DNA from: a phage
Length of the DNA: 64,000 bases
Reading direction: 5' to 3' (one strand)
Assembly: GCA_027263115.1 (NCBI GenBank)
Contig: GCA_027263115.1_3656.1
Notes under the pieces: generated by a model
Told to the model about the DNA's origin: nothing
Database searches by the model: none
What the model saw: the letters and a program-made list of their open reading frames with translations, nothing else
Made by a program: the position numbers and the translations under genes
Shown: piece after piece, positions 1 to 64,000 of the stretch
Numbering within the stretch: position 1 is the first letter of the stretch
How the letters are laid out: each line of letters starts with the position of its first letter

Positions 1-263
1 ACACCGATGCGGAAAACAATATCTGCTGGGAGTTCGAAACTGAAGATATCCATAAACTTTTCACCTTCCTAGGTATTAAGGTTGAGGCCAAGTTTGAAGA
101 AGGCGAGTGCGACGATTGTGGATTCTACGAGGTAACAGATTTCTATCTCCCAAGTGGTGAGAACCTTTACTATGAAAGCCACTTCGGCAACTCAAATATG
201 CCACAAGGTTGGGATGAGTTTTTTGAAATTGCGGAAGAGGAGCTGACATACCGTGATTATTGA
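1..263 (+). CDS. hypothetical protein, C-terminal fragment (gene begins upstream of window)
   Basis: Open frame from window edge to TGA at 261-263, no internal stop. Confidence 0.45.
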   Translation, partial: TDAENNICWEFETEDIHKLFTFLGIKVEAKFEEGECDDCGFYEVTDFYLPSGENLYYESHFGNSNMPQGWDEFFEIAEEELTYRDY

Positions 264-711
264 TACTGTAGCGGGAGATTTAATCTCCCTTTTTAAGAGC
301 GGTGCTGGTCACCTGATCCACGGTTGTAACTGCTTTCATACAATGGGTGCAGGCATAGCGAAAGATATTGCCCGTGAGTTCCCTCAAGCACTGGCAGCCG
401 ACAAAGAGACTGCCTATGGTAATCTGGACAAGCTGGGTATGTTTTCTTGTTGGGAGCATTTTGCCAAGAACAGGGTCGTATATGGAATCAACCTGTATAC
501 CCAGTTCTACCCAGGGCCCAATGCTGAATACTTCTCAATAATGAAAGGTTTTGAGCGAGTCAACGAGGTATTCAAAGGTGTGTCATTGCCGTTCTACATT
601 CCTAAAATTGGATGCGGTATTGGCGGTCTAAAGTGGGAACATGTAGAAGATGTAATTAATCTTGCAACCACAGATATTGATGTGGTTGTAGTAGAGTACA
701 AAAAGTGTTGA
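253..711 (+). CDS. macro-domain-like protein (ADP-ribose binding/processing fold)
   Basis: 152 aa, GTG start after GAGGAG; Gly-rich segments HGCNCFHTMGAGIAKDIAREFP and PKIGCGIGG resemble macrodomain loops. Confidence 0.6.
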   Translation: MIIDTVAGDLISLFKSGAGHLIHGCNCFHTMGAGIAKDIAREFPQALAADKETAYGNLDKLGMFSCWEHFAKNRVVYGINLYTQFYPGPNAEYFSIMKGFERVNEVFKGVSLPFYIPKIGCGIGGLKWEHVEDVINLATTDIDVVVVEYKKC

Positions 712-736
712 CGACCATCTTCTGAGGTGATATAGT
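708..736 (+). promoter_or_regulatory. sigma70-type promoter TTGACG-N17-TATAGT
   Basis: Near-consensus -35/-10 with 17-nt spacer, upstream of small ORF 766..936. Confidence 0.5.
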
Positions 737-765
737 TTCCACAACAACTAAGAGAGGAGAGCACT

Positions 766-936
766 GTGGAGACTAAAATCTTAATTCTTGCTGTGGTAGA
801 TACAACCGAAGGAGCTATATTCGAATCTGCAGGGGGGTATTTCTACCTACCATACGGAAAAAGAACTTCCGAGCCAAGTAAAGATTCAATCCTCAAGGTG
901 TTCCCGTGTGCTTTCTGGCTGGAGATTTTGGTATAA
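766..936 (+). CDS. small hypothetical protein (56 aa)
   Basis: GTG start 5 nt after AGAGGAGAG; below 60-aa track cutoff; promoter immediately upstream. Confidence 0.4.
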   Translation: METKILILAVVDTTEGAIFESAGGYFYLPYGKRTSEPSKDSILKVFPCAFWLEILV

Positions 937-962
937 GATTGCAGAGGATTTGGGAGAGAATT

Positions 963-1157
963 ATGAGAAACAAGAAAGAGCTTTACTCTGGTGAGTGGAT
1001 CAACGATCAACAGGTGGGAGAGGTAACCTGCTTCAGATGTTTTACCAGGTACAATCTTAAAACTGCACCAAAAAGTGTTCCAAAGACTGATGGTTATTAC
1101 ATAAAAGAACCTCATTGCCCAAAATGTAAATGCCGATTGTACTGGAGCAATCTGTAA
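963..1157 (+). CDS. small zinc-ribbon protein
   Basis: ATG after GGGAGAG; two CxxC pairs (CFRC, CPKC); start trimmed from track ORF 906..1157. Confidence 0.5.
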   Translation: MRNKKELYSGEWINDQQVGEVTCFRCFTRYNLKTAPKSVPKTDGYYIKEPHCPKCKCRLYWSNL

Positions 1158-1161
1158 GAGG

Positions 1162-1189
1162 TTGACATCTGAAAACTGCAGTGTATAAT
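1162..1189 (+). promoter_or_regulatory. sigma70-type promoter TTGACA-N16-TATAAT
   Basis: Consensus hexamers upstream of ORF 1221. Confidence 0.55.
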
Positions 1190-1220
1190 ATACGCATAAA
1201 CTAACAGAGAGCGATGTATT

Positions 1221-1412
1221 ATGGTAATTTTTAACCGGGATGGTATCATAGTTAGACAGCACCCGTTCCTTGAATACTATCAAATTGAGCAATGGTGCTA
1301 CGGGGATTGCAATCACTCCTATGGGCAAAGTTGGGGATATCGTACAGTTTTTGAATCAACAGATCTTGACAAAGTAAGACAGAGAGTTTTAGAACTTATT
1401 AACAACAAGTGA
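1221..1412 (+). CDS. hypothetical protein
   Basis: 63 aa ORF downstream of consensus promoter. Confidence 0.5.
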   Translation: MVIFNRDGIIVRQHPFLEYYQIEQWCYGDCNHSYGQSWGYRTVFESTDLDKVRQRVLELINNK

Positions 1413-1419
1413 GTATGAT

Positions 1420-1755
1420 ATGGTAACATTAGAAAGACGTAAAGCTATCGCCGCCACACTGGCAGACATCTTTTGGGAGTGCAATTTAAAAGATACCCGA
1501 TATTGTGGCGCATCTGTAGATGCATTATTCCCACGGCCCACTATTGTTGCAATGGGAAACCTGTCAAACGTGGTGTATGGAGCATGGGACAAAGAAGGTG
1601 GATTTTATATCTGGCAACCTGACTACGGGACCTGGAAAGAGGTAAGGGGTGCGGATGACTTTGGGCCTGCAGTTGCCAAAACGATGGATGGCTGGCAAAT
1701 TTATGTTGGAAATGACATGAAGCTGAAAGGCGAGATTGTTTACTGGTTACCTTAA
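1420..1755 (+). CDS. hypothetical protein
   Basis: 111 aa ORF, 8 nt after previous stop (operon-like). Confidence 0.55.
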   Translation: MVTLERRKAIAATLADIFWECNLKDTRYCGASVDALFPRPTIVAMGNLSNVVYGAWDKEGGFYIWQPDYGTWKEVRGADDFGPAVAKTMDGWQIYVGNDMKLKGEIVYWLP

Positions 1756-1775
1756 GAAAGTGCAGGAGATAAAGT

Positions 1776-2021
1776 ATGAACAAAGGGTGGACATTTGTAG
1801 ACGGCGTTGAAAACATGCCTCTAGGAAAGTATATTGTAGCCATGGCAGATGAGAATGGCAAGGTTGATTTCGGAGCTTGCGAGATTGTTCTTGCAGGATC
1901 TGGTGACCATGTGCACAAAACTGGGATAATTAACGGTCATTTCTACTTTGATTACAACCCTGTTGTGGCGTATATGGCTATGCCAGAGTTAGAGCTCCCA
2001 AAGGAGGGTGCAGATGTTTAA
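1776..2021 (+). CDS. hypothetical protein
   Basis: 81 aa, SD GGAG upstream. Confidence 0.55.
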   Translation: MNKGWTFVDGVENMPLGKYIVAMADENGKVDFGACEIVLAGSGDHVHKTGIINGHFYFDYNPVVAYMAMPELELPKEGADV

Positions 2022-2211
2022 GCTTAAATCTGCATGGAACATCGCTGTGGGGGACGAGATCCGCATCCCAGGTGGAAAGACCATTATGAAGATATCACGT
2101 ATCGAGTATGAAGGTGATCGTGTATTTCATATCTTTGCAGAAGATGGTCGAGAAATTTATATACAGGCAGGCTCTCACATCTATATCCATAAGAAAGGGG
2201 ACGACAAATGA
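2008..2211 (+). CDS. hypothetical protein
   Basis: 67 aa, SD AAGGAGGG, overlaps previous stop. Confidence 0.5.
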   Translation: MQMFKLKSAWNIAVGDEIRIPGGKTIMKISRIEYEGDRVFHIFAEDGREIYIQAGSHIYIHKKGDDK

Positions 2212-2540
2212 CAGAGATCATCGTTTCAACTGCAGGGTATGTATTCCTGACAATCATTGCGTTGGCTATTCTGGTGGCGGTGTATGGATTTGTTATCCTG
2301 CCTATTCTTGAGACATTTAGCTTGTGTCGGTGTTGGAGAAAAGCTTACGGACCACAACCGTGGAAAGACTGGTTTCATTTGGTGCGTATAGCGTTCTCTT
2401 ATGCCTATGATCACTCCAGCAGTGCATGCGTAACCGGGTACCATGCCTACAACTGGAACTGGGAAGGGCTGGGGAGATGGACTGTTACAAAAACTATACC
2501 CTTACGGTTGTATAAAGGAAAGAACACACTGGGAGCCTGA
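2208..2540 (+). CDS. hypothetical membrane protein
   Basis: 110 aa, ATGA start/stop coupling, N-terminal hydrophobic helix. Confidence 0.55.
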   Translation: MTEIIVSTAGYVFLTIIALAILVAVYGFVILPILETFSLCRCWRKAYGPQPWKDWFHLVRIAFSYAYDHSSSACVTGYHAYNWNWEGLGRWTVTKTIPLRLYKGKNTLGA

Positions 2541-2850
2541 TATTTTAAGTTATCAGGTTGCCAGAGATCAGGAGGATTTCTAAAATGGATTTCCTCCTTT
2601 TGATATTTTACCTACCAGGATATTTTAAAATCCTTAGAAAATCAGAAAATGGATCGAAAACTAAAATGGATTTTTCAGAGCAGGCACGACGAGATGAACC
2701 ACTCATCCTATCGTCTGCACCATATTCCAGACCACCATTACAGATTTCCCGCACATGCTCACACCCTTCTACTAGAACTTCCCCCACTTACCCTTGACCT
2801 TTTATAGTAATAATCCAACCACTACCTTGAAGTTGTGGCGCAGCTTTCCA

Positions 2851-2938
2851 AGTACTCGATCTGTTTTTCGTTTCAAAGATTGAATTTTCTGAAAATTTTT
2901 CTCGATAAATTTCTCAGTACTCGATCTGTTTTTCGTTT
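2851..2938. repeat. direct repeat pair (22 bp AGTACTCGATCTGTTTTTCGTTT x2) in ORF-poor T-rich segment
   Basis: Identical copies at about 2851-2873 and 2916-2938, surrounded by related tttcgtttt / aaatggattt motifs. Confidence 0.6.
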
Positions 2939-3554
2939 TCTGAATCTGATTTTCTGGAAATCGTTCCGGCTCTCGACCTGAAATTTTTGGGGACGAAATC
3001 GATTTTTCGTTTTCAGAAATGGATTTTTAAAATTTCTATATGGGAATATTTTAGTGGATACTATTTTATAGGAAATTGTTACGGAGGGTAATTAGCGTGC
3101 TAATTAAATTTATTAAATGCGAGGAGTTCTCATTTAGAATTTTGAATGATAATCATTCTCGTTTGCAGAATAACGGGCAGGCCCGGTGATTGTCTCCCGG
3201 CCCCTACTGCCCCGGCTTGTTATTATAGTAACACACAGGACAAAGAAAGCAAGAAGTTTTTGCATAAATTTTTAGACGATAATGATAATCGTTCTCATTT
3301 CATGCAGCGCCCATCCCCGGTGGTTGTCTCCCCCGTCACCGGTGCCTGCCGTCCTTTCGATAGGTATATTTTGCCACCTGGCGGGGCCGCTGTCAACACT
3401 TTTCAAAAAAATTTCTAACCTGATGCGCTGACCGCTGCAACCTGGCGGGGCCAGCCTGGCAGGGCCTAACTGACCAGGTAGGAGAGAATGAAGGCTTGCA
3501 AACCTGGTGGGCCTATGCTATAGGATAGGTAACAATTGAAGAGGAGGTACAAAA

Positions 3555-3731
3555 ATGGAAGGTAATATGATCCCCCTGGAAAATGTAGCTATTAATGACG
3601 CTGAGGCTATCGCCCTGGTTGAAAAGGCTATGGCGGGAGCGTTGGAACATAAAGAAGAGTACGAAAAAATGATGGTTAACCTGGCAGGGGCGGCGGCTGG
3701 AGAATTCTACCCAAAAAATAATTTTAACTAA
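3555..3731 (+). CDS. small hypothetical protein (58 aa)
   Basis: ATG after GAGGAGG; below track cutoff; position confirmed relative to downstream ORF 3817. Confidence 0.5.
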   Translation: MEGNMIPLENVAINDAEAIALVEKAMAGALEHKEEYEKMMVNLAGAAAGEFYPKNNFN

Positions 3732-3734
3732 TGG

Positions 3735-3763
3735 TTGACAGCTCGGACAGTTCTTGTTATTCT
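3735..3763 (+). promoter_or_regulatory. sigma70-type promoter TTGACA-N17-TATTCT
   Basis: -35 consensus, moderate -10, upstream of ORF 3817. Confidence 0.45.
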
Positions 3764-3816
3764 TATCCTCGCAAGGTGAACAACACCACACTAATTAACA
3801 GAGAGGATAAAAAATC

Positions 3817-4014
3817 ATGAACGCCTACGGAATTAAAGTACGTCGCAACACTCGCCAGGTGGTCACCAATCAAGTGATTTGCCGGGTGGATGTAACCATC
3901 AACAACGGGCAAGGCCTTTATAAATTTCGTCGCGGTCATAGCTATACCCTGCAACAGCTTAACCGTTGCGCCCTGACAAAAGGTCAGATCAACCACTGGT
4001 TTAATAAAAAATAA
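3817..4014 (+). CDS. hypothetical protein
   Basis: 65 aa, SD AGAGGA upstream. Confidence 0.55.
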   Translation: MNAYGIKVRRNTRQVVTNQVICRVDVTINNGQGLYKFRRGHSYTLQQLNRCALTKGQINHWFNKK

Positions 4015-4026
4015 TGTTGACATATG

Positions 4027-4055
4027 GTCTGACACAAAATACACTGAAATCGCAA
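4027..4055 (+). promoter_or_regulatory. sigma70-type promoter TTGACA-N17-TACACT
   Basis: Hexamers upstream of ORF 4078. Confidence 0.45.
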
Positions 4056-4077
4056 AAGACACTAAGAGGATAAAATC

Positions 4078-4476
4078 ATGAAAACCACTACCTTTAATTT
4101 TGATAATGCGGACTTTTCTTTTTCTGATGTCAAGAACTGCCGCCGTGATCGTGGATTTTACAAGGCTTATAATCTGGTGGGCCTGGACGATGACAATAAT
4201 TTGCACGAAGTAGCTGAGATCCGGTATTATGCCGCCGCCAGTGGTAACACTCACTACTGCGTGTTTTGGATTCACGACAACAAGAACAATAAGTACGGTT
4301 ATACTGGCGGCAAGGCGAGCGGTCACGGTTACGATAAAGCTAACGCAGCACTTGAGAGTGCATTAAATGCTATGGGGATCACTGCCGACGGCTGGATCTA
4401 CGAAGAAGAGTTTTTGTCGGCACTTGCTGACCACCTGGGCTATAAAAAGCACATTGTGACATGCGCCCACGAATAA
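4078..4476 (+). CDS. hypothetical protein
   Basis: 132 aa, SD AAGAGGA upstream. Confidence 0.6.
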   Translation: MKTTTFNFDNADFSFSDVKNCRRDRGFYKAYNLVGLDDDNNLHEVAEIRYYAAASGNTHYCVFWIHDNKNNKYGYTGGKASGHGYDKANAALESALNAMGITADGWIYEEEFLSALADHLGYKKHIVTCAHE

Positions 4477-4482
4477 AAATCA

Positions 4483-4510
4483 TTGACACGCTGCAAAATT
4501 TAAGTAAACT
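4483..4510 (+). promoter_or_regulatory. promoter-like TTGACA-N16-TAAACT followed by leader hairpin
   Basis: Consensus -35, weak -10; GC hairpin GGCGGGG...CCCGCC then CA-rich leader. Confidence 0.4.
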
Positions 4511-4558
4511 AGACACAAAAGGCGGGGATGTTTCCCGCCAGCACAAAGGAAAAAGATC

Positions 4559-4954
4559 ATGAATAAGAACGTACGCCGCATCATGAACGAACTGGCAAAC
4601 GATGAAAAAATTATTGACATGCATTTATTCAACATTTGCCGCCGTTGTGTAACATATAACAACCGCGCCGCAAAAGCGCGTGAGATGAATGCGAAAGGCA
4701 CCTTAAAGCCCTTTCAGGTGGTTGTAAAATCTATAACCAGTGCAGCAGGCCAGGCGCATGACCACAACAACGAGAGCGCTAATATTGATCCGTCTTACGT
4801 AATGAAACGGATCCGGACTTGCAAGAATAAAGAGCAGGTGTATAACGTCATAGATTGGCTGGACTCCCTGGGTGATGTGGTTTACAATAGGTTTTCTGCA
4901 GCTATCGAGATCCAGCTTGACAGATTGGACGGGAAAGTACTGAAAACTTACTGA
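4559..4954 (+). CDS. hypothetical protein
   Basis: 131 aa, SD AAAGGAAAAAG. Confidence 0.6.
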   Translation: MNKNVRRIMNELANDEKIIDMHLFNICRRCVTYNNRAAKAREMNAKGTLKPFQVVVKSITSAAGQAHDHNNESANIDPSYVMKRIRTCKNKEQVYNVIDWLDSLGDVVYNRFSAAIEIQLDRLDGKVLKTY

Positions 4955-4955
4955 G

Positions 4956-5001
4956 TTTATTTTTAGATGGCCTTGACTCCAGGGCCATCAATAAAGTAAA
5001 C
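4956..5001. repeat. 46-bp intergenic repeat element, copy 1 (TTTATTTTTAGATGGCCTTGACTCCAGGGCCATCAATAAAGTAAAC)
   Basis: Near-identical copies at 5575-5620 and 9310-9355; contains ATGGCC/GGCCAT inverted repeat and TTGACT box. Confidence 0.7.
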
Positions 5002-5033
5002 TAACCACAGTTGAGCGGAAAGGGGGCTTAAAG

Positions 5034-5153
5034 ATGAGTACTACACGCCAGCACACAAAGGTAACTATTATCGTTTGCATCATTGGTTACATCCTGGCGC
5101 AAATGTTGATGGGTAGCGCCAACGGTATCGCAAAATTTTTCTTAAACTTTTAA
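5034..5153 (+). CDS. small hydrophobic peptide (39 aa)
   Basis: ATG after AAGGGGG; single TM-like helix; paralog-like to the 11513 peptide (shared S-x-NGI motif). Confidence 0.4.
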   Translation: MSTTRQHTKVTIIVCIIGYILAQMLMGSANGIAKFFLNF

Positions 5154-5181
5154 TTGACAAGCTAACTTAGATCAGTATACT
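5154..5181 (+). promoter_or_regulatory. sigma70-type promoter TTGACA-N16-TATACT
   Basis: Hexamers followed by GGGAA/TTCCC leader hairpin. Confidence 0.5.
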
Positions 5182-5231
5182 AAACACATAAACGGGAAAA
5201 CTTCCCAGAACACACAAAAGGAGAAAACACC

Positions 5232-5573
5232 ATGACTACTATGACCGCCGCAGAAAAAGCTATGCAGATCGCCGCGCTGAAAAAACAGATCGCAGACCTT
5301 GAGAATAAGATCGATAACTTTGAAATCGACGAGGACAAGTACGACGAAAACTATGATGAATGGTTAGACGAGATCTACGGCGAAATTATGATCGGAAACA
5401 TTTCTTTTCTTCCGTCGCGTATCCTCAAGGAGCTAGATCCTATCGCTTACCGCTGCGGATTTAGCGACTACATCGACAGCTTGGATATTGAGGACGATGA
5501 AGAATACCAGGAATTGCATACAGAGCTTGAAGAAGTGAAAGAAGAGCTTGCAGAACTGGAAGAAAACGAGTAA
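5232..5573 (+). CDS. highly acidic coiled-coil protein (DNA-mimic candidate)
   Basis: 113 aa, SD AAGGAG; roughly one third Asp/Glu with heptad-like N-terminus. Confidence 0.6.
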   Translation: MTTMTAAEKAMQIAALKKQIADLENKIDNFEIDEDKYDENYDEWLDEIYGEIMIGNISFLPSRILKELDPIAYRCGFSDYIDSLDIEDDEEYQELHTELEEVKEELAELEENE

Positions 5574-5574
5574 A

Positions 5575-5620
5575 TTTATTTTTAGATGGCCTTGACTCCA
5601 GGGCCATCAATAAAGTAAAC
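5575..5620. repeat. 46-bp intergenic repeat element, copy 2
   Basis: Identical to copy 1 over about 46 bp. Confidence 0.7.
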
Positions 5621-5662
5621 TTTATACTGTTAACACTGAACTAATGCATAGGAGTTAAAACC

Positions 5663-5908
5663 ATGGCAGCACTAATCACCAAATATTATGCCCCTACCAA
5701 CACCAAAAGCGCCCGTATCATGGTAAAAGGCTTCGGACGTAAAAAGGTTTACACCTGGGATTATGCCTTAGACACGGAAGACAACTACACCAACGCGATG
5801 ACCGATTTTATTAATGACCTGAACACGCGGATCTTGACAAATTATCAAATTACCGATATTGCCTATATAGGGGAAGGCGGGATCTGTTTTGTCGGTATCG
5901 TCAAATAA
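5663..5908 (+). CDS. hypothetical protein
   Basis: 81 aa, SD TAGGAG. Confidence 0.55.
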   Translation: MAALITKYYAPTNTKSARIMVKGFGRKKVYTWDYALDTEDNYTNAMTDFINDLNTRILTNYQITDIAYIGEGGICFVGIVK

Positions 5909-5983
5909 GCTGGTTTTTCGGTGGTCCTGGTAGCAGGGCCATCTATAAAGATAGTTTATCAACACAATGAAAGGAGAAAGTAC

Positions 5984-6331
5984 ATGATCAGCGGGGCTAG
6001 TTTTATTATTGGCGCTATTGCTACGGCTTTAATTGTAAACAAGATCCAGGATAAAAAGGAAAGTACCGCCCTTGCAGAATATCCATTTTGGACATTCAAC
6101 GATAATGAAGATTATATTATAAAGTATAAAAATAAAGAAGGTGACCAAGTAACACCGCGACCGATCCCGGCTTACAAAATGCAGGAAACACTGTACCGCC
6201 TGGAAGCGGGGGGCGCAAAAATTGTAGACTTTTGGGGATACGATCACACAGATCAGGAAGTTATAAAGCGCCGTATCCGGGCTATTCAGGCCAATATTGA
6301 AGTTAGCAAGGGGGGAATATATGAAGATTAA
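5984..6331 (+). CDS. hypothetical membrane-anchored protein
   Basis: ATG after AAAGGAGAAAG (start trimmed from track ORF 5921); N-terminal hydrophobic helix. Confidence 0.55.
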   Translation: MISGASFIIGAIATALIVNKIQDKKESTALAEYPFWTFNDNEDYIIKYKNKEGDQVTPRPIPAYKMQETLYRLEAGGAKIVDFWGYDHTDQEVIKRRIRAIQANIEVSKGGIYED

Positions 6332-6518
6332 TTTTGAGAAGATTGTAAAGCGATCTCATGATTCCGAAGATCTGCCGGAACGACGCCAGCGTAACAATAA
6401 ACTGAATAAGCCAAAAAGATTTGGGAAGATCTGGCGAAATCATTATGATCGTAAACTGCCGGGCCTGCTTTTGGAACGTGAACGACAGGCGGAACGATAC
6501 CGCCACAAAGACAAATAG
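6321..6518 (+). CDS. small basic protein
   Basis: ATG after AAGGGGGG, overlaps previous gene by 11 nt; Arg/Lys-rich. Confidence 0.45.
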   Translation: MKINFEKIVKRSHDSEDLPERRQRNNKLNKPKRFGKIWRNHYDRKLPGLLLERERQAERYRHKDK

Positions 6519-6525
6519 CAACCAA

Positions 6526-6553
6526 CGCCCCGCCATTGTGCGGGGCTTTTTAT
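6526..6553 (+). terminator. rho-independent terminator
   Basis: GCCCCG-loop-CGGGGC hairpin followed by TTTTTATTT. Confidence 0.6.
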
Positions 6554-6698
6554 TTCTATCCCGCCGATAGCGCCCCTGGTTGGCCCTACAAGCGCCATAA
6601 AGGCCCCTACCTATGCAATCCCCTTTATTAACCTGAAAACATCGCCCAGGGCCGTTTTATGGTGTTAAAATATTATTGATAGTTATTTTATTTAAAGC

Positions 6699-6727
6699 TT
6701 GACACCTTGGAATAGTCCGGATATACT
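6699..6727 (+). promoter_or_regulatory. sigma70-type promoter TTGACA-N17-TATACT
   Basis: Hexamers upstream of ORF 6763. Confidence 0.5.
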
Positions 6728-6762
6728 AACCACATCAAAGCAAGAAGGAAGGAGTAAACGCC

Positions 6763-7032
6763 ATGCGTAAATTAAAAAATTTTGATAAAGTTGATATTGT
6801 CCTGAATAATTTTTACTACTGCAATAACAAGGCCGTTTGGTGGCGTGATAGTTCCACCGATAAAGTCAAGGCGCGCTTTCTCCAGGGGCACTGGCAAGGC
6901 CGCCCAGTGATTAAAATCATGGGGCAATTGGTAGCGTTTAAAAATTGCCGCCGTGTTGATGACGTTGAAGAGATTTTAAACATTTTGCGCCACAATAATT
7001 TAAAAATAGTGTTGACAAGTAAATCTCAATAA
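6763..7032 (+). CDS. hypothetical protein
   Basis: 89 aa, SD GGAAGGAG. Confidence 0.55.
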   Translation: MRKLKNFDKVDIVLNNFYYCNNKAVWWRDSSTDKVKARFLQGHWQGRPVIKIMGQLVAFKNCRRVDDVEEILNILRHNNLKIVLTSKSQ

Positions 7033-7039
7033 GTATAAT
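7012..7039 (+). promoter_or_regulatory. sigma70-type promoter TTGACA-N16-TATAAT
   Basis: Consensus hexamers, then leader hairpin GGCGG...CCGCC. Confidence 0.55.
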
Positions 7040-7096
7040 TAAAAACACAGGCGGGAAAACTTACCGCCACTAACAAAGAAAACAGGAGAAAATATC

Positions 7097-7720
7097 ATGA
7101 CCACCGTTAACATTACCACAGGTTGCAATTTATCTTTCGACGTGCTGACCGACGAACAAAAAGAAAAAGCTATTGAAATGGTCCGCGAAAGAGAAGAACA
7201 CAGCGGAGAGGATTTTTTCGCAGAAAGTGTAATTGAATATTATAAAGAACAAGTTTTTCCAGAGTACGGCCTTGAAGATACCGATGTACATTGGTCCGGC
7301 TTTTGGTGCCAGGGTGACGGCGCGTCAATCAGTGCTGAAAACGTGGATTTAGAAAAATTCTTGCGTAAAGTAAAGGCCCTGACCAAGTTCCGATCAATTC
7401 GTCACTTGTTTGGCACAATGCACGATGGCGAGTTATCAGCCAGTATTGAACGCGACAAGTACAGCCATTACAGCCATGAAAACACTGTAAGCGGATACAT
7501 TGATACCACCTGGCTAGATCTGACCGCCAAACAAGAAAACAAAGTGGAAGACCTGGAAGAGCTGATCACCGAGACGGTACGGGAGCTATCCCGCAAGGTT
7601 TACGTAGACCTGGAGGAGGCCTATCTAGAACAGTTCACTACCGAAAACCTGATCGGCCTTATTGAGGCCAATGATTGGCGGTTTGATGTGGATGAATATG
7701 GAGAGATGAGTTTTTCATAA
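7097..7720 (+). CDS. acidic hypothetical protein (207 aa)
   Basis: Largest early ORF; SD CAGGAG; Asp/Glu-rich. Confidence 0.65.
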   Translation: MTTVNITTGCNLSFDVLTDEQKEKAIEMVREREEHSGEDFFAESVIEYYKEQVFPEYGLEDTDVHWSGFWCQGDGASISAENVDLEKFLRKVKALTKFRSIRHLFGTMHDGELSASIERDKYSHYSHENTVSGYIDTTWLDLTAKQENKVEDLEELITETVRELSRKVYVDLEEAYLEQFTTENLIGLIEANDWRFDVDEYGEMSFS

Positions 7721-7728
7721 ATAAAGTG

Positions 7729-7756
7729 TTGCAATAATCTAAAAACCTGCTATATT
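7729..7756 (+). promoter_or_regulatory. promoter TTGCAA-N16-TATATT with leader hairpin
   Basis: Followed by GGGGCAA-loop-TTGCCCC hairpin and CA-rich leader. Confidence 0.45.
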
Positions 7757-7809
7757 AAAACTCAAGGGGGCAAGACGTTTGCCCCACACAAAACAAAGAG
7801 GAAAACATT

Positions 7810-8190
7810 ATGAAAAACACTACTAAAGCTATTGACACCGTTATGTTTAACCTGGTTACCTTTCGCGAGGATATGAAAGATCTTCCACGTGAAACAGTGT
7901 GCGATCACATTGAAAACTATCGCAAACTAATCAAAGAGTTGCCTTTAAAACGTGACCAGTATGCGGCTAACGCTATGCTCAACGCCATGATCAAAAAGAT
8001 GATTCAGTGTGATTTAACCCTGGCCTATGATTATGCAGGTGGTCGTTTTGCAGTATACAATCAGCCCGTGCCTGGTATGGGCACCACCGAAGAATTGCAC
8101 GCGCTCAATCTAAAACAAGACGTGTGGGATAGTATGCCCCGCGTGGTGGTGTGGGCAGAAAGCGGAAAGATTTACGGCGATAATTTTTAA
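7810..8190 (+). CDS. hypothetical protein
   Basis: 126 aa, SD AAGAGGAAAA. Confidence 0.6.
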   Translation: MKNTTKAIDTVMFNLVTFREDMKDLPRETVCDHIENYRKLIKELPLKRDQYAANAMLNAMIKKMIQCDLTLAYDYAGGRFAVYNQPVPGMGTTEELHALNLKQDVWDSMPRVVVWAESGKIYGDNF

Positions 8191-8200
8191 TCAGGTAACA

Positions 8201-8226
8201 GGCGGCATATTTGCCGCCTTATTGTT
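8201..8226 (+). terminator. rho-independent terminator
   Basis: GGCGGCA-loop-GCCGCC hairpin followed by TTATTGTT. Confidence 0.55.
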
Positions 8227-8254
8227 AAACAGAACTGCAAAAGAGGTACATAGA

Positions 8255-8626
8255 ATGGAATTTATTATTTTGGCCGTATTAGTTGCCTTGTTTAACGCCT
8301 GGATCGCTGGCAAGATGGGTAGATCCGCCTTTTTATGGTTTATTATATCTATTTTCCTGGGGGTGGTTTCAACTATTGTACTTGTTATCCTTGCAATTGT
8401 TGACAAAGGTGATAATAGAAAGGGTAAAGTATTTTCCGACCTGTATGACGCGCAAACATTTGTCAACGCCTATTATAGTGATCTTCCAGTCTCCCTACGC
8501 TGCAGCCTTGCACAACAGGTTTTCGATGAAGCTAAAACCAGAGATCACGCCCATGAGATTTGTTTAACTGAGGCGGATCGCCTATTTGAGAGGAATAGAA
8601 AATATGTGGGCCAGCCGTTTAAATAA
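8255..8626 (+). CDS. hypothetical membrane protein (two predicted TM helices)
   Basis: ATG after AAAGAGGTA (start trimmed from track ORF 8222). Confidence 0.55.
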   Translation: MEFIILAVLVALFNAWIAGKMGRSAFLWFIISIFLGVVSTIVLVILAIVDKGDNRKGKVFSDLYDAQTFVNAYYSDLPVSLRCSLAQQVFDEAKTRDHAHEICLTEADRLFERNRKYVGQPFK

Positions 8627-8849
8627 TACCACGTTAATTAATCCCTTTGATGAAGATTTGAAGCCAGCCGCCTGGCGTGATGGATTCAATAACGAACGCT
8701 TTATTTTCAGGCCTGATCTTAAGGAATTTTATAACAATGGATCGAACAACGACAGAGATAATTTTTCTTGTGATGTGCGTGGTGATGGTACTCCTGGGGG
8801 CCATTGTAAACCACGTCACTACTACCAGGATGAAAGGGGGAGACGATGA
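8604..8849 (+). CDS. hypothetical protein
   Basis: ATG after GAGAGGAATAG, overlaps previous gene by 23 nt. Confidence 0.4.
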   Translation: MWASRLNNTTLINPFDEDLKPAAWRDGFNNERFIFRPDLKEFYNNGSNNDRDNFSCDVRGDGTPGGHCKPRHYYQDERGRR

Positions 8850-8965
8850 CAACCAAGGATAAGCCCCGCACCGATAAGGTGCGCCGGGTTATGGTATGGC
8901 TTGAGATCATCGCCCTTGAAATATTGTTAGGCGTAGGGATGTATTTTATCGCTGTAAGTAACTGA
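8846..8965 (+). CDS. small hydrophobic peptide (39 aa)
   Basis: ATGA overlap with previous stop, SD GGGGGAG, single TM-like helix. Confidence 0.4.
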   Translation: MTTKDKPRTDKVRRVMVWLEIIALEILLGVGMYFIAVSN

Positions 8966-8969
8966 TAAC

Positions 8970-9012
8970 GGCCCCCGATCCCTGGGGGCCTAACTTTTTA
9001 AAATTTTTTTTC
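8970..9012 (+). terminator. rho-independent terminator
   Basis: GGCCCCC-loop-GGGGGCC hairpin followed by long T-rich run. Confidence 0.6.
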
Positions 9013-9022
9013 TCCCTGAGTG

Positions 9023-9052
9023 TTGCAATCCGATCCAGAATATGGATAATAA
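9023..9052 (+). promoter_or_regulatory. promoter-like TTGCAA-N18-TAATAA
   Basis: Shares ATATGGATAATAA core with the 10186 promoter; followed by leader hairpin. Confidence 0.4.
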
Positions 9053-9106
9053 TAATCAACGGGGAGCTAATCCCCACCAACACAAAAACCAGAAAGGAGA
9101 AACAAA

Positions 9107-9307
9107 ATGAGCAACAATATCCGCGTTATTAACTTCAAAAAAGAAGAAAAAATTGCCGTGCTGATTGACGGTCAAGAAATCTTCAAGGGCTATTATGAAG
9201 ATCATCAAACGGCGATTAGTATCACTCGCGTGATTGGTTACCATAATTTTTACCCCCAAGGCGCTGAGGCGGCGGTTAAACGAATCAAAGAGATTGTAGG
9301 CCTGTAA
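9107..9307 (+). CDS. hypothetical protein
   Basis: 66 aa, SD AAAGGAGAAA. Confidence 0.55.
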   Translation: MSNNIRVINFKKEEKIAVLIDGQEIFKGYYEDHQTAISITRVIGYHNFYPQGAEAAVKRIKEIVGL

Positions 9308-9309
9308 AA

Positions 9310-9355
9310 TTTATTTTTAGATGGCCTTGACTTCAGGGCCATCAATAAAGTAAAT
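9310..9355. repeat. 46-bp intergenic repeat element, copy 3
   Basis: Two mismatches relative to copies 1 and 2. Confidence 0.65.
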
Positions 9356-9391
9356 TTAAACCCTGTTAAAAGACCACGCAGTTAACAAGGA

Positions 9392-9700
9392 GTGATAGAC
9401 ATGTTTATCCAGGCTAATAATCTTTATTTCTTTGATGGTCAGATCGTAGATGGTGTGGAAGTGGAGATCACCGGGTGCCCTGGCGGTCAGGCTATGACTT
9501 TTCGGAATAATGCCTTTGATGATTCTCATATCGTTATGAGAATGGAAGTTACGAAGCTGGACGACAAGAAAACACTTATTGACTATTCTGTGAAAGATCA
9601 TCCAGACTACCACATGATCTATGGTGATTTGTGCGTTGTTGACCGTGACAAGGTGGGCGGCATTGTGATCGCTATTGTGAACGATGTTTTCTCAAACTAA
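9392..9700 (+). CDS. hypothetical protein
   Basis: 102 aa, SD AAGGAG. Confidence 0.6.
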   Translation: MIDMFIQANNLYFFDGQIVDGVEVEITGCPGGQAMTFRNNAFDDSHIVMRMEVTKLDDKKTLIDYSVKDHPDYHMIYGDLCVVDRDKVGGIVIAIVNDVFSN

Positions 9701-9717
9701 TTTCAGCAGGTGATTTT

Positions 9718-10068
9718 ATGAAAATAAAACTATATTACCTTAATGAGCTTAACCCCCTTGCCCAGGTCCGCGCCATAGCTAATACCTTGATTTGTGAGAA
9801 ATCTGTATATTGTGTTGAGCTTAACGCCATGCGTGAACGTCTCAAAGGTGGTTACTTTGACATCCATACTGCAATCAACGGCCTGAATATGGAATTTATA
9901 CGCTTACGTAACAGCCGCTGGAATCTGGCAAGAATGGAACAAGATCCGGCCTACCTTCGTAAGCTGGTTATTGAAAATCATCTGATGTTTAATGCCGAGG
10001 GTGATTATTACCATTTTCACCGCAGACGCTGGTACCGTGGCGGCAATACAGGCAAGAATGCAAAATAA
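9718..10068 (+). CDS. hypothetical protein
   Basis: 116 aa ORF following previous gene. Confidence 0.5.
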   Translation: MKIKLYYLNELNPLAQVRAIANTLICEKSVYCVELNAMRERLKGGYFDIHTAINGLNMEFIRLRNSRWNLARMEQDPAYLRKLVIENHLMFNAEGDYYHFHRRRWYRGGNTGKNAK

Positions 10069-10103
10069 GGCCCCTAGCAGGGCCTGCAGCAATATAATCA
10101 CAT

Positions 10104-10137
10104 AAAGGCCATGCAACCGCATGGCCTTTATTATTTT
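10104..10137 (+). terminator. rho-independent terminator
   Basis: 11-bp stem AAAGGCCATGC/GCATGGCCTTT, then ATTATTTTGG. Confidence 0.65.
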
Positions 10138-10185
10138 GGCGTTACAACGGCATACGGGGCGCTTAAAAAATTTTTAAAGAAGTAC

Positions 10186-10215
10186 TTGCATCATTCCCGA
10201 CAATATGGATAATAA
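10186..10215 (+). promoter_or_regulatory. promoter-like TTGCAT-N18-TAATAA
   Basis: Paralog of the 9023 promoter, followed by GGGGG/CCCCC hairpin. Confidence 0.4.
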
Positions 10216-10270
10216 GAGTTGTCGAGGGGGAGGCCCCCAATCGTTGACCAGATAGATAGGAGTTAAAATC

Positions 10271-10555
10271 ATGGCTATTGTTACCGCTGGCGATGTAGTA
10301 GAAATGGAAGCAAAATACTTAAAAGCGGGTATGCACATCCTACGGAATGATCAAGAGTTATTATTAACGATGGTTGACTATAATCCCGGCCAGGATTATC
10401 CAAGCATCGACTACTTTTTTGAGTATGTTGATGAAGAGTTGAAAGAGGATGAGGCATATTGCGGTGAGTTCTGCAACTTCTTTTGTCCTGATGAGGTTGT
10501 AAAGGTTATTTATCAACCTGGCGTACCTTTCCCACTGCACGCTATCAATAAATAA
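10271..10555 (+). CDS. hypothetical protein
   Basis: 94 aa, SD TAGGAG. Confidence 0.6.
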   Translation: MAIVTAGDVVEMEAKYLKAGMHILRNDQELLLTMVDYNPGQDYPSIDYFFEYVDEELKEDEAYCGEFCNFFCPDEVVKVIYQPGVPFPLHAINK

Positions 10556-10609
10556 ACCTGGCGGGGCCGAAAAGGCCCCAATTATGAAAATAAAGAGAGG
10601 TAAATCATC

Positions 10610-10843
10610 ATGATGGAACAAATTAAACGCGCTGAGGCTATTAATGGCAATGTGATCTATTTTGTCAGCAAAAACGAAAAAGGCGTACCATATGCGGCGG
10701 TAATAGTACAACCTGACGGCGATTATTGGTTTACTGTGTACGGCGCTTATTCTTTTGGGCGTCCAGTGCATGATAAAATTTTGAAAGTAGCGAACCCTAC
10801 CGGGAAGAATATCACAGCAGAAAAATTTTTTGAAAATAGTTGA
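10610..10843 (+). CDS. hypothetical protein
   Basis: 77 aa, SD AGAGAGGTAAA. Confidence 0.55.
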   Translation: MMEQIKRAEAINGNVIYFVSKNEKGVPYAAVIVQPDGDYWFTVYGAYSFGRPVHDKILKVANPTGKNITAEKFFENS

Positions 10844-10867
10844 CATGACCATATAAGACTGTAATAT
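10840..10867 (+). promoter_or_regulatory. sigma70-type promoter TTGACA-N16-TAATAT
   Basis: Hexamers then leader hairpin GGGGC/GCCCC. Confidence 0.5.
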
Positions 10868-10918
10868 ATAAATCAAAGGGGGCAACAAGCCCCACCAACC
10901 ACAAAGAGGATAAAAATC

Positions 10919-11098
10919 ATGGCTATTATTGCAAAGACTGAGATCGTAGGCTTAGATTCTATTCTACTCGCATATGAGGAAGCTATAGAAATGTATGTGG
11001 TTTCCTACGGTGAATATATCCGTGAATATAAATCTATTGATCTAGCTTTTGAATGTTATATTCGCCAGGTCAATAAAGCATATGATGATTATCGTTAA
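10919..11098 (+). CDS. small hypothetical protein (59 aa)
   Basis: ATG after AAGAGGATAAAAA; below track cutoff. Confidence 0.5.
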   Translation: MAIIAKTEIVGLDSILLAYEEAIEMYVVSYGEYIREYKSIDLAFECYIRQVNKAYDDYR

Positions 11099-11189
11099 AA
11101 TAGTTTGACAACAAACAACCATCTAACAAAGCATAATACATAAGGTGGTAGAATGATCCGCCACCTGGAACAAAGAAGAGGTAAACACC

Positions 11190-11435
11190 ATGAAAAGCAA
11201 TAAAGGTTATAACGGTTACAAAAACAAAACTCATTGGAATGTAAGCCTTTGGATTAATAACGATGAGTCATTGTACCGGTTGGCCCAAGGCTTTATTAAC
11301 GCCAATGCTAATCGTAATGATGCGGCGCGGGATATGATGCTTTTTCTGGAGCTAACCGGACAAGATAAGACCCCGGACGGCTTCAAGTACAGCACTACGG
11401 CGATCCGTGCCGCGATGGTTGGAATGAAACACTAA
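11190..11435 (+). CDS. hypothetical protein
   Basis: 81 aa, SD AAGAGGTAAA; preceded by GGTGG...CCACC leader hairpin. Confidence 0.55.
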   Translation: MKSNKGYNGYKNKTHWNVSLWINNDESLYRLAQGFINANANRNDAARDMMLFLELTGQDKTPDGFKYSTTAIRAAMVGMKH

Positions 11436-11512
11436 AAGCATATAGCCGCCTTACCCTGGGGCCGCTGCTACGGCCCCATGAATAAGGTTACTAACAGAAG
11501 AGAATAAACACC

Positions 11513-11617
11513 ATGAAACAAAAATTAATTGATGCTGTGATCCTGGTTATTGCCTTAGGTATTGGCCTGATTGCAACCATGGCTAATGTGATCTTGTCTT
11601 CCAACGGTATCGGGTGA
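11513..11617 (+). CDS. small hydrophobic peptide (34 aa)
   Basis: ATG after leader hairpin and AGAAGAGAATAAA; TM-like; shares SSNGI motif with the 5034 peptide. Confidence 0.4.
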   Translation: MKQKLIDAVILVIALGIGLIATMANVILSSNGIG

Positions 11618-11626
11618 GGTTGACAA

Positions 11627-11842
11627 ATGATCACTAACAAAACAGGAAAAACAGAATTTTTACGCAACTTACAGATCGGCAAGCCTGAGATCTGGCATTG
11701 CACTAAAACACCACGTGACGAAATGAAAGACTTCACCGCCACGCTGCAACGGGTAAAGATATCCATCACGCAGAAAAAGGCCTTGCTAGTGGTGGAAGGT
11801 GAGATCCCCCAAACCGTTGTTATAGTTGAGCGTACAGCATAG
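11627..11842 (+). CDS. hypothetical protein
   Basis: 71 aa, weak SD GAGGT. Confidence 0.45.
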   Translation: MITNKTGKTEFLRNLQIGKPEIWHCTKTPRDEMKDFTATLQRVKISITQKKALLVVEGEIPQTVVIVERTA

Positions 11843-11933
11843 TTTAATTTATAGAGATACCTGAAAATTAACCAATAAAGCATAAACAGGCGGTTACCGC
11901 CGCCTTAAACGTAGCAGAAAGAGGATAGACACA

Positions 11934-12218
11934 ATGAAAAAGATGATCGCAGTGGTTGCCCTAGTTGTTGGACTTAATGCGCCTGTAATGGCTAAAGAGC
12001 TGGCAAAAGAGGTTAATCTAACGGATATTCATGCCGTCAATCAAATCGGGGTTACTTATCGCTTATGCCTTGCCGCTAAAACTTTTAATGACGGCACAAC
12101 AGAGTACTACGGATTCGAGGGTATCCGGTGCGGTGAGCTTGCTCGCGACCTTAAGGAAGATCCAGATCTGGAAGATCTACCCATCACCGTAAACGGTAAA
12201 GCTTACGTAAACCGTTAA
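11934..12218 (+). CDS. secreted/periplasmic small protein
   Basis: 94 aa, SD AAGAGGA; N-terminal signal-peptide-like MKKMIAVVALVVGLNAPVMA. Confidence 0.6.
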   Translation: MKKMIAVVALVVGLNAPVMAKELAKEVNLTDIHAVNQIGVTYRLCLAAKTFNDGTTEYYGFEGIRCGELARDLKEDPDLEDLPITVNGKAYVNR

Positions 12219-12220
12219 CC

Positions 12221-12355
12221 ATGAGAAAGATAATCATCACCTTGGGGATTGTGGTAGCAATACTGGCGCTCTTTCCCCTTATGGTTAGGTATGTGCTGAT
12301 CAGTGTTGTCCTGATAGTCAGCGATCTATTGGAAACGGTTGGCACCTTGTTTTAA
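12221..12355 (+). CDS. small hydrophobic peptide (44 aa)
   Basis: Starts 3 nt after previous stop, no clear SD, strongly hydrophobic. Confidence 0.3.
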   Translation: MRKIIITLGIVVAILALFPLMVRYVLISVVLIVSDLLETVGTLF

Positions 12356-12368
12356 AGAGCGATAAAAA

Positions 12369-12560
12369 ATGAATATCGAACAAGTTAGAAAGGTATTAGC
12401 GGTACTGCGTTATCATAATCATAGAAAGGTCATAGACGATCCTGATTATGTTGATTCAAGTCTAGAAGAGGATACACTACAAGCCATAAGTAACATGCAA
12501 GAATTGCTAAAGCGCATGACAGAGAAAAACAGACCGGACTACATAGGCGAAAAAATATAA
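12369..12560 (+). CDS. hypothetical protein
   Basis: 63 aa ORF in gene array. Confidence 0.5.
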   Translation: MNIEQVRKVLAVLRYHNHRKVIDDPDYVDSSLEEDTLQAISNMQELLKRMTEKNRPDYIGEKI

Positions 12561-12577
12561 TATTTATAAACTACAAA

Positions 12578-12607
12578 ACAGGGCTTGCAATGGCCCTGTT
12601 TTTGTTA
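12578..12607 (+). terminator. rho-independent terminator
   Basis: ACAGGGC-loop-GCCCTGT hairpin followed by TTTTTGTT. Confidence 0.65.
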
Positions 12608-12687
12608 TACTTATTCTACGGCAGGCACCTGGCGACGGGGGGAGACAATCACCGGGCCTGCCTGTCATACAAGAACTATAAAAACCG

Positions 12688-12716
12688 TTGACATCTGCCA
12701 TGGGGTGGGGTAACAT
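12688..12716 (+). promoter_or_regulatory. promoter TTGACA-N17-TAACAT
   Basis: Followed by GGGCA/TGCCC hairpin and CA-rich leader. Confidence 0.45.
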
Positions 12717-12770
12717 TTATCTTGAAGGGGCAAAAGTGCCCACACAACAACCAGGAGAGAGGAAAACATT

Positions 12771-13043
12771 ATGTCAAGCTGGATTAATCAAGAAGTCGAA
12801 TCACGTTTTAATGCTATATGGGATCTCATCGAAAAAGAGGACGGAACATCAAGCCCCTACCTCAACAATTTGGAATTCCATTTTGTGGAAGCGATGAACG
12901 CAGAACATGATCACGAAGGTGGCGCGGATGAGTTCGCTAAAGGTTATGGCTTTAACAATGCCAACGAAATGATCGAGGCGGTTGTACTCCAGGCTGAGGA
13001 AGATTATCAATTAAAAACGCTTGAATTCTGCCGCCGTAAGTAA
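12771..13043 (+). CDS. acidic hypothetical protein
   Basis: 90 aa, SD AGGAGAGAGG. Confidence 0.6.
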   Translation: MSSWINQEVESRFNAIWDLIEKEDGTSSPYLNNLEFHFVEAMNAEHDHEGGADEFAKGYGFNNANEMIEAVVLQAEEDYQLKTLEFCRRK

Positions 13044-13103
13044 TAAGATAATGACACGGGCCAAAAGGCCCACTAATCAGAACCACACAAAGGGAGAAAG
13101 AAA

Positions 13104-13322
13104 ATGACAACCCGTAAAATTAAAGTTGTTTGCATTGAATCGACTGGGGGCGCTTTTGTAGTTGGTCAGGAATATAATGCGGTTTTAATGGGTACGGATT
13201 GGAAGGTTAAAGGCCTTAATGGTTACGAGTACGGCACTACTTGCGGCTTGCGTGGTCGAATCGGATACGTGAGTTTAGACAATAAAGAAAAATTTGTTTT
13301 CGACACCCTTGTGAGTAAATAG
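13104..13322 (+). CDS. hypothetical protein
   Basis: 72 aa, SD AAGGGAGAAAG; preceded by GGGCC/GGCCC hairpin. Confidence 0.55.
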   Translation: MTTRKIKVVCIESTGGAFVVGQEYNAVLMGTDWKVKGLNGYEYGTTCGLRGRIGYVSLDNKEKFVFDTLVSK

Positions 13323-13400
13323 CATGAATTGCTAAAGACTGATCTGCGAACTGCTGTATTATCAACTAATCAAAACGAACCACATAAAGAGGTAAACATC

Positions 13401-13664
13401 ATGAAACGTCTTGATCAGCTCAAACTAGTTCAGTACATGGCCTACAGAATTCTTGAAGTCCAAAAAGGTAGCAAAAAAGAGGTTTGCGAGAAAGCTTATA
13501 AGATCTTTACCCGCAAAAAAGATGACTGGATGCTACGCCAGACCAAAAAGGCTGACATCTTGGGGTACCTGGAAGAAGAGATCCGCCTTGAAGAGCAAGA
13601 AGAGATCCGCCGCAGTGAAGCAGATTATCAGGCAGCTTGGGAAAACTGGATGAATAACAAATAA
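13401..13664 (+). CDS. hypothetical protein
   Basis: ATG after AAGAGGTAAA (start trimmed from track ORF 13329); Lys/Glu-rich. Confidence 0.5.
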   Translation: MKRLDQLKLVQYMAYRILEVQKGSKKEVCEKAYKIFTRKKDDWMLRQTKKADILGYLEEEIRLEEQEEIRRSEADYQAAWENWMNNK

Positions 13665-13728
13665 TACAACAAGTTACGGTCAGGGGGCAATAAAGCCCCT
13701 TGATCACATAAAAATTATGCTATCCTTA

Positions 13729-13757
13729 TTGACAAGGATCGGCAGTTTTGCTATATT
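13729..13757 (+). promoter_or_regulatory. sigma70-type promoter TTGACA-N17-TATATT
   Basis: Hexamers upstream of ORF 13807. Confidence 0.5.
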
Positions 13758-13806
13758 CTTTTTTAAAGGGAAGTTGTAAGAAAATTAACTAAGAGGTAAA
13801 AACACC

Positions 13807-14226
13807 ATGAACATTAAATCTAATAATCCGGCATATAGCTTTGATAACGCTTTTTGTCACGGTCCGGCGGCGAAAGGATTCGAAATCGATGGTAAACTAA
13901 TTATTGTCAATGTTGACGGGGAAGAGGTTGCAGTATATCCGGTGGCAGACGTAAAAAGCCGTTTACAATGCCGCATTGATGTTACCGCCTATCAGCTTGA
14001 TCCGGTCCGCATAGTTGCCCTGGTCCTGGAAGAAGAAATTAAAGCCATGCACCATAGCAACAGGTTTATTGGTGACGCTCAGGATAATATGAAGGTGTGC
14101 CGCCATAAAGTTAATGAAGTGCTTAAAGAGTACGGCTATAAAGATCTTATGATCAAACGTGATGAAAAATTCCGGTACCGTAACGACCTGGCAAATCGAA
14201 TCTATGAAATATACGAATCATTATAA
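13807..14226 (+). CDS. hypothetical protein
   Basis: 139 aa, SD AAGAGGTAAAAA; last gene of rightward early array. Confidence 0.6.
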   Translation: MNIKSNNPAYSFDNAFCHGPAAKGFEIDGKLIIVNVDGEEVAVYPVADVKSRLQCRIDVTAYQLDPVRIVALVLEEEIKAMHHSNRFIGDAQDNMKVCRHKVNEVLKEYGYKDLMIKRDEKFRYRNDLANRIYEIYESL

Positions 14227-14244
14227 TTTTTTAACTGAATTATC

Positions 14245-14270
14245 AAGGGGCTTAGGCCCCTTTCTTTTTG
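14245..14270 (+). terminator. rho-independent terminator closing the early array
   Basis: AAGGGGC-loop-GCCCCTT hairpin followed by TCTTTTTG. Confidence 0.65.
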
Positions 14271-14877
14271 TCTGATCTTCCCCCTACCATAAACGGCCCT
14301 ACCTGGCAAGTGGAATAATTGACGAGCCATCAACCCCACACACTGTACAAATATACATGTAAAATAACTATTGCATAACTTTTCATTGTGTGGTAGCAGG
14401 GCTATTTTTACCCGTTTTTCCTTCCAAAATTGCACGTAATGCAGCTATTGCACAAAATTTAACCTGATGCATATCTTCAGTGTCTTGTCAACAACTAAAA
14501 ATCTTTATAAGTCATGCACTTACATAACCACAAAAGCGTGCTCTACGTGAAAAATCGAGTATAACTATAGCCGCCAGATCTCAGAATTTACGTACGCTCA
14601 CCATTCTATAGTCTGCTAAGTATTTATTCCAACCATAGAATAACGGAATAGTCAATACCTGCATAAAATAATTATTCGTGTAAACTGCATAACATAAATC
14701 AGCTTAGGTGTCAACATTTTTCGTAAACAGTCTGAAATTATCACGATGAGTTATCATAAACAGAGAAATCTTTAGTCGTCTAATGTTTACTGTACGTTAC
14801 TATACTAACTGAAATCATTAGATGACTAATAGAAAGATAAGAAATAATTAACAATACAATTATTTTATCTGTAACAA

Positions 14878-15165
14878 TAAGGCAACTATGCAAACGAATG
14901 GCATGGCGCGACGGAGTCGCGACATAATATAAAAGCAGTAACCATCACCCCCGTGATAGTTTGTCTGCAATCTATTAATCAGATCATAGTTGCCTTGTAT
15001 TTAGTTAATCATGACATAACAAGCAAGGCAACTATAGATCTGCTAATAGTTGCCCTGCTTTTATATTATGTCATAGGAACGCCCGAAGGGGTGACCTAGT
15101 CACCTGGCATAGCCAGCGAAAGATTATTAACTTGGTAATAGTTATCATGCAAACGAATGGCATGG
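14878..15165. repeat. nested palindromic region: 18-bp inverted repeat (about 14921-14938 vs 15055-15072), 19-bp direct repeat ATGCAAACGAATGGCATGG x2, AGGCAACTAT/ATAGTTGCC inverted copies
   Basis: Reverse complements and direct copies read directly in the sequence; no ORF with a ribosome-binding site. Confidence 0.65.
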
Positions 15166-15179
15166 CTTATCATCTCTGT

Positions 15180-15420
15180 GTAAACAGTCAATCATGTAAA
15201 CTATTAGATATGTAAACAGTAAAGGGCGTGAACAGTAAGCGAGGGAATAGTAATAGCGTGAATAGTGACAGCGTAAACAGTGACAGCGTAAACAGTCAGG
15301 CATGTCAATTATGTCATATTGTGTCACCATTATGTCACTATTGTGTCACCAGTATGCCCAGTATGTCAATTGAGTCTAAAGTGTCAAAGGTGTCAGACAA
15401 GTTTTTCTCCTCTTTGTCAA
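15180..15420. repeat. tandem short-repeat arrays (GTAAACAGT family incl. 15-mer TGACAGCGTAAACAG x2; then 22-bp TTATGTCAYTATTGTGTCACCA x2 with further TGTCA units)
   Basis: Direct reading; track ORFs here are low-complexity artefacts of the repeats. Confidence 0.7.
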
Positions 15421-16866
15421 GTGCTGCATGAAAAATTTACAAGCTTGTATGGTAGCATTTTTGCGGCCCGTTTACATTCAGTGATGTATGTATAACCCTT
15501 GTTGTGTGGGAGTTTAGACGTCTAGACGGTTGGAAGTCTGCAGGTCAATATCTAATCTATCGGCTGCTAACTATATCCCACACAAATAGTAAGAAATATA
15601 ATTGTTATATGTGTAAACAGTAACTCATGTTATCAATCCCTGTATGGATCGCCAGTGGTGCGCATAATGGGTATTATGTTAAATTGCCCGTAATGATAAC
15701 AGTTCTCACAATGATAGGTATTCTCATTCATCCACACAAAATAGGTTGCAAATGTTGTGCCACTGTGTGAACGGCCTGGCCTATTAATTTCTCTCACTGC
15801 CTCGATATTTGAGGATTGTTATAAGAATGAGAAGTATTCCCATTCCGTCCGCCTGGCAGCGCTCCTGTAGGTCCTGCAAGGACTCTAGCTGAAAGCTAGA
15901 CCCTTCGGGCCTCCCTGTAGGTCAGGTCAAAATCGTGGCAGAACTGAGCCTGTTCAGATATTTCTGGCTGACTCTTCAGGTCTGTGTGGGAAAAGCCAAC
16001 CTCTCCGGCGGGGCAGGGGAGGGAGGTAAATTAAAAAATTTACGTGGTGTATGAAGCGCTCTTCAGGTAAGGCAGGTATTATGTGATGAAACCCTCTTCA
16101 GGCAATGATATTTGTGGGTGTGATATTTGCTGGAAAGCCAGATATGACGGGACTCCCGGCGGGGCAGGGGTAGTACAGACGGGGGAAATATGGGGATGTA
16201 GTTGGGGAAATTGATCAGGCAGGTAGAGTATGGAATATGTTACAAGTATGTTAAATATGGAGGTTGAATATCTGTAGGATTTGTGTGTAAAATCAAAGAC
16301 TTAAGTGGTGTTGTGGTATTTTCTATAAATAATTCAAGTTTAATAGGTAATATTTGCCTCTATCCACTTTGTGTGGTAAACAGATTCAGATGAGATTAGT
16401 TTACAAGTGTATACATAATATACAAATTAAAGATACAAGAAACCCCCCTCCCCCCTTCGGCTACCATTCACCTTTTCCTCTGACTGGTACTTAAACACTT
16501 ATTCAGACTCTTCAGGTTATCACCCATATATCATATGGCAGTGACTGGTGTCCTCCGGCCCCTCTTTCGTCACCCGTCCGCTTCGCCATGCTAATGCCAT
16601 AGCTAATGGTTCGGTTGTTCACCCTGTTCACTCAGGTGTATCTCTATACCCCTTCAAACCGAAGAGAACAGAAAACCCGAATTACTCGGTAAAAGAAAAG
16701 AGAAGAACTTAATTTTATCAGGATAGGCAAGAATGTCAAGGCATGACTGCTCACTAAACAAGCAAACAGTCATGTGTGGGAGGTAAGTGATTGTGGTGGT
16801 AGGAAATTTAGTTGAAAGATGTGTTATAGGTGCTTCCAGCACTTTAGCCGGGCAGCTAATTGTGTG

Positions 16867-17082
16867 TCAGTCCAGCGGTTCATCCTCTACTTCACTGAAA
16901 TCAATGTTCATGGTCTCTTCCCAACCATCGATCTCAGCACAAGAGTGGAGTTCTTTAGGGTTTACTCCCAAAGCCTCAGCAACAGAGTCTATATTTAACA
17001 CCTCTGGCAGGTATGATTCATCGAATTCAAGGTAAATCAGGCCACGAGTGTTGTCAGCTCCACCAAATATCTCTATCTTCAT
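16867..17082 (-). CDS. hypothetical protein (distal end of leftward block)
   Basis: 71 aa, ATG preceded by GAGGAG on minus strand; N-terminus MKIEI like several upstream paralogs. Confidence 0.5.
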   Translation of the reverse strand: MKIEIFGGADNTRGLIYLEFDESYLPEVLNIDSVAEALGVNPKELHSCAEIDGWEETMNIDFSEVEDEPLD

Positions 17083-17203
17083 AAAATCTCCTCTGGGAAT
17101 GAAAGTGTGAACAGGGTTTTATACGTTCTAATGCACAGGAATTATACACGTTTGCCTCTTCAGGCCATGCTTTAGCATGAGGAACCTGTGTGGGCTCGGT
17201 GCT

Positions 17204-17416
17204 TCATAGTCTACCACCTCTGAACTCTTCGTGCTCAGGCATAATAGAGAACCAGATATCTACGATGTCCTCCCACGTCAGGTCATCAGCCTCAGGATCT
17301 GTCTGGGACGAAGATGAAGAGTCCTCAGAATCTAAGTTTTCCTCTTTAACTGGCTCATCCAAGGGACATATGGTCACTCCTTCGGATGTCTCTTCAGATG
17401 CATGTGTGTTGATCAT
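17204..17416 (-). CDS. small acidic hypothetical protein
   Basis: 70 aa, weak SD GGGTGG; very Asp/Glu/Ser-rich. Confidence 0.4.
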   Translation of the reverse strand: MINTHASEETSEGVTICPLDEPVKEENLDSEDSSSSSQTDPEADDLTWEDIVDIWFSIMPEHEEFRGGRL

Positions 17417-17776
17417 GTTCCACCCGTGAGTATTCCGGCAACAGCCGCTATGGAAGTAATGATCATCAGGATCACCACTAAAACTTCAGACAATGTTCTC
17501 ATTGTGTATTCCATATTCTCCAAACTGTGTGTGGATACTATCACGGGAGCGGTAATGTGTCAACAGCAACGCCGCGAGGGTTTGGTTAAAATCCGAGCGT
17601 ATGGTGATTTGGGTCAAAACGGACGTGCGTTCTCGCTACGCTCGAAAGAGAGACTTGTTTGTAGAAAGCTCTTAAACGCTCTGTAACGAGATTATCTGTC
17701 CAAGGTATGCAATCGTGCACCAGATAAAGAAAAGGACGCCACAGAGCGTCCTAGGTGTCTTAAATTTGATATTTTG

Positions 17777-18088
17777 CTATACCCATGATGGCTTATCAAG
17801 GTTGGAGTAGCTGAAAGGTGTCAAAAGGTGACTGTCAAAATCTCTCAAACTATCCAGATCTTTTTCCTCGTCCTGACACCATCTGTGCCTGCATTTATTG
17901 TTGTAGTGCATAGAATGCATGGCGTTCTGCAACTTAACAGGCACAAGTGATTCCGGAGTAGATAGTATTGTTGGGTATGCCAGAACCACCTCAAACAGTG
18001 GAAACACATCGAAACTAAAATCTACCTCTGCAGAGGTTGATGGCATGTAGGAGTATTTAGCCGTCTTTGTAGACATAATCCACCTCAC
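17777..18088 (-). CDS. hypothetical protein
   Basis: 103 aa, ATGA coupling with upstream gene. Confidence 0.5.
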   Translation of the reverse strand: MRWIMSTKTAKYSYMPSTSAEVDFSFDVFPLFEVVLAYPTILSTPESLVPVKLQNAMHSMHYNNKCRHRWCQDEEKDLDSLRDFDSHLLTPFSYSNLDKPSWV

Positions 18089-18411
18089 ACAGGTTTGATA
18101 ATACCTTTACCGAATAATTCTTCGTATCTAATCTTATCCGGATCCCACTCTTGGATAATTTCGAAGACAATATCCAACCCAGGGATAATCACTTCTCCAG
18201 TGTCAAGTTTGGCAAGAACAAAACCAGAAGGCTGAATGGTTTCCCAGTTGCGCCGATTGGAATAGAAGACCTCGAAAATATCGCCGACCTTTATCTGTTG
18301 ATCAAGATGTTCAAGATTCTCTTTCATATAGACGCAGCGGATTTTTCGTGCAGGCCATAGACCACCTGCATCACGTTCATTTAGCTCTTTTACAGTAATC
18401 GGTATACCCAT
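18085..18411 (-). CDS. hypothetical protein
   Basis: 108 aa in tiled leftward array. Confidence 0.55.
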   Translation of the reverse strand: MGIPITVKELNERDAGGLWPARKIRCVYMKENLEHLDQQIKVGDIFEVFYSNRRNWETIQPSGFVLAKLDTGEVIIPGLDIVFEIIQEWDPDKIRYEELFGKGIIKPV

Positions 18412-18433
18412 CTCAAATCTCCTTCATAGATAG

Positions 18434-18464
18434 TAAAAAGAGGGGCCCAAGCCCCCCCTCTTTG
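18434..18464 (-). terminator. hairpin terminator (G/C-rich stem, T-run on minus strand)
   Basis: AGAGGGGG...CCCCTCT stem between genes 18468..18773 and 18085..18411. Confidence 0.5.
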
Positions 18465-18467
18465 TCA

Positions 18468-18773
18468 TTATTCTACAGAGCGTTTGAACAGAATGTCTGC
18501 CTCAGACATGTGCTCAACCTCTTCTTCGATTTTAGCGCGACGTTTTTCAGCCTCATAGCGAATATCGAACTCGGTAGCCACCAGAGATTTGATGAATTTA
18601 GGAGAATACAGGTGATCCTGCTTCTCAACGAGAATGATATCCTTAATGGCATCTTTCAGATCTTTAATCTGAAGTTGGAGTTCTACCAGTTCTTCGATTG
18701 TTTTGCGAAGGCGATCACGCTCTGCAGTGTCAGAAGGAAGAGAGGTGAACAGTTCAACTTTAGATTTAGCCAT
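18468..18773 (-). CDS. hypothetical protein
   Basis: 101 aa, coiled-coil-like, tiled array. Confidence 0.55.
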   Translation of the reverse strand: MAKSKVELFTSLPSDTAERDRLRKTIEELVELQLQIKDLKDAIKDIILVEKQDHLYSPKFIKSLVATEFDIRYEAEKRRAKIEEEVEHMSEADILFKRSVE

Positions 18774-18801
18774 AGTAAGAGTCTCCTTATGTTGTTTTAA
18801 A

Positions 18802-19119
18802 TTAACGTTCTACAAAAATACCGTTCAGTTCAATAACCAGGAATTTCTGGTCTTCACTATCGTCTCGTGCCAGCACCTCACAGACGTATCGGTCATCCCC
18901 ATCATCATCGCAGTCAAATACAAGACTGAGGACTTTATCATGGTAAACCTTCGCCACTACCGCCTCGTAAGTATTGCCGATTGTGAATCCAAGATAATCT
19001 CCGATGCATTTGACAACAACATGGTCTCCAGCATTTAAGTCAATCTTCGTCATTACTGCGCTCCTTGGGTAATAATACTGTATGTAAAACTTTAACCAGA
19101 GATGTGAATAACGCCCCAA
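18802..19119 (-). CDS. hypothetical protein
   Basis: 105 aa, tiled array. Confidence 0.55.
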   Translation of the reverse strand: MGRYSHLWLKFYIQYYYPRSAVMTKIDLNAGDHVVVKCIGDYLGFTIGNTYEAVVAKVYHDKVLSLVFDCDDDGDDRYVCEVLARDDSEDQKFLVIELNGIFVER

Positions 19120-19208
19120 AACACACCGATAGCGCTAAAACAGACAAGGCCATCATTAAAGCTTCAGTAAAATCAGTCATTCCTCACCTCTTGTTAGTCA
19201 CTATACTA

Positions 19209-19472
19209 TCATTTATCCTTGTCGTCAAGAACTTTTTTAAATCTTTCAGGGATATCTCCCGTTCTTAGATAGTTCATGACCTCGCAAGGTTCCCACTTGA
19301 ATTTCTTACAGAGCAGGGCGGCTGAGATTGTTTCATTGCGAAAAGAAAGGATATTAATATCCCACTCTGAGAACCCCAACTTCCGAAGGGTAGCTACAGA
19401 AATCCTCACCGCAACCCAGCAGCAAAAACATGCAACAAACGCCACTGCTACAACCCACATCAGGATGTTCAT
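19209..19472 (-). CDS. hypothetical membrane protein
   Basis: 87 aa, N-terminal TM helix. Confidence 0.5.
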   Translation of the reverse strand: MNILMWVVAVAFVACFCCWVAVRISVATLRKLGFSEWDINILSFRNETISAALLCKKFKWEPCEVMNYLRTGDIPERFKKVLDDKDK

Positions 19473-19561
19473 ATAAGCACCTTACTGAAATACAAGACAC
19501 AGTGTTAAGGTTACTGACCAGCAAATAATTAACAGTGCCGTTGCAACCTTGGCAAGATTTA

Positions 19562-19849
19562 TCATAGTGCCTCTAAGATTTCATATCCTTCGGGTCGGAA
19601 TACAAGCCACTCCGTGGCTCCGTTTGGTCGATACGCTTTATACAGAACAACCTGGTCTCGGCACATGCACATGGCTACATAGTTTTCATCCACACCTGCA
19701 GCCTGCATTGCATCTTCTTCTCCGGCAACTGCTTTGCTTACAACTTCCTTGGTAGGCAGGTGTGCGATCAGCTCGTCACCATCATTAATTCCAAAATGGC
19801 TGAGTTCGCCGTTGGTATCTTTAATCTTAATCTTAACCAGATCTTTCAT
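19562..19849 (-). CDS. hypothetical protein
   Basis: 95 aa; stop overlaps next start. Confidence 0.55.
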   Translation of the reverse strand: MKDLVKIKIKDTNGELSHFGINDGDELIAHLPTKEVVSKAVAGEEDAMQAAGVDENYVAMCMCRDQVVLYKAYRPNGATEWLVFRPEGYEILEAL

Positions 19850-20178
19850 TAGTCTTCCCCCAGGTTCAAAGGTCCTAAGATTTCATATGCCAGATTAGAA
19901 GTTACAAGAGGGTCTTCTGCGTCTTTAGTATTATACCACCCGTGAATAACCAGAGTCCCACTTTGTTTCATGTCCAACTGGAACTCTTCTGCCGTTTCCT
20001 CATCCAGCTCCAAGATTTCCATAAGGTATTTGATGTTAGGGAGGTATGCAGCTGTTACAGTCCCCTCTACCAGACCTTCAGGCCAACCTACATCTGGATG
20101 ACAAGTAGGAACCAGGTTGGTCAGCTTAATGGTGTACGCTTTTTCTGCACGAGCCTTCAGTAACGGGTCAATCTTCAT
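19849..20178 (-). CDS. hypothetical protein
   Basis: 109 aa; 1-nt overlaps on both sides. Confidence 0.55.
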   Translation of the reverse strand: MKIDPLLKARAEKAYTIKLTNLVPTCHPDVGWPEGLVEGTVTAAYLPNIKYLMEILELDEETAEEFQLDMKQSGTLVIHGWYNTKDAEDPLVTSNLAYEILGPLNLGED

Positions 20179-20528
20179 TATTCGTCCTCCTCTTCGGTAC
20201 CTGCTTCCAGTAATAAGTTAAGAATATCTTCTGCACAAGGTTCATAGAACTCTTGGCCTTCATTATCGATGATTTTGTAGTCATCTCCACGAATAATCAG
20301 GGGATCACTCTCAAAATTATCGAGACCTTTAACAACGACAACACGATCGATTGCCATCATTGTAAGAACTTTATCGACATCTTCCTCTGCTACACCATAC
20401 TGCAGCAGAATGTCTTTGGTAGGAGGAACAGCATCCACCACAACGCCGTTACCAAAACCTTCTGGAAGTTTAGCTAAAATATCTTCCGGAACCACATTCA
20501 CATCAAAACCGGTAATTTCTACTTTCAT
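20178..20528 (-). CDS. hypothetical protein (MKVEITG paralog family)
   Basis: 116 aa; acidic C-terminus. Confidence 0.55.
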   Translation of the reverse strand: MKVEITGFDVNVVPEDILAKLPEGFGNGVVVDAVPPTKDILLQYGVAEEDVDKVLTMMAIDRVVVVKGLDNFESDPLIIRGDDYKIIDNEGQEFYEPCAEDILNLLLEAGTEEEDE

Positions 20529-20789
20529 TTACAGCACCTCTTCGTCAACTACTTCATAAAAATGGCCTGGGATTGCAATAGCGTTCTCACCTTCACCTAC
20601 AAACACAGTTCCGTCAAGAATCAACATCATAAGAATTTCTGTAATATCCTCTTCCGGAACGTTGCCAAAACCTTTAATCAGCTCGTAGGTTGGAATATTT
20701 ACCTCTAAGATGTCACCATCTTTAGAACGGAAATCAACACCGTCCTGAATCTCTGCCGTTTCAAGGTTTTTCAATTTAATCTTCATCAA
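20529..20789 (-). CDS. hypothetical protein (MKIKL paralog family)
   Basis: 86 aa; minus-strand promoter TTGACA-N17-AATAAT at about 20819-20847. Confidence 0.55.
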   Translation of the reverse strand: MMKIKLKNLETAEIQDGVDFRSKDGDILEVNIPTYELIKGFGNVPEEDITEILMMLILDGTVFVGEGENAIAIPGHFYEVVDEEVL

Positions 20790-20865
20790 TCGGTCCCCTG
20801 TCTTGTTAAGATGAAGGTATTATTTCACACAGGGTTGGCGTTGTCAACACCTGTGTGCAAGAAAA

Positions 20866-21261
20866 TTACTGAAACAGTGCGGATAAATTACCTTCTGGTG
20901 GGAACTTATCTGCCAAAAACGGTGTTAGCACAGTAGCCTTCTGAAGATCTGGGGTCCACTCGTTGTTCAGAACATCCCAGTAGTACGCAATGTTGCTGTG
21001 TGGGTGCCGCATTACGAACTTTTTCCCTTCGTAGTCATCTGAAACCTCTACAGAAGAAATAACAACAGAATCTTCAAGGGTTTCTTCATAGAAAGATCCA
21101 CCTTCAAATTTCCAACGAGATGCAAGAGCCCCTGCCTTGAACGCTGCAGATAACGGACTGTCGGCAAGAACATACATTTCTTGCACTCTGTCGCTGCGAT
21201 CTTTGCTTCTTACGTTGTATACAGTATCTGAGCTATACTCAACACGGTATAGGCTTACCAT
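20866..21261 (-). CDS. hypothetical protein (paralog of 23068..23466)
   Basis: 131 aa; shares HP...YYW...WTP motifs with 23068..23466. Confidence 0.55.
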   Translation of the reverse strand: MVSLYRVEYSSDTVYNVRSKDRSDRVQEMYVLADSPLSAAFKAGALASRWKFEGGSFYEETLEDSVVISSVEVSDDYEGKKFVMRHPHSNIAYYWDVLNNEWTPDLQKATVLTPFLADKFPPEGNLSALFQ

Positions 21262-21593
21262 TACCGCACCTCCTCAATAACTTCCACATCTGAACCTACC
21301 ACAAATGCAAAAGGACAGGTTTCATGAAAGATATCCGGATCGCCGCCAAGCTTGCTAACAATTTCTCCACCACTAATAAACACAAGCTCACCGATATTCA
21401 TCAGATTGCTGAAATAGTACCCATAATGATTAAAGAATGCAGCAGGGTCAGGTAGACTAGTAGCCTCAAGCACTACATCGGTTGAGGTTACTTTCTTATC
21501 ATAACCTCTCGCCTTTTGAGATGCAAGATCTGCAGAATCCTCAGGCGACCGGAGATGCATAGGAATTGTTTCACCAATAAAGCGTACTTTCAT
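21261..21593 (-). CDS. hypothetical protein
   Basis: ATG after GGTGA (track ORF 21261..21620 opens with TTG). Confidence 0.5.
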   Translation of the reverse strand: MKVRFIGETIPMHLRSPEDSADLASQKARGYDKKVTSTDVVLEATSLPDPAAFFNHYGYYFSNLMNIGELVFISGGEIVSKLGGDPDIFHETCPFAFVVGSDVEVIEEVR

Positions 21594-21597
21594 ATTA

Positions 21598-21861
21598 TCA
21601 CCCAACAACCATAGCTTCAAAAGGAGTCATGAACGAATAAACGGCATCATCATCTGCTTCAGGGAATGCTCCCAAAGACTTCATATCTGAGCCCTTGACA
21701 AATACAAGGTTTTGATCAAAGGCTTCTTGGGGGTCAATCCGATACATATTTCGTAAAATATCGCTTACCTCCTCATCAAGAGGTGAGTATGCTGTGCACG
21801 TTTTTCCGATCAAGCTTTGAGAATCAGGGTATCCACCTGAAGTTTTAAAATAAACAATCAT
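21598..21861 (-). CDS. hypothetical protein
   Basis: 87 aa, tiled array. Confidence 0.5.
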   Translation of the reverse strand: MIVYFKTSGGYPDSQSLIGKTCTAYSPLDEEVSDILRNMYRIDPQEAFDQNLVFVKGSDMKSLGAFPEADDDAVYSFMTPFEAMVVG

Positions 21862-21952
21862 ATAGTATCACCTCTGGTAAGAGATTGGGACTCCTTTCCC
21901 ACAAATAATTACAAATCTTCCTTAGCGAGGAAGTATGCTAATCCAAGCAGGA

Positions 21953-22222
21953 TTATTCCTCTACAATCTCATACACATCAGGAGTTACAATCAACTCTTC
22001 TCCGTTACCCGGTGCAACAAACACCACCAAACCTTCAGGTGTGTGCTTTTTAGCCATCTCGATAACATCTTCTCGCAGAGCTGGCTCCATCAGATCAAAA
22101 CCTTCACCTAGGGCATCACGAACCACCTTCATATAGTCCACTGGTTGTGCTTCAACAATCATGCCTTCAACCAGTCCACAATTTTTGTCTGCCAGCTCAG
22201 TTTGGAATAATTTAATTTTCAT
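21953..22222 (-). CDS. hypothetical protein (MKIKL paralog family)
   Basis: 89 aa; C-terminal VYEIVEE. Confidence 0.55.
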   Translation of the reverse strand: MKIKLFQTELADKNCGLVEGMIVEAQPVDYMKVVRDALGEGFDLMEPALREDVIEMAKKHTPEGLVVFVAPGNGEELIVTPDVYEIVEE

Positions 22223-22248
22223 TTAGAGGTCTCCTCAATTATTTGATA

Positions 22249-22350
22249 TTAATAGCCGTAACCTAACACATTAACTACAACTGCGATTGCAAACATAATT
22301 TCAAAGCATGCAATCTCTACACTTGGGACTAATTTCTTAATCACGCCCAT
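22249..22350 (-). CDS. small hydrophobic peptide (33 aa)
   Basis: ATG after GGAGAATGAGGTG on minus strand, just downstream of hpf. Confidence 0.35.
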   Translation of the reverse strand: MGVIKKLVPSVEIACFEIMFAIAVVVNVLGYGY

Positions 22351-22359
22351 TGTAGCACC

Positions 22360-22677
22360 TCATTCTCCAAAGTCAATCTTTACTTTTCCTTTCCCTTTAC
22401 CTTTCTTTCCACCGCATTTAGCCAGCTGACGTGCTGCAACATCTACCATACGGTCAGTTGCCTCGTAAGCATCACTGCCTTTAGCTTTGGCAATAACTTC
22501 TTTTCCAGAAGTGTCAAAAATGAACGCCATAACTTCCTGGTGATCATTTTCAACTTTTACACTTACACGTGCATGATTTACAGAAGGATGTAGACGCTCC
22601 AGTTTTGACATTTTGTGGGAAATGAAAGACACCATACCTTCGGTGATTTCTACGTTGCCAGTAATCTCAATTTGCAT
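22360..22677 (-). CDS. hpf: ribosome hibernation promoting factor (HPF/RaiA family)
   Basis: 105 aa; MQIEITGNVEITEGM...LERLHP...ARVSVKVE...EVIAKAKGSDAYEATDRMVDVAARQLAK parallels E. coli HPF; lysine-rich tail. Confidence 0.8.
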   Translation of the reverse strand: MQIEITGNVEITEGMVSFISHKMSKLERLHPSVNHARVSVKVENDHQEVMAFIFDTSGKEVIAKAKGSDAYEATDRMVDVAARQLAKCGGKKGKGKGKVKIDFGE

Positions 22678-22724
22678 AACGTGTTCCTTTTAAAGAAGAG
22701 AGAATAACTCTCTCTTTGAAAACA

Positions 22725-22753
22725 ATAATACTATAACTGAAGCGTTGTGTCAA
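22725..22753 (-). promoter_or_regulatory. sigma70-type promoter TTGACA-N17-TATTAT (minus strand) for hpf
   Basis: Consensus hexamers, followed on minus strand by an AGAGAG/CTCTCT leader hairpin. Confidence 0.55.
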
Positions 22754-22759
22754 CAGTTT

Positions 22760-23050
22760 TTACAGATTGTTGTCGATAGTATTTAAAATATCTACAGCAA
22801 GATCTGCCATTTTTCGAACATACTCTGCAAACTCAACAGGATCCTTGATCAAAGAATTCACAGGGTCGTACCCTAGAGCGTTTAAAATGGCTGCAGCATC
22901 TACAACCTTCTCATCATTTGCGAAGATCTCTCCGTCAAACTTGTAGGTCCATTTTGAGTCAACCTTAGCAGAGCAGGGTTTGTCCATGCTTGTTACACCA
23001 TCGTCTTTAAACTCTCCTGCGTTATCAATATTTAGAATTAAATCCATCAT
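22760..23050 (-). CDS. hypothetical protein
   Basis: 96 aa, tiled array. Confidence 0.55.
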   Translation of the reverse strand: MMDLILNIDNAGEFKDDGVTSMDKPCSAKVDSKWTYKFDGEIFANDEKVVDAAAILNALGYDPVNSLIKDPVEFAEYVRKMADLAVDILNTIDNNL

Positions 23051-23067
23051 GGTGACACCTCACTGTT

Positions 23068-23466
23068 TCAGTTTAGCTTTTCTTCAACAACCCCATAACT
23101 TGGGGCAGAGTCAAGAGCTTTCTGGTTTAAAAGTGGCGTAGCAGAATCTGCAAACGGTGTCCAAGTTTTTGTTCTGGCATTCCAGTAATGCTTCACTCTG
23201 GAATCTGGATGCACTATAACAAAAACTTTTTCACTTGTCAACACATTAATTTCTTCTACACCCTTGCTGATAATTTCTCCGTCATAGCCCCCAGTCTGGT
23301 ATCCTTCGTACCAGGTTCTTGCATAGGCATAGCCAGCCTGCCAGCATGCAGCCTCCTCCGAGGTGGAGACTACGTAGAAGTCTTTCTCAAATTCTGGAAT
23401 ACGCCCTTGCTTTACGCTCCAAGCCCCGCGAATTTTCATTGTAACTTTAAACAGTTTATTTTTCAC
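23068..23466 (-). CDS. hypothetical protein (paralog of 20866..21261)
   Basis: 132 aa; shared HPDSRVKHYWNARTKTWTP-type motif. Confidence 0.55.
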   Translation of the reverse strand: MKNKLFKVTMKIRGAWSVKQGRIPEFEKDFYVVSTSEEAACWQAGYAYARTWYEGYQTGGYDGEIISKGVEEINVLTSEKVFVIVHPDSRVKHYWNARTKTWTPFADSATPLLNQKALDSAPSYGVVEEKLN

Positions 23467-23478
23467 AACGGTTACCCA

Positions 23479-23733
23479 TCACAGCTCTACAATATCTGCA
23501 TCTGACCCTACCCCAAAGGCATAGTAGGACTCTTCCCCGAAATAATATTCAGGTGCACCAGCGGTGATCAGGTCTGATCCCAAGATAAACACCACGTTGT
23601 GGCCTACATAACTGTGATGTTGCCGCACAGGATCATCCCACGGCAACCCTTCAAAGTATACCGCAGGAACGACCTTTCCATTCAGGAAGGATTGTCCCAA
23701 GTAGACGTTAGAATCAAGAATTTTAACCTTCAT
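23479..23733 (-). CDS. hypothetical protein (MKVK / DLIAAGA paralog family)
   Basis: 84 aa; motifs MKVKILDS, DLITAGA. Confidence 0.55.
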   Translation of the reverse strand: MKVKILDSNVYLGQSFLNGKVVPAVYFEGLPWDDPVRQHHSYVGHNVVFILGSDLITAGAPEYYFGEESYYAFGVGSDADIVEL

Positions 23734-23950
23734 GATCGTCCTCCACTACCTCTACATCCTCACCTAGGGCAAAGTTATAGGTCCACTGACTGTCAAAGCA
23801 TTCCTGAGATGCACCAGCGGCAATAAGATCTGCTCCTTTTATTTTTAAAAGGTCAGGGTAATCTTCGTTAGGGACAGCAGTAAACACTTTTCCTACTAAA
23901 GGCTCCTGACCAATATAGAAGCTTGAATCTAAAACTTTAACTTTCATCAA
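23723..23950 (-). CDS. hypothetical protein (MKVK / DLIAAGA paralog family)
   Basis: 75 aa; motifs MKVKVLDS, DLIAAGA, VEVVEDD. Confidence 0.55.
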   Translation of the reverse strand: MMKVKVLDSSFYIGQEPLVGKVFTAVPNEDYPDLLKIKGADLIAAGASQECFDSQWTYNFALGEDVEVVEDDHEG

Positions 23951-24234
23951 CGGTCTCCATCAGGTGGTTGTGGGACGTAAACACTGTTACGAATATCGTC
24001 AGCAGTGTAGTAATAAGTGGTTCCAACCCTGTCTCGGGCTGCAATGTACTCTGCTATACCAATAAGTGCCATTGATTTGGTGGCGTATCTTCCCAACTCG
24101 TTAGCTCCCCAGTAGAATTTAGACCAGTAGGGAATAAGACCGAACAAATATACCTTTTGACGAACTTCCCAGTAAGTGCCTTTTCCGACAAGTTTAAACT
24201 CTACTTCACTACTGTTAATCTTTTTCATTATCAA
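23947..24234 (-). CDS. hypothetical protein
   Basis: 95 aa, ATGA coupling. Confidence 0.55.
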   Translation of the reverse strand: MIMKKINSSEVEFKLVGKGTYWEVRQKVYLFGLIPYWSKFYWGANELGRYATKSMALIGIAEYIAARDRVGTTYYYTADDIRNSVYVPQPPDGDR

Positions 24235-24527
24235 TCTCCCTCTACCGTGGTCGGATTGTCAGTAAGAAATTGAGCATTGGCTGGAGGCACGCCTGACATT
24301 TTCCACACAACCATAAGTTTGTAACCAGGCACTCTATTAAGTGCAGATCGAGTAGAGTTTGTGCACGTATACTTTCGCTTTCCAAACCCGTTCTCCATCA
24401 TAATCCAGTACCCAGTATCTTTGTCACCAGGTATCGGTAGACCACCTTCATCAACCCACTGAATGGACCACGGCACGATGGCTACAGCTTTATATTTAAA
24501 CTTTTTAAACCACTCAAAAAGTTTCAT
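24231..24527 (-). CDS. hypothetical protein
   Basis: 98 aa, ATGA coupling. Confidence 0.55.
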   Translation of the reverse strand: MKLFEWFKKFKYKAVAIVPWSIQWVDEGGLPIPGDKDTGYWIMMENGFGKRKYTCTNSTRSALNRVPGYKLMVVWKMSGVPPANAQFLTDNPTTVEGD

Positions 24528-24712
24528 AATTCAGCCTCGCTTGGCAACTCTTCTACCTTAACATGCCGAAAAGTGTTACCGTAATGGTTGATCCATGACA
24601 TCAGCTCGCTTTCTTGCTCTTCCTCTGGGATGAACTCTCGAATGCTGACAAGTTTTAAGAAAACCCAATCACAATCTGCACCCATTCTACCAGACAGGCA
24701 ATAGTGCTTCAT
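24524..24712 (-). CDS. hypothetical protein
   Basis: 62 aa, ATGA coupling. Confidence 0.5.
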   Translation of the reverse strand: MKHYCLSGRMGADCDWVFLKLVSIREFIPEEEQESELMSWINHYGNTFRHVKVEELPSEAEL

Positions 24713-24730
24713 AAAACCCTCCTGCCTGGT

Positions 24731-24925
24731 TTAGAATATTGCTTCTTCCATTGCGCCTGAGAGCAACAAAGAGGTGATCTGGCTAACATTCATCTCAGAC
24801 TCTACTTCCTCCCCTTTGAAAGGTTCGCGGCAGAATAGGACTGTTTCAGGACTTTTACTTCGAACAATATAATACAAATCATTCAATGTGTTGTAGTAAT
24901 AAGTGTTAAAACGTAAGTTTTTCAT
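24731..24925 (-). CDS. hypothetical protein
   Basis: 64 aa. Confidence 0.5.
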   Translation of the reverse strand: MKNLRFNTYYYNTLNDLYYIVRSKSPETVLFCREPFKGEEVESEMNVSQITSLLLSGAMEEAIF

Positions 24926-25209
24926 TTTCTAGTCCTCTTCTTAGATTTTTGGGGAGAAACGCTTTCTGCAATACGAGACAGACGTTCTTCTGAAGCCTTA
25001 CCTACTCCAGGTTTTTTGAGTGGATTATCTTTATGACCACAATCCAACTGGATATTGGATACCTCTCCAACTTTGTAAGTCAATTCTAGCAAAAGGTTGT
25101 CGTCCTTGTCAAATGTTTTTACGATAAATTTTTTATCGTTCTCCTGAACTTCATATCTGGTACCTGCAGTATACAGCATGGTGCCATCAGCATAGGATAT
25201 CCAGATCAT
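24922..25209 (-). CDS. hypothetical protein
   Basis: 95 aa, ATGA coupling. Confidence 0.55.
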   Translation of the reverse strand: MIWISYADGTMLYTAGTRYEVQENDKKFIVKTFDKDDNLLLELTYKVGEVSNIQLDCGHKDNPLKKPGVGKASEERLSRIAESVSPQKSKKRTRK

Positions 25210-25553
25210 TGAGCCTCCTTTTGCTGCAACAGCATTAACTCTTTGTTAGAGATCTTTACTGCTGTTTTTATTGTTCCATCTTCACGAAACCACGACCAGA
25301 ACTCTACAGTGTCACCACTATCAAGTAAAGCATGCCCATGGTAAAAATCTTTGTCCTTAGACAGTTTCTCATCTATATCTGCATCAACACATTCGTGATC
25401 CATAGCATTTTGCCTGAACGCATCGGTTATGCCAATGCACGCCTTGCTCTCAAGACTGGTATATCCGATATCTTTTAATTCAGTTTCCCAAGTCCAGTAC
25501 CCTATAAAAGCTAAAACAGCTACCCACAGTAATAACGTTTTAATCTTTGGCAT
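25206..25553 (-). CDS. hypothetical protein with N-terminal signal/anchor
   Basis: 115 aa; hydrophobic N-terminus LLLWVAVLAFIGYW. Confidence 0.55.
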   Translation of the reverse strand: MPKIKTLLLWVAVLAFIGYWTWETELKDIGYTSLESKACIGITDAFRQNAMDHECVDADIDEKLSKDKDFYHGHALLDSGDTVEFWSWFREDGTIKTAVKISNKELMLLQQKEAQ

Positions 25554-25615
25554 TCTCTCTACCTCTTTCTTAGTTTATTTCACTATGGCACATCCTTTGT
25601 GCCATATCTCAACTA

Positions 25616-26086
25616 CTACTTAAATAGTAGTTCAAAATAGTGCAAAATTAACAGAAGTTGAACTACACCTAGTGCAACGGCGAGTATGTTAATCTTAGAA
25701 TCGAAAAACTTCTTAACTTTTACTCTAAAAGGTTCCTTAATGTCCTTTACGATCCTATCTATAGATGACCTCATATCTCTGATTACCATCCTGAACATTA
25801 AAGACGGATGCTCCCCCATCTCTGTAACGGAATCGAAAACATACTCTCTTCGGTCATAAGGGCCGCCAGCTCTGCGTATTAACCTCTCCACAGAGACCTC
25901 GAACGTCACACCTGTAACGTAATCATCTATAACAAGTCGTGACGGGTCTTTACCTTTACTATCAAGAGGTATCAAAGTTATCTTTCCAGATTTTGTTAAA
26001 ATTTCCCCTTTTTCAAGCAAGGTGTACCAATGCTCTCTGCCAAGACTGTTGAGGCACGTTTTTACATATTTAACAAACATCGTCAC
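25616..26086 (-). CDS. hypothetical protein with C-terminal TM helix
   Basis: 156 aa. Confidence 0.55.
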   Translation of the reverse strand: MTMFVKYVKTCLNSLGREHWYTLLEKGEILTKSGKITLIPLDSKGKDPSRLVIDDYVTGVTFEVSVERLIRRAGGPYDRREYVFDSVTEMGEHPSLMFRMVIRDMRSSIDRIVKDIKEPFRVKVKKFFDSKINILAVALGVVQLLLILHYFELLFK

Positions 26087-26286
26087 CCCTCATCGCACGT
26101 CTGATATAACCACTCTATAAAATCTTGATACCATTCGCCCTCTGAGCGCTCCGTAGGCCAATAATCTTCACCCTCTCGTGCATTAAAATCTGAGTATTCA
26201 ACTTTCCACTCCTTTACCAGCTCGTGGAGAAGGTTTTCAGCCTGCTCTAAAGATTTATTTTTTACCATTGCTGTCTCCTTTTTCAA
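26083..26286 (-). CDS. hypothetical protein
   Basis: 67 aa, ATGA coupling, SD AAAGGAGA. Confidence 0.5.
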   Translation of the reverse strand: MKKETAMVKNKSLEQAENLLHELVKEWKVEYSDFNAREGEDYWPTERSEGEWYQDFIEWLYQTCDEG

Positions 26287-26351
26287 GATAGTTATACATC
26301 AGAACTGCACCACCTAAGATGGCTACCAGTAACAATATCCCAGATAGCATC

Positions 26352-26504
26352 TCAATAAACATGGCTTGAAACACTGGAAGGTCTCCCTAAATTAACGCAC
26401 CATTTTAAATACATGCTCTTTTCCCATAAAGGTGCCTGGCTAAGATCTGCGTAGAACGCAATCTCTTTAAGAACAGTATAGATAGTTTTAGGTGCGGTCT
26501 CCAT
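26352..26504 (-). CDS. small hypothetical protein (50 aa)
   Basis: Internal ATG preceded by AGGAAGGAGA (track ORF 26352..26540 trimmed). Confidence 0.35.
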   Translation of the reverse strand: METAPKTIYTVLKEIAFYADLSQAPLWEKSMYLKWCVNLGRPSSVSSHVY

Positions 26505-26715
26505 CCCTACTCTCCTTCCTGATATTCTTGTAGTAATCAACTAGGCACATTATTACGATGAAGATAACAACAGGCCAAAAAGGTGCAGCAGTGATGATGG
26601 TGATAAAATCATCAAACTTCACCCTTCGTCTGGACACGATGCATACACCTGTCAAGAATACCGCTGTTATAACGGACATTACCAGGTAACCTATTAGCAC
26701 AACATTTATACTCAT
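26488..26715 (-). CDS. holin-like small membrane protein (two TM helices, charged C-terminus)
   Basis: 75 aa; two hydrophobic helices and a KESRDGDRT tail. Confidence 0.4.
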   Translation of the reverse strand: MSINVVLIGYLVMSVITAVFLTGVCIVSRRRVKFDDFITIITAAPFWPVVIFIVIMCLVDYYKNIRKESRDGDRT

Positions 26716-26745
26716 TGGTCCTCCCTTTGTAGGTTAAATTGTATA

Positions 26746-27279
26746 CTACAAATGGTCGCTGAGGGTGTCAAGAAAATTATCCCGTTCTTTCTCAGAGTTT
26801 TCATGTGTGTAGCTGAAAAACATATCGAGAATAACCTTATTGATATATTCCAGCTCCTCTGTGTTCAGATGCTTAGCAGGATCTACAATGACATCCCAAA
26901 TATCATACAGACCACACTCATGATACCCATAACGCCACTCAATTGTCAAGCTGAGCGGCAAATCTTTACCTTCACAAACAACCTTCCATCTACATATGTT
27001 GGTATCTGGTCGTACCTGTGCACGGTACACCTGCACAAAATCCAATTTGAATTTGAGGTACTCGTCATACAATTTAAGCACAAAGCTCTCGATTTGTGGA
27101 GACACTTTTGCAGCAAACTGTGCGTATTTGTACTTGCACTGGATGATCTTTCTGCGTTTTGCAGTTAAATTTTTTGCCGCCAGTTGTTCTTCAGTGTATC
27201 TCCACCTACGATCAACAAACGCAACAGGGTCTTTGTCCCCATAGAGGTCTTCCCAGTTAATCAGAAGCATACCTGTCAC
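26746..27279 (-). CDS. hypothetical protein
   Basis: 177 aa. Confidence 0.6.
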   Translation of the reverse strand: MTGMLLINWEDLYGDKDPVAFVDRRWRYTEEQLAAKNLTAKRRKIIQCKYKYAQFAAKVSPQIESFVLKLYDEYLKFKLDFVQVYRAQVRPDTNICRWKVVCEGKDLPLSLTIEWRYGYHECGLYDIWDVIVDPAKHLNTEELEYINKVILDMFFSYTHENSEKERDNFLDTLSDHL

Positions 27280-27509
27280 TCCTCCACAACTTCAAGGCCT
27301 TTACCGCCTCGCTCTGGCAGATTACTTAAAGATAGGTAATACATATAATCAGGAGAGATCCTGCCAGACTCTGCACCTGCAGCTAGTAAATCCTTCCCTT
27401 TAACCAGGACAACATTCTCGTTTGCAGATAGCCGTTTTGCTTCCACAATTTTACCAACACAGTCAACCAAGGAAGGGTACCCTAAATCTGTAAGAAATTT
27501 AACTTTCAT
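27276..27509 (-). CDS. hypothetical protein (MKVK / DLLAAGA paralog family)
   Basis: 77 aa; motifs MKVKFLTD, DLLAAGA, VVEE. Confidence 0.55.
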   Translation of the reverse strand: MKVKFLTDLGYPSLVDCVGKIVEAKRLSANENVVLVKGKDLLAAGAESGRISPDYMYYLSLSNLPERGGKGLEVVEE

Positions 27510-27546
27510 GCTACCTCCTACCTACCGTCCCTGGTAAGATAAATTA

Positions 27547-27945
27547 TTACTGAACAGAGCGCGGTGCTGGGAAGGATAACTCTTCTAAAGAGAAGATTTC
27601 ATTTCCTACCACCCAAGTTGCTGGGTCATCTGGATCAACAGGTTGGATAATCATTACCTCATCCGCCTCGCACACACGTTTCCCACCCATAGTAGCGTCA
27701 GCCACTAACATACGCGGCTCTTCAGAAATGCACAGGTAGCCACCTCGGCCCACTGTTCCTTCCACGGGATCCTGCCCTTTGACCACAATGAATACCTTCT
27801 CTCCTGTGGAGATATTACTTTTCACACTAACAGTTTGACCAACTTTAGATGTACCGATCTTGGTGGCTTCAAACATTAAATCCCGAATTACTGTTGCATA
27901 GTTGCCGGACACTTTCTTACCTTCTTTAGTAATCTCAATCTTCAT
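27547..27945 (-). CDS. hypothetical protein
   Basis: 132 aa, SD AAGGAG. Confidence 0.6.
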   Translation of the reverse strand: MKIEITKEGKKVSGNYATVIRDLMFEATKIGTSKVGQTVSVKSNISTGEKVFIVVKGQDPVEGTVGRGGYLCISEEPRMLVADATMGGKRVCEADEVMIIQPVDPDDPATWVVGNEIFSLEELSFPAPRSVQ

Positions 27946-28181
27946 AATCTAGGCTCCTTAAATGAATCTATGTAATCAATTAAATCCCAAGCATCGCGAT
28001 GGGCTGTCAGAGGGTATACTTCTCCGAGAGGGATCATAGCAATAAGTCTATCAAAAACCCAGTCTGGACGCAACATTTTATGGTGATATTCCCACTCACC
28101 TTCCACAGATTTTTTCTGAGTGATCAGGATCTCTGTGTAGTGTTTCGCCTGTCTTGAGTAGATTGAAAATGACTTGTACAT
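27942..28181 (-). CDS. hypothetical protein
   Basis: ATG after AGAGGGGG (track ORF 27942..28217 opens with TTG). Confidence 0.5.
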   Translation of the reverse strand: MYKSFSIYSRQAKHYTEILITQKKSVEGEWEYHHKMLRPDWVFDRLIAMIPLGEVYPLTAHRDAWDLIDYIDSFKEPRL

Positions 28182-28217
28182 AAATGACCCCCTCTTGTTG
28201 AAAACAACAATACACAA

Positions 28218-28502
28218 CTACCAGGTTACTGTCAAGTAGGCAACCGTATTATTTTTCTCTGGGGAGATGCCAACAACATCTACCTGCAGACCTCCTGCCC
28301 TTAAATCTCCAACAATGTGCGGGAAGTAATCTGAGAGATGCGAGGGTAGATTTATCGAAAATCCGCACCCCAGAAAGCCTGCTAACGCTTTATTTTGTAT
28401 CTCCCCTACAATCGCATCATAAATGGAGTTAAGCTCGTCAGGGAGCGTTACAGGGCGTTTTAGCGCTAGCTGGTGTAATTTGTCCTTAGCACTCATTTTC
28501 AT
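28218..28502 (-). CDS. hypothetical protein
   Basis: Internal ATG adjacent to stop of upstream methyltransferase gene. Confidence 0.5.
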   Translation of the reverse strand: MKMSAKDKLHQLALKRPVTLPDELNSIYDAIVGEIQNKALAGFLGCGFSINLPSHLSDYFPHIVGDLRAGGLQVDVVGISPEKNNTVAYLTVTW

Positions 28503-29032
28503 TTCAGGTCTACCTCTGGGGGTGCCAACCACATAAACGGCGGCAAGTCTAAACGGTTTTTCTTATCCCACACAAAATATGCATATGCTTGCCCGTCAGT
28601 TCTGCCGTTTGATTGAAATGATGGACGCTTAGATATTGTGATCACAGTAGTAGGTGCATTATCAAGCCACCATTCAAATCTGGCTTTGCTTTCCAGAAAA
28701 TTAAGACGCAAAAGCATAATAACTACGTCAGCATCTTTCAACGCCTTGTCTACAAACTCACGAGCCAGGCTGTATGGTGGGTTGGTGATAATACAGTCAA
28801 CATGGTTGTATTCTGTATTCAGATAGTCAACACCTTCTTGTATTTCTCCCCATGCAGATCCTAACGGCATACGGGAGTAGAACACACCTGAGGCACTATT
28901 CCTGCAAGGCTCTAAGTAGGTCCAGTCTTCTGGGAACGGAATAAGGTCATACAGCCCTTCTGCACACCACTCCGGTGTCACATACTCATCGTAGGCGTTA
29001 CGTTGTTCATCAGGTTTTCTAGCACAAGTCAT
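28499..29032 (-). CDS. DNA N6-adenine methyltransferase (small, Dam-like)
   Basis: 177 aa; catalytic IITNPPYS motif. Confidence 0.7.
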   Translation of the reverse strand: MTCARKPDEQRNAYDEYVTPEWCAEGLYDLIPFPEDWTYLEPCRNSASGVFYSRMPLGSAWGEIQEGVDYLNTEYNHVDCIITNPPYSLAREFVDKALKDADVVIMLLRLNFLESKARFEWWLDNAPTTVITISKRPSFQSNGRTDGQAYAYFVWDKKNRLDLPPFMWLAPPEVDLK

Positions 29033-29045
29033 GCAAATCTCCAGA

Positions 29046-29068
29046 TCATAAAAGCCCTCCGAAGAGGG
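29046..29068 (-). terminator. rho-independent terminator (minus strand)
   Basis: AAAGCCCTC-TTCG-GAGGGCTTT hairpin followed by TTTTAT on minus strand. Confidence 0.55.
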
Positions 29069-29083
29069 CTTTAGAATTAATGT

Positions 29084-30133
29084 TTAAGCTTCTTCGACAA
29101 TTCCTGCACCCAGGATTTTTTCATTGAGCTCTTTTGCTGTTTTAATAATATTGTCCACCAGACGCTTGCGAGTCTTATCTTTCACCTTAACCTCTTCACC
29201 GCCGTTCAGAGTAGTCTTCAATTGAGACAGAATATCCTGAAGTTCAACGACAGAGAATCTCTGCAGATCTTCTGAAGTAATCTCACTCAGGGCAATTCTG
29301 ACGGTCTCGCCACTTTCCATCTGCAGATTCAGGAACACAGTGTGAACATCACCTTTCGAACCACCCGCTTTTGCAGATTCAACAGCATGAACTAACTCAT
29401 CTAAAGATGTGCACTGGTGAATCTCCGGAAGACCTGCTTCACCTAACACGCCTTCTTCATCACCTTTTGCCAGAAGCTTTTTCGGTTTTTGTCCGTTCTG
29501 GATGCGTTGTATGTTGCCTTCATCCAGAATAATAGCTCCAGTGCGTGCTGCCAGCTCTTCTCCGTCCAACCACACTTCGCCACCAGCTGTGATGGATGCG
29601 ATCTCATCTTCTGTCAGCACCCCACCGTAGTATTTTTCGATCAGGCGTTCAAAACGTTTTTTCCAGTAGCTGACCTGAGTATTCATGTTCACACCGTTAC
29701 CATAAGTGCCACCTTGATAGTAGTGGAACATAAACTCTGTGTCCGGAGCCACAGTACGTTCTTTACAACCAAGCCATAAGATTGTTCCAGCAGAGCAGCA
29801 CATCCCTTCAGCATGTGCAACAACGCTTGCCTGAGACTCTCGGAATGCCTGCAGATAAGCCATTGCAATGTGCACGCAACCCCCAGGGCTATTGATGATC
29901 ACCCGAATGCTTTCTTCCGGCTGAGCCATACGGATCGTCTGCAGACGAGACATATGATCTTGTAAGTCTTCCAAATCGTCGATATAAAGAACGTGGTCAA
30001 CAACAGGTGTTGGGTAGCTGTATGTTTCCATGATACCGCCCGGCATACCAAACATTTTATTACTCATAGGTTCGAAACCGTTCTGTTTTTCTTTCATGCC
30101 GTGTACCATGGTGCTGCGAGGTGTTAAATTCAT
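29084..30133 (-). CDS. ClpP/S49-like serine peptidase with C-terminal extension
   Basis: 349 aa; VINSPGGCVHIA, GMCCSAGTIL (Ser), FHYYQGG (His) resemble ClpP-family motifs. Confidence 0.6.
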   Translation of the reverse strand: MNLTPRSTMVHGMKEKQNGFEPMSNKMFGMPGGIMETYSYPTPVVDHVLYIDDLEDLQDHMSRLQTIRMAQPEESIRVIINSPGGCVHIAMAYLQAFRESQASVVAHAEGMCCSAGTILWLGCKERTVAPDTEFMFHYYQGGTYGNGVNMNTQVSYWKKRFERLIEKYYGGVLTEDEIASITAGGEVWLDGEELAARTGAIILDEGNIQRIQNGQKPKKLLAKGDEEGVLGEAGLPEIHQCTSLDELVHAVESAKAGGSKGDVHTVFLNLQMESGETVRIALSEITSEDLQRFSVVELQDILSQLKTTLNGGEEVKVKDKTRKRLVDNIIKTAKELNEKILGAGIVEEA

Positions 30134-30193
30134 GAGAAATCCTTAATATTGGAAGTTGAAAGCTATTTATTTAAACCTGATTCACATTTACCT

Positions 30194-30505
30194 TTATTTA
30201 GCAATCACTATGGAATACTTACGATTGTCAGAAGCATCACAGCTCAATGATTGCCAGTCTACCACATACCACGTATCATTGTCAACAATTACTTTATCGC
30301 CTGTTCTGTAGCAGGTGCTGCTTTCAATAATCCGAGACTCGATAAAGAATCTGTGTCGGCGCTCACGTAGCAACGCTAAGTTGATTATATTACCACCACT
30401 GTCCTTGATCCACACATTCTTGGATCCTTTATTTGCCAAAATTGTCTCGCCGTTATAGACAAACAGGCAGTATATTTTATTCAGTCTCTCTTGTATTGTA
30501 GCCAT
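30194..30505 (-). CDS. hypothetical protein
   Basis: 103 aa. Confidence 0.55.
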   Translation of the reverse strand: MATIQERLNKIYCLFVYNGETILANKGSKNVWIKDSGGNIINLALLRERRHRFFIESRIIESSTCYRTGDKVIVDNDTWYVVDWQSLSCDASDNRKYSIVIAK

Positions 30506-30608
30506 ACTATCTCCTTCTCCTTGTCTTGTCCGATAATAATATCTAAAGCTTACCTGTTTGTCAACAACTGTTTTAGATATTTAAGGGTGGAATAACCACC
30601 CTTCTGTA

Positions 30609-31397
30609 TTACTCGGAAACAGGGGTCCAAATATGATTTGCACGATCCTCAATAAGATTGAGTGCAATCTGACGACCCAACCCGGAACGAACAACATCGT
30701 CTGGACTATCAAAGCTGATCATTCCAACCTCAGGGTCTGGATGACGAGTAAAGAAATCCGTCACCCATGCAAGGCCAGATTTACCAGGGATGTCACGTTG
30801 GCTATTATCGCCCATAATTACAAGGGTGGCCTGATCAGAGATCCTTGTGATAATTGACAACATTTCTTCAGGGTTAGTTTGCTGTGCCTCGTCAATCAGG
30901 ACAAAGCATCGCTCATCGAAACTACGACCACGAATGCTTTCAACCTCACAAATCTCGATACGGCTGTTCTGACCGTCTCCCAGCATTGCGGCAAAAGCAC
31001 CTTTGCCAACACGACGACAAATCGTGTCCATCATGCTTCGAAGATAGGGCCACAGTTTCTGCATTGCATTTCCAGGTTTAAATCCTGAAGTCTTTCCTGT
31101 CTGAACGTAAGGACGTGCAACAATGATCTTATCAATCTCGTTCTTACGCAGAAGATCACCTGCATATGCAGATGCCATGAATGTCTTACCGGATCCAAAC
31201 ACACCGTTTACAATGATAATCTTACGTGACCCTAGATAATCAAGATACTTTTGCTGCTTCTTATTCATTGGTCGGAGAGCTGGAGCGGTGTGCTCTCTTT
31301 CGTCAGCAAATTTCTCAGCAGCCTTGCGCAGGCGATCAGATTTGCGAGCCTCTCTAGCTTCATCACGCATGCGTTTTGTTTCTTTAGCTCGACCCAT
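30609..31397 (-). CDS. phoH: PhoH-like ATPase
   Basis: 262 aa; Walker A GVFGSGKTF and PhoH-like overall pattern. Confidence 0.85.
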   Translation of the reverse strand: MGRAKETKRMRDEAREARKSDRLRKAAEKFADEREHTAPALRPMNKKQQKYLDYLGSRKIIIVNGVFGSGKTFMASAYAGDLLRKNEIDKIIVARPYVQTGKTSGFKPGNAMQKLWPYLRSMMDTICRRVGKGAFAAMLGDGQNSRIEICEVESIRGRSFDERCFVLIDEAQQTNPEEMLSIITRISDQATLVIMGDNSQRDIPGKSGLAWVTDFFTRHPDPEVGMISFDSPDDVVRSGLGRQIALNLIEDRANHIWTPVSE

Positions 31398-31435
31398 GTT
31401 GGGACTCCTTTCAGATTGAGATGTGCCAAGTACTT

Positions 31436-31786
31436 TTACTGCAACAGTTTTTCAATAGCCGCTTCCATGCTGCTTGCAACAGCCTGAACTCGGATATTCA
31501 TCTCTTCTTGGTGGATCAGCTCCTTAAGCTCTTTAATGGTAAATTCTTTAGAGAAACCTTCCACCATAATCTTGTGTAAGGCTTCTTGCGTATCTACTTG
31601 CAAGAACTTTTCCAGTTTGTTGGCAGAGGCTTCTAAATCAGCCCGAATGCGAGGGTCATCTGTGCGATTCAGCATTAGGCGTAAGCCATCAAGATTAGTA
31701 GAAATAGCGTCTGCATGTTGAGTAACTAACCGTGGCAAAATGAGATCTACAAACTTATTAGCCAAATCGATACGTTCTTGTGTCAC
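31436..31786 (-). CDS. hypothetical protein
   Basis: 116 aa, GTG start overlapping stop of upstream micro-ORF. Confidence 0.5.
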   Translation of the reverse strand: MTQERIDLANKFVDLILPRLVTQHADAISTNLDGLRLMLNRTDDPRIRADLEASANKLEKFLQVDTQEALHKIMVEGFSKEFTIKELKELIHQEEMNIRVQAVASSMEAAIEKLLQ

Positions 31787-31896
31787 TGTTGCACCCCCTC
31801 TTCATCCTCATGATGTTTCTTTTCACGCTTGTGTTTTTTCTTGAGCTCAAGCGCAATTTCTTTTTTGTACGCCTTCTTCAAGGCTTTTTTAGCCAT
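31783..31896 (-). CDS. small highly basic protein (37 aa)
   Basis: ATG after GAGGAGGTG; Lys-rich; GTGA coupling with downstream gene. Confidence 0.45.
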   Translation of the reverse strand: MAKKALKKAYKKEIALELKKKHKREKKHHEDEEGVQQ

Positions 31897-31960
31897 TTGG
31901 CACCTCCTCTGCTTTCATTTTACGATAATTATACCTATCTAAACAAAGCTTTGTCAACAG

Positions 31961-32434
31961 CTAGTCTACCTGAACCCAACCGCCTGATACTTTTTTAAAC
32001 ATTCTTTGGTTATCACTGCCTCGGAACGGTTTCTTGGTTGGTAAATCTTTTACATACTTACCGTCAATGATGATATCAGCCAGTTTAAGAACATCACTAG
32101 AGATATGGTCAAATGTGAACCCAGTATATACAAGAATAGTTTTCTTGTCACCAAATTTTTCCTTAATTTTCTCCATCAGGCTAATAATATCTGGCTCATT
32201 ATAGTATGCTAAGGGTTCTCCACCCAGCAGAGAGATACCGCACACAGACGGGTTATCTAAATCTGACAAGATTTTTTGCAAGTCTTCTTCAGTAAACTCT
32301 CTCCCCTTATCTTTTGACCAAAATGCCTGATTAAAGCAACCAGGGCAAGCGTGTGGGCACCCAGATACCCATAAGGCAGTTCTAATACCTGGCCCTTCGG
32401 TGTAAGATATTTCTGTGTATCCGGCAATATTCAT
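31961..32434 (-). CDS. nrdG: anaerobic ribonucleotide reductase activating protein (radical SAM)
   Basis: 157 aa; CPHACPGC radical-SAM cysteine cluster; adjacent to nrdD. Confidence 0.85.
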   Translation of the reverse strand: MNIAGYTEISYTEGPGIRTALWVSGCPHACPGCFNQAFWSKDKGREFTEEDLQKILSDLDNPSVCGISLLGGEPLAYYNEPDIISLMEKIKEKFGDKKTILVYTGFTFDHISSDVLKLADIIIDGKYVKDLPTKKPFRGSDNQRMFKKVSGGWVQVD

Positions 32435-32547
32435 AGATACTCCGCATCACATTTAGGGCAATGCCAAATAAAATCGTCCAGTGCCTTGCACCAACGAAGA
32501 TTGCAACGACAACCACACTTGCAAATTTTATAAATACCTGTAGACAT
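32431..32547 (-). CDS. small cysteine-rich protein (38 aa, 7 Cys)
   Basis: ATG after AGGAGGT; ATGA coupling with nrdG start; sits between nrdD and nrdG. Confidence 0.5.
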   Translation of the reverse strand: MSTGIYKICKCGCRCNLRWCKALDDFIWHCPKCDAEYL

Positions 32548-32610
32548 ACTGTACCTCCTAGCTCACTGTGTGTCAATAATATGCCACATCCTTGTGGCTT
32601 TTGTCAAGTA

Positions 32611-34734
32611 TCAGCAACCACAACTTCCGTAGTGCTTAACCCGTTCTATAACTTCCGCTTGCTTACCTTTATTGTAAGGACGGGAGTTTGGACTAGACAG
32701 GTACCCGGATACACGTCTGATCACACTGATCGTTCCCTCTTCATGGTTTCCACACTCTGGGCATACAAAGCCTTTAGCTGTTGCACTAAACTCACCAGAG
32801 AAACCACACTTGAGACATTTATCCACAGGTTGGTTAATACCAAAATACATAATGTGTTTATACCCGAAGTCAACAAGAGCCTCTAAAGCATCCAGGTTGT
32901 TTTTCAGATTTGGTGTCTCTACGTATCCGATGTTGCCACCAGAGGAGATCATAGCAAAACCTTCTTCATACTTCCACTTATCAAAAGGAGAGCTATTGAT
33001 CCATACTGGCTGATGGAAACTGTTGGTGAGATATTCATGCTCGTGCTTCAACACTTCAGGATATTCACGATCCAGACAGGTTGCAGCTTTATAGCATAGG
33101 CTCTCAGAAGGGGTGCCGTACAAGCTAAATGCTAGTCTACTTTCCTTCTTGTATCGCTCACAAGCATCTCTCATGTGCTGAAGGATTCCAAGAGCTAAAG
33201 CCTTGTCACCCTCTCTGCCCAAAATCTGACAGGTTTCATACACACCAATATACCCAATACTGATGGAAGCGTACCCGTCATAGAAGAGTTTATCAATACT
33301 CTCTTCAGGATCCAGGCGAGCAAGAGCGCCTTCACACCACATGATAGGGTTCTGCCCTGCCTTGGTGCCTTTCAGACGGTTAACCCTTACAAGGTGAGCC
33401 TCGTATGCAAGATCCAGATACTCGTCAAGAACGGCAAAGAAATCAACACCTTCCGTCTTAGCTTTTGCCGCAATCATTGGCAGGTTAAGACTAACAACAC
33501 CCAAGTTGAATCTGCCGAGGTATTTCTCCTCGCCTGTTTCCAAGTCATTGTATTTGCTAAGAAAACTCCGGCAACCCATGCTCGTTACTTTACCATCTGT
33601 CGAGCCTGTCACTTTACGATTTAGTGGAACAGAAACAAAGTCAGGATAAATCCGCTCTGCAGAGCATTCCAGAGCTAATCGTTTCAAATCATAGTTAGGA
33701 TCTCCAGGGTTCATGTTGACACCCTCTTCTAGGAAGAACAGCACTTTAGGGAACACAGGTGTGATACGTTCTTCACCAAGACCCATTTTGTGGACTTTCA
33801 AGTAATTTTTGGTAATCATTCTACCAAAGACCGAGGTATCCAGTCCTAAACTTAATGTGATGAATGGAGTTTGCCCGTTGACAGAAGTTAACGTATTGAT
33901 TTGATAGAGCAAAGTCTGCATGCTGTCAAATACGTCTTTATCTGTCATTTGCATTGCAACAGTCTCAGCATCTGGCAACCAATGTTCCTGGCAAAATTTA
34001 AGGTTCTTCTCATAGGTCGCTTCAGCATACTGTGCCAGATAATGATCAATATGGCTCATAGTCTGACCACCATATTGAGCACTAGCTACTGCACTAGAGA
34101 TTTGGCTAAGGATTGTTGTTGCAACCCCTATTGACTTCGGCTTACTGACATGGGCGTTACCAATGTTGAATCCGTTTTCCAACATATCTGGATAATTTAC
34201 CAAACAACAGTTTGTTAACGGACTGATCAAGTAGTCAAGATCATGCACATGGATGAAGCCTCTATTGTGCTCTTCTGAGACACGGTCTGGCAGGATCTGT
34301 GTTGATGCAAGGTGTTTGCTAAGGATGCCTGCAAGCAGGTCACGATGAGTGTGTACATGATTGGTAGGCTTATTTGCGTTTTCTTTTGTAAATTCATCAC
34401 AAGTGCGATCCAAGAAGCCACTAATATCTGCAAGCAGTTTTCCACCTGCCTCTCTATTATTATCTCTTGTCTGCCTATACTGGATGTATTCTCTGGCTGC
34501 ACATTTTAAACCCATATCCATAAGAGCGTCTTCAACAAGGATATGGATATTTTTTACAGAGATCGTGCACTGGTCGGTTGGTAGAGTGTTAGCAACAACT
34601 TCATTAACCGCGCAGGCGATCCGGTAAGCTTCTTCTTCAGTATGTCCAGACTCAAGTAAGGCGGACTCTGCCGCCTTGATCACCTTAATTCCGTTATAGA
34701 CCTCTTCTCTACCGTCCCGTTTTACAACTTTCAC
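32611..34734 (-). CDS. nrdD: anaerobic ribonucleoside-triphosphate reductase (class III)
   Basis: 707 aa; C-terminal glycyl-radical motif RRVSGYL and zinc-ribbon cysteines. Confidence 0.9.
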   Translation of the reverse strand: MKVVKRDGREEVYNGIKVIKAAESALLESGHTEEEAYRIACAVNEVVANTLPTDQCTISVKNIHILVEDALMDMGLKCAAREYIQYRQTRDNNREAGGKLLADISGFLDRTCDEFTKENANKPTNHVHTHRDLLAGILSKHLASTQILPDRVSEEHNRGFIHVHDLDYLISPLTNCCLVNYPDMLENGFNIGNAHVSKPKSIGVATTILSQISSAVASAQYGGQTMSHIDHYLAQYAEATYEKNLKFCQEHWLPDAETVAMQMTDKDVFDSMQTLLYQINTLTSVNGQTPFITLSLGLDTSVFGRMITKNYLKVHKMGLGEERITPVFPKVLFFLEEGVNMNPGDPNYDLKRLALECSAERIYPDFVSVPLNRKVTGSTDGKVTSMGCRSFLSKYNDLETGEEKYLGRFNLGVVSLNLPMIAAKAKTEGVDFFAVLDEYLDLAYEAHLVRVNRLKGTKAGQNPIMWCEGALARLDPEESIDKLFYDGYASISIGYIGVYETCQILGREGDKALALGILQHMRDACERYKKESRLAFSLYGTPSESLCYKAATCLDREYPEVLKHEHEYLTNSFHQPVWINSSPFDKWKYEEGFAMISSGGNIGYVETPNLKNNLDALEALVDFGYKHIMYFGINQPVDKCLKCGFSGEFSATAKGFVCPECGNHEEGTISVIRRVSGYLSSPNSRPYNKGKQAEVIERVKHYGSCGC

Positions 34735-35009
34735 TTTTTCTCTCCAAAACCATTCTTAACAAAAGAGATGAAATCGTCGGCACCGCCTATATGGACACTT
34801 TCAAGATTACTTTCTAAGAAGATCTGCGGCAACGTTCTGGGTACGATTGGACTGCACTTCTCAATAAGCTCTTCTTTTGTGTAACCCTCGCCAAGTGTCT
34901 TATATACAAAAGGCAGACCCTTACTGACTGCAAATTCTTTTGCTCTTACACAATGTGGGCAGTTATCTTTACCGTAAATAATAAAGAAAAAAGATTTTTC
35001 ACAGCTCAT
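34731..35009 (-). CDS. glutaredoxin/thioredoxin-like redoxin
   Basis: 92 aa; CPHC active site near N-terminus; adjacent to the nrd genes. Confidence 0.75.
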   Translation of the reverse strand: MSCEKSFFFIIYGKDNCPHCVRAKEFAVSKGLPFVYKTLGEGYTKEELIEKCSPIVPRTLPQIFLESNLESVHIGGADDFISFVKNGFGEKK

Positions 35010-35012
35010 GTA

Positions 35013-36101
35013 TTAAAACTCCCAAATTTCTTCTTCAGCGTCGTTAACAGTTGTGTTGACGCGGTAGTCAGTGTTCGACATTTCTTGGTTCGCCGTCTGT
35101 TGCAATGAAGGTTTCATCCACACCTGCATAAACGGTAGAGGGTCCTTTGTTGGCGGCACAAAGTCTTTGTCGATGTCGTAGTAATCATAAATCGGTGAGC
35201 AGTTATAGTCAACCCATTCTTTAAGCAACGGTGAGTTAAGACCTATAATCGCTCTTCCTTCGCTGAAAATATAGTCACTCCAACCGTACTCTTTGGTTCG
35301 TACTTCATCAAGAATCTCTTTTAACTCCCCTTTTATCTCAAGGAAGCTTTTCTCCCATGCGGGATCATTAAGCAGGATATCAATGATGGCAAAATCACCT
35401 TTCGAATGTAGCATTTCGTCAAGCATGATTTTTTGAACAAGCTGCGCCACCTGAACAAAGATACCCTGCTCAGCTACTGCGAAAGTGCATGCAAAACTTG
35501 CAATAAACTCAATACTTTCCAGAGCTAAAAGTGCAAAAAGCGCTCTAAGAATGCATTTCCGCACAACATCTTCTTCAACACTAGAAGGATCCAGTCGGTA
35601 TTTTGCACCAATAACCTCAAGCTCTTGCATGTATTTGACAATAACGCCGGATCTGCTCAGAACGTTTTGGTTTTCCTGAATCTCTTCTATAATCTCACGG
35701 GCATTGGGGAGGCATTGTCTAACAATCTCTGAGTAAGTTAGTGCGTGAAGAACTTCAATCTCTGACTGTTTCATCAATAGAGTGAAAAGCTCACTATTGG
35801 TGATAAATGGTGAAAACAGACAAATGATAGATCTTGCCGCAACGCTATCAGCCTCCCATTGCCACATCAAGGTCTGCACCATCACGTCATAAGTTGACTT
35901 TGAGCATGTTACAAAATCTGAAATAGATTGCGACAAATCCACTTCATCCTCTGCCCAGTCTTGTTCTTTTTGTTTTTTGTATAGTTCAAACAGTTGTGGA
36001 TATTTTTTGTTGATAGAGTCGTACATACCCATTTGCTGTCCTAGAAACAGCGGATAGTCACCAGTTTTATGAGCGGTGTTCTCAGCATTAAATACAGCCA
36101 T
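35013..36101 (-). CDS. nrdB: ribonucleotide reductase class Ia beta subunit
   Basis: 362 aa; ferritin-like di-iron protein immediately downstream of nrdA. Confidence 0.85.
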   Translation of the reverse strand: MAVFNAENTAHKTGDYPLFLGQQMGMYDSINKKYPQLFELYKKQKEQDWAEDEVDLSQSISDFVTCSKSTYDVMVQTLMWQWEADSVAARSIICLFSPFITNSELFTLLMKQSEIEVLHALTYSEIVRQCLPNAREIIEEIQENQNVLSRSGVIVKYMQELEVIGAKYRLDPSSVEEDVVRKCILRALFALLALESIEFIASFACTFAVAEQGIFVQVAQLVQKIMLDEMLHSKGDFAIIDILLNDPAWEKSFLEIKGELKEILDEVRTKEYGWSDYIFSEGRAIIGLNSPLLKEWVDYNCSPIYDYYDIDKDFVPPTKDPLPFMQVWMKPSLQQTANQEMSNTDYRVNTTVNDAEEEIWEF

Positions 36102-36107
36102 TATTCT

Positions 36108-36135
36108 AACCTCTAAAATGGGGCCGAAGCCCCTT
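36108..36135 (-). terminator. hairpin (possible attenuator/terminator) between nrdA and nrdB
   Basis: GGGGC-TTCG-GCCCC stem followed by ATTTTAG on minus strand. Confidence 0.4.
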
Positions 36136-36140
36136 TAAAA

Positions 36141-38456
36141 TTATAGTGCACAACTTTCGCAATACTGATCTTCAACTGAACTATCTGCATTCAAAGGATA
36201 GTTCTTTCTGGTTTCATCTTCAGCCTGTTTCTTGGCATGAAGTTCCTCTGCCAAGGAGTCGCCAGCACCAACCCTAGAGTTTAAATAATACCATGTCTTC
36301 ATTCCGAATTTAGTGGCACGGATAAGGTACCCTAGCTGCTCCTTCATTGAAATTTTACCATCTTTCAACTTGGTGTAGTCTATGTACAAATCCGCGCTGA
36401 TTGCCTGACCTGTGAATTTTTGAATCACAGCATACATATCGATCATGTCGTTAGTATCAACGTCCCAAGCCGAAGTGTAATACTCTTTCAACTCATCATA
36501 GTCAGGAACGATAAACAGCACCTGCCCTTGTGGCGACTTTTTAAAGATAATGTGCTCACGGACAGGATAGACCCCGTTAGTGGTGTTTGTTGCCAGCGAA
36601 GAGCTTTCATTAGGCATATATGCTTCAAGAACGCTATTACGTAGCCCACCATTTTCAATGATTTCTTTACGTAACCCTTCCCAATCCTGTTTAAGAGAAG
36701 GATCTTTCACCACGCTATCGACCTCTTTGTTATAGGTGTCGATTGGTAACCAACCTTCTGGATATTTTGTTTTATGCATCCACTCGCAGACACCACGCTC
36801 TTTTGCCAACCGTAAACTTGCCTTATGCAAGCTGTAGCTGTGAAGTTCTGCAAGATCGTGAACGAGCTGTTTACTTTCAGGAGATCCGTAAGTAACCTTG
36901 TGGCTGGCAATAAAATGTGCAACATTGGTAAGGCCAACCCCGATGGATCTGCGTTTTTTAACTGTGCTTTCCATATTTTCATACGGATATGTCATGATTT
37001 CCATAACATTGTCAATCATAAGCACCGTATAGTATGCAACATCCTCATACTCCTCTGGAGTAACCCTCCCAGCTACAAGAGATGACAGGAAGCACAATGC
37101 AACCTCTCCATCATCAGCATCGTACTTGAAGATATTACGCATATCTGAATAGCCTTTTGTCGGGAGGGCTATTTCTGCACACAGGTTACTTGAATAGATC
37201 ACATCTTTAAAAGGTGTATGTCTATTCATCTCATCTGTCCAGTATACATACAGCCTTCCCACCTCAGTACGCTGCGTGATCAGTTCAACAGCAAGATCTC
37301 TGGCCCGGATCCATGTTTTAGGAATACTGTCATCTTTAGCAATACGATCAACCTCTGCATCAAACTCCTCCATAGACATGGTGAAGATACCCTCATGCAG
37401 TTGAGGCGCGTGCTTATAAGAAACAAGCATCCAATCCAAATTCTTAGCCACACGGTTGATAAACGACCTATTAATACCGATGGAGTAGTCCATGGTGTTG
37501 ATTCTTTTTGAAGCAACAGTCATAGGGTTTCTCAAACGGATTAGCTCATCAATCTGCGGGTCTAGTGCAAGAAATGATACTGTTGCAGAACCGCCACGTG
37601 ATTGTTGTCTGTTCTCCTTAACCCCAGCATCAATACCTCGATAATATGGAATCTTACCCATGTGTTTAATAGTGTTACCACGAACACCATCGCCTGCAGA
37701 TCTTGATGATAAATAGTAGCCGATACCTGCTTGGTTAACCGTCATTGTGTACGCAACTTCACGTGCCACACCAATAGATTTTGCTGTATCGTCAGCTTTT
37801 ATTACACAACAAGATGCATACCCTGTCTTACCTGTGCGCAGCCCGTTTAAGTACGGTGTCGGGGCATTGATCTTTAAGTCGGACAGATAAGTGTATAATT
37901 TTACAACATCGTTGATACGACGTTCTTTCGGCATATTCTTCATGACAGCCATTGCTATCCCCATAAACATCATCTGGGGAGATTCAAACAAGGTGTCTTT
38001 AAGAGTATCCTTGATCCCGTATTTGTCGCGAAACTGTTTAAGGACTGCATAGCCATAACCGAGATCTTTACTGTGGTCAATAACAGCGTCTAAAGTGTTT
38101 AGCTCGGTAAAGCTATAGCCCATATCCTCCCAATACCCTTTCTCAACCATGGTATTGTAAAATGATGGTAAGGAAGGGATCTTTGTAAACCCTCCAAAAG
38201 CCTCTTTATAAATCTGACCAATAAGAACACGACCAGCCATACGGGAATGTGCTTCGTCTTTACGGCTAACACAGGAGTCTATGATAGCTTGGTTAACTTC
38301 TTTGGTTGTACATCCATCATACAGTCGTTTGTATGCATCCAGTGCAATATGTGACCAATTGCCGTTACCGTCGTCACCGAAAATAGCTGCCTTATTTAAA
38401 CGTTCTGGATCGAATGCTACCTCACATCCGTTGCTTTTAATTACCTTGGTGATCAA
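36141..38456 (-). CDS. nrdA: ribonucleotide reductase class Ia alpha subunit
   Basis: 771 aa; N-terminal ATP-cone-like region, active-site NLCAEI, C-terminal CESC; TTG start after GGAGGAAG. Confidence 0.9.
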   Translation of the reverse strand: MITKVIKSNGCEVAFDPERLNKAAIFGDDGNGNWSHIALDAYKRLYDGCTTKEVNQAIIDSCVSRKDEAHSRMAGRVLIGQIYKEAFGGFTKIPSLPSFYNTMVEKGYWEDMGYSFTELNTLDAVIDHSKDLGYGYAVLKQFRDKYGIKDTLKDTLFESPQMMFMGIAMAVMKNMPKERRINDVVKLYTYLSDLKINAPTPYLNGLRTGKTGYASCCVIKADDTAKSIGVAREVAYTMTVNQAGIGYYLSSRSAGDGVRGNTIKHMGKIPYYRGIDAGVKENRQQSRGGSATVSFLALDPQIDELIRLRNPMTVASKRINTMDYSIGINRSFINRVAKNLDWMLVSYKHAPQLHEGIFTMSMEEFDAEVDRIAKDDSIPKTWIRARDLAVELITQRTEVGRLYVYWTDEMNRHTPFKDVIYSSNLCAEIALPTKGYSDMRNIFKYDADDGEVALCFLSSLVAGRVTPEEYEDVAYYTVLMIDNVMEIMTYPYENMESTVKKRRSIGVGLTNVAHFIASHKVTYGSPESKQLVHDLAELHSYSLHKASLRLAKERGVCEWMHKTKYPEGWLPIDTYNKEVDSVVKDPSLKQDWEGLRKEIIENGGLRNSVLEAYMPNESSSLATNTTNGVYPVREHIIFKKSPQGQVLFIVPDYDELKEYYTSAWDVDTNDMIDMYAVIQKFTGQAISADLYIDYTKLKDGKISMKEQLGYLIRATKFGMKTWYYLNSRVGAGDSLAEELHAKKQAEDETRKNYPLNADSSVEDQYCESCAL

Positions 38457-38683
38457 TTTGCTTCCTCCACTTCATTAACGTATTTATCAAGGCAGGTATC
38501 AGTATCTTGCTGGATAAAGGTATCCTCTTCTACAGAGATATTTATAATTTTACCTGTATACTCGTCATAATAAACATCATCATACATTTTAATATCGTTT
38601 GTCAGGCCGTTGAACCAAAGCCAACCAACATACTCTGCCCGACTTGCAAAACCAAGATCCTTCCACTTGGAGTTATGGCTCAT
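38453..38683 (-). CDS. hypothetical protein
   Basis: Internal ATG after GGTGGTGAAG; TTGA coupling with nrdA start. Confidence 0.5.
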   Translation of the reverse strand: MSHNSKWKDLGFASRAEYVGWLWFNGLTNDIKMYDDVYYDEYTGKIINISVEEDTFIQQDTDTCLDKYVNEVEEAN

Positions 38684-38693
38684 CTTCACCACC

Positions 38694-39155
38694 TTAGCTT
38701 TCAATACCGAATAATTTTTCCAGGCGATGCAGATCTTCAAAATTGAAAGGTTCATCAACAATATGAATATCTTCAGCCTTTTCAGATTGTTTTGTATACT
38801 TTCTTACATTAACACGATCCTCTACTGGGATATCATACGGGAGATCTTGAACAAGCATTGCCTCACCAGGTGCTTTATCCACATCTAAAATATCTACACC
38901 GTTATACATTTGCGGGTATCTAAAGTCTGCACGCATAACACCAGCAAATACATCTGCCTTTCGATAATGTGTTGGCTTATTTTTGCATCGAACGTTTTTT
39001 CCACGAAGAACATCAATACTTTTTAAATCAAACCCTACGGCAAAGAGTGCAGCTCGGAGACCGTTTCGTGTGCGAACGTTAAACCCAGGGACGGTAGCTA
39101 GGAAATCTAAAGTAACTGAAATAAATGTCTTTTTAGGAATCATAACATTACTCAT
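38694..39155 (-). CDS. hypothetical protein
   Basis: ATG after GGAGA (track ORF 38694..39194 trimmed). Confidence 0.5.
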   Translation of the reverse strand: MSNVMIPKKTFISVTLDFLATVPGFNVRTRNGLRAALFAVGFDLKSIDVLRGKNVRCKNKPTHYRKADVFAGVMRADFRYPQMYNGVDILDVDKAPGEAMLVQDLPYDIPVEDRVNVRKYTKQSEKAEDIHIVDEPFNFEDLHRLEKLFGIES

Positions 39156-39253
39156 ATCTGTCTCCATTTCTGGCTCACCAACAAAGTGAGCCATTATTAT
39201 AGATTATCTGATACTATTAGTCAACACAAAAGTTACCTATCGCTGTGATAGGA

Positions 39254-40237
39254 TTAACCTTTCACGAAGTGGTTATTAAGCAGTTGTCTGTGCTGAACCC
39301 ACCCACAAAAGTTGGCAGACCAGAATTTACCATCACGGTCTTGATGGGTTACACCTTCCTGCCAAACACAGCTGTCTTGTGTGATTTCACATGAAGACAG
39401 GTAGTAGTTTAAACGTTCCATTGCGTTATCGTGATCCATAGGTGTTGCCTGGTGCTCGTAAGGGCTTGCATGGATACGATCCCCACCAATCAATTTTTTA
39501 GCCACACTGTCTGCCTTTTCAAACGTGCTGTCAATATTTCGATAAGATACTTGTGCACAGCAACTAGCACTGATAGACAGAGCTTCTTTAGTATCGAGAA
39601 TGCAGAGCTTTCCTTCTGTGTCACGTACAGCGTAGTTAAACTCTCCGTCCAAATAAACGTGCTCTACATATGGAGTGTGCCATTGCCCTGGTTTAAGGAT
39701 TTCAGGAGTGCTATTCACAAGAGCTTCCCACATACAATTAGCCAACATCTGAATCGTAGGATCCGCATCGTGCCAGCAACGGAGATGGAAAAAATTATTC
39801 CACTCTGTGCTTGTTACAACTGTTTTCATGCGCTGAAACGGCTCCACTAAGCGGTTACATACTTGTTTATGGTAACCAGCAAGGGCGAACTTCTCTGCAT
39901 GCCAAGCGGCGTTTTTTGCAGCTTCTTTCCAAAACTCTTCAGGGGTTAGCTCCATGTCAGTGTACTCTACACGGATCTTTTGATCGTGTTCTCCACCATC
40001 TTCCATACCTCGCTTATTTACACCGAAGCGAACTGGCATTGCCGGATTCTCCACAATCTGTTGCAGCATCTTGCCGACAGGTACTGCACGGGAAGACATG
40101 GCGTTTCGGCTGAACACTCGGTGCGTCATAAGCTCTGAGTGAATAATTCGAGGATACTCTAGTTCAAAAGTGGTGATACGCTTACCTTTCTCGGAAATGC
40201 TGTCAGCAATAATCTTTGCAGTGCACAGTTTTAGCAT
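39254..40237 (-). CDS. thyX: flavin-dependent thymidylate synthase-like protein (ThyX family)
   Basis: 327 aa; THRVFSRNAMSSRAVP matches the ThyX RHRxxSxxxxSxR signature except first Arg is Thr; SD AGGAGA. Confidence 0.7.
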   Translation of the reverse strand: MLKLCTAKIIADSISEKGKRITTFELEYPRIIHSELMTHRVFSRNAMSSRAVPVGKMLQQIVENPAMPVRFGVNKRGMEDGGEHDQKIRVEYTDMELTPEEFWKEAAKNAAWHAEKFALAGYHKQVCNRLVEPFQRMKTVVTSTEWNNFFHLRCWHDADPTIQMLANCMWEALVNSTPEILKPGQWHTPYVEHVYLDGEFNYAVRDTEGKLCILDTKEALSISASCCAQVSYRNIDSTFEKADSVAKKLIGGDRIHASPYEHQATPMDHDNAMERLNYYLSSCEITQDSCVWQEGVTHQDRDGKFWSANFCGWVQHRQLLNNHFVKG

Positions 40238-40437
40238 TATTTAGCTCTCCTTGTTTTAATTTTGGAAATTTCGTCTGGGTTTACGTTGGCCTTAAATGCA
40301 AGGTATCTGTTGAACATGTCAGAGCACATATCTTGGGTGATCCTGGAGGCATACACTAGCTTACCTCCTAGATCATACACCTCTAGCCAGTCACCGTATC
40401 TGACTACAGGATCGCCACCTTTAGAACATCTGCCCAT
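40237..40437 (-). CDS. hypothetical protein
   Basis: 66 aa. Confidence 0.5.
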   Translation of the reverse strand: MGRCSKGGDPVVRYGDWLEVYDLGGKLVYASRITQDMCSDMFNRYLAFKANVNPDEISKIKTRRAK

Positions 40438-40438
40438 T

Positions 40439-41032
40439 TCAAATACCTTCTAAAAATTTTCCTATTTTATACCAGCTATTAGCGGTATAGTCAACACTGA
40501 CCTTTAACTCCTCGAATTGCTCATAAGGTGTATCTTTTAGGATTTTAATAACTTCAGGTCGTGAAGCGAATTGGTTCAGGTATTCATGCCTGTCGTCAAT
40601 TATAACATCTACAGCCACATTCCCTTTGAAATGTGTGGCGTAGAAGCCGTGGCCCTGGGTGTGATCGTCCAGATCCATAAAATCACTGGTCCAACGCTTT
40701 AAGAACCTTGATTTAGATGCAAGGTGACCTTTCTTGCATACCGAGATAAATGCAAGCTTGTGACCACGAGCCACCAAATCTTTCATAACCTCAATAGCCC
40801 CCTCTTCAGGCTTAAGAAAGTCGTAGAGGAACGGATCACTCCAGAAATCAAAAGGTCCTATGATGTTTTCTTTGGGGCGATCAGGCCAATACTTTGACAG
40901 ATCGTAATACATCAGCCCATTAGAAGGTTTAACGACTGTCTTACTGGCTGGACCATACAAACGCTCCAACCACTCCCACCATGCTGTTCCTGAATCTACC
41001 AGTGTCAAATCTACATCAATTCCGATTAACAT
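40439..41032 (-). CDS. HAD-superfamily phosphatase (5'-nucleotidase-like)
   Basis: 197 aa; N-terminal IGIDVDLTLVDS (DxDxT motif). Confidence 0.6.
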   Translation of the reverse strand: MLIGIDVDLTLVDSGTAWWEWLERLYGPASKTVVKPSNGLMYYDLSKYWPDRPKENIIGPFDFWSDPFLYDFLKPEEGAIEVMKDLVARGHKLAFISVCKKGHLASKSRFLKRWTSDFMDLDDHTQGHGFYATHFKGNVAVDVIIDDRHEYLNQFASRPEVIKILKDTPYEQFEELKVSVDYTANSWYKIGKFLEGI

Positions 41033-41640
41033 TCTTCTTGGGCCTCTTTAGCATCAATATACTTGCACACAATCTCCGATGCACATTCCCAAGGTGCACC
41101 TTCAGGATTTACAACATCGAACTCAATCCCTTTTATTCCGTTATTTTCCAGACTTAGATAGGTTCTGGAATCATTTCCCCAGTCATATCCGACACGGTGA
41201 ATACGGAACAACAACAGATCTCCACCTGTGCTGTATGCGTACTCGCTAAGGCATGCCAGCTCCTCTTTGAATCCCCCATCGGAGTAAACAATAACCCCTT
41301 TACCTTCAGGGAAATCTTTCTTCAAAGATGCGACTGCGGCTTTACCGAAAGCATCTTCACCAAAGATAGGTTTAATCAGATTTTCACTACAATGGATCAT
41401 CCATTCTCGCGGAGAAACATGCTTGCCGTCTATCATTAAGAAAGGGCAAGGCTCTTCTTTGTAGTGGCGGTCATAAAGTGCATTCCAGAGTTGAGGAGTT
41501 ACACCAGCTGCCTTAATTGCCACACTGAAGAGCATTTCCTTAACCTCACGGTGGTGTGAGTTAGGAATAGCTTCCAACAAGAGATCTGCAATGTGATCCT
41601 TACCACTGCTGGGTGGGGCGTTAAGAACAATAATATCCAT
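41026..41640 (-). CDS. P-loop nucleotide kinase (dNMP kinase-like)
   Basis: 204 aa; N-terminal LNAPPSSGKDH P-loop. Confidence 0.5.
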   Translation of the reverse strand: MDIIVLNAPPSSGKDHIADLLLEAIPNSHHREVKEMLFSVAIKAAGVTPQLWNALYDRHYKEEPCPFLMIDGKHVSPREWMIHCSENLIKPIFGEDAFGKAAVASLKKDFPEGKGVIVYSDGGFKEELACLSEYAYSTGGDLLLFRIHRVGYDWGNDSRTYLSLENNGIKGIEFDVVNPEGAPWECASEIVCKYIDAKEAQEEC

Positions 41641-41843
41641 TAAAAACCTCCGTGGTATTCTTCAACTGCATCAATAATACTTTTACACTTATCTACCAGC
41701 TCGTTAGCCACTACAGCATCGTCTTCCCAAACAGCCTCCTCAATCTGATCAAGCAATGATCGCATCTTACTCATCATTTCTGGGATAAAGTTTTCTGAAA
41801 AGCTGTCTGGAATTGTTAACTCTAGTGTCATTTCGGTCTCCAA
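41640..41843 (-). CDS. small acidic hypothetical protein
   Basis: 67 aa. Confidence 0.5.
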   Translation of the reverse strand: METEMTLELTIPDSFSENFIPEMMSKMRSLLDQIEEAVWEDDAVVANELVDKCKSIIDAVEEYHGGF

Positions 41844-41858
41844 TCATACTATGCGTTA

Positions 41859-42317
41859 TTAGAAGTTTGTTTTTACACGTCCCTTCTCATCAACCTCGTT
41901 GTTAGCTAAAAGCGTTACAAAGTCTGTGAAACGAACATGAAGAACCCTTTTCTTATCAAGGTATCCTAAAGCCACCCCTGAGAAATTTAGCATCAAAGGG
42001 GCTAAAGAAGCTCTGGCACTGAAATGCTGTTGTTCTACCCTTCCAACACCCTTAGTGTAGGATGGGTTAAGATTGTAAGTTCTGAATCCCAGTTTTGTTG
42101 GAGCTTTAGAATTAAAAACGACTTTATAGCGTTTCTTACTCAACTTATGCTCCAGGATAAGCATTCCCTTATCACCTTTGATAAGTTGAAAATCTGTAAA
42201 GTGCTCTTTTAAGACGAAAGGTAGTGCCAGTCCCATCGCCTGTCCTCTTTGTACCGCTGTCTCACCAAAAGCTTTTGCATCAGTAAGTTCTTTGGTCAAG
42301 TCTATGCTTTTGATCAT
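41859..42317 (-). CDS. hypothetical protein
   Basis: 152 aa. Confidence 0.55.
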   Translation of the reverse strand: MIKSIDLTKELTDAKAFGETAVQRGQAMGLALPFVLKEHFTDFQLIKGDKGMLILEHKLSKKRYKVVFNSKAPTKLGFRTYNLNPSYTKGVGRVEQQHFSARASLAPLMLNFSGVALGYLDKKRVLHVRFTDFVTLLANNEVDEKGRVKTNF

Positions 42318-43128
42318 ACCTGGTCTCCAAAATGTATTGTAGTTCTTTCTTACCTATACTCTTCATTCCAGCAGTCTTACCTGCTTCTTCTTGAAAAGAA
42401 GAATAGCATTCAGCAAACACTCTGTCAACACCGTTAACTAAAGATTTTATGAAATATGTTGATTCTTCAGATTTTGGGTCATCATCCCCCAATACTTTTC
42501 CAGCATTATACCCAACACGTCTTACACAGAAGTCGTAGTCATCTGGTGTGCTAAAAGAAAATAACTTATTCTCTCCAATCTCTACAGGATCCCTATTGCA
42601 CGCCTTTTTCTCCCAAATTTGGAAAACACATGGCACGTCATAAGGTTTGCCATTAAGTAAAAACGAATTCTTAGGGCACCTTTCGCTGTAGACAAGGTGC
42701 ATCGACATGTCCAGTTTGTTTGCAAAAAATATTTTTTCAAATGTCCGTGGCAAGATGAAGGCTATAGCCCCTCCAAGCTCTAGCAATGATGCACAATGGT
42801 TAAAGAATTTGCAAGCTAAGGATGAATTCTTGCCAAATGGTGGGTTACCTATGAAGACATCTGCCTTGGGATGCACCTCCAAGAAGTTTGCCTGAATGCA
42901 CGGTGTTGGTCCTTCAAATTCAGGATCTGGTACTAAATCGTACGACAGTATCTCTGAAAATAGTTTTGAAAAAGAACCCCTTCCAGCAGAAGGCTCAACG
43001 TATGCACAATTCCCATACTTATCTTTTACTTTACCAACAAGATATTCTGCATACTCAGGGTTTGTGTAGTATTTGTCGTTGGACTCTTTCTTGCTCAAAG
43101 TGCCTCCAAAAGGAAAAGGGAGGCGCAA
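42280..43128 (-). CDS. DNA methyltransferase (N6-adenine/N4-cytosine type)
   Basis: Motif I YVEPSAGRGSF and motif IV FIGNPPFG; true start probably TTG at 43098 after GGAGG. Confidence 0.7.
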   Translation of the reverse strand: MRLPFPFGGTLSKKESNDKYYTNPEYAEYLVGKVKDKYGNCAYVEPSAGRGSFSKLFSEILSYDLVPDPEFEGPTPCIQANFLEVHPKADVFIGNPPFGKNSSLACKFFNHCASLLELGGAIAFILPRTFEKIFFANKLDMSMHLVYSERCPKNSFLLNGKPYDVPCVFQIWEKKACNRDPVEIGENKLFSFSTPDDYDFCVRRVGYNAGKVLGDDDPKSEESTYFIKSLVNGVDRVFAECYSSFQEEAGKTAGMKSIGKKELQYILETRYDQKHRLDQRTY

Positions 43129-43143
43129 GCCTCCCTATAATTG

Positions 43144-44127
43144 TTAGATTATCTGAATCAGGGTATTTTTCATTTCTTCTCTGGTGCGGATGTTGTTACG
43201 GTCACGAACAACAGATCCACAACCTTCGCAGCGGTATGTTTTAAATGCACTCAGTTGAGTATACGCCAAAGCTTCTTCCTCGTGAAGGTGTTCTCCACCA
43301 CAGCGTGGGCAACGAACTTTTGGCTCCTCATCCTGGTAGTACAATGACATGTTGGGGTGCTGCTTAGCAAACGGGCGAGCCAGCAAATACAGGCCTTCCA
43401 GAGATAGGATATCGCCAACATTGTACTCCCGCATCTGTTTAAACGCCTCAAGATCACCGTGAACACACTTGATCCACATTTCAAATGTGTGGTCAATCAG
43501 TTTCTGTCGGGCAAGTTGGAAGTATTTGCATGCATACTCCAAAGTGTTTGCATTCAAACGGAATGCCTTCTTGATCATTTTAAGGGTGTCAACCTCTTTG
43601 TAGGGGCTTGTTGGAGGCAATCCGTGAAATGCAAATCGTTGGTTGGCCCACCCACAGTCAAAACCTGAATTGTGGGCTACTGCGACATCACATTTATCCA
43701 GATAATACCACAAATCCTGAATCAATTCGAGATCATTGTGAATATCCTCATCCCACATTTTGTAATCAGGAAGAGCGCAGTCAACCACACTAGGACTGTC
43801 TAACCACTTACCTGCGAAAGTTAGCATGTAGGGCATAATTTCAATACCGCAGGTTTGAATGTTGGTCTTATAGTGCCCAAAGAACCAGCCGTTTGTTGGG
43901 GATGTCTCTGTATCATACACCCAAACTTTAGCACCTTTGTGCTCTTCAAGGAAGCGCTCCGTTGCTTCTCCTACAATCTCTGACATATTCTCTTGTGCAC
44001 GTTTAAGCTGTAGTCGGATCCAGCTCTCACGTGACTCACGGCCTAAAAATTCACGAGCAATTTGTCTATTAGTGTATCCTTGTTGCTTTAGTGTTAAAAT
44101 TTGCTCAAGAGTTAACTTTGTCATCAT
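43144..44127 (-). CDS. DnaQ-like 3'-5' exonuclease (DEDD) with N-terminal HTH and C-terminal zinc ribbon
   Basis: 327 aa; VYDTETSP, AHNSGFDCGW, YNVGDI motifs; CPRC...CEGC. Confidence 0.6.
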   Translation of the reverse strand: MMTKLTLEQILTLKQQGYTNRQIAREFLGRESRESWIRLQLKRAQENMSEIVGEATERFLEEHKGAKVWVYDTETSPTNGWFFGHYKTNIQTCGIEIMPYMLTFAGKWLDSPSVVDCALPDYKMWDEDIHNDLELIQDLWYYLDKCDVAVAHNSGFDCGWANQRFAFHGLPPTSPYKEVDTLKMIKKAFRLNANTLEYACKYFQLARQKLIDHTFEMWIKCVHGDLEAFKQMREYNVGDILSLEGLYLLARPFAKQHPNMSLYYQDEEPKVRCPRCGGEHLHEEEALAYTQLSAFKTYRCEGCGSVVRDRNNIRTREEMKNTLIQII

Positions 44128-44139
44128 CGTTAAGATTCC

Positions 44140-44361
44140 TTAGTAAAACTGAAGAATGTCTTTTAAAGCGAAGTCACGATATTCGCCCTTGTCTACATCG
44201 AAGGCACGCATCAACCACTGCTCTTCTTTATGATACTCTGTAGAGCCAAACCATAAATTAGGCTCAGTAACGCAGCGATCTGCAACAACACCTTTCCAGT
44301 TACGGTATTTCATCCTGATCAGGACTGAGTCGCAAGGATTGAATACCTTTTTCATCCCCAT
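44140..44361 (-). CDS. hypothetical protein
   Basis: 73 aa. Confidence 0.5.
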   Translation of the reverse strand: MGMKKVFNPCDSVLIRMKYRNWKGVVADRCVTEPNLWFGSTEYHKEEQWLMRAFDVDKGEYRDFALKDILQFY

Positions 44362-44905
44362 AGAAATCTCTCTCCTCAGTTTTCTTTATAAACTCCTGCA
44401 TGTAGAGCTCAATAGCCTCATGCTTGGTGCACTCTGGATTAATGACAAGATTGAGATCTGATTCTGCTCGTGCAATAATCGTAGCTTTAGAGCATCTCCT
44501 CAAGAACTTTGTCATATCATCTCTGTAGTTTTTGTGGAGCGGGAAGTCGCTGTAGTCTTTCTCCAAATAGTCAGCCATCCGGCGCAACGCCTCTGATAAA
44601 CTGCAATCTGTATACTCGTTACAGTATTTCATCCAGTATTTAAGCACATACCCCTCAAAGGTATTAGTGCATTGAGACAAAACACCCCTGCAACGACCAG
44701 TCAGATGATCATGATCTAAACAAGGCTTACGAAGTGGCTCGCACAAGATCGGATCAAGACCATCCTGCTCCTCTGACAATTCTTTTCGAAAGTTGGCTAT
44801 GTCCTTAGAATCTTTTAACCACCCGTTATGAACTGGGGCTTTGACAGCTTTCTTTCTTATTTTACGCTTTGCGATAATCCCTCCAGATGAGCCCTGCCTA
44901 TCCAA
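44300..44905 (-). CDS. endonuclease VII-like nuclease
   Basis: PCLDHDHLTGRCRGVLSQCTN matches the endonuclease VII signature; start uncertain (49-nt overlap). Confidence 0.55.
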   Translation of the reverse strand: MDRQGSSGGIIAKRKIRKKAVKAPVHNGWLKDSKDIANFRKELSEEQDGLDPILCEPLRKPCLDHDHLTGRCRGVLSQCTNTFEGYVLKYWMKYCNEYTDCSLSEALRRMADYLEKDYSDFPLHKNYRDDMTKFLRRCSKATIIARAESDLNLVINPECTKHEAIELYMQEFIKKTEERDFYGDEKGIQSLRLSPDQDEIP

Positions 44906-45486
44906 TAAGCATCTGCGAGATCGGCCTTACCTTGTACCAAATTGATCCCGTCTAGGAACCCAGGTTCAGATACTTCGCAGGCCTTAACCATCAACTTTTT
45001 ATCCATTGTAACAGGTTTCTTCACAGTATGCTCTTTACCTGTCTTTTTGTCAAGCTTTTTCTTCTCCTCAAAAGCAAGTTCTTCAGGAAGATGACTACGA
45101 GCAAACTTTTTGGCAGTTGTTGGTGTCACTGTGTGGACCTTAAACAGGCCGTCATTTTCACAATCAGCTAAGGCATCCCAAAGCATAATTTCAAGACCGT
45201 AAAACAACCCAGCCAGTTCACGTGTGGCATCCCCGCGTGATCCAAAGGAAAGCCCTTCCATAACCACGGTGTCAACGTGATGCGTGTGGATATAATATCT
45301 GACCTGTTTGCAGATCCAGTCAATACGCTCAGCAGCTGTTGCAAAAGAAACCGTCCCTGGTTTCTTCTCTTTTGCAGATGAGCTTTGAGTTCGTAACACA
45401 ACCTTATGAACAGGCTTTCCATCGTCCCATACAACGCAAGCTGTGTGTGTCAACGACTGGTCTATGGATAATAGACGCTCTCTCAT
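44857..45486 (-). CDS. RuvC-like Holliday junction resolvase
   Basis: 209 aa; LSIDQSLTHTACVV (Asp), MEGLSFG (Glu), ADLADAYWIG (Asp) in RuvC-like order. Confidence 0.55.
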   Translation of the reverse strand: MRERLLSIDQSLTHTACVVWDDGKPVHKVVLRTQSSSAKEKKPGTVSFATAAERIDWICKQVRYYIHTHHVDTVVMEGLSFGSRGDATRELAGLFYGLEIMLWDALADCENDGLFKVHTVTPTTAKKFARSHLPEELAFEEKKKLDKKTGKEHTVKKPVTMDKKLMVKACEVSEPGFLDGINLVQGKADLADAYWIGRAHLEGLSQSVK

Positions 45487-45818
45487 GCTTCCTCATCCTC
45501 CTCTCCTTCATCAGGAGCATAAGCCTTATCTTTGAACAAGACGAGAGAGCAAAGCTTAACATCTGTTTCCACACTGGTGAACATGCATAACCGCTCGCCC
45601 TCAATCAACTCACAATCCTCTTTTAAAACAGCAGACCATACACGGTCATCTGCGTAATCATCTGTGTACAGGATGTATGAAATAGTGTCATCTTCATACA
45701 ACCGCCACATACCTGTGGCAACAACGAATGTATTTTTTGTTTTAAGTGTCCCTGTTGTGTGATCATCCTCAAAAACAGCTTCCATAATTGCGTTATCTAC
45801 AGAATTTTTAGTCATCAA
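45483..45818 (-). CDS. acidic hypothetical protein
   Basis: 111 aa, ATGA coupling. Confidence 0.5.
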   Translation of the reverse strand: MMTKNSVDNAIMEAVFEDDHTTGTLKTKNTFVVATGMWRLYEDDTISYILYTDDYADDRVWSAVLKEDCELIEGERLCMFTSVETDVKLCSLVLFKDKAYAPDEGEEDEEA

Positions 45819-46954
45819 ATTGCTCCAACATTTCTAAGAACGTTAACAAGTTTTGTTTGATCATTGAATGTTCGCTTCATATACAAACAGTCAAAAATTA
45901 TACTCATCCATTGACCTACGGAGATTCTACGATCAATACCATTGAAGTCAGTATACTTAACAACACCTTTCGGGAACCACTTCTTGTACTGATCAATAAT
46001 AGCCACCCACATCTCCTTTGGAGTGCTGCACTGAGACAGTAGGTAGAATGCTGAGGCATCTCCGAACTTACCCTTACCGATAAGTCCTTGATACGGCTTG
46101 ATGTTGTCAGCAGAGTCACCACACAGCATTTGGTATCCGAAGAACAGCATTCCGTAACCACCAACCTCTCCATTAGGCTTCATGAAGATGTTCCCCATAC
46201 CGTTATCGATCAGCATAGGGGTTTCCCTTACAAAATCTCCCTTATCGTTTCGCATGGGATCGAACACAAGCCCCGGTAGTGTTCTTTGGTCCTTATCAAT
46301 AGAGATAATAAACTTGTTGAACTTACCTGTTTTTTGGTAGTGGTTCCAACCTTCAAATTGCTGGATAGCTAACCAGTCATCAGCCTCGATACCGTTGATC
46401 ACTTGAGCATTATACTGCTTTTGGAGATACTGTCTTGCATCTCCAAGCAGCAGTGGTCGAAGAGTATTGTTACGGTTGGCTTTATATCTTTCCGGCATGG
46501 GAAGATCTAGTCTGAAATTACCTGTGCCTCCAAGTACCCCCACGCACCGATCTTCCGGAATACCGAGATAATTAAGGACTGCATTAGCTTTACACTTAAT
46601 TGTGTGCAAGCAATTCTCTACAGGATCAGGGGTTTGGATATCCAAGACATCGAAATCTTCTCGTGTCCACGGAATAAACTCCTTGCCAGCCTTTTTACAT
46701 GCAGCTTCACGGTTGGTATTCTCAGCTTTTAACCAACCACCAACGGTGTTCTTCTGCCGCCCCCAGAACTCTGTTCGTGTTTTAAACATCTTCTTACGTC
46801 CGGAGGCTTTGTGTGTTACCTCAATTGTCCTTTTTTCACAACTTGCTGCAGCTTGATATGCAACCTGATCGAAGTCATAATAAACTATAGCGTCAGGTTC
46901 AAGAAGATCAGCCAGACAATCTATGGACTCAATAAGTGGATATTCTCTACTCAA
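45815..46954 (-). CDS. 5'-3' exonuclease / flap endonuclease (FEN family)
   Basis: 379 aa; GIEADDWLA and CGDSADNIKPYQGLIGKG helix-hairpin-helix-like motifs. Confidence 0.65.
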   Translation of the reverse strand: MSREYPLIESIDCLADLLEPDAIVYYDFDQVAYQAAASCEKRTIEVTHKASGRKKMFKTRTEFWGRQKNTVGGWLKAENTNREAACKKAGKEFIPWTREDFDVLDIQTPDPVENCLHTIKCKANAVLNYLGIPEDRCVGVLGGTGNFRLDLPMPERYKANRNNTLRPLLLGDARQYLQKQYNAQVINGIEADDWLAIQQFEGWNHYQKTGKFNKFIISIDKDQRTLPGLVFDPMRNDKGDFVRETPMLIDNGMGNIFMKPNGEVGGYGMLFFGYQMLCGDSADNIKPYQGLIGKGKFGDASAFYLLSQCSTPKEMWVAIIDQYKKWFPKGVVKYTDFNGIDRRISVGQWMSIIFDCLYMKRTFNDQTKLVNVLRNVGAI

Positions 46955-47255
46955 AGACCCTCCTGTTAGTTATTCTGCAAGATGGTTGGATGCTGTAATG
47001 GAATGCATCATCACTCTCTGCAATAAGTGACTCAACATCCCAATACTTTTCAAAAAGGAACGGATTAGACCCCCAGTGGTGGGTTATTTTCATCAAGGAG
47101 TCTGGTATCATATAACCACAGATCTTAATTACATCGCCAGGTTGAATTGTGTTTTCATGAAGGTTACTTGCCTTCTTCAGAATCATACCTTTATGATTCT
47201 CGTTTGCATACAACTGGACAATATCTTTATCTTCAATAATAAAAATTTTAAGCAT
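46947..47255 (-). CDS. hypothetical protein
   Basis: 102 aa. Confidence 0.5.
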   Translation of the reverse strand: MLKIFIIEDKDIVQLYANENHKGMILKKASNLHENTIQPGDVIKICGYMIPDSLMKITHHWGSNPFLFEKYWDVESLIAESDDAFHYSIQPSCRITNRRVFE

Positions 47256-47314
47256 ATCTGGTTCTCCTAGTTTATAGATATCTGACCGATAATATCAGAT
47301 TAATAACACTTTTG

Positions 47315-47608
47315 TCAAGACTTTTTAGTCTTTCTTGGAGAGCTTTTTGTTGATCTTTTCCTTTTGTGGTAGATTCCAAGTGCAGCGTTTTCTTGGGCGC
47401 ACGTTTTAACAGTTCTCAGACAAGAACTTTCAGCTTTAGGCAGGTTTAACTCCCACCAACCAAGCCAGTAAAGTTCTGATTCAGACAACTGCTCAGATTC
47501 AGCCTTCCGATACAAGGCTTGCATACCTCTGATGATATCGTCCAGAGGTGTATCGAATACAAAAGCTGTCTTATCGAATTTCTCTTTTACAGGTCTCTTA
47601 GCCATCAA
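47315..47608 (-). CDS. hypothetical protein
   Basis: 97 aa, basic C-terminus. Confidence 0.5.
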   Translation of the reverse strand: MMAKRPVKEKFDKTAFVFDTPLDDIIRGMQALYRKAESEQLSESELYWLGWWELNLPKAESSCLRTVKTCAQENAALGIYHKRKRSTKSSPRKTKKS

Positions 47609-48062
47609 GGTAACCCTCTATCCACGAAAAGTCAGTCTTCCATTCTGGAACTTTACTAAGCTCACGCCACTCTGCAAAGCAGTCTCGGTAATACGCCTCT
47701 GCCATACCTTTGGTGATCTTATTCACCTTAGCCAACTGATTAACTGCCTGAGCATACTTTCCACGGATATTTGCTAACCCAGGATGCACCGATGTGTGAC
47801 AATCTGGGCACAACGCTATCAGTCCGACAAGCCGGATCACTCCCTCTTCGAAAGTGTAAAGTTCATGACACTCCACTGGGTGTTTGCTGCCTTTACCGCC
47901 GCACACCTCACAGGTGTAGTTGGCTTCTCTATAGCACTTCTTGCGGATCTTATCCCACTCACTCTTCTTTACAGCGTTTCGGAGGTTATTATACCAAGCT
48001 GTTTCTGGGATCAGTTGCACAATAAGCCTGCGTTCAGACTTCATTAAACGTCCGTCTTCCAC
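47598..48062 (-). CDS. zinc-finger protein (possible HNH-like nuclease)
   Basis: 154 aa; CEVCGG...CHELY...CPDCH. Confidence 0.4.
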   Translation of the reverse strand: MEDGRLMKSERRLIVQLIPETAWYNNLRNAVKKSEWDKIRKKCYREANYTCEVCGGKGSKHPVECHELYTFEEGVIRLVGLIALCPDCHTSVHPGLANIRGKYAQAVNQLAKVNKITKGMAEAYYRDCFAEWRELSKVPEWKTDFSWIEGYLDG

Positions 48063-48071
48063 GTATTCTCC

Positions 48072-48278
48072 TCATTCAAAGAAATGGGTGCGAGGGCAGG
48101 AACCTGCCTCTCCTTGTTTCACAAGTTCGTAGAGCTCACCTTGGCTTGTCTCATAAAGGCAAATACGTTTACCATTGTCCCGATATACATCGACAAGATA
48201 CGCTGTTTCACCTGCAGACACGACACCACAGGCCAGACATGCCGCCATGAACAAAATTGCCAACAGAAAATCTTTCAT
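48072..48278 (-). CDS. small secreted or lipoprotein-like protein
   Basis: 68 aa; signal-like MKDFLLAILFMAACLACG; immediately downstream of endolysin. Confidence 0.5.
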   Translation of the reverse strand: MKDFLLAILFMAACLACGVVSAGETAYLVDVYRDNGKRICLYETSQGELYELVKQGEAGSCPRTHFFE

Positions 48279-48341
48279 GGTTAAACCCTCTCAAACATTT
48301 TATGAGGTGACAATACCACGTCCGTGTGGTTATGTCAATGA

Positions 48342-48812
48342 TCAATCCAGGACAACACCGCCTGCCTTTTTAAACACCTCGATCAACTTCTCGATCTTCT
48401 GTTCATGCTGACCATATCCAGCGCCGGGTAACGAAGCCCAGCGGGAACGGCATTTGCGGATAGCTTCGTGGATACGCCCTTCGTCAATGTCGGCGAGAGC
48501 CTTGCACTCACGGATCAGTTGCAACGCAATCTTGTCCTGACTGGCAGGGCCAAAATCTGGTAATCCTAACTGTTTCATGTAGTGTTTAGCAAACTTCTCC
48601 AAAACCTGGTAACGCCCAGCAGCGGAGGAGGTAAGTTTAGCATTTAGCTTAACGTAAACACCTGGATGCTTGCTGTAATCGCTGAACAGCTTGCCGCCGA
48701 CTATGACATCGTACCCCCGATCCTTGGTAGGTTGTCTACCATTATCTGTTCCTTCCGAATATGCGATCATATCCAAGAAAGCTTTTCGTTGAACATTTTT
48801 ATCAAGTTTCAT
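48342..48812 (-). CDS. endolysin, lambda R-like lytic transglycosylase
   Basis: 156 aa; near-colinear with lambda R (QRKAFLDM...SEGTDNGRQ...GYDVIVGG...WASLPGAGYGQ). Confidence 0.9.
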   Translation of the reverse strand: MKLDKNVQRKAFLDMIAYSEGTDNGRQPTKDRGYDVIVGGKLFSDYSKHPGVYVKLNAKLTSSAAGRYQVLEKFAKHYMKQLGLPDFGPASQDKIALQLIRECKALADIDEGRIHEAIRKCRSRWASLPGAGYGQHEQKIEKLIEVFKKAGGVVLD

Positions 48813-48936
48813 TTTTCATACTCTCCAGTTTACTCATAACTAACCCGATCAACAACACTGCATAGTGTGGTTATGTAGGTGCCAATTGAAAAACCATCAT
48901 TCAATTGGCTACCGTTACCTACTAAACCATCCTACA

Positions 48937-50220
48937 TCATTCCAGAACCTCCCAAGTGTCTGGGTTAACATTTCGGACGCAGATACCGACAGGGAATTGG
49001 TAGTTGTTGTCTTCTGTCCTTGCTTGATATTTGAAGGTGACAAACTTGCCGATCATTTCCTGCATCCTGTCATAGCTACGCTCCTCGTGCGTGCCTTTCA
49101 TCTTCATTTTAACAACAACACCTTCCTTGTCAACACAGATAAGAACACCTTCATCATTCTTATCTTTCTCAACGTCAATAACTTTCACCTCTGCGTCGTT
49201 GAACTTTTTCCATTTCAATGCTTCAGATGTTCGCTGACCATACTCATATTTACCACAGAAGTTACGCATAATGGTACCTTCATATCCCTCAGACATAAAT
49301 ATACCAACAGACTCTTCGCACCGATCAACTGTGTATGCAATCTCTGCATCAACAACCTTAATATGATCAAGCATCAAAGAAGCAATAGCACCATTTGCCT
49401 CCATAAGATCCTTACAGCGTCCAGACTCTGTTTCAGGATCCCACCACACCTTATCGCTAGGAATATCGAAAATATGATACTCTAAGTCGTAGCTGCAGTA
49501 CCCTCCGTAACGCAAATCATCACGAACAGGCTCAACATCAACAGGAATGTCCATCTTGTTGAAGTTTTTGTATGTTGCTAAACCTGCTTTAATCGCAGCC
49601 TGACGGCGTTTTTTATCTGCCTTGTAGTCTTTATCGATCTCGGCCTGAATTTCTTCCTGTGTGCGCCACCGTTTAGCAAGAGACACTATTTTCTGCAGAG
49701 GCAGACCATGAATATAGAGCTCTCCGTCGAGCTGTTTAATCCCGGTGGTTAGGTGGAAAGAGCGAAGTTGCTCCAGAAGCTTCCCTTGAATAGGGTAGGA
49801 CTTATTACCACGGGAAATAAATTTAGGCTCACCATTCTGGAAAACAACAAGTAGACGAAGGCCATCTAACTTACGCAAGATCCAGCAAGGTAATTTAAGT
49901 GCCTTGCCACGCTTCAGGTAGTCATGCACCAACATGGGTAAAAGATCAACACCTTGCTCACAATCTTCCATACTCTCCACGTACCCGAGTCGGACCTGTT
50001 TTTCCCACTTACTGATCGCTTCCAGCTCGGCCTGTTGCTCAGCTGTAGTTTCATTAGCGCGACCCACGTTCTTAGGTGTGCAGATCGTCTCTTTGTATTG
50101 CAGTTTACCATCAAGCTTGCCAAACTCTACGATAACCTTATCACCATCCGTGAATACTTTCCACTGTTGGTGGCTGCCATCTTTGTTCAGTGCGTACAGT
50201 GTTGTTTTGATCTGATGCAT
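48937..50220 (-). CDS. ATP-dependent DNA ligase
   Basis: 427 aa; motif I KLDGLR, motif IV EGYEGTIMR, motif V LKWKK. Confidence 0.7.
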   Translation of the reverse strand: MHQIKTTLYALNKDGSHQQWKVFTDGDKVIVEFGKLDGKLQYKETICTPKNVGRANETTAEQQAELEAISKWEKQVRLGYVESMEDCEQGVDLLPMLVHDYLKRGKALKLPCWILRKLDGLRLLVVFQNGEPKFISRGNKSYPIQGKLLEQLRSFHLTTGIKQLDGELYIHGLPLQKIVSLAKRWRTQEEIQAEIDKDYKADKKRRQAAIKAGLATYKNFNKMDIPVDVEPVRDDLRYGGYCSYDLEYHIFDIPSDKVWWDPETESGRCKDLMEANGAIASLMLDHIKVVDAEIAYTVDRCEESVGIFMSEGYEGTIMRNFCGKYEYGQRTSEALKWKKFNDAEVKVIDVEKDKNDEGVLICVDKEGVVVKMKMKGTHEERSYDRMQEMIGKFVTFKYQARTEDNNYQFPVGICVRNVNPDTWEVLE

Positions 50221-50489
50221 TACTCGGCCTCTTCCTTAAAAATGTTAAACATCTCTTCTTTACTCATTACCAGCCAGTCCCCCATAAAATCAACAAGCCA
50301 ATCACCCTGGTACAAGACTAGGTTACCAAACGGCTCTACAAGCTCACACATGCGACGAAGATCTCTGGTCCGAACAGGTGACGATGTAAACACACCTGTA
50401 TCAATCCACCGTTGCAGATCAGATACTGATGAAGAGCTTCCGTCAAACTGGTGTGCTTCTACAGGTTTAGCAAGATTAAATAATGGCAT
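50220..50489 (-). CDS. hypothetical protein
   Basis: 89 aa. Confidence 0.5.
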   Translation of the reverse strand: MPLFNLAKPVEAHQFDGSSSSVSDLQRWIDTGVFTSSPVRTRDLRRMCELVEPFGNLVLYQGDWLVDFMGDWLVMSKEEMFNIFKEEAE

Positions 50490-50784
50490 TGCAGTCCTCC
50501 TTATCTAATAGGTCTTTTATCGGGTAAACAAGCAGGTGTGGATCGTAATAATTTATAGTTTTATTCTGCCACACTATGAACTTAATTACAACTAAATTTA
50601 CCACATCTTTATCTCCATGTAGTCCAACACACAGATTTGTCCATATTTTGTGGTTGAATACTTTGCTGTCGATGTAGATTTTAGTGTCAAACTTATCCTC
50701 TATCCTGCCTATGAGTTTAACCAACTCTTTCATCTGATCCCCAAACACAGCATCGTTTTCAAGATCTCTAGAGTGCTTGTACAT
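50476..50784 (-). CDS. hypothetical protein
   Basis: 102 aa. Confidence 0.5.
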   Translation of the reverse strand: MYKHSRDLENDAVFGDQMKELVKLIGRIEDKFDTKIYIDSKVFNHKIWTNLCVGLHGDKDVVNLVVIKFIVWQNKTINYYDPHLLVYPIKDLLDKEDCNAII

Positions 50785-50809
50785 AACTAACTACCTCACT
50801 GCATACTTT

Positions 50810-50840
50810 CCATAATAAGTAAAGCCGGGTAATCCCGGCT
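50810..50840 (-). terminator. hairpin terminator (minus strand)
   Basis: AGCCGGG-ATTA-CCCGGCT stem followed by T-rich tract on minus strand. Confidence 0.45.
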
Positions 50841-50846
50841 ATGTTG

Positions 50847-51560
50847 TTAAATATACTCTGTTACATCCTTGAAGCTCGAAGGCTTCATGATCTTACCTTT
50901 ACTGTCAAGGAATATGATAACTTTATTACCGTTGTAGAATTCTTCCTTGGCAACAAAACCTTCATATCGACCATCAAAGCGTCGTTCAAGATCTTTAATC
51001 TCCAACTCGATTAGTTGTTCAGCAGGCATATCTGCACTGGCACCGTGTGAATACTGTAGATGGTTGACCCGTGCAAACTTGCTGTCATTCGATTTGAGAA
51101 CCTTACGCATCATCCCGCACACATCGCCGCGAAGCTGGAACAGTAAAGCTGTTGACAACTCCGCTAAGCGGTAAGCTGACGCTCTTTGCTTAGATGTGTT
51201 TTTAGCAGCGATCAGTGTATCATAGAACTCACCGATCTTGAACTTAAGACCTCGTGGATTATCAAACAGGTTTGACCACTTTTCGTGATTGTCATTAACA
51301 AGATAAGCGGCATAACTTGTGACAACGTGAAGATCGCAGGCCTCTTTTAGCAGGTGATCTCCACCATCACCTTTCTCCAGCTCTTCCAAAACTTCATTGA
51401 ACTCTTCCTCAATGAAGCTAAGCTGTAATTCGAACGGTGTGTATGATTTTTTCACTTTAGCTGCCACACGGTTCCAGTTTTCCACCCAGTTGGCAGACCA
51501 AAGGTAGTTTTCAGGTTGGGACAGTTTTTCCAGGTTGTCAATTAATTTGGTATTCAGCAT
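50847..51560 (-). CDS. hypothetical protein (possible MazG-like NTP pyrophosphohydrolase domain)
   Basis: 237 aa; acidic helix FIEEEFNEVLEELEKGD...LKEACDLHVV. Confidence 0.3.
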   Translation of the reverse strand: MLNTKLIDNLEKLSQPENYLWSANWVENWNRVAAKVKKSYTPFELQLSFIEEEFNEVLEELEKGDGGDHLLKEACDLHVVTSYAAYLVNDNHEKWSNLFDNPRGLKFKIGEFYDTLIAAKNTSKQRASAYRLAELSTALLFQLRGDVCGMMRKVLKSNDSKFARVNHLQYSHGASADMPAEQLIELEIKDLERRFDGRYEGFVAKEEFYNGNKVIIFLDSKGKIMKPSSFKDVTEYI

Positions 51561-51573
51561 TAAAGGTCTCCTT

Positions 51574-52335
51574 TTAAAGTTCCATAAAGTTTTCTACGGT
51601 CTCAATGAATGTTTTATCAGAGAAAGCGTCAACCGCCCCGTTAAACCAAACTGGGATGCCGCGATCCTCATACTGGTAAATATCACTACGTGAAATGCCA
51701 TTCTCCTCTAGATGCTGTGAGTCGTATTTGTTAACGATCAGCAGTTTGGTTCCCTTATTGCAGGCAGGGAATAGTTCCCAGTTAAAATTGATAACTGTGT
51801 TGGAACAACCTACAAGGATAACCATATCATTGCTAGTGAGAGAAGTCAACAGGTCATACATGTCTGTATACTTCGGAGCTACTTCTCCGAAGAACACCAC
51901 ATTAGGCTTAACCCAGATATACTTTCCTGCATCTACCTCAGAGTATCCAATGTCCCTAATGACGTTACTTCCTTCATCGTCATCATAGACTATTTCTGGC
52001 AAATACCCGTGGACATGTAGAATATCTTCATGTTTTACACCAGCACGCTCCAGCAAATCATCTACATTGGTGGTAAGATTGATCACACGGCCAGGCCAGC
52101 GGGAATACCACTCAGCGATCCGGAGATGCGCAAGGTTAGGATCAACACTGCCCAGAGCTACACGGCGTGCATTGTAAAAGTCATGCACCTTATAGTAGTT
52201 CTTGGCAAAGGTGTGGATGTTGCACACCTCATCGATGCTGAAATTCTCCCACATTGCAGTGCTACCAGATCGGAAAGTGGGAATACCAGATTCAGCGCTC
52301 AAACCAGCACCGGAGATAATAATCAGTCGTCGCAT
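51574..52335 (-). CDS. Sir2-family NAD-dependent deacylase / ADP-ribosyltransferase
   Basis: 253 aa; GAGLSAESGIPTFR, LTTNVDDL, LHVHGY; no obvious zinc-binding CxxC pairs. Confidence 0.8.
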   Translation of the reverse strand: MRRLIIISGAGLSAESGIPTFRSGSTAMWENFSIDEVCNIHTFAKNYYKVHDFYNARRVALGSVDPNLAHLRIAEWYSRWPGRVINLTTNVDDLLERAGVKHEDILHVHGYLPEIVYDDDEGSNVIRDIGYSEVDAGKYIWVKPNVVFFGEVAPKYTDMYDLLTSLTSNDMVILVGCSNTVINFNWELFPACNKGTKLLIVNKYDSQHLEENGISRSDIYQYEDRGIPVWFNGAVDAFSDKTFIETVENFMEL

Positions 52336-52343
52336 AAGTGTCC

Positions 52344-52694
52344 TCAGTAGATGTTTTGTTTAATCTCTATTCCAAACTTTTTAAACGAGTCAGCTGCAAG
52401 CATGAATTTACGAGCCGCTGATGGATTAGAAGTATGCACGAAAATCTTCACGTTGTCAACTACAGGAGGCTTACCAAATACAAATTTTTCCTCTAACATG
52501 CAGAAACAGTCGTACCCTTCGAAGACTTCTCCTAAATCGCTGTCAAAATGCCACTCAGAAACGCGCCTGTAGAGCTTTCTATTATCGTTAATAAAATCCA
52601 TGAACTCAGAAGAGTTCTTCAGCCAAAGAGCATCTTGGATTCCGTAATTTGACGGATCTCTCAAGTCATCCAGCCACACAATCAACTTCTTCAT
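52344..52694 (-). CDS. hypothetical protein
   Basis: Internal ATG (MKKLIVW) with ATGA coupling to upstream gene. Confidence 0.5.
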   Translation of the reverse strand: MKKLIVWLDDLRDPSNYGIQDALWLKNSSEFMDFINDNRKLYRRVSEWHFDSDLGEVFEGYDCFCMLEEKFVFGKPPVVDNVKIFVHTSNPSAARKFMLAADSFKKFGIEIKQNIY

Positions 52695-53608
52695 TGCATA
52701 TAGTCCTCGTTGTGAAAATAGCAATCAAGTATCTCACGGCGTTCCTGCTCCAGGAGGCAGTTCCACACATCTTCTGTGTAATTGCTACGAATGAAGTTTA
52801 CCATTCCGTAAAACTCTTCGTCAATACGTTTAAAGATATCATCATCCCAAATCTTCCAAGCTTTACCCCTCATTACGGCCTTCCGTGCCAAATAGTATGG
52901 AGACTTGATCTTCAGCTGCAGGTCATAAGGGTAGTAAGGCTTACGGATCATATACCCTTCGCCCATTGTTTCTGCAGCTAATTCTTTTGCATAGCTGAAC
53001 GGGATTTCACGCACAGTGTGAGGACGTTTTGCACCAAGGTATTTGGCAATCCCATCTAAAGCTGCTTCTGGTAGCATTATTCCAGAATCATTATATCTGC
53101 AACCTATCAAATATGCGCCATGGTCTTCTTGAACAATATGCGGATCTGAAGGGTGACAAATTTCAAACATGAATGTCATGTTTTCATTGCCCATAACCTT
53201 CTTGATAAGATCTAAATTACCACATTGCTCCCTGATGGTTTCTTTTGCGAGGTTACAATATGGGGAATCAAGAGACCCGGTTGTTGAGAACAATAGTTCA
53301 CCTTTATGAGATGATACCACACCGAGGAATCCGTTCTTTTTCTCTACCGCAGTAACAAGTTTACTGTCCGGTAGGTTGGTGGAGTTTTCTCCTAAGTTGA
53401 ATACTTTTGTGAAAGGCCATGCCACAACATTCCCCTCATTGCCAACAACAATACCTCGGCACTCCAGTAAACGCGGAGACAAATGCCACAGATCGTTGTA
53501 GAATACTTTTCTGGCATATTTATAGATCTTTAATCCAAGATCTGGATAATACCGACTGGTTACAAGACCTTTGTCTACTAGGTCATCTGCATTAAAATAC
53601 TTCATCAT
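52691..53608 (-). CDS. RNA ligase (Rnl2-like nucleotidyltransferase)
   Basis: Motif I KKNGF, motif IV EGYMIRK, motif V LKIKS; first ATG at 53626 lacks SD, ATG pair at 53608/53605 follows GAGGAA. Confidence 0.65.
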   Translation of the reverse strand: MMKYFNADDLVDKGLVTSRYYPDLGLKIYKYARKVFYNDLWHLSPRLLECRGIVVGNEGNVVAWPFTKVFNLGENSTNLPDSKLVTAVEKKNGFLGVVSSHKGELLFSTTGSLDSPYCNLAKETIREQCGNLDLIKKVMGNENMTFMFEICHPSDPHIVQEDHGAYLIGCRYNDSGIMLPEAALDGIAKYLGAKRPHTVREIPFSYAKELAAETMGEGYMIRKPYYPYDLQLKIKSPYYLARKAVMRGKAWKIWDDDIFKRIDEEFYGMVNFIRSNYTEDVWNCLLEQERREILDCYFHNEDYMQ

Positions 53609-53669
53609 ACGTTCCTCATTTGTCATTTTGTCAGTCTATCCTGCCACACAAATAACCTAGTGTCAACAC

Positions 53670-53698
53670 TTGAAATTAACAAAACAGTTAGGTATACT
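53670..53698 (+). promoter_or_regulatory. sigma70-type promoter TTGAAA-N17-TATACT
   Basis: In the 100-bp divergent region, upstream of the kinase gene. Confidence 0.5.
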
Positions 53699-53726
53699 AT
53701 CATTAAAATTAAAACGGAGGATTGCT

Positions 53727-54050
53727 ATGTCTAAAATGCTATATATCGTGCGTGGTCTGCCAGGGTCTGGCAAATCAACACTGGCAAATGCGCTATCTTT
53801 AGAAGGTCTGTATCCACATTTTGAGAATGACATGTTTTGGTATGACGATGACGGCAATTACAACTGGGATGCAAGTAAAGTAACACTCGCAGCAAAATGG
53901 TGCAAAGATAACGTAGAAGATATGATGCGTATGGGATACGACCGTATCGTGGTTGAAAACCGCCACGGTAATAAAAGCATTCATGATGTTCCAGACAAGG
54001 TTGTGGATCGTATGGAACGCCAGCTTAAAAACTGCATTAAACTTAAATGA
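53727..54050 (+). CDS. polynucleotide kinase-like P-loop kinase (T4 Pnk kinase-domain-like)
   Basis: 107 aa; N-terminus MLYIVRGLPGSGKSTLA parallels the T4 Pnk kinase P-loop; SD ACGGAGGA. Confidence 0.7.
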   Translation: MSKMLYIVRGLPGSGKSTLANALSLEGLYPHFENDMFWYDDDGNYNWDASKVTLAAKWCKDNVEDMMRMGYDRIVVENRHGNKSIHDVPDKVVDRMERQLKNCIKLK

Positions 54051-54057
54051 GGAATGT

Positions 54058-54612
54058 ATGAAATACTTTGTAACAAGCGATACGCACTTTCTCCACCAGC
54101 GGGTCATGGAGTTTGATTCATGTCAAAAACACAGATCTCAATATGATCACAATCTTGACAGTATGAATGCGGGAATCATCACCGAGTGGAACTCCGTTGT
54201 GTCACCTGCAGACACTGTGTTCCACCTGGGAGATATTGCGTGCACTAATGATAAGAATATCAACAACTTACTTCCAGATATTCTAAATATGTTGAACGGA
54301 CATATTATTCTTGTTCGTGGCAACCATGACACAAGGACGACTGTCAGAATTATGAAAGAGTTCGGTCATGAGGTTGTAGATTATTACGAGCTTCGCCACA
54401 ACAAGAATTTGATCTGTATGAGCCATTACCAGTTTGCAAAGTGGAACAGAAAGCCTCACGGATCAGTCCAACTGTTCGGTCATGCTCACGGAACCACACA
54501 ACAGTTGTTTGGCAGGCAGCTTGATGTCGGTTGGGATGTGTGGGGGAGACTCTTACCATTAGAAGAGGCATACCGTATTGCAATGAGTTTTGATATTGAC
54601 AGCAGGGAGTAA
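54058..54612 (+). CDS. calcineurin-like metallophosphoesterase
   Basis: 184 aa; motifs SDTHF, GDIA, GNHD; SD GAGGAA. Confidence 0.75.
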   Translation: MKYFVTSDTHFLHQRVMEFDSCQKHRSQYDHNLDSMNAGIITEWNSVVSPADTVFHLGDIACTNDKNINNLLPDILNMLNGHIILVRGNHDTRTTVRIMKEFGHEVVDYYELRHNKNLICMSHYQFAKWNRKPHGSVQLFGHAHGTTQQLFGRQLDVGWDVWGRLLPLEEAYRIAMSFDIDSRE

Positions 54613-54659
54613 TCCCTGCTATTTTAAAGAAAATTGCCACACAAGGAGAATCAGGAGAT

Positions 54660-55010
54660 ATGAAAGATGGGGATAAGCTGCTATATCTTAAAGTCCCCCT
54701 TGAAATACTATCTATGTCAAAAGTTTTGAATGACACAACTGGGGAGGTTGTTGTTCTTGACTTGTATGACAAGATTGTATACTGCTACCTGCACAACTGG
54801 TATAAGCTTGGAGGAAATTCCCGCTTCACACCAAGCACAAGGAAAATTGCAGCAGATGTTGGGATAAAGAAAACAAAAGCAGCAGCGTGCGTTAAAACTT
54901 TAGAATGTGCAGGAGTGGTTGAAACATCCACACAAGGGAGAGGTAAAAGATGCACATTTTCCAAAGTTTTGCCACCAGAAGAAGTTATTCGAATGTCAAC
55001 AACTGGTTAG
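54660..55010 (+). CDS. putative winged-helix DNA-binding protein
   Basis: 116 aa; SD AAGGAG; HTH-like TRKIAADVGIKKTKAAACVKTLECAGVVE; iteron array directly downstream. Confidence 0.5.
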   Translation: MKDGDKLLYLKVPLEILSMSKVLNDTTGEVVVLDLYDKIVYCYLHNWYKLGGNSRFTPSTRKIAADVGIKKTKAAACVKTLECAGVVETSTQGRGKRCTFSKVLPPEEVIRMSTTG

Positions 55011-55083
55011 ACCAGTAAAAACTTAAATATCTGTACTATAAGGGTTTGTATGTTTTATGTTCACCATGGAACAGAAACTATTA

Positions 55084-55167
55084 ACTGTCCGTGATACGGA
55101 CACCACTGTCCGTCACGCGGACACATCTGCCCGTAATACGGACACTAACTGTCCGTGATACGGACAC
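55084..55167. repeat. four tandem 21-bp palindromic iterons (core GTCCGTnAYRCGGACAC)
   Basis: Each unit carries GTCCG/CGGAC inverted half-sites; followed by AT-rich palindromic DNA. Confidence 0.75.
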
Positions 55168-55649
55168 ATAAAGAATATAACTAAAATAACTAAATAATAA
55201 AAAATAAAAGATCTAGTACTTATGGTACTAAGTACATATACTTAACTTATGTAGAATATACTAGATCCTAAGTACCATGTTTTAAATTTATTACTTTCTA
55301 TAGGTAGTGTCGGCCCTTCATTGGCACTCGCCTACGAGGGGCGAGATGCCGGGCCTCCATAGTGCACACATGCAGGTCTGTTAACATGTGTGGGAGCGAA
55401 GCGGCGCAGGCCAAAGGCCGAGCACTAATGTGGACCACCGACGAAAGCTTGCCAGCGCCGTAAGGAGTCGGTTGAGAGCCTCCCGCGCGAGTTTGGATAA
55501 AGTTTATGTGTGGAAACGGACAATGAGGCCCCTAAATCGCTCCACAGCCATATAAACTATACCAAGTAAGGCAATCGCACCAGTTTGATAGAAAAGCTCG
55601 TTACAAAGCGATACAGCGAGTTTTTCTATAACTTGAAGAGGAGGCAGCT

Positions 55650-56228
55650 ATGAGTCCACGCAAAGATGACCGTGAAAAGATTGCAAAACGTTATCAGAAT
55701 GAAGAACAGATGGAGAAAACTTTCAAGTGGAAGCCAGGTTTCCAGCGTAATCATTCTAACGCTCGTGATCGTAAGCATCCGGATAAGTGGTTAACACCGC
55801 CAAATGATGGCATGCAGGTTGGTGATGAGAAGGAGCTGTCACCTGGAAAAGATGGCAACTACATTCGCACTAAGGAAGCAGGTCCAAAGGATGACAGCTA
55901 TCTTGTAGATAAGGTTCTTGATGGTATTGATGTGGATGTTGACACTGCACGAAACCTTTTTCTTGGTTGGTATCGTACAGGGTTTTTCGACATCAAGGCT
56001 ATTCGTCGTGTTTGCGATATTAAAAAGTCTGCCTATGATGATGACTCTCTACATCGCACTCTGAGACAATACTCAGAGAGATACGGTCATCCAGTCATCA
56101 CTATTGACGATATTAACGAAGTGATGTATCATGCAGAGGTTGTTGCAGGTAGATTCGGTGATGCATATCTCGGTATTCTTTCTGCAAAAGATGAGGTAAT
56201 GTTAAATAAAATTTACTATGAACGCTGA
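55650..56228 (+). CDS. hypothetical protein
   Basis: 192 aa, SD GAAGAGGAGG. Confidence 0.65.
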   Translation: MSPRKDDREKIAKRYQNEEQMEKTFKWKPGFQRNHSNARDRKHPDKWLTPPNDGMQVGDEKELSPGKDGNYIRTKEAGPKDDSYLVDKVLDGIDVDVDTARNLFLGWYRTGFFDIKAIRRVCDIKKSAYDDDSLHRTLRQYSERYGHPVITIDDINEVMYHAEVVAGRFGDAYLGILSAKDEVMLNKIYYER

Positions 56229-56238
56229 GGAGCGCTTA

Positions 56239-56427
56239 ATGAACAACCCGGTAGCAAAGAACTGTAATAAGTTCAACAAGTCTGCAATTCACACTGACAG
56301 GAAAAAGAGCTGGTCTCCTGACATTGACGAGGAGCTTGAGAGTTACTTTGAAGACCTGGTCACTAATGCAGATGAGGTTGCGATTAAAGAATACGCAGAC
56401 AGGAAGGATAAGGCCGGAATCTGTTGA
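56239..56427 (+). CDS. hypothetical protein
   Basis: ATG after GAGGAG (track ORF 56218..56427 trimmed). Confidence 0.45.
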   Translation: MNNPVAKNCNKFNKSAIHTDRKKSWSPDIDEELESYFEDLVTNADEVAIKEYADRKDKAGIC

Positions 56428-56452
56428 CAAAAATAGTGTTACCTGATAAGAT
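56424..56452 (+). promoter_or_regulatory. promoter TTGACA-N17-TAAGAT
   Basis: Hexamers upstream of ORF 56504. Confidence 0.45.
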
Positions 56453-56503
56453 CTGCAATATGATGTGATGCAATTTTAACTTACGAGGTCTACAGGTAAT
56501 GCT

Positions 56504-56746
56504 ATGTTTAAGGTTAAGCTCGTTTTTCGTTCCATGAATGAGGATTATTTAGAAGATGAAGGTGAATTTCGTGCACTGGATGATGCAATAGATTTTGCCA
56601 ACGACTTAGCTTGTATGAATACAGGTTATGGGCTATGCTGTTGGGATGGTGGTGTTCAGATCGGTGATAGCAAGATCTTCTACTTCTACCCTGAGCCCGA
56701 TAACAAACAAATTAAGTATGTTTTATTTATTTGTGCTTTACAATGA
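56504..56746 (+). CDS. hypothetical protein
   Basis: 80 aa. Confidence 0.5.
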   Translation: MFKVKLVFRSMNEDYLEDEGEFRALDDAIDFANDLACMNTGYGLCCWDGGVQIGDSKIFYFYPEPDNKQIKYVLFICALQ

Positions 56747-57034
56747 GGTTGTTTTCGTGTATCATGATGAATATCCAATTTAAAGATGAATTTGATGGAT
56801 TTATCTCCGGATGCTTTGAAACAGGGTTCGGAGAAGACTGAGTTCCCCTTAGAGGGCTTGATAGTGCACCACACTTAAAATGGTAGGGGCAGCCAGCACA
56901 TGACGATGTGACCCCAGCCAACCTGTAATAAGGTCGAGCCAGAGCGCGGTAATGGGTATCTGGTAACCCACTTGTTGGGTCTTGCTGGTCCAGGACGCTG
57001 GGCAAGTCGCAGGGAATACCACCCTGCGGCGAAC

Positions 57035-57063
57035 TTGACAATCAGTATTTGCCGTGATAAAAT
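57035..57063 (+). promoter_or_regulatory. promoter TTGACA-N17-TAAAAT with extended -10 TG
   Basis: Upstream of ORF 57092. Confidence 0.5.
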
Positions 57064-57091
57064 CCACCTATCACGTGATAATGGAGGAAAC

Positions 57092-57430
57092 ATGGCGGAT
57101 ACAACTAAAAAGCGTCGCCGTAGAGGCAGACCTCTGAAAGAGGAGTCCAACGCCATTCAGCTAGAGAAGAACATTCTTGATATGAAGGAATCTTTTATAG
57201 CGATGGTTCCAGAAGCTCACAAAGTTTTAAGAGAGCTGATGTTGGACCCGAAAACCAAACAAAATATTCGTCAAAGCATTGCAGAGTATGTTCTTGATAA
57301 GGCAGACCGAATGCAGGAAGAATATGATGAGATGTTTGGTGAAGAGGAAGAGGTGGTAGTAGAAGAGGCTGAAAAACCAGCACCTTTTATGCCATTTACC
57401 ACAGAAATACAACCTGTTAGCAATAGCTAA
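57092..57430 (+). CDS. hypothetical protein with basic N-terminus and acidic C-terminus
   Basis: ATG after GGAGGAAAC (track ORF 56972 trimmed); KKRRRRGRPLKEE N-terminus. Confidence 0.55.
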   Translation: MADTTKKRRRRGRPLKEESNAIQLEKNILDMKESFIAMVPEAHKVLRELMLDPKTKQNIRQSIAEYVLDKADRMQEEYDEMFGEEEEVVVEEAEKPAPFMPFTTEIQPVSNS

Positions 57431-57526
57431 AATATTTTCTTGACAAACTTTGCTTAACAGTGTAATATTGTAAACATGGTCTCCCACCTTTTCTGGCGGC
57501 TAAGGTGTAAAAGAAAGCCACCCAGT

Positions 57527-57601
57527 GCCCTGTTAGCTTAGTGGATAAAGCAGCGGCCTTCTAAGCCGTTGACACTGGTTCGAGTCCAGTACGGGGTGCC
57601 A
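57527..57601 (+). tRNA. tRNA-Arg (anticodon TCT)
   Basis: Hand-folded cloverleaf: 7-bp acceptor, D-arm GCTT/AAGC, anticodon loop CTTCTAA, T-loop TTCGAGT, encoded CCA. Confidence 0.75.
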
Positions 57602-57605
57602 AATT

Positions 57606-57692
57606 GGGGAGTTATCCCGTAGAGGTAGCGGTGTAGACTGTAAATCTATTGTCATTGCGACTCGGGTGGTTCGACTCCACCACTCCCCACCA
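57606..57692 (+). tRNA. tRNA-Tyr (anticodon GTA), long variable arm
   Basis: Acceptor GGGGAGT/ACTCCCC, anticodon loop CTGTAAA, T-loop TTCGACT, CCA; 87 nt. Confidence 0.65.
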
Positions 57693-57805
57693 AATTTATA
57701 TTTTAGATGCATAAATAATACAGATAATGGCATTGATATTTATCGTCGTTTATACTAGTCACTAACTGCTCGAAAATCAGTGTCATTATCAGTATAATTT
57801 ACAAA

Positions 57806-57896
57806 GGAGGGTAGGGAGCAATGGTGCTCAAGCGGTCTTGAAAACCGTCCCATTGAGGATGACTCGATGATGGTTCGATTCCATTACTCTCCGCCA
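57806..57896 (+). tRNA. tRNA-Ser (anticodon TGA), long variable arm
   Basis: Acceptor GGAGGGT/ACTCTCC, anticodon loop CTTGAAA, T-loop TTCGATT, CCA; 91 nt. Confidence 0.65.
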
Positions 57897-57994
57897 CATT
57901 GTTGACCTTGTAATTAAGCGAAAGCCGGAAGCAGAACCGGATTATCAAATGTTACAGTCGTCATCGCCGACTAGCAACATGGTCAACATACTGA

Positions 57995-58093
57995 GCTAGG
58001 TAAGCCCTTTGGCAAGGGCGAGGATTTTTAATCCTGAAAATAGACGAGGTAGTCGTTGAATACATAGATGGTTCGATTCCATCACCTAGCACC
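57995..58093 (+). tRNA. atypical tRNA-like element (possible tRNA-Lys TTT with about 25-nt insertion, or pseudo-tRNA)
   Basis: Perfect 7-bp acceptor GCTAGGT/ACCTAGC, canonical T-arm GATGG-TTCGATT-CCATC, D-arm GCCC/GGGC, TTT-containing loop; about 99 nt; no encoded CCA. Confidence 0.35.
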
Positions 58094-58098
58094 TTTTT

Positions 58099-58174
58099 GC
58101 TGATGTAGCACAATTGGTAGTGCAATTGATTTGTAATCAATAGGTTGCAGGTTCAAGTCCTGCCATCAGCACCA
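58099..58174 (+). tRNA. tRNA-Thr (anticodon TGT)
   Basis: Acceptor GCTGATG/CATCAGC, D-arm GCAC/GTGC, anticodon loop TTTGTAA, T-loop TTCAAGT, CCA. Confidence 0.75.
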
Positions 58175-58175
58175 T

Positions 58176-58250
58176 GGCCCTGTAGCTGGAAGGTTCAAGC
58201 AAGCGACTCATAATCGCCAGACGGTGGTTCAATTCCACCCAGGGCCACCA
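58176..58250 (+). tRNA. tRNA-Met or tRNA-Ile2 (anticodon CAT), elongator-type
   Basis: Acceptor GGCCCTG/CAGGGCC with paired 1-72, anticodon loop CTCATAA, T-loop TTCAATT, CCA. Confidence 0.65.
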
Positions 58251-58261
58251 AATAGTAGATA

Positions 58262-58338
58262 CTCCGCGTAGCTCAGCTTGGTAGAGCGCCTGATTTGGGA
58301 TCAGGAGGTCGAGTGTTCGAATCACTCCGTGGAGACCA
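58262..58338 (+). tRNA. tRNA-Pro (anticodon TGG)
   Basis: C1-G72 acceptor, D-arm GCTC-AGCTTGGTAG-AGC, anticodon loop TTTGGGA, T-loop TTCGAAT, CCA. Confidence 0.75.
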
Positions 58339-58384
58339 CTTTCAGTTATACTTTAAACATATACAAACAAAAGGAACCTTTAAA

Positions 58385-58654
58385 ATGTATACACTTAAAA
58401 TTGTAGAGCGTGTGAATCCAACCCATACCGTAGATTTTCGTGACGATTTCAATCCTCTGGCTGTAAATCTTCGAGAGTCATATCATGAACTCAGCTGCGA
58501 TGCAGTGGTGGTCTTTTTTGAAGACAACTCTGAAGGGGCGGTAGCTTGTGTTGTTGATAGTGAGCAGAAGTTTTATATTTACAGAGATGTAGATGCATAC
58601 TTGATGAATGAAAATGCAGTTACTGTTAGAATCATCCACCGAGTGCCTCGATAA
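58385..58654 (+). CDS. hypothetical protein
   Basis: ATG after AAAAGGAACC (track ORF 58295 trimmed). Confidence 0.5.
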   Translation: MYTLKIVERVNPTHTVDFRDDFNPLAVNLRESYHELSCDAVVVFFEDNSEGAVACVVDSEQKFYIYRDVDAYLMNENAVTVRIIHRVPR

Positions 58655-58707
58655 GTATTAGTCTCCTTTTAGTTAGTTTCGATCTATTTAGGTTACTCAA
58701 TTTTAAC

Positions 58708-58745
58708 CCGCCCCGTTAGCTGTATAGCTGCGGGGTTTTTTCGTT
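58708..58745 (+). terminator. rho-independent terminator
   Basis: CCGCCCCG...CGGGG hairpin followed by TTTTTTCGTTT. Confidence 0.6.
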
Positions 58746-58759
58746 TCTGGAGCCTTAAA

Positions 58760-59158
58760 ATGATTTCAGGTTTAACATGGCTGAGTAGGTATAGAGGGAT
58801 CATAAAAGGTTTAGTTTTTGCAGCGGCTATAGGTGCAGCTTATCTTGGGGCCGTGTATTGGTTTAACTCTAAGCTTAATGATGCCTACCAAGAGGGTGTG
58901 TCAGCAACAGAGTTAAAGTGGGAACGGATCCTTGATCAGCAACAAAAGCAGGCCGACAAAATTAAAATGGGCCACGCAGAGGAGGTTAAAAACCTTGAAA
59001 AATCTCTTTCTGATTTGCAGGATAAATTAAATATAGCTGAGAGGGCAGGTAGAGAAAAGCAGATTATTTACCTCCAATCACCTGAAGGTAAGAAGTCAAC
59101 ACTTCCTGATCAGCTTATAGATATTTATAATGAGAGTATCAATCAGGAGGATCGATGA
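58760..59158 (+). CDS. i-spanin (Rz-like: N-terminal TM helix plus coiled coil)
   Basis: 132 aa; TM segment LVFAAAIGAAYLGAVYWF then helical region; ATGA coupling with next gene. Confidence 0.6.
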   Translation: MISGLTWLSRYRGIIKGLVFAAAIGAAYLGAVYWFNSKLNDAYQEGVSATELKWERILDQQQKQADKIKMGHAEEVKNLEKSLSDLQDKLNIAERAGREKQIIYLQSPEGKKSTLPDQLIDIYNESINQEDR

Positions 59159-59442
59159 GAGTTGCTACACTGTTTATTGCGTGCTTGTTATTATGCGGGT
59201 GTGCAACCAGTGTTGAGAAAGAATACAAGATTGACCCTCCAGATGTAGGAAGGTTGATTGTTAAACCCCCAGAAGGTGCCATGAAACCACCTGCTAAAGC
59301 TATGCCTTTGAAGAAAGGTGCGCCAGATGCAGTGAACTCTGGCATTATGAGGGATAATAATCTGTCTTGTAGCAATGATAGAGCTAAATTGATCATTTTG
59401 CAAGACTATATTAGAACACTGTTTCCAAAGGAGAGAGGTTAA
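59155..59442 (+). CDS. o-spanin (Rz1-like proline-rich lipoprotein)
   Basis: 95 aa; signal with LLLCGC lipobox-like site; Pro-rich DPPDVGRLIVKPPEGAMKPPAKAMP; SD CAGGAGGA. Confidence 0.6.
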   Translation: MRVATLFIACLLLCGCATSVEKEYKIDPPDVGRLIVKPPEGAMKPPAKAMPLKKGAPDAVNSGIMRDNNLSCSNDRAKLIILQDYIRTLFPKERG

Positions 59443-60989
59443 TGTCTAAGATTTACGGACCGTGTTCTGAAAAGCAGAAGATGATCCTAGAAAACGATGC
59501 AGATATTTTGGTAATCGGCGGTGCCGCAGGGTCTGGCAAGTCGTTCCTCTTGCAGTTGATGCCACTTAAAATTATTGATGACCCCCACAGCTCTGTGGTT
59601 ATGTTCCGAAGAACAACCCCACAGTTGGAAGGTGAGGGTGGACTATGGCCTAAAGCAGTAGCTATTTATAGTGATCTGCCTGAAAACATTAAGCCAAAGT
59701 TCAGAGAGAAGGATCATAAGTTCATTTTTCCACGGTTTGATCCGAACACTGGCAAGTGGGATAGGAGCAAAAAGGGAGCTGTTGTAAAATACTGCCACAT
59801 GGAGTATGTACAAGATAAGCTTAACCATCAAGGGCTTGAGTACACCATGGTTTGCTTCGATGAGGGAACGCAGTTCGAATGGGAGCAGATAGACTATCTG
59901 ATGTCTCGTCTGCGATCTCAGTCAAAGTATCCATCAAGAATGGTTATCAGCTGTAACCCCGATTCAGAACACATGCTTGCCAAACTGGTTAGATGGTGGT
60001 TGGACGATGAAGGGTATCCAGATCCGGAGAAATGCGGTAAGAAAAGATATTTTATCCGACGCGACGGTGAATTTATTTGGGGAGACTCTAAGGAAGAGTT
60101 GATAGAGAAATACACCACGGTTAACGGACTGGGTGTAGAGATCAAGCCAAGACCGTTGTCATTCTCGTTCATAGGCGCAACAATATTCGATAATCCTGTC
60201 TGTTTGAGAGACAACCCAGAATACCTTGCTTTCCTCGAAGGTCTACCAGAGCTGGAAAAAGCTCAGCTTCTCCATGGTAACTGGTTTGCAAAGCCTGAGG
60301 GTGCAAACTATTTTCAAAGATCTTTCCTTCGTGATGCCGATAGAGTACCCCTTGGATCAGTATCTTGCAGGGCATGGGATAAGGCAGGAACCGAGAGAAC
60401 TTCCGGCAATAAATTTCCTGACTTTACTGCCAGTATTAAGGTAAGTAAAGATAGCGACGGCTTTTATTACCTGTCAGGGGATTATTGTCCTGAAAACGTG
60501 GATGACGGGAGGTATTCCACAGGTCTGGAAGGCAAGTTCTGTAAAAAGGCTGGTGAACGAGATGTGATCATCAGGAAACAGGCGCAGTTTGATGGTGATG
60601 ATTGTATAATCGTATTCTCTGTGGACCCCGGTCAGGCAGGTAAGAGTGAGTTCTTAACCTCATCCAGATCCTTGCTCGCAGAAGGGTTCAGGGTTGAAGA
60701 AGATCCAATGCCTTCCAACAAGTCTAAACTGACAAGGTTCTCACCTTTTGCCAATCTTGCCCAACAAGGGATGGTGAGGATTGTAAAATCCAGTTTCCAT
60801 CCTGATACTCTGGAAGCATTTCTGACCGAACTTGAAAAATTCAACGGGGAAAGATCAACATTTAACAGAAAAGACGACTGGGCTGACTGTGTAGCTTCTG
60901 CAATTAATTTCCTGGAGAAAGAGGAGGTAGCACTTCCTTGTGTGATTCCATCAATCTCATCACCCTCTATGTTCAAGCGTTTTATCTAA
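59442..60989 (+). CDS. terminase large subunit
   Basis: 515 aa; N-terminal Walker A VIGGAAGSGKSF; position before portal gene; ATGA coupling with o-spanin. Confidence 0.8.
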   Translation: MSKIYGPCSEKQKMILENDADILVIGGAAGSGKSFLLQLMPLKIIDDPHSSVVMFRRTTPQLEGEGGLWPKAVAIYSDLPENIKPKFREKDHKFIFPRFDPNTGKWDRSKKGAVVKYCHMEYVQDKLNHQGLEYTMVCFDEGTQFEWEQIDYLMSRLRSQSKYPSRMVISCNPDSEHMLAKLVRWWLDDEGYPDPEKCGKKRYFIRRDGEFIWGDSKEELIEKYTTVNGLGVEIKPRPLSFSFIGATIFDNPVCLRDNPEYLAFLEGLPELEKAQLLHGNWFAKPEGANYFQRSFLRDADRVPLGSVSCRAWDKAGTERTSGNKFPDFTASIKVSKDSDGFYYLSGDYCPENVDDGRYSTGLEGKFCKKAGERDVIIRKQAQFDGDDCIIVFSVDPGQAGKSEFLTSSRSLLAEGFRVEEDPMPSNKSKLTRFSPFANLAQQGMVRIVKSSFHPDTLEAFLTELEKFNGERSTFNRKDDWADCVASAINFLEKEEVALPCVIPSISSPSMFKRFI

Positions 60990-61089
60990 GTGTTGCCAAT
61001 CTTAATTAGATGTGGTACAATAAAGTAATTGGAGATACTAGCCCTCTGACGAGGGCTATTTTGTTATACTGTTTTGAGGGGTAAAGCTT

Positions 61090-62646
61090 GTGTCCAAAAA
61101 GAACCGCAGGAAACACAACGCCACAGCCAAAACTGTGAATAAATCTGGGAACGCAGGCGCACCAACTCATAATGTTCGTATGAGTGAGATCGGTTCTGGC
61201 GCACTTTCCCAAATTATGGCAGAATCGCAATCTATGATGGTTGAGGAATTGCGTTGGCCTCAGCTGATTGCCACAGTGGAGACTATGAAATGTGATTCCA
61301 CAGTTGCTACTGCCTTAGATACAAAATATGTTTTCATCACGAAAGCATTCAATGATTTTAAGATCCTTTATAATGTTAAAAGTGAAGACTCTAAGAAAGC
61401 TGCCGAGCTTATAGAGTATTCTTTGCGTAATTTGGCAAACCAACAAACCCTTCGGGATATTGCAAGAAGCGCAGCTACCTTTAACGAGTATGGTTTTTCA
61501 CTGTTTGAGAAAGTATACCGCAGAGAGAAAGAAGGTAAATATGCCGGGATGCTTCTTATTGATAAAATTGCATTCCGACCTCAGGCCAGTCTGTCCAGAT
61601 CAGAGCCGTTTGTCTTTGACAAGAATAGTAGAACACTGACAGGTATTTATCAGTCACCTAATGCATTTCTAAACACTCAGAATGCACGCTGGGCTGGACC
61701 TCTTGCTGCAATGCCTTCAAAAGGCTTTAATGAGCCTGAAATTTTCATCCCTGCTAAAAAGCTTATGCTCATGACCCTGTCAGGAACAGAATCTAACCCT
61801 GCAGGTGTGTCACCTATGATAGGTTGCTACAGATCTTTCCGTGAGAAAGTTCTGATTGAAAACCTTGAGGTTGTTGGCTGTTCCAAAGACCTTGGTGGTG
61901 TGCTTGAGCTGAAAATTCCTTCCAATATTTTGAACAAGGCCAGCATTGATCCGAATTCAATGGAAGGGAGAATGGTTGCAGACCTTATGCTTGACGCAGC
62001 AAACGCCCATAGTGGTGAGCAAAGTTTCTTTATACTTCCGTCTGATAGAGATAAGTCTGGTAAAGAGCTTTACTCCATGACCCTGAAGGGGGTTGACGGT
62101 ATGGGTAAGCAGTATTCCACTAAAGATTTGATTGATGCCCGTAAGAAGGCGATTCTTGACCGTTTCGGTGCTGGCTTTATTAACCTCGGTAACGATAACG
62201 TTGGATCCTTCTCTCTGTCTGAGTCAAAACAGTCTATCCATGGTCATTTTGTTCAGCGTGATATAGATATTATCACTGAAGCCTTCAATAAAGATCTTAT
62301 TCCACAGCTTCTGGCATTGAATGGTATCATCCTTGAAGATGATGATATGCCTAAACTGAAACCTGGTCTGATTGAAGAAGTGGATATGGAGAGCTTCTCC
62401 AAGTTTGTCCAGAGGATCGGTGCTGTAGGTTACTTGCCAAAAACTCCTGCAGTAATTAATAAGATTCTTGAAGTAGGTGGGTTTGATGAAAGATTTGACG
62501 AGGACATGGATCAGGAAGAGCTGATGAAGCTCTTGGGCCAGGACATTAGTAGAGCTGGTGATGGAATGGCTGCAGGATCCACTGGTAACGGCACTTCTAA
62601 GATGTCATCAACCAGAGATAATTCCATATCCAACATGGAAAATTAA
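61090..62646 (+). CDS. portal protein (putative)
   Basis: 518 aa, GTG start; size and position immediately after terminase; no motif-level confirmation. Confidence 0.55.
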   Translation: MSKKNRRKHNATAKTVNKSGNAGAPTHNVRMSEIGSGALSQIMAESQSMMVEELRWPQLIATVETMKCDSTVATALDTKYVFITKAFNDFKILYNVKSEDSKKAAELIEYSLRNLANQQTLRDIARSAATFNEYGFSLFEKVYRREKEGKYAGMLLIDKIAFRPQASLSRSEPFVFDKNSRTLTGIYQSPNAFLNTQNARWAGPLAAMPSKGFNEPEIFIPAKKLMLMTLSGTESNPAGVSPMIGCYRSFREKVLIENLEVVGCSKDLGGVLELKIPSNILNKASIDPNSMEGRMVADLMLDAANAHSGEQSFFILPSDRDKSGKELYSMTLKGVDGMGKQYSTKDLIDARKKAILDRFGAGFINLGNDNVGSFSLSESKQSIHGHFVQRDIDIITEAFNKDLIPQLLALNGIILEDDDMPKLKPGLIEEVDMESFSKFVQRIGAVGYLPKTPAVINKILEVGGFDERFDEDMDQEELMKLLGQDISRAGDGMAAGSTGNGTSKMSSTRDNSISNMEN

Positions 62647-62713
62647 AAATTATCAACACAGGGGGTTGCAAAACCTCCTTTGGCGTGATAAAATAATCCA
62701 CATGGGGAATAAG

Positions 62714-63133
62714 ATGCCACAGGAAGAAATGATTTCCTACGAAATCATCTACGAGCCTGACACTAAAGATGCTCACGGTGAGTGGATGAGTAAAGACACC
62801 ATCAAAAAGGCTAAAGATAACTGGGACGCAGCATACGCCGCAGGACTAGTTTCTGAAAACCTTTTTCACTTGACCTCTACAGATGCTTTCACCATTGAAA
62901 AGACGTGGATTCAAGAAGAGTTTGATGTTGTAGTGATTGGCACTGAGCAGGTCATCAAGGCTGGCTCTTGGGTTGCTAAAGTTAAATACAATAATCCTGA
63001 ATTATGGGAAGCTAAGAAGGCTGGCATTGTTGGTGGCCTAAGCATTCAGGCAACAGGTAATGTTGATGAAGAAACTGGTGAAATTACCAACGTAAACTTC
63101 GGGATCAGTGTTGTAGAAGAGGGCAATGAATAA
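62714..63133 (+). CDS. head morphogenesis-associated protein (unassigned)
   Basis: 139 aa from internal ATG of track ORF 62558; between portal and scaffold-like gene. Confidence 0.4.
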   Translation: MPQEEMISYEIIYEPDTKDAHGEWMSKDTIKKAKDNWDAAYAAGLVSENLFHLTSTDAFTIEKTWIQEEFDVVVIGTEQVIKAGSWVAKVKYNNPELWEAKKAGIVGGLSIQATGNVDEETGEITNVNFGISVVEEGNE

Positions 63134-64000
63134 TGTCTGAAAAAACGATTACTATTAAAGAGAAGGGGATTGCCCTGTGCCACAAGGCGCAAGGCTATAG
63201 CGCTAACAACAGACCTGTATCTCTTTTGATGAAGAGTGATCTTAATCCTGAGCAGTTAACAGACGATATTGTTAAGGCACTTCGTCAAGTTACTGTGGAG
63301 CTTAGTTTTGAAGAATACCTGCGTCGTTTCTTCGATATGTGGTATGATGATGCTAAAGCACTTGCACACATGCTTGGCTTTGAGATTGAAGAAGAGGCTT
63401 GGGCTAAAGAGCATCCTGATTGGGAATGGGCGCAAGCTGACGCAGAGTCTTGTATTGCATGGCTGGAAGAGCGTTGTGATAACGTGACCATTCATAAAGC
63501 TGCAAAAGAAGGCAAGCAGCTTAGTGTGGTAGATCAATACAGTCTGTTAAAAACACAACAGATTTTTGAACAAGTAACCGCTGATCTCTTCGATAAAGAA
63601 GGGAACCTGATTAAGGCGGTACAGGAACCTGCTGAGGTGGATAAAACTACCAAGGTGGATGATATTGAAAAATCCGCAAATACCGAGGAGAATCCGGTGG
63701 ACGTAACCAAAACCAAAGAGTACCTGGACCTGCTGAAGCAAGTAGAAGAGCTGAAAGCGACCCAGAGTAAAGCTGAAGAAATTATTAAGGCCCAGGTTGA
63801 AGTTGAAAAAGCTAAAATGCTGACTAAGGCCCAAGCTTTAAGCTTTGTCGGTGAAGAAGATCATGCAACCTTGGTTGACTTCATGCTGGAAAAAGCTAAC
63901 GAACCTATCGTAGCTATGCTGGAGAAAGCTCAAGCACGCATCGCAGAGCTGCAAGCTGAAGTTGAAAAAGCTAAAGAAGAGTTTGCCACTACCGAGCACG
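63133..64000 (+). CDS. scaffold-like coiled-coil protein, N-terminal part (continues past window end)
   Basis: Open frame from ATG at about 63133 to window end without stop; Glu/Lys/Ala-rich helical repeats. Confidence 0.5.
   Translation, partial: MSEKTITIKEKGIALCHKAQGYSANNRPVSLLMKSDLNPEQLTDDIVKALRQVTVELSFEEYLRRFFDMWYDDAKALAHMLGFEIEEEAWAKEHPDWEWAQADAESCIAWLEERCDNVTIHKAAKEGKQLSVVDQYSLLKTQQIFEQVTADLFDKEGNLIKAVQEPAEVDKTTKVDDIEKSANTEENPVDVTKTKEYLDLLKQVEELKATQSKAEEIIKAQVEVEKAKMLTKAQALSFVGEEDHATLVDFMLEKANEPIVAMLEKAQARIAELQAEVEKAKEEFATTEH

Follow-up and report, generated by a model that had tools for sequence, protein, structure and literature searches.

LOCUS AND PUBLISHED LAYOUT

On the minus strand of the window (the whole stretch of phage DNA analysed here, 64,000 nt) a gene for a 156-aa endolysin is followed by a small ORF encoding 68 aa. 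A DNA ligase gene lies upstream of the endolysin gene and an HNH endonuclease gene lies downstream of the small ORF, whose product is the only endolysin neighbour with a hydrophobic segment. The coordinates given in the original prediction for the two ORFs, the spanin pair and the holin-like protein (Table 1) are exact, and its description of an endolysin gene with no holin or spanin next to it agrees with the flanking genes, ligase upstream and HNH endonuclease downstream.

More than 80 deposited genomes of Vequintavirus (rV5-like) coliphages match the 2-kb region around the gene pair at 97–99% identity, phage nomine being the closest (99.0%), and the window is, by these similarities, the genome of a Vequintavirus (rV5-like) phage. 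The annotations of nomine and WalterGehring give the same gene order as the window: on the minus strand, ligase, lysin, ‘putative membrane protein’, HNH endonuclease, two small ORFs, exonuclease and nucleotide-metabolism genes, with tRNAs and the i-spanin on the plus strand approximately 10 kb beyond the endolysin region.

The pair is already known in print as gp89/gp90 of the rV5-like coliphages. Kropinski et al. 2013 (PMC3606486) named rV5 gp89 as the lysin (156 aa) and listed gp90 in Table S3 as an unannotated protein of 68 aa, 7603 Da and pI 4.8; both sizes equal those in the window, the gene order is identical, and the small proteins are ~98% identical. Orthologues of the two occur in ~120 Vequintavirus genomes. 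TerL differs, being intron-split in rV5 (PMC3606486) and one continuous 515-aa ORF in the window. The same authors reported no holin homologue in rV5 and proposed the two-TMD protein gp129 as a holin encoded apart from the lysin, as in T4. Dispersed lysis genes were described for rV5-like phages as early as 2013, and nothing in the layout here is new.

Table 1. Features of the window bearing on the endolysin gene and its small neighbour
Feature	Coordinates	Strand	Basis
75-aa two-TMD protein, rV5 gp129 orthologue, putative holin	26488..26715	-	orthology; PMC3606486
HNH endonuclease, next gene downstream of small ORF	47598..48062	-	PHROG 5200, E 2e-72
68-aa pre-protein gene, rV5 gp90 orthologue, PHROG 4641	48072..48278	-	ORF, homologues, purifying selection
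Predicted mature 46-aa domain, ~5.3 kDa, pI ~4.9	48075..48212	-	conservation, AF2
Predicted Sec signal peptide, residues 1-22 (MKDFLLAILFMAACLACGVVSA)	48213..48278	-	variable N-terminus ending in AXA-like sites
Shine-Dalgarno GAGAGGG of small gene	48286..48292	-	sequence; GGAGG-like block conserved in alignment
Sigma-70-type promoter, extended -10: TTGACA, 17 nt, (TGg)TATTGT	48310..48338	-	sequence, conserved position
Endolysin, lambda R-type lytic transglycosylase, 156 aa, rV5 gp89 orthologue	48342..48812	-	ORF, phmmer, PHROG 90
Perfect 10-bp hairpin in ligase-endolysin spacer, no U-tract after	48881..48909	-	sequence
Sigma-70-like promoter TTGACA, 16 nt, TAAAAT, TG before	49106..49133	-	inside ligase 3' end
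i-spanin, 132 aa, N-terminal TMD	58760..59158	+	PHROG 4297 Rz-like spanin, E 4e-48
o-spanin, 95 aa, lipobox LLCGC	59155..59442	+	PHROG 1267 Rz-like spanin, E 2e-22

ENDOLYSIN, SPANINS AND HOLIN CANDIDATE

The lambda R-like lysozyme proposed for this position is confirmed by full-length homology and a conserved glutamate. With phmmer, residues 4–154 align with residues 3–153 of lambda lysozyme R (PDB 1AM7; E = 1.2e-56), the catalytic Glu is retained (AYSEGTD, against AWSEGTD in lambda R), and the protein matches PHROG 90 ‘endolysin’ (E = 2e-56). A Pfam-A search with the endolysin gave no match; PMC3606486 lists PF00959 for the rV5 lysin. LysECP26, 98% identical to the window/rV5 lysin and 62% identical to lambda R, is active alone as a purified protein and lyses EDTA-treated Escherichia coli, and Glu20 is given as the catalytic residue (PMC9728275). 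By way of this 98%-identical protein we ascribe a putative murein-degrading activity to the window endolysin. Inspection of its N-terminus revealed no hydrophobic segment, neither signal nor SAR, and the protein is on this evidence cytoplasmic. It resembles lambda R (1AM7, 3D3D) in overall length, homology from end to end and catalytic Glu, but lambda R belongs to an S-R-Rz/Rz1 cassette, whereas the window endolysin is encoded in the replication module, between DNA ligase and the gene for a small, apparently secreted protein.

The spanin pair described beside the terminase is present, as judged by the TMD, the lipobox and the matches to Rz-like spanin families. The layout is that of a two-component spanin, a TMD-bearing i-spanin and a lipobox-bearing o-spanin encoded by overlapping genes: the o-spanin start overlaps the i-spanin end by 4 nt, and TerL abuts at 59442. 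The i-spanin is annotated in the phage nomine record. Buttimer et al. 2020 (PMC7344957) placed the spanins of CB7, rV5 and PVP-SE1 next to the large terminase, with no classic lysis cassette, and a spanin census (PMC6139136) includes rV5.

The 75-aa protein that had been called holin-like keeps that description in its layout but not in its homology. It is the gp129 orthologue, with the pair of hydrophobic segments and the charged C-terminus typical of class II holins; no holin family of Pfam or NCBIfam matched it, none of the records listed annotates this ORF as a holin, and its PHROG (10061) bears the label ‘function unknown’. The loop between its two TMDs is strongly basic (SRRRVK), making its topology ambiguous. 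For phage LL12, the authors could not identify a holin (PMC6658697).

THE SMALL GENE AND ITS FAMILY

The 68-aa ORF is a real gene under purifying selection in its mature part. A comparison with a relative of 72% identity gave dN 0.089 and dS 1.83 (omega ~0.05) for the mature part and dN 0.44 for the first 22 codons. A spurious ORF is rejected by the dN/dS value and by conservation.

The protein belongs to an uncharacterised family, PHROG 4641 (E = 1e-27), labelled there ‘function unknown’. Close relatives were found by word-seeded search; profile search yielded 195 homologue clusters (90% identity), and 45 clusters (50% identity) came from an exhaustive HMM search through 1.84 billion representatives. 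Nearly all members are 57–91 aa long. Pfam, NCBIfam and PADLOC gave no match at reporting thresholds, a sequence profile search of the PDB gave nothing at E <1, and the matches in BFVD were uncharacterised small phage proteins only. No functional annotation was present among the homologues found; GenBank records label the small ORF ‘putative membrane protein’.

SIGNAL PEPTIDE AND MATURE DOMAIN

The small protein had been described as having a signal or lipobox-like N-terminus and three cysteines. It has four cysteines (C14, C17, C40 and C61), and the export signal stands while the lipobox falls. Cleavage by signal peptidase I (SPase I) is predicted after V-S-A22 and before G23, the site being assigned by rules (small residues at -3 and -1) over family alignments of 14 and 92 gp90 relatives. 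In both alignments the N-terminal hydrophobic region is hypervariable and conservation starts at residue 23, with a mean majority frequency of 0.41 in the N-terminal 22 residues and 0.68 in the mature part. Ala occupies position -1 in 87 of the 92 relatives, position -3 is taken by A, V or S in 85, and mean signal-peptide length is 23. AF2 models the signal region as a helix (residues 2–16). The n-region of the window protein (MKD) has no net positive charge. With an n-h-c signal and small -3/-1 residues conserved among its relatives, the protein is predicted to carry a cleavable Sec/SPase I signal peptide.

Fully 69 of the 92 relatives have no Cys in the signal region, and a lipobox-like string occurs in only nine; a conserved lipobox with an invariant +1 Cys, as a lipoprotein family would have, is not found in the gp90 family. 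With the SPase I site conserved and the lipobox not, a soluble periplasmic product is expected.

The mature part is 43–48 aa long, with exactly two Cys in 92 of 92 relatives, and residues T25, L28, Y32, C40, Y42, G47 and C61 are invariant in the family. AF2 modelled the mature domain with a pLDDT of 89.9 and strands at 2–12, 15–22, 27–33 and 42–45, that is, as a predicted four-stranded beta-sheet. The invariant Cys40 and Cys61 presumably form a disulfide, and the expected gp90 product would be a soluble 46-aa periplasmic peptide with one disulfide.

PROMOTERS AND OTHER ELEMENTS

The endolysin stop and the ATG of the small gene are 63 nt apart, and the promoter of the small gene lies within this gap. 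Its -35 hexamer is invariant and its position is equal in five related lineages. The pattern TTGAC[AT]-16..18-TAnnnT occurs 56–62 nt before the small-gene start in PVP-SE1, KB57, GAP31, Mydo, A7_1, SSBI34 and the metagenomic locus L018, and a promoter of this type is also found upstream of the phAPEC8 homologue. An intrinsic terminator immediately precedes the promoter in A7_1 and SSBI34. Where an HNH gene has been inserted (FV3) or the endolysin exchanged (metagenomic locus L024), the identical promoter sequence remains with the small gene. Given this conserved promoter, we regard the small gene as the head of a separate transcription unit, read by host polymerase.

Promoters of this type number 37 in the window, against 3.3 expected, all in gene orientation and none in the spanin/terminase/portal stretch at 58–64 kb; the rV5 paper (PMC3606486) reported 33 sigma-70 promoters. 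With sigma-70-like promoters so abundant in this genome, possession of one does not distinguish the small gene. The endolysin gene is served, to judge from the sequence, by the promoter at 49133-49106, 294 nt upstream of its ATG.

The ligase-endolysin spacer has an RNA fold of -33.1 kcal/mol (z -2.6); a search of 46.5–50.5 kb with Rfam gave no match. The rV5 ‘late’ motif TGGTAAAATA is enriched in the window and absent upstream of the endolysin gene and of the small gene. The regions upstream of these two genes have a 12-mer in common, which we rejected as a shared regulatory element: at the small gene it falls within the -35/spacer, and upstream of the endolysin it has no good -10 partner.

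GENE ORDER IN RELATED PHAGES

Thirty related loci were compared by annotation and tblastn, and fell into the following arrangements. Group A (the window, nomine, WalterGehring, and loci L021/L022 and L024) has ligase, R-type endolysin, small gene, HNH and exonuclease. Group B, known from metagenomes only (L018–L020, L025–L028), has exonuclease, two ORFs, R-type endolysin and small gene, followed by different downstream genes. In group C (Seunavirus/Mydovirus: PVP-SE1, GAP31, KB57, Mydo and IMG/VR relatives) an SPFH/Band-7 lipoprotein gene (Pfam E = 6e-21) precedes the small gene, with NADAR, HNH and exonuclease after it. Small uncharacterised ORFs lie upstream of the small gene in group D (A7_1, SSBI34, POP18 and L034), and a 292-aa ‘recombination-associated exonuclease’ is encoded upstream of it in phAPEC8 (Stephanstirmvirinae).

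The small gene is linked to an endolysin gene at 13 loci, all of Vequintavirus-type lineages, and unlinked at the 17 sampled loci of other lineages and in the Yersinia islands described below. In groups C and D (Seunavirus, Mydovirus, A7_1, SSBI34, POP18) no R-type endolysin gene comes closer to the small gene than 3.5 kb, and in phAPEC8 none lies beside it. PVP-SE1 and Certrevirus have endolysins of other types according to the literature. The family-wide linkage to the endolysin gene expected of a cassette member is absent, and on these sequences the small gene adjoins the endolysin gene only in the Vequintavirus-type lineage and the two do not constitute a lysis cassette.

Within that lineage, too, the two genes do not vary together. 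At L024 the small protein is 99% identical and the endolysin only 52% identical, and an additional 164-aa multi-TMD ORF precedes the endolysin gene. Group B small proteins, 62–67% identical, are found beside endolysins that are 61–65% or 82–84% identical. In FV3 an RTP-like HNH (homing endonuclease) gene separates the small gene from the lysozyme gene. Downstream of the small gene lies an HNH gene in the window, at L021/L022 and L024, in FV3, and at the Seunavirus/Mydovirus and Certrevirus-like loci; in phAPEC8 and the rearranged L018 group, no HNH match was found downstream of the small gene. Group B nevertheless retains the endolysin-small-gene pair despite rearranged flanks, and this retention could reflect functional linkage.

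BACTERIAL HOMOLOGUES

A 65-aa homologue of gp90 is encoded in the chromosomes of Yersinia enterocolitica and Y. frederiksenii; a scan of genome contigs with a narrower alignment found only Y. frederiksenii. Its signal peptide is different and its mature part is, by eye, about three-quarters identical to the Seunavirus type. The gene adjoins an integrase inserted by rsmI/lpoA and occupies the conserved arm of the integrative island, after two other signal-peptide ORFs. The variable slot of the island holds either a methylase with a REase-like/HEPN protein (restriction-modification) or PDC-S06 (PADLOC E = 0). No lysis gene is present among the called genes flanking the homologue. This defence-island setting amounts to guilt by association.

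INTERPRETATION

Our preferred reading, to which we give a probability of roughly 0.6, is that the endolysin gene and the small gene are independent neighbours and that gp90 is an early, exported, periplasmic accessory protein. The R-type endolysin would accumulate in the cytoplasm and wait for a holin encoded elsewhere, for which gp129 is the published candidate, and the spanins would complete lysis. The small gene has a near-consensus sigma-70 promoter of its own with an extended -10 element, which host RNA polymerase would read in unmodified form; the host-type promoter makes early expression probable, the timing being deduced from the promoter type. The 68-aa pre-protein would be exported by Sec and cut after Ala22 by signal peptidase I, and with Cys40 and Cys61 oxidised to a disulfide it would act in the periplasm as a soluble, acidic mini-protein, a four-stranded beta-sheet of 46 residues. 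Its place beside the endolysin gene would be peculiar to this lineage, having arisen as genes were shuffled in a slot of the replication module that is prone to recombination.

That gp90 does not act through the R-type endolysin is argued by four observations: the family spans two subfamilies in which, according to the literature, endolysins are of different types (PVP-SE1, Certrevirus) and in which the endolysin gene is not adjacent; the two genes have recombined independently; a member occurs in a bacterial defence island; and LysECP26 is active without gp90. The periplasmic endolysin regulator suggested in the original prediction is weakened by the orthologues in four other lineages of this phage supergroup with no R-type endolysin gene within 3.5 kb, by the exchanged endolysin alleles and by the small gene's own promoter, and likewise by the FV3 insertion and by the Yersinia homologue with no flanking lysis gene.

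The main rival is nevertheless a role in lysis timing, in which gp90 would act in the way of T4 RI, as an antiholin or a sensor for lysis inhibition, or would bind endolysin or murein once the holin has fired, a reading that we hold to be unlikely; we think it equally unlikely that gp90 has been kept beside the endolysin gene for such a role. It would account for the adjacency of the two genes in the window type, in L021 and in L018/L025, three lineages that have diverged from one another; in L018/L025 the pair persists through a rearrangement that puts the exonuclease upstream and not downstream. The holin that the authors did not identify in such phages (PMC6658697) leaves room for it. In T4, whose lysis genes are scattered, RI is a small protein that has a hydrophobic export segment at its N-terminus and a periplasmic domain. 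An exported small protein such as gp90 would be in the right compartment for action of the RI type, and gp90 and RI share small size, an export segment with a periplasmic domain, and a genome with scattered lysis genes. The two have no detectable homology, however, and the gp90 family differs in that its adjacency to a lysis gene is not conserved and that it also occurs in a bacterial island without one.

Two further readings turn on the N-terminus, and both seem to us very improbable. According to one, gp90 would be an uncleaved signal-anchor membrane protein with a periplasmic C-terminal domain, such as the missing holin or a holin accessory, which would suit the single hydrophobic helix modelled by AF2, the ‘putative membrane protein’ label in GenBank and the failure of the LL12 authors to identify a holin (PMC6658697). 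Yet no part of the protein is less conserved than its hydrophobic segment. In known cases holin TMDs are generally under functional constraint. The conserved small residues at -3 and -1 favour cleavage, a charged cytoplasmic tail is absent, and for a holin it would be risky to be expressed from a promoter that host polymerase reads. A holin identity for gp90 was rejected on its hypervariable hydrophobic segment followed by a conserved cleavage site.

Slightly less probable still is an outer- or inner-membrane lipoprotein that excludes superinfecting phages by blocking receptors, in the manner of Llp or Cor, which had been put forward for this protein. T5 Llp and the Cor proteins of phi80 and N15 are likewise small exported phage proteins with cysteines, and the window protein and its closest relatives have M-A-A-C14 and L-A-C17 within the hydrophobic segment, lipobox-like strings of the kind seen in the nine relatives mentioned above. 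These cysteines, however, sit within the hypervariable signal peptide, and both are missing from P0006–P0010, homologues of 63–73% identity from metagenome-only sister lineages, which are among the 69 relatives with no signal-region Cys. Cutting at C14 would leave a signal peptide of just 13 residues, and the conserved AXA site lies downstream of both Cys14 and Cys17, so that unlike Llp and Cor the gp90 family has a conserved SPase I site and no conserved lipobox Cys. Neither sequence nor fold similarity to Llp or Cor was found with Pfam, NCBIfam or PADLOC. ECA and LPS-core glycans are the published receptors of Vequintavirinae (PMC8594841), and it is not obvious how a lipoprotein that binds proteins would mask these. 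Superinfection exclusion is possible for the 68-aa protein only as a soluble periplasmic protein, not as a lipoprotein of this type.

An early accessory function directed at the envelope is most likely the role of gp90. As a specific guess within this role, exclusion of superinfecting phage at a periplasmic step leads, though tentatively and by analogy. Hints towards the envelope or exclusion come from the Yersinia homologue, with its defence-island setting, and from a distant relative (P0141, see below) in which the gp90 domain is fused to a probable peptidoglycan-binding domain. In T4 the early superinfection-exclusion genes Spackle (Sp) and Imm are embedded among replication genes. They and gp90 may be compared in small size, export signal, location in the periplasm or envelope, presumed early host-type promoter and DNA-metabolism neighbourhood, and they appear to be the closest functional analogues. 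It is conceivable, at about the same level of confidence, that the gp90 family represents an unrecognised class of small periplasmic phage effector, made early from a host-type promoter and acting on the envelope, where it would either exclude a secondary infection or sense it and delay lysis. Such a class might consist of disulfide-stabilised 45-residue beta-proteins of Vequintavirinae and Stephanstirmvirinae, captured by a Yersinia integrative defence island, which we regard as similarly speculative.

Annotation of gp90 as a lipoprotein, ‘membrane protein’ or endolysin partner should be avoided. In a therapeutically popular phage group it is a well-defined candidate, being deeply conserved, small, periplasmic by prediction and probably early. 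Should gp90 turn out to be an exclusion factor, this would bear on how phage cocktails with Vequintavirinae are designed.

DOMAIN FUSION

In P0141, a distant relative of 512 aa, two copies of the gp90 domain are joined to a signal peptide, MORN repeats and a PG_binding_1 candidate. The PG_binding_1 match scores 22.5 bits, just below the Pfam cut-off of 23 bits, and is probably a peptidoglycan-binding domain.

Gene content of the endolysin/small-gene locus

The spacer between the endolysin gene and the small gene, which encodes the predicted secreted protein of rV5 gp90 type, appears to be an insertion hotspot; in phage FV3 it holds a homing endonuclease gene. At another compared locus, L020, an ORF weakly matching the HNH_3 family is located upstream of the endolysin.

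In an IMG/VR Vequintavirus contig (L024), two genes take the place of the window's endolysin: a multi-TMD ORF (PHROG 4899) and, overlapped by it at its start, a divergent R-like endolysin that is 52% identical to the window's. Downstream of the exchanged endolysin the promoter is identical to the window's, and the small gene is 99% identical. The ORF and endolysin could be a swapped-in holin-endolysin cassette.

In Seunavirus and Mydovirus, the slot held by the endolysin in rV5-like phages is instead filled by the gene for a 296-aa SPFH/Band-7 lipoprotein (lipobox LTGC), which precedes the gp90 homologue. This lipoprotein is a further envelope-targeted protein beside the gp90 homologue.

Features in the window and at compared loci
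Feature	Location	Remarks
RTP-like HNH homing endonuclease	L038 (phage FV3) 1749-2432	Between lysozyme gene and small secreted-protein gene
'Lipoprotein' gene of PVP-SE1	L003:2532-3422	Orthologues in Mydovirus
12-mer ACATAACCACAC, two identical copies	Window 48324-48335 and 48865-48876	Minus strand
Perfect 10-bp hairpin	Window 48881-48909	
Promoter TTGACT-17-TATTAT and terminator-like hairpin	L039:3429-3500 (phAPEC8)	Upstream of gp142
164-aa multi-TMD ORF and R-like endolysin	L024:1955-2936	IMG/VR Vequintavirus contig
gp129-like putative holin	Window 26488-26715	
TerL	Window 59442-60989	One uninterrupted 515-aa ORF
Yersinia integrative island	L010-L017, e.g. L010:5198-6198	Yersinia enterocolitica and Y. 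frederiksenii chromosomes

Promoters, repeats and hairpins

Near-consensus sigma-70-type promoters were defined by the pattern TTGAC[AT]-16..18-TAnnnT. There are 37 across window positions 1162-57468, where 3.3 are expected, and all have the orientation of the local genes. The 58-64 kb segment, encoding the spanins, TerL and portal, has none matching this pattern. In phAPEC8 the promoter is followed by a hairpin, GCCTACCT...AGGTAGGC, and then TTTTT, ahead of the Shine-Dalgarno of the gp90 homologue; this arrangement may be either an attenuator or a terminator that overlaps with the promoter.

One copy of the repeated 12-mer in the window lies upstream of the endolysin, immediately 3′ of the perfect hairpin, and the other upstream of the small gene. 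The spacer holding the hairpin has a more stable predicted fold than shuffled sequences do (z -2.6).

Putative holin and TerL

The two TMDs of the gp129-like putative holin are separated by a strongly basic loop, SRRRVK, predicted to be cytoplasmic by the positive-inside rule, the reverse of class II holin topology (N-in/C-in). The window's continuous TerL ORF differs from the rV5 gene, which is reported to be split by introns into three segments, with a homing endonuclease in one of them (PMC3606486).

Database records and gp90 homologues elsewhere

Nineteen MG0656xx records labelled ‘Campylobacter phage’ match the window's E. coli Vequintavirus region, the four among the matches listed being 96.8-98.5% identical to it. 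These records are probably mislabelled or contaminant genomes.

The Yersinia island adjoins rsmI/lpoA. It has three successive ORFs of 80, 137 and 65 aa, each with a signal peptide; the 65-aa product is the gp90 homologue. The cargo of the island varies, being in some cases a methylase together with a REase-like/HEPN protein and in others the candidate defence system PDC-S06.

Among homologous proteins, P0141 is a 512-aa metagenomic secreted protein with MORN repeats and two tandem gp90-type domains at its C-terminus. It also contains a probable PG_binding_1 domain, scoring 22.5 bits, narrowly below the Pfam cut-off of 23 bits. P0158 (150 aa) has two stretches matching the gp90-type domain.

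Follow-up and report, generated by a model that had tools for sequence, protein, structure and literature searches.

The phage DNA analysed here (the window, a stretch of 64,000 nucleotides) belongs to a Vequintavirus (rV5-like) coliphage and encodes a Sir2-family protein of 253 amino acids at 51574..52335 on the minus strand. We propose, with a probability of roughly 45%, that this sirtuin is a catalytically competent, zinc-independent class III (CobB/SIRT5-type) enzyme, which would act as a deacylase on targets of the RNA-repair or translation machinery. The sirtuin family, its annotation and a hypothesis on its RNA-repair neighbourhood were already published in a computational study (Iyer et al., 2022; Viruses 14:1977; PMC9503650). 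A literature search for experimental work on phage sirtuins found genome annotations and the comparative genomics of the Aravind group only.

The original prediction of a phage-encoded Sir2-family protein is borne out by matches in Pfam, PHROG and the PDB. The Pfam profile SIR2 (PF02146) covers residues 9-181 with positions 1-178 of its 180 (E=1.7e-26, 93.7 bits against a cut-off of 24), and PHROG 2162 'Sir2' matches at E=1e-108. Using phmmer, the PDB sirtuins SIRT5 and E. coli CobB match at E ~1e-20, which puts the identity far beyond chance. The coordinates of the prediction correspond to a complete open reading frame, but its strand had been missed: the gene is on the minus strand, and the plus-strand translation is riddled with stop codons. 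The three motifs quoted in support of the prediction, GAGLSAESGIPTFR (residues 9-22), TTNVDDL (88-94) and HVHGY (107-111), are all found in the product.

Class III enzymes (the group of CobB, SIRT5 and Sir2-Af1) are the nearest relatives of the phage sirtuin, both by sequence and by fold. Human SIRT5, a desuccinylase/demalonylase, is the top PDB match (E=1.1e-20 over residues 2-112, phmmer). The AF2 model (pLDDT 88.6, pTM 0.87) finds CobB as best match in Foldseek (E ~1e-18, TM 0.75/0.84, 27-28% identity), and neither the prediction nor the comparison pointed to a non-sirtuin fold. CobB is listed in RefSeq as a 'protein-lysine deacetylase/desuccinylase/lipoamidase'. Scores against the CobB/deacylase profiles NF040867 and NF001753 are far under their cut-offs (100.8 bits against 320 and 120.9 against 243, respectively), and judged from its sequence the protein forms a divergent subfamily and is not a CobB orthologue. 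The defence-type SIR2 NADases (ThsA, SIR2-HerA, AVAST5) and FAM118B resemble the phage sirtuin in their Rossmann core and in having no zinc ion. However, they are devoid of the entire beta-module (PMC12700824), whereas the phage sirtuin keeps this module and loses only the ligands. Its fold is clearly nearer to the deacylases than to NADase-type SIR2 proteins, and it is structurally not nearer to SirTM than to the deacylases. The PADLOC defence-system profiles gave no family at E<=0.01 for the sirtuin, and no sensor or partner of the kind found in defence-type SIR2 NADases such as ThsA, DSR1/2, SIR2-HerA and SPARSA (SLOG, HerA, pAgo or a long C-terminal domain) is fused or adjacent to it.

The zinc-binding cysteines are absent, as had been proposed. 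The protein contains no CxxC and only three cysteines (C38, C177 and C192), none of which falls in the segment that runs from the catalytic HG to the (K/R)PxVVxFGE strand (residues 112-142), where E. coli CobB has four. A hydrophobic residue, Y117 in this protein and V, Y or I across the family, takes the place of the first-knuckle cysteine, and a deletion has removed the second knuckle. Among the CobB ligands, C155 aligns with Y117 and C174 with K138, while C176 and C177 fall in the deleted stretch. SIRT5, by comparison, carries a full Cys4 site and a long insertion in its zinc module. No conserved cysteine column appears in this segment among 121 aligned homologues, and in 24 of the 26 phage clades it holds 0-2 cysteines and never a CxxC pair. 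The two most distant phage clades, L068 and L069, keep CxxC...CxxC together with the canonical TQN and GTS motifs, which suggests a stepwise drift from a CobB-like ancestor and not an abrupt active-site change. In the AF2 model, strands 110-118, 124-128 and 142-146 stand in for the zinc ribbon with pLDDT >90, so that the three-stranded small-domain sheet also seen in CobB is predicted to be kept despite the loss of its ligands. Zinc-ligand loss is not mentioned in Iyer et al. (2022; PMC9503650). Both the loss and its association with the Gln-to-Thr change described below (Q89T) appear to be unreported so far.

According to our alignment, no catalytic residue has been lost and all NAD-binding and catalytic residues are intact. 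The key residues are G9-A-G-x-S13, S16, G17, F21, R22, C38, Y54, R57, T89, N90, D92, H109 (catalytic), K143, P144, F148, F149, E151, S178 and N202. Invariance in 121 out of 121 family members was found for G9, A10, G11, S16, F21, R22, N90, D92, H109, G110, F148, F149, E151, S178 and N202, and G17 is conserved in 120. CobB (PDB 1S5P, 6RXJ-6RXS) has the same NAD motifs, and its catalytic H147 corresponds to H109. The hydrophobic acyl-lysine tunnel (F21, V91, V146, F148 and F149) is invariant, as in CobB, where I131, V187 and F190 are the counterparts of V91, V146 and F149. The CobB acyl-pocket positions A76, I131 and V187, named as engineered sites in PDB titles, align with C38, V91 and V146; C38 is also invariant, and SIRT5 has Ala86 at its position. 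Y54 and R57, again invariant in all 121 sequences, align with CobB Y92/R95. In SIRT5 and CobB, this Tyr-x-x-Arg pair binds succinyl- or malonyl-lysine by its carboxylate. The SIRT5 counterparts are Y102 and R105 (numbering after Du et al., 2011). The register of SIRT5 in the 121-homologue alignment is borne out by the PDB alignment over residues 2-112.

Several features set the phage protein apart from CobB. The glutamine of the TQN(I/V)D motif is a threonine (T89) in all 121 family members, so that TQNID of CobB becomes TTNVD, and the N-terminal basic extension of CobB is missing. The GTSxxVYP strand of canonical sirtuins, which contributes to peptide binding, reads GCSNxVIN (GTSGHVYP in CobB, GCSNTVIN here). 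Together with the CobB-profile scores below cut-off, the threonine and the altered strand would speak against a deacylase. In canonical sirtuins, the zinc module was also reported to be necessary for deacetylation (PMC12700824), which again counts against this activity.

The loss of all four zinc ligands and the Q89T change in a conserved NAD-site motif could also mean that the protein is an inactive remnant or a non-catalytic NAD binder, destabilised by the zinc loss. We regard this as very improbable: around 50 positions, every catalytic residue among them, do not vary between homologues of 45-60% identity, the model shows the zinc-less module with confidence, annotated homologues are kept in >1000 phage records from several families, T5 included, and the reading frame is intact and preceded, within the operon, by a Shine-Dalgarno sequence of its own. 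The sirtuin is a real, CobB/SIRT5-like, NAD-dependent and probably active enzyme. As a deacylase, it would bind NAD+, expel nicotinamide and place the ADP-ribose on the carbonyl oxygen of its acylated-amine substrate, which is most likely a protein lysine with an acidic or short acyl group. In the second step, driven by His109, the acyl group would depart as O-acyl-ADP-ribose. The modification of host or phage proteins, one of the functions originally suggested, is slightly favoured in this deacylase form. Since the phage protein keeps the acyl-lysine tunnel and the Y-x-x-R motif, we consider a zinc-independent deacylase slightly more likely than the RNA 2'-phosphotransferase discussed below.

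The main functional clue is the gene neighbourhood, which the original prediction had overlooked. The sirtuin is the third of four tightly coupled minus-strand genes. The first encodes a T4 Rnl1-type RNA ligase of 311 aa (52691..53626; Pfam RNA_lig_T4_1 E=1.5e-14; NCBIfam TIGR02308 E=2e-9, below cut-off). Its stop overlaps (ATGA) the start, an ATG at 52694, of the second gene, which encodes a cyclic-phosphate-processing receiver-like protein (cREC) of 116 aa (52344..52694; Pfam PF20274 E=1.5e-13; PHROG 1479) annotated likewise in OR062943.1. The cREC stop is 8 nt upstream of the sirtuin ATG. The fourth gene (50847..51560, 237 aa) begins 13 nt past the sirtuin stop with an AAGGAG ahead of its ATG, and encodes a MazG-like 'nucleotide pyrophosphohydrolase' identified by PHROG 671 only (E=1e-21), with no match in Pfam, NCBIfam or the PDB. 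Six nt past its stop, a GC-rich hairpin (AGCCGGG-ATTA-CCCGGCT, 50823..50840), terminator-like on both strands in a consensus scan, is the probable 3' boundary of the unit. Divergently, on the plus strand, lie a P-loop nucleotide/polynucleotide-kinase-like gene (53730..54050, 106 aa; Pfam AAA_18/AAA_33, E ~1e-5, below cut-offs), which has an in-frame deletion of 29 aa compared to its closest relative by BLASTP, the OR062943.1 homologue, and, downstream of it, a calcineurin-like metallophosphoesterase (54058..54612, 184 aa; Pfam Metallophos_2 E=1.1e-6, 29.1 bits against a cut-off of 27). Seven tRNA genes are clustered 4 kb away.

This arrangement corresponds to the sirtuin RNA-repair neighbourhood 'prototyped by Escherichia phage V5' described by Iyer et al. 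(2022; PMC9503650 section 3.7.3). Their type 2 neighbourhood combines a sirtuin with a T4-like RNA ligase, cREC, a nucleotide kinase, a MazG-family gene and, optionally, a calcineurin-like phosphoesterase (PMC9503650). All six components are found within 50847-54612, MazG by the PHROG match only and the kinase with its 29-aa deletion. Because an RNA ligase, a cREC phosphoesterase and a MazG-like enzyme are translated together with the sirtuin, the physiological targets of a deacylase would probably belong to the RNA-repair or translation machinery during infection and not to bulk host metabolism; drawn from context only, this is the weakest step of the proposal.

Iyer, Burroughs, Anantharaman and Aravind (2022; PMC9503650) predicted instead that the sirtuin itself acts in RNA repair in the manner of Tpt1/KptA, which we regard as possible but doubtful. 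In this pathway, a host anticodon nuclease or another metal-independent RNase would cut a tRNA, cREC would open the 2',3'-cyclic phosphate to a 2'-phosphate, the kinase would phosphorylate the 5'-OH and the Rnl1-type ligase would seal the break. In an NAD+-dependent reaction, the sirtuin would then take the 2'-phosphate off the junction in the form of ADP-ribose 1''-2'' cyclic phosphate, with His109 activating the ribose 2''-OH as in the second deacylation step, and the product would be degraded by cREC, phosphoesterases and possibly a macro domain. That the Rnl1, cREC, sirtuin and MazG-like genes are tightly coupled in translation and followed by a hairpin is in line with such a pathway, as are the nearby tRNA genes, and the invariant anion-binding pair Y54/R57 could hold a phosphate. 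A chemical precedent is the yeast Trl1/Tpt1 pathway (PMC5824351). The fold of Tpt1/KptA is that of the ADP-ribosyltransferase superfamily, with no sequence or structural similarity to the Rossmann-type phage protein. Since the latter is a sirtuin by fold, it would at most be a functional analogue of these NAD+-dependent, two-step enzymes, whose ADP-ribosylated intermediate cyclises via the ribose 2''-OH, and never a member of their family. If so, the zinc-less clade would be not protein deacylases but the first RNA-acting sirtuin, an NAD+-dependent 2'-phosphotransferase convergent with Tpt1/KptA that completes a yeast-like tRNA repair against host anticodon nucleases, a tentative scenario to which we give well under even odds. 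The loss of the zinc knuckles, Q89T and the GCSNxVIN strand would then be adaptations opening the cleft to nucleic acid. Against this, the narrow acyl-lysine tunnel is unchanged from CobB, and a nucleotide-borne 2'-phosphate would be hard to bring to C1''. The activity of cREC is itself a prediction. A kinase, a metallophosphoesterase and Rnl1 could also heal and seal ends without any 2'-phosphate, as with T4 Pnkp/Rnl1 or Clostridium thermocellum Pnkp, and E. coli possesses its own KptA.

Sirtuin homologues are carried by rV5-like, phAPEC8-like, Klebsiella and Salmonella phages, many of them therapeutic candidates. We surveyed gene linkage at 63 IMG/VR loci and in T5, alia, 7t3, D483 and the window, with iterated profile searches for nine partner families. 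RNA-repair genes are clearly linked to the sirtuin in 9 of the 26 clades, as three different gene sets in rearranged orders. Phages of the Mydo/Klebsiella type (clades 1, 9, 11 and 15) have the same gene set in another order. In the T5-like clades 0, 2 and 10, the sirtuin is followed, after 28-442 nt, by an HAD 'Swiss-army-knife' RNA-repair phosphatase (PF18143, E=4e-20). Both recurrences argue for the Tpt1-like function, and a generic host-protein deacylase does not explain the RNA-end-processing neighbours of these nine clades. However, no RNA-end-processing gene was found within 8 kb of the sirtuin in 15 of the 26 clades. A universal linkage between sirtuin and RNA repair is thereby ruled out. 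The T5 protein (T5p100, clade 0; PHROG 2162 'Sir2, NAD-dependent deacetylase') is 58% identical to the rV5-like sirtuin over its full length and is likewise zinc-less, with TTNVD and GCS; the rV5 protein has an insertion of 9 residues (203-211) missing from most relatives. The neighbourhood differs in T5, with the HAD phosphatase downstream and, in the whole genome, no RNA ligase, cREC, kinase or MazG of the sirtuin-partner families. The clades with no such neighbour and a T5 without ligase weigh against a Tpt1-like role and fit an enzyme that is self-sufficient and acts on proteins.

In jumbo phage 7t3, the sirtuin lies between 2H and Nudix genes, 3-5 kb from NAMPT and NMNAT/ADPR-pyrophosphatase genes. 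Flanking 2H and Nudix genes would suit RNA repair, but the 2H gene matches the anti-CBASS Acb1 family (PF23474, E=1.7e-16), and the neighbourhood may therefore be an anti-defence island and not an RNA-repair one. This setting raises the possibility, unlikely in our view, that the sirtuin is a counter-defence enzyme directed at NAD+ or ADP-ribose, or an NADase, which consumes NAD+ or acts on an NAD-derived immune signal or an ADP-ribosylated target, alongside enzymes of the cREC, 2H, Nudix and macro types, by which cyclic or ADP-ribose-derived messengers are broken down. We know of no sirtuin that acts on immune signals derived from NAD or ADP-ribose. According to Iyer et al. (PMC9503650), the Macro, Nudix and cREC domains of phages serve mainly to counter ADP-ribose-derived signals, and a DarG-like macro domain is also encoded in the genome of the sirtuin studied here. 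The deacylase-like fold and the missing PADLOC match are at odds with this role, a plain NADase would not need the conserved acyl-lysine tunnel and Y-x-x-R motif, and NAD+ hydrolysis en masse would hurt a phage that depends on host metabolism. NAD+ depletion is, moreover, a strategy of host defence (PMC13464706).

The macro-domain gene noted in the original prediction is indeed present (253..711, plus strand; Pfam Macro 25.9 bits against a cut-off of 22; PHROG 335 E=1e-59), but its functional tie to the sirtuin did not hold up. The product is DarG/TARG1-like, and the gene belongs to a separate transcription block of small early-type ORFs, 51 kb from the sirtuin, and is probably not part of the sirtuin unit; with this distance, block and type, it provides no evidence for a SirTM-like pair. 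We rule out such a pair, the sirtuin being flanked by cREC and MazG-like genes. The macro domain resembles both O-acyl-ADP-ribose deacylases and ADP-ribose-1''-phosphatases, and hence cannot choose between the readings of the sirtuin. Sirtuins are able to ADP-ribosylate proteins, as a general statement of PMC9503650 has it, and with a macro domain in the same genome the sirtuin could be a mono-ADP-ribosyltransferase that modifies a host or phage protein in a SirTM-like mode, with the distant macro protein as eraser. In addition to the position and type of the macro gene, this is disfavoured by the clade being uncoupled from an adjacent macro gene (Iyer et al.; PMC9503650) and by the deacylase-type His and Y-x-x-R motif kept in the phage sirtuin. 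We consider it quite improbable.

If the phage sirtuin is a deacylase, as we slightly favour, a canonical sirtuin fold can do without structural zinc, and large virulent phages would reset the acylation of host or phage proteins. If it is a Tpt1 analogue, the sirtuin fold would be put to a new catalytic use, and phage counter-defence against immunity that cleaves tRNAs would have a new branch.

The sirtuin gene is a complete ORF of 253 codons at 51574-52335 on the minus strand, and the plus-strand reading of this interval has many stops. Its product contains all three motifs quoted in the original prediction, GAGLSAESGIPTFR (residues 9-22), TTNVDDL (88-94) and HVHGY (107-111). It matches the Pfam SIR2 model (E=1.7e-26, 93.7 bits against a cut-off of 24), PHROG 2162 'Sir2' (E=1e-108) and the PDB chains of human SIRT5 and E. 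coli CobB (E about 1e-20). The protein has three cysteines (C38, C177 and C192) and no CxxC; in CobB (NC_000913.3), four cysteines lie in the segment from the catalytic HG to the RPHVVWFGE strand, versus none in the corresponding 32 residues of the phage protein. The motifs, the profile matches and the missing cysteines thus bear out the proposal of a phage Sir2-family protein lacking zinc-binding cysteines, except for the strand.

We then considered the fold, using an AlphaFold2 model for which 42 sequences were aligned (mean pLDDT 88.6, pTM 0.87). In this model, three strands (110-118, 124-128 and 142-146, pLDDT >90) replace the zinc ribbon, and the small-domain sheet is predicted to be retained with the metal site alone missing. 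Loops 23-27 and 205-212 are uncertain, the second falling inside a 9-residue insertion absent from 104 of 121 homologues. A Foldseek search of the PDB upheld the sirtuin fold, with E. coli CobB on top (E about 1e-18, TM 0.75/0.84), then Sir2-Af1 and SIRT5. In the structural comparison PfSir2A reached 19.9 and SIRT2, Hst2, SIRT1 and SIRT4 17.7-18.3, compared to 14.9 for SirTM (the ADP-ribosylating class), 14.6 for SIRT6, 12.6-14.0 for SIR2-HerA proteins, 12.2 for ThsA, 9.9 for AVAST5 and 9.6 for FAM118B. The PADLOC defence models gave no match to the sirtuin, and NCBIfam deacylase models matched far under their cut-offs (120.9 against 243; 100.8 against 320 for the CobB equivalog). Taken together, these results place the protein among the canonical, class III-like sirtuins, of which it is a divergent member. 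A defence-type SIR2 identity was ruled out by the fold ranking and the PADLOC search. The SirTM identity was ruled out as well, since the fold is nearer to deacylases; protein ADP-ribosylation of the SirTM kind finds little support and is quite improbable.

The query was aligned with 120 homologues (47-97% identity), CobB and SIRT5. Invariant in the 121 family sequences are G9, A10, G11, S16, F21, R22, W29, C38, F53, Y54, R57, R58, P66, N67, H70, T89, N90, D92, H109, G110, G130, K143, P144, F148, F149, E151, D170, G176, S178 and N202; G17 is kept in 120/121. H109 is the catalytic histidine, aligned with CobB H147, and N90/D92 are the Asn/Asp of the TQNID motif, so that loss of catalytic residues, which would have spoken against a sirtuin, is not seen. 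Y54/R57 align with Y92/R95 of CobB and Y102/R105 of SIRT5, a pair that holds the carboxylate of succinyl- or malonyl-lysine; the title of PDB 3RIY agrees with this role. C38, V91 and V146 correspond to the CobB acyl-pocket residues A76, I131 and V187, engineered sites according to PDB titles. Compared to cellular class III enzymes, the family has Thr in place of Gln at position 89 (121/121), GCSNxVIN in place of GTSxxVYP, an invariant Cys in place of Ala at position 38, and none of the zinc ligands: the first-knuckle position (CobB C155) is V, Y or I and the second-knuckle stretch is deleted. The alignment thus shows an intact class III-type sirtuin active site on a zinc-free scaffold. An inactive remnant has little support and is very nearly excluded.

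To trace zinc loss, we clustered 68 sirtuin loci at 75% identity, which gave 26 clades. CxxC...CxxC, together with TQN and GTS, is kept in the two most distant of these, both IMG/VR contigs; module cysteines number 0-2 in the other 24, almost all of which read TTN. The former sirtuins (L068:8001-8564 and L069:8001-8399), with their zinc-site cysteines, look like intermediates that link cellular CobB to the zinc-less phage clade, and they have no member of the RNA-repair seed families within 8 kb. An exhaustive HMMER search covering 1.84 billion cluster representatives yielded 5390 relatives at E<=0.001. Among the best 150 of these, 147 were usable for counting module cysteines: 94 have at least three and 47 have one or none. 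Gln occupies position 89 in 79 of these 94 zinc-type and 7 of the 47 zinc-less sequences (odds ratio 30, Fisher p about 1e-15, phylogeny uncorrected). C38 and the module GY motif are common to both types. By the clade survey and these counts, zinc loss in the phage-associated branch is thus frequent and goes together with an altered NAD-site motif, and it appears to have been stepwise. According to the literature, canonical sirtuins need the zinc module for deacetylation, and only the SIR2_2 proteins ThsA and FAM118 lack it, entirely (PMC12700824, PMC8556138). We found no mention of ligand loss in the zinc-less phage clade in the literature, including the paper that defined the clade.

In the window, the sirtuin belongs to a compact minus-strand unit of four genes: a T4 Rnl1-type RNA ligase (52691-53626), cREC, a cyclic-phosphate-processing receiver-like domain (52344-52694; PF20274, E=1.5e-13), the sirtuin and a MazG-like protein (50847-51560). 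The cREC start overlaps the ligase stop (ATGA), its stop lies 8 nt from the sirtuin ATG (Shine-Dalgarno GAGGA), and 13 nt with an AAGGAG separate the sirtuin stop from the next ATG. A GC-rich hairpin lies 6 nt past the last stop codon. The MazG-like nucleotide pyrophosphohydrolase label is a weak annotation, because its sole support is PHROG 671 (E=1e-21, C-terminal part of the 678-position profile) and Pfam, NCBIfam and PDB sequences gave no match. On the plus strand, a P-loop kinase (53730-54050) and then a calcineurin-like phosphoesterase (54058-54612) run divergently from the unit. The kinase has 106 aa against 136 in its homologue from phage 241Ecol014PP, to which it is otherwise 100% identical; an in-frame 29-aa deletion (IVVSNTFTKEKHVQEYVDMAISHGYSYTV) between two IVV repeats may have inactivated it in this isolate or may be an assembly artefact.

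A short way downstream of the unit lies an ATP-dependent DNA ligase (48937-50220, minus strand), with Pfam ligase domains in its C-terminal third only (residues 285-416) and no family detected in the N-terminal 280 residues; a homologous ligase accompanies the sirtuin neighbourhood in clades 1, 5, 9, 11, 15 and 18. Between it and the hairpin, two small overlapping minus-strand ORFs (50220-50784; 89 and 102 aa) have no Pfam match; the closest relative has both, annotated as hypothetical genes. Seven tRNA genes form a cluster (57527-58338) 4 kb from the unit. Six are ordinary (Arg, Tyr, Ser, Thr, Met, Pro); the seventh is a 99-nt ARAGORN 'tRNA-???' at 57995-58093 (plus strand) with a four-base anticodon (atcc), which could be a pseudo-tRNA, an intron-bearing tRNA or a frameshift-suppressor-like tRNA.

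Nine partner families were sought by iterated profile searches in 63 IMG/VR loci, T5, alia, 7t3, D483 and the window. In clades 1, 5, 9, 11 and 15, the sirtuin has the ligase, kinase, MazG and phosphoesterase set, in some cases joined by cREC, no more than 3.2 kb away, except for one cREC at 5 kb (locus L047). Gene order in these clades is unlike that of rV5, and in Mydo-like phages the kinase adjoins the sirtuin with all genes co-directional; a linkage that survives such rearrangement argues for functional coupling. Clades 7 and 18 have a partial set, with the phosphoesterase in both and a MazG-like gene in clade 18. In T5-like clades 0, 2 and 10, the sirtuin is followed at a distance of 28-442 nt by a HAD 'Swiss-army-knife' RNA-repair phosphatase (PF18143, E=4e-20). 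In the whole T5 genome, the adjacent HAD gene and a distant metallophosphoesterase are the only members of the partner families, with no homologue of the RNA ligase, cREC, kinase, MazG or macro families. In 15 of 26 clades no partner of the nine families lies within 8 kb. The linkage to RNA repair is real but far from universal. In the Salmonella jumbo phage 7t3 (locus L005, 1-6670), the sirtuin is flanked by a Nudt16-like Nudix gene and a 2H gene, of the anti-CBASS Acb1 family per Pfam (PF23474, E=1.7e-16), with NAMPT and NMNAT/ADPR-pyrophosphatase genes 3-5 kb upstream. This region looks like a NAD-centred anti-defence island. A counter-defence or NADase role for the sirtuin has little support and is improbable.

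Regarding mechanism, NAD+ would bind the sirtuin and nicotinamide depart, after which an acceptor oxygen, slightly favoured to be that of acyl-lysine, would attack C1''. We slightly favour a deacylase that may prefer acidic acyl groups (probability about 0.45), because the narrow hydrophobic lysine tunnel and Y-x-x-R are invariant across clades diverged to 45% identity, the fold ranks among deacylases, and the RNA-ligation partners are missing from most clades, T5 included. The published alternative, KptA-like removal of RNA 2'-phosphates (PMC9503650), is chemically attractive: Tpt1-type 2'-phosphate removal and deacylation share an ADP-ribosylated intermediate resolved by the ribose 2''-OH, a step to which His109 is suited. 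It also gives the best account of the operon in the window. However, it has to explain how a nucleotide-borne phosphate reaches C1'' via an unchanged lysine tunnel, and why a 2'-phosphate route is needed given a kinase, a phosphoesterase and Rnl1; we regard it as rather unlikely.

The macro-domain protein noted in the same genome is indeed present (253-711, plus strand), in a block of small early-type genes, but a pairing with the sirtuin, 51 kb away, is not supported. It resembles OARD1/TARG1, ADPr-1''-phosphatases and, most of all, the DarG macro domain (PADLOC E=1.4e-13; NCBIfam antitoxin_DarG E=1.7e-12, under its cut-off). This resemblance marks it as a candidate phage factor against DNA ADP-ribosylation by DarT, in preference to a sirtuin partner, and it does not help in choosing among readings of the sirtuin.

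The region is 97.4% identical to the Vequintavirus Escherichia phage 241Ecol014PP and 90-97% identical to 120 other rV5-like records, where the gene is labelled 'NAD-dependent deacetylase' or 'Sir2-like protein'; annotated GenBank counterparts of the gene are 97-99% identical to it. By tblastn, 1015 phage records carry a homologue. T5 is one of them (T5p100, 58% identity, an annotation that dates back to the 2004 T5 record); others include phAPEC8/alia-like myoviruses, Vibrio and jumbo phages, and many phages of Salmonella and Klebsiella. Our literature search found no experimental work on any phage sirtuin of this family. Iyer et al. (2022) described the neighbourhood with phage V5 as prototype: a T4-like tRNA ligase, cREC, a nucleotide kinase, MazG and sometimes a calcineurin-like phosphoesterase (PMC9503650); cREC had been defined, by prediction only, in the same group's 2021 jumbo-phage paper. 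As both neighbourhood and a specific mechanistic hypothesis were thus published, the zinc-less phage sirtuin is an already known feature. What our analysis adds is the family-wide loss of zinc ligands with the sheet apparently retained, its association with Q89T, the phage sirtuins that still bear zinc ligands as putative intermediates, a measure of the gene-neighbourhood link to RNA repair, which is only partial, and the argument that an unchanged acyl-lysine tunnel speaks against an RNA substrate.

Follow-up and report, generated by a model that had tools for sequence, protein, structure and literature searches.

A probable RNA end-healing and sealing module with a deletion in its kinase gene in an rV5-like Vequintavirus phage

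Gene content and layout of the locus

The window analysed here is the whole 64,000-nucleotide stretch of phage contig GCA_027263115.1_3656.1, which is 96-97% identical to V5-type phages at the nucleotide level. The relevant features are as follows.

48937..50220, minus strand (as the RNA ligase): ATP-dependent DNA ligase, 2.5 kb from the RNA ligase
50847..51560, minus strand: MazG-like nucleotide pyrophosphohydrolase, 237 aa (phrog_671)
51574..52335, minus strand: Sir2-family NAD-dependent enzyme, 253 aa (Pfam SIR2, phrog_2162)
52344..52694, minus strand: cREC (cyclic-phosphate processing receiver-like) protein, 116 aa (Pfam PF20274 cREC_REC)
52691..53626, minus strand: ligase open reading frame, with an internal ATG at 53608
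52691..53608, minus strand: predicted Rnl1-family ATP-dependent RNA ligase, 305 aa (311 aa from the alternative ATG at 53626)
53627..53726, no strand: divergent intergenic control region with a sigma70-like site and GGAGG
53727..54050, plus strand: kinase open reading frame, encoding a Pnk-like P-loop kinase as a 29-aa deletion allele (107 aa, not 136)
53946..53953, plus strand: deletion junction, the sole kept copy of the 8-bp repeat ATCGTGGT
54058..54612, plus strand: phosphoesterase open reading frame, encoding an aq_1665-like binuclear metallophosphoesterase, 184 aa
57527..58338, plus strand: cluster of seven tRNA genes (ARAGORN and Rfam tRNA matches)

A sequence-only reading of this DNA had placed a ligase, a kinase and a phosphoesterase in the three central open reading frames, and all three are real genes at those coordinates. 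The region is covered to at least 80% in 118 of 120 matching phage records, with 90-99% nucleotide identity, and family profiles match the three proteins with E-values of 6e-125 (ligase), 9.4e-45 (kinase), and 1e-77 (phosphoesterase), which argues that they are not chance open reading frames. All three are kept in more than 100 Vequintavirus genomes and occur in many other phages at 35-50% protein identity.

The ligase lies on the opposite strand to the kinase and phosphoesterase, with 100-118 bp between them, as had been proposed. A scan of the intergenic region identified a sigma70-like site (TTGAAA-17-TATACT, 10/12 matches) at 53670..53698 on the plus strand, and GGAGG is located ahead of the kinase ATG (53716..53720). 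In the interval 53627..53726 the scan found nothing promoter-like that points leftward, towards the ligase operon. The start codon originally chosen for the ligase (53608) is the better choice, with GAGGA 4 nt upstream and the same start in the MaxTheCat record.

The start of cREC and the stop of the ligase gene overlap by 4 bp, and the Sir2 and MazG-like genes are located downstream on the same strand. These three genes had been missed in the sequence-only reading. The cREC protein scores 52 bits against PF20274 (cut-off 27) and carries the same annotation in 241Ecol014PP. The Sir2 protein matches Pfam SIR2 (1.7e-26) and phrog_2162 (1e-108), with the GAGxS, TNVDD, and HVHG motifs legible in its sequence. 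The MazG-like protein matches phrog_671 (9.8e-22) and is called a pyrophosphohydrolase in 241Ecol014PP, and it had no match in Pfam. The conserved block is larger than the ligase, kinase, and phosphoesterase genes, which form its core, and takes in these three genes as well.

The phage-borne tRNAs noted earlier are also real. The cluster (Arg, Tyr, Ser, an atypical 99-nt tRNA, Thr, Met/Ile, and Pro) begins 2.9 kb past the end of the phosphoesterase gene. We considered and rejected an intron in the 99-nt tRNA that would need the ligase for its removal: the tRNA adopts a cloverleaf whose variable arm is long and whose anticodon loop is uninterrupted, and thus lends no support to splicing.

Families and folds of the ligase, kinase, and phosphoesterase

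The ligase had been described as Rnl2-like, an assignment that we reject in favour of the T4 Rnl1/Trl1 family. It scores 54.8 bits against Pfam PF09511 (RNA_lig_T4_1; cut-off 28.3). A phmmer search of the PDB with the single ligase sequence returned nothing at E<=1, so a profile was needed to reach PDB relatives; a profile of 27 homologues matched T4 Rnl1 (2C5U, 9DO4) at approximately 9e-12 (8.5e-12 for 2C5U). The motifs K96-x-N98-G99 (I), E223-G224 (IV), and K239-x-K241 (V) are invariant in the 27 sequences and align with K99EDG, E227G, and K240xK242 of the T4 enzyme. When the AF2 model of the ligase (pLDDT 89) was searched against the PDB using Foldseek, T4 Rnl1 was found at ranks 1, 2, and 4 (E approximately 1e-12), followed by fungal Trl1-LIG; TMq values were 0.59-0.60 for T4 Rnl1 and 0.60-0.65 for Trl1-LIG. 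The closest structural relatives (T4 Rnl1, Trl1, and archaeal Rnl3) are all RNA ligases. The ligase had no match to the Rnl2 model PF09414, no Rnl2 chain was recovered at E<=1 in the profile search, and T4 Rnl2 appeared only at rank 28 of the fold search (TMq 0.40). Identity with T4 RnlA at the equivalog level is not reached either (TIGR02308, 37.1 bits against a cut-off of 242.25, covering only model positions 32-250 of 373). The C-terminal helical region comprises only residues 243-311, and the region past the nucleotidyltransferase domain is approximately 65-70 aa long, compared to approximately 120 aa in T4 Rnl1. We conclude that the ligase is a member of the Rnl1 family, predicted from motifs and model to seal RNA ends in an ATP-dependent manner, and that its annotation should read Rnl1 rather than Rnl2.

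Homologues of the ligase are present in 656 phage records, whose hosts include Escherichia, Pseudomonas, Vibrio, and Streptomyces. Many records, as well as phrog_562, are labelled 'RNA ligase and tail fiber protein attachment catalyst', a label inherited from T4 gp63. Read literally, the label would make the protein mainly a tail-fibre attachment factor like gp63, and the kinase and phosphoesterase unrelated genes of nucleotide metabolism. However, the ligase gene is located amid early and nucleotide-metabolism genes (DNA ligase, Sir2, MazG-like, and an HTH regulator) rather than tail genes, its catalytic motifs are all invariant, and its linkage and fusion to the kinase persist across distant phages (see below). 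We reject the tail-fibre function as exceedingly improbable.

The description of the kinase as Pnk-like is borne out for the family: full-length alleles are modelled with a Pnk fold, and the sequence profile matches T4 Pnk (E 3.5e-5) as well as Pnkp1 and CthPnkp. In a PDB fold search, the model of the full-length allele P0122 (pLDDT 89.9) was closest to the kinase domain of CthPnkp (TMq 0.77-0.78), with T4 Pnk at 0.73-0.75. The P-loop (G10-x-x-G13-S-G-K16-S17) and D35, the counterpart of the general base Asp35 in the alignment with T4 Pnk, vary little or not at all among 27 kinases, and both are present in the window protein. T4 Pnk uses Arg38 to bind the acceptor 3'-phosphate; the kinase family has no Arg at the positions aligned to Arg38 (it reads D35-M-F-W/F-Y), and at the T4 Asp85-Thr86 element it has S-N-T, with Asn in place of Asp85. 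The protein consists of the kinase domain only (107 aa here, 136 aa in relatives), with no fused HAD (DxDxT) 3'-phosphatase. Sequence and model together suggest that the full-length family is Pnk-type, with predicted 5'-OH kinase activity.

The identification of the third protein as a calcineurin-like metallophosphoesterase also stands. It exceeds the Pfam cut-offs for Metallophos_2 (29.1 against 27) and Metallophos (27.1 against 21.5), and every binuclear metallophosphoesterase motif is intact, with D8xH10, G58-D59, G88-N89-H90, H123, and G141-H142xH144 (window numbering) invariant in 31 homologues. The closest solved relative is aq_1665 of Aquifex aeolicus (1XM7; E 5.6e-28, nearly full length), a structural-genomics protein deposited as 'hypothetical protein' that gives no functional information. 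At E<=10 the phosphoesterase profile matched aq_1665, GpdQ, YfcE, MJ0936, Rv0805, and MPE nuclease in the PDB, with no chain of the CthPnkp phosphatase domain or lambda phosphatase. The proposal that the layout is closer to bacterial Pnkp than to T4 Pnkp therefore holds at the level of the superfamily, but not at that of the phosphoesterase clade, which is aq_1665-like; membership of bacterial Pnkp itself is rejected.

Linkage across phages and the predicted repair pathway

We surveyed the neighbours within 8 kb of ligase homologues in 80 distant IMG/VR loci. The phosphoesterase was found in 62 of the 80 loci, and the kinase in 74, of which 62 encode it on its own and a further 12 as a fusion with the ligase. 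The fusions have the domain order KIN-LIG, and phrog_8238 likewise joins kinase and ligase in one protein. No phosphoesterase was found within 8 kb of the kinase-ligase fusions, and it is therefore not obligatory. Gene order differs among the 80 loci, and the three genes stay together despite rearrangement. This strongly supports a functional link among them. The cREC, Sir2, and MazG genes were found in far fewer loci (10/80, 11/80, and 13/80, respectively), indicating that the core conserved across many phages consists of the kinase, phosphoesterase, and ligase, to which certain lineages have added Sir2 and cREC.

The survey also bears on whether the genes could serve DNA-end repair, with the kinase and phosphoesterase cleaning 5'-OH/3'-phosphate nicks for the nearby DNA ligase and the Rnl1-type ligase in an auxiliary role. 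The DNA ligase is encoded only 2.5 kb from the RNA ligase, with both genes on the minus strand, and T4 Pnkp acts on DNA too (PMC2831316). The best NCBIfam match of the phosphoesterase is PdeM, a ligase-associated DNA damage response endonuclease, but the match is far under the cut-off (20.5 bits against 150). A DNA ligase was present within 8 kb in just 28 of the 80 loci, the fusion partner of the kinase is the Rnl1-type ligase rather than a DNA ligase, and the nearest structures to that ligase are RNA ligases. We consider DNA repair a very unlikely function of this gene set and reject it.

RNA-repair modules allow large phages to reverse the cutting of tRNAs by host defence nucleases; to our knowledge, only the T4 Pnkp/Rnl1 pair among them has experimental support. 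Fold, motifs, linkage, and kinase-ligase fusion support the earlier proposal of a healing-and-sealing type module composed of a kinase, a phosphoesterase, and an RNA ligase, and we think it likely that the locus represents the module with which a Vequintavirus (rV5-like) phage heals and seals RNA ends, with the kinase damaged in this genome. In such a pathway, with tRNA as the putative substrate, the aq_1665-like metallophosphoesterase would take off the cyclic or 3' phosphate, the small Pnk-like kinase would phosphorylate the 5'-OH end, and the Rnl1-type ligase would seal the break via a lysyl-AMP intermediate at K96. The cREC, Sir2, and MazG-like genes in the Vequintavirus ligase operon are predicted helpers that may clean up cyclic or 2'-phosphates.

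The three genes share with T4 Pnkp and Rnl1, which counter the PrrC anticodon nuclease, an Rnl1-family ligase, a Pnk-fold kinase that combines a P-loop with an Asp as general base, and the logic of healing followed by sealing. The differences are that the kinase family stands alone at approximately 136 aa, without the fused HAD phosphatase of T4 Pnkp, that the 3'-end healing enzyme is a binuclear metallophosphoesterase, and that the kinase lacks counterparts of Arg38 and Asp85. Bacterial Pnkp systems (Clostridium thermocellum Pnkp-Hen1 and Capnocytophaga Pnkp1-Rnl-Hen1) also pair a Pnk-type kinase with an enzyme of the binuclear metallophosphoesterase superfamily, and CthPnkp, which combines these two activities, provides all of the end healing that T4 Rnl1 needs for tRNA splicing in vitro (PMC1920235). 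In contrast to these single polypeptides, the phage has three separate genes on two strands, a phosphoesterase of another clade, and an Rnl1-type ligase instead of the Pnkp C-terminal ligase-like domain; no Hen1 was found among the annotations of the relatives' flanking regions. Fungal and plant Trl1 (LIG-KIN-CPD) shares the Rnl1-type LIG fold, which is among the top matches of the ligase model, and joins ligase and kinase as do the 12 phage fusions, but these have the reverse order, and the phage locus has no 2H cyclic phosphodiesterase domain. The literature on RNA repair in Vequintavirinae, or on a phage metallophosphoesterase with Rnl1, yielded experiments only on the T4, Cth, and fungal systems.

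The module is already known: the ligase and phosphoesterase are annotated in the rV5 record, and Iyer, Burroughs, Anantharaman, and Aravind (2022, Viruses 14:1977; PMC9503650) described the neighbourhood by name, predicting a sirtuin-centred 'type 2' RNA-repair neighbourhood with Escherichia phage V5 and Proteus phage Mydo as prototypes. The same set of genes (T4-like tRNA ligase, cREC, nucleotide kinase, sirtuin, MazG-family pyrophosphatase, and calcineurin-like phosphoesterase, the last being optional in their definition) is present in our window, with all six within 50847..54612. Apart from the loss of 29 aa from the kinase, the gene set here is ordinary. Our survey differs from theirs in stressing the kinase/phosphoesterase/ligase core instead of the sirtuin.

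The same authors put forward for phage V5 a yeast-type NAD+-dependent pathway (PMC9503650), which could be the main route in Vequintavirus and would overlap with the module favoured here, without excluding it. In this route, cREC would open the 2',3'-cyclic phosphate to a 2'-phosphate and 3'-OH, the kinase would phosphorylate the 5' end, the Rnl1/Trl1-like ligase would seal, and Sir2 would remove the junction 2'-phosphate with NAD+ in the manner of Tpt1/KptA, leaving the MazG-like protein and the metallophosphoesterase merely to clear by-products. It is consistent with the position of the cREC, Sir2, and MazG-like genes directly downstream of the ligase, and with the ligase model, which fits fungal Trl1-LIG at least as well as T4 Rnl1. 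Against it stand the low frequencies of cREC, Sir2, and MazG in the survey compared to those of the kinase and phosphoesterase; furthermore, the roles of cREC and Sir2 are called predictions by PMC9503650, and no sirtuin has been shown to be an RNA 2'-phosphotransferase. We regard the NAD+-dependent route as possible but on balance unlikely to be the main one. Equally tentative is the idea of a hybrid NAD+-dependent repair system, new to viruses, in which cREC would act as an RNA 2',3'-cyclic phosphodiesterase and Sir2 as a 2'-phosphotransferase (a functional replacement of Tpt1/KptA) together with a Trl1-like ligase. If it were true, the kinase deletion allele would be a ready-made knockout for finding what the pathway defends against. 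The NAD+ hypothesis has already been published (Iyer et al. 2022) and only its proof would be new.

The healing-and-sealing module that we favour is split into a mini-kinase, an aq_1665-like phosphoesterase, and an Rnl1 ligase, and this form occurs far more widely than the T4 Pnkp/Rnl1 pair. Assays of its proteins would reveal what the aq_1665 phosphoesterase clade does, and would do the same for a polynucleotide kinase of very small size.

A deletion allele of the kinase

The kinase encoded in the window is 107 aa long. In close relatives the length is 136 aa, and the other 119 homologues among the matches listed all have 127 aa or more. The sequence-only reading had missed that this open reading frame is a deletion allele. 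Alignments to relatives revealed an in-frame deletion of 87 bp, corresponding to 29 aa. In the relatives, an 8-bp repeat occurs twice, 87 bp apart, at kinase nucleotides 220 and 307 (in the contexts ACCGT-ATCGTGGT and ACCGTGATCGTGGT), and a single ATCGTGGT copy is kept here. Judging from these repeats, the 87 bp were lost by slippage between the two copies. The deleted residues (74-102) correspond in the full-length model to strand 73-78 (β3), helix 83-95, and part of strand 99-105 (half of β4). The deleted segment aligns with the T4 'IISDTNL' segment, which includes Asp85; T4 Pnk depends on six residues for its kinase activity, and Asp85 is among them (PMC2831316).

The remaining 107 residues are 100% identical to those of relatives. 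The gap is not shared by any of the 74 kinase matches in related loci, nor by the other 119 homologues among the matches listed. The 107-aa protein does not reach the Pfam cut-offs of AAA_33 and AAA_18, and its whole-protein profile score is 147 bits (E 9.4e-45), compared to a best-domain E-value of 1.6e-62 for the full-length alleles in loci L001-L003. The identical 107-aa kinase is present on four public contigs of 50-200 kb, and all known instances of the allele come from draft or SRA assemblies. The deletion junction had no match in complete E. coli genomes. With a 120-bp junction query, the top-ranked 15 of 118 INPHARED matches each align as two blocks over 207 bp and so represent the form without the deletion; as a perfect junction match would rank first, this indicates that no INPHARED record carries the deletion.

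The kinase in this genome is probably inactive, as its sequence and the full-length model suggest. Because β3, a helix, and half of β4 have been removed, the 5'-kinase step, and hence the whole pathway, is most likely crippled here, and the earlier claim that the module supplies all three activities probably fails for this phage, whose kinase has lost a core beta-alpha unit. Some features would be consistent with a still working minimal polynucleotide kinase and an intact module: the frame is kept, as are the P-loop, D35, and the ENRHG...HDVP segment, the junction rebuilds an 'R-IVVEN' strand resembling the 'R-IVVSN' strand that stood there, and a phage carrying the allele has evidently propagated, given its presence on four contigs. 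We nevertheless find this doubtful. Of the four sheet strands one is missing, as is a helix beside the sheet, and the residues that line up with the acceptor site of T4 Pnk (Asp85/Thr86) have been lost. The gap is unique among the homologues compared, and the profile score is reduced as described above. Phage viability is uninformative on kinase activity, since such modules are dispensable on hosts without the nuclease, as is established for T4 pnk and rnlA. Loss of the kinase fits a conditionally dispensable counter-defence function. The gene should be flagged as a probable loss-of-function allele, and it could be a natural control in host-range experiments.

Gene content and phage background

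The predicted RNA repair module is a real feature, has been annotated before and is already interpreted in print for the same phage group; the only new item is a deletion allele of its kinase gene. Ligase and phosphoesterase are labelled in the GenBank record of phage rV5. The neighbourhood of ligase, cREC, Sir2 and MazG, as found here, was set out by Iyer et al. 2022 (PMC9503650), and cREC, a cyclic-phosphate processing receiver-like protein, was defined in a 2021 jumbo-phage paper (PMC7824862). An ORF check of the window recovered all three module genes where the sequence-only reading had placed them. The ligase start at 53608 was likewise upheld, with GAGGA 4 nt upstream and an identical start annotated in phage MaxTheCat.

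Features of the module and its surroundings
48937..50220, minus strand: ATP-dependent DNA ligase (427 aa), same strand as the RNA ligase and 2.5 kb downstream of it
50847..51560, minus strand: MazG-like pyrophosphohydrolase, downstream of the ligase
51574..52335, minus strand: Sir2 enzyme, downstream of the ligase
52344..52694, minus strand, as the ligase: cREC protein, downstream, its start overlapping the ligase stop by 4 bp
52691..53626, minus strand: ligase ORF in its longest form, with an internal ATG at 53608
53670..53698, upstream of the kinase: sigma70-like site TTGAAA-17-TATACT (motif scan)
Upstream of the kinase, plus strand: ribosome-binding site GGAGG (sequence reading)
53727..54050, plus strand: kinase ORF
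54058..54612, plus strand: phosphoesterase ORF
57995..58093, plus strand: atypical 99-nt tRNA, type not assignable by ARAGORN

Profiles built from distant homologues matched the ligase (E = 6e-125), kinase (9e-45) and phosphoesterase (1e-77) ORFs, and no others within the 64-kb window. The region 52300..54700 matched 120 phage records, 118 of them with a coverage of 80% or more at 90-99% nucleotide identity. Escherichia phages from the genus Vequintavirus (rV5, Murica, MaxTheCat, 241Ecol014PP) account for nearly all of these 118, which places the window in an rV5-like myovirus genome of ~137 kb. Eighteen GenBank records (MG0656xx) named 'Campylobacter phage', with C. jejuni as host, are ~96-97% identical to E. 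coli Vequintavirus over the same region; this looks like misattribution or contamination.

Families of the ligase and phosphoesterase

The ligase, a predicted RNA ligase, is of the Rnl1/Trl1 type. It scored 54.8 bits against Pfam RNA_lig_T4_1 (cut-off 28.3), and in the PDB a profile of 27 homologues matched T4 Rnl1 alone (2C5U and 9DO4, E about 9e-12), with no Rnl2 chain among the matches. The closest folds to its AlphaFold model (pLDDT 89) were, in order, T4 Rnl1, fungal Trl1 ligase domains and archaeal Rnl3; T4 Rnl2 ranked 28th (TM 0.40). The earlier 'Rnl2-like' label is wrong. The catalytic motifs K96xNG, E223-G224 and K239xK241 are invariant in the 27 homologues and align with T4 K99, E227, K240 and K242. 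Compared with T4 RnlA, the helical C-terminal region spans only ~65-70 residues in the model. Equivalog status with T4 RnlA was rejected (TIGR02308, 37 bits; cut-off 242). Members of the ligase family occur in 656 phage records.

All binuclear metallophosphoesterase motifs, invariant in 31 homologues, are present in the window's phosphoesterase. The sequence-only reading had called the layout of the set closer to bacterial Pnkp than to T4 Pnkp. The superfamily assignment stands and the closer kinship does not: the nearest solved relative is aq_1665 of Aquifex aeolicus (1XM7, E = 5.6e-28), and the likeness to bacterial Pnkp is at superfamily level only, because the PDB search matched no CthPnkp phosphatase domain and no lambda phosphatase, even at E<=10.

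A deletion allele of the kinase

At the family level, the kinase is T4 Pnk-like, as first proposed. The P-loop and D35 are both invariant, and the family profile matches T4 Pnk (E = 3.5e-5), Pnkp1 and the kinase domain of CthPnkp. When the full-length allele was modelled (pLDDT 89.9), its nearest structures were the kinase domains of CthPnkp and T4 Pnk (TM 0.73-0.78). The window's protein has 107 aa versus 136 aa in close relatives. Alignment to these relatives places the difference in a single in-frame 87-bp gap, with loss of IVVSNTFTKEKHVQEYVDMAISHGYSYTV. In the relatives, ATCGTGGT bounds the missing block on both sides, its two copies being 87 bp apart (wider contexts: ACCGT-ATCGTGGT and ACCGTGATCGTGGT), and the window retains one copy (53946..53953). 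A repeat-bounded loss of this kind bears the signature of slippage or microhomology deletion.

An identical 107-aa protein (database handle P0121), labelled an E. coli O157 hypothetical protein, is present on four public contigs of 50-200 kb, so the allele is real; a one-off assembly error was rejected as its source, as four contigs share it. The allele is rare. A junction query returned uniformly undeleted forms among the top-ranked phage records, no kinase shorter than 127 aa was found among the other 119 matches listed, and none of 74 kinase matches in related loci lacked the block.

Mapped onto the full-length model, the gap takes out strand 73-78, helix 83-95 and half of strand 99-105. 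Among the missing residues, 'VVSNT' is aligned to T4 'IISDT'. This T4 segment includes Asp85, which is among the six residues that T4 kinase activity requires, and Thr86, a residue in contact with the acceptor phosphate (PMC2831316). Judging from the deletion, the kinase of the window genome is probably inactive. This is only probable because the protein keeps the reading frame, P-loop, D35 and ENRHG...HDVP segment, and the junction restores an IVVEN strand. The allele matters for annotation and could act as a natural knockout. Within the kinase gene, the rV5 record also annotates 'P80', a predicted sigma70 promoter (3110..3138 of our rV5 locus, L003; rV5 66382..66410). P80 falls in the 87 bp missing from the window at 53946; if it is real, the window genome also loses internal transcription of the phosphoesterase gene.

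Linkage across phages and the proposed role in RNA repair

Linkage was assessed in 80 IMG/VR loci encoding a ligase homologue (35-89% identity), whose ORFs were searched with profiles for the three module genes and with single window sequences for the others.

Genes linked to the ligase homologue (loci out of 80)
Phosphoesterase within 8 kb: 62
Kinase as a separate gene within 8 kb: 62
Kinase fused to the ligase N-terminus (about 430 aa): 12
DNA ligase within 8 kb: 28
MazG-like within 8 kb: 13
Sir2 within 8 kb: 11
cREC within 8 kb: 10

These counts make kinase, phosphoesterase and ligase a conserved core, to which ~145-kb Enterobacteria-phage lineages have added Sir2, cREC and MazG. Gene order differs between loci (phosphoesterase-ligase-kinase or kinase-ligase-phosphoesterase), and the divergent layout is confined to the Vequintavirus locus. 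Pfam confirmed AAA_33 in one kinase-ligase fusion protein, and no phosphoesterase lies within 8 kb in the phage contigs carrying the fusion. In one such contig (L040; 7560..8825 and 10509..11588), a further RNA ligase, of PF09414 (Rnl2/DraRnl) type and carrying a PHA02142 OB domain, is encoded 1.7 kb downstream of the fusion.

Heal-and-seal RNA repair is the best-supported reading of the module, with all enzyme activities predicted. The phosphoesterase would strip a 2',3'-cyclic or 3' phosphate, the kinase would add a phosphate to the 5'-OH and the Rnl1 ligase would close the break. A Pnk kinase, a binuclear metallophosphoesterase and T4 Rnl1 can together carry out tRNA splicing in vitro (PMC1920235). 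A literature search found no published experiments on these ligase, kinase or phosphoesterase clades. Alongside heal-and-seal repair, and not excluding it, a yeast-type NAD+-dependent route may run through cREC and Sir2, both encoded directly downstream of the ligase here and linked to it in the minority of loci tabulated. By translation, the Sir2 protein retains the NAD-binding and catalytic motifs GAGLSAESGIPTFR, TNVDD and HVHG, and lacks the CxxC pairs of the usual zinc ribbon. DNA-end repair, a role to which the neighbouring DNA ligase might point, is unlikely beside the RNA ligase assignment and the conserved core; a role in tail-fibre attachment is unlikely too.

From the T4 analogy, we infer that heal-and-seal repair would act on breaks in tRNA anticodon loops and would serve to counter host tRNA nucleases. 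The classical target of one such enzyme, the anticodon nuclease PrrC, is tRNA-Lys(UUU). The window carries seven tRNA genes (57527..58338). The atypical 99-nt tRNA folds into a cloverleaf with an extra variable-region stem-loop (MFE -34.8 kcal/mol, z -4.0), and its anticodon loop is UUUUUAA. On these features it reads as a tRNA-Lys(UUU) whose long variable arm is type-II-like; it is 1 nt apart from a MaxTheCat feature annotated as tRNA-Lys. The cluster varies among near-identical phages, with seven genes in the window, six annotated in MaxTheCat and four in 241Ecol014PP, where an HNH endonuclease gene lies directly downstream.
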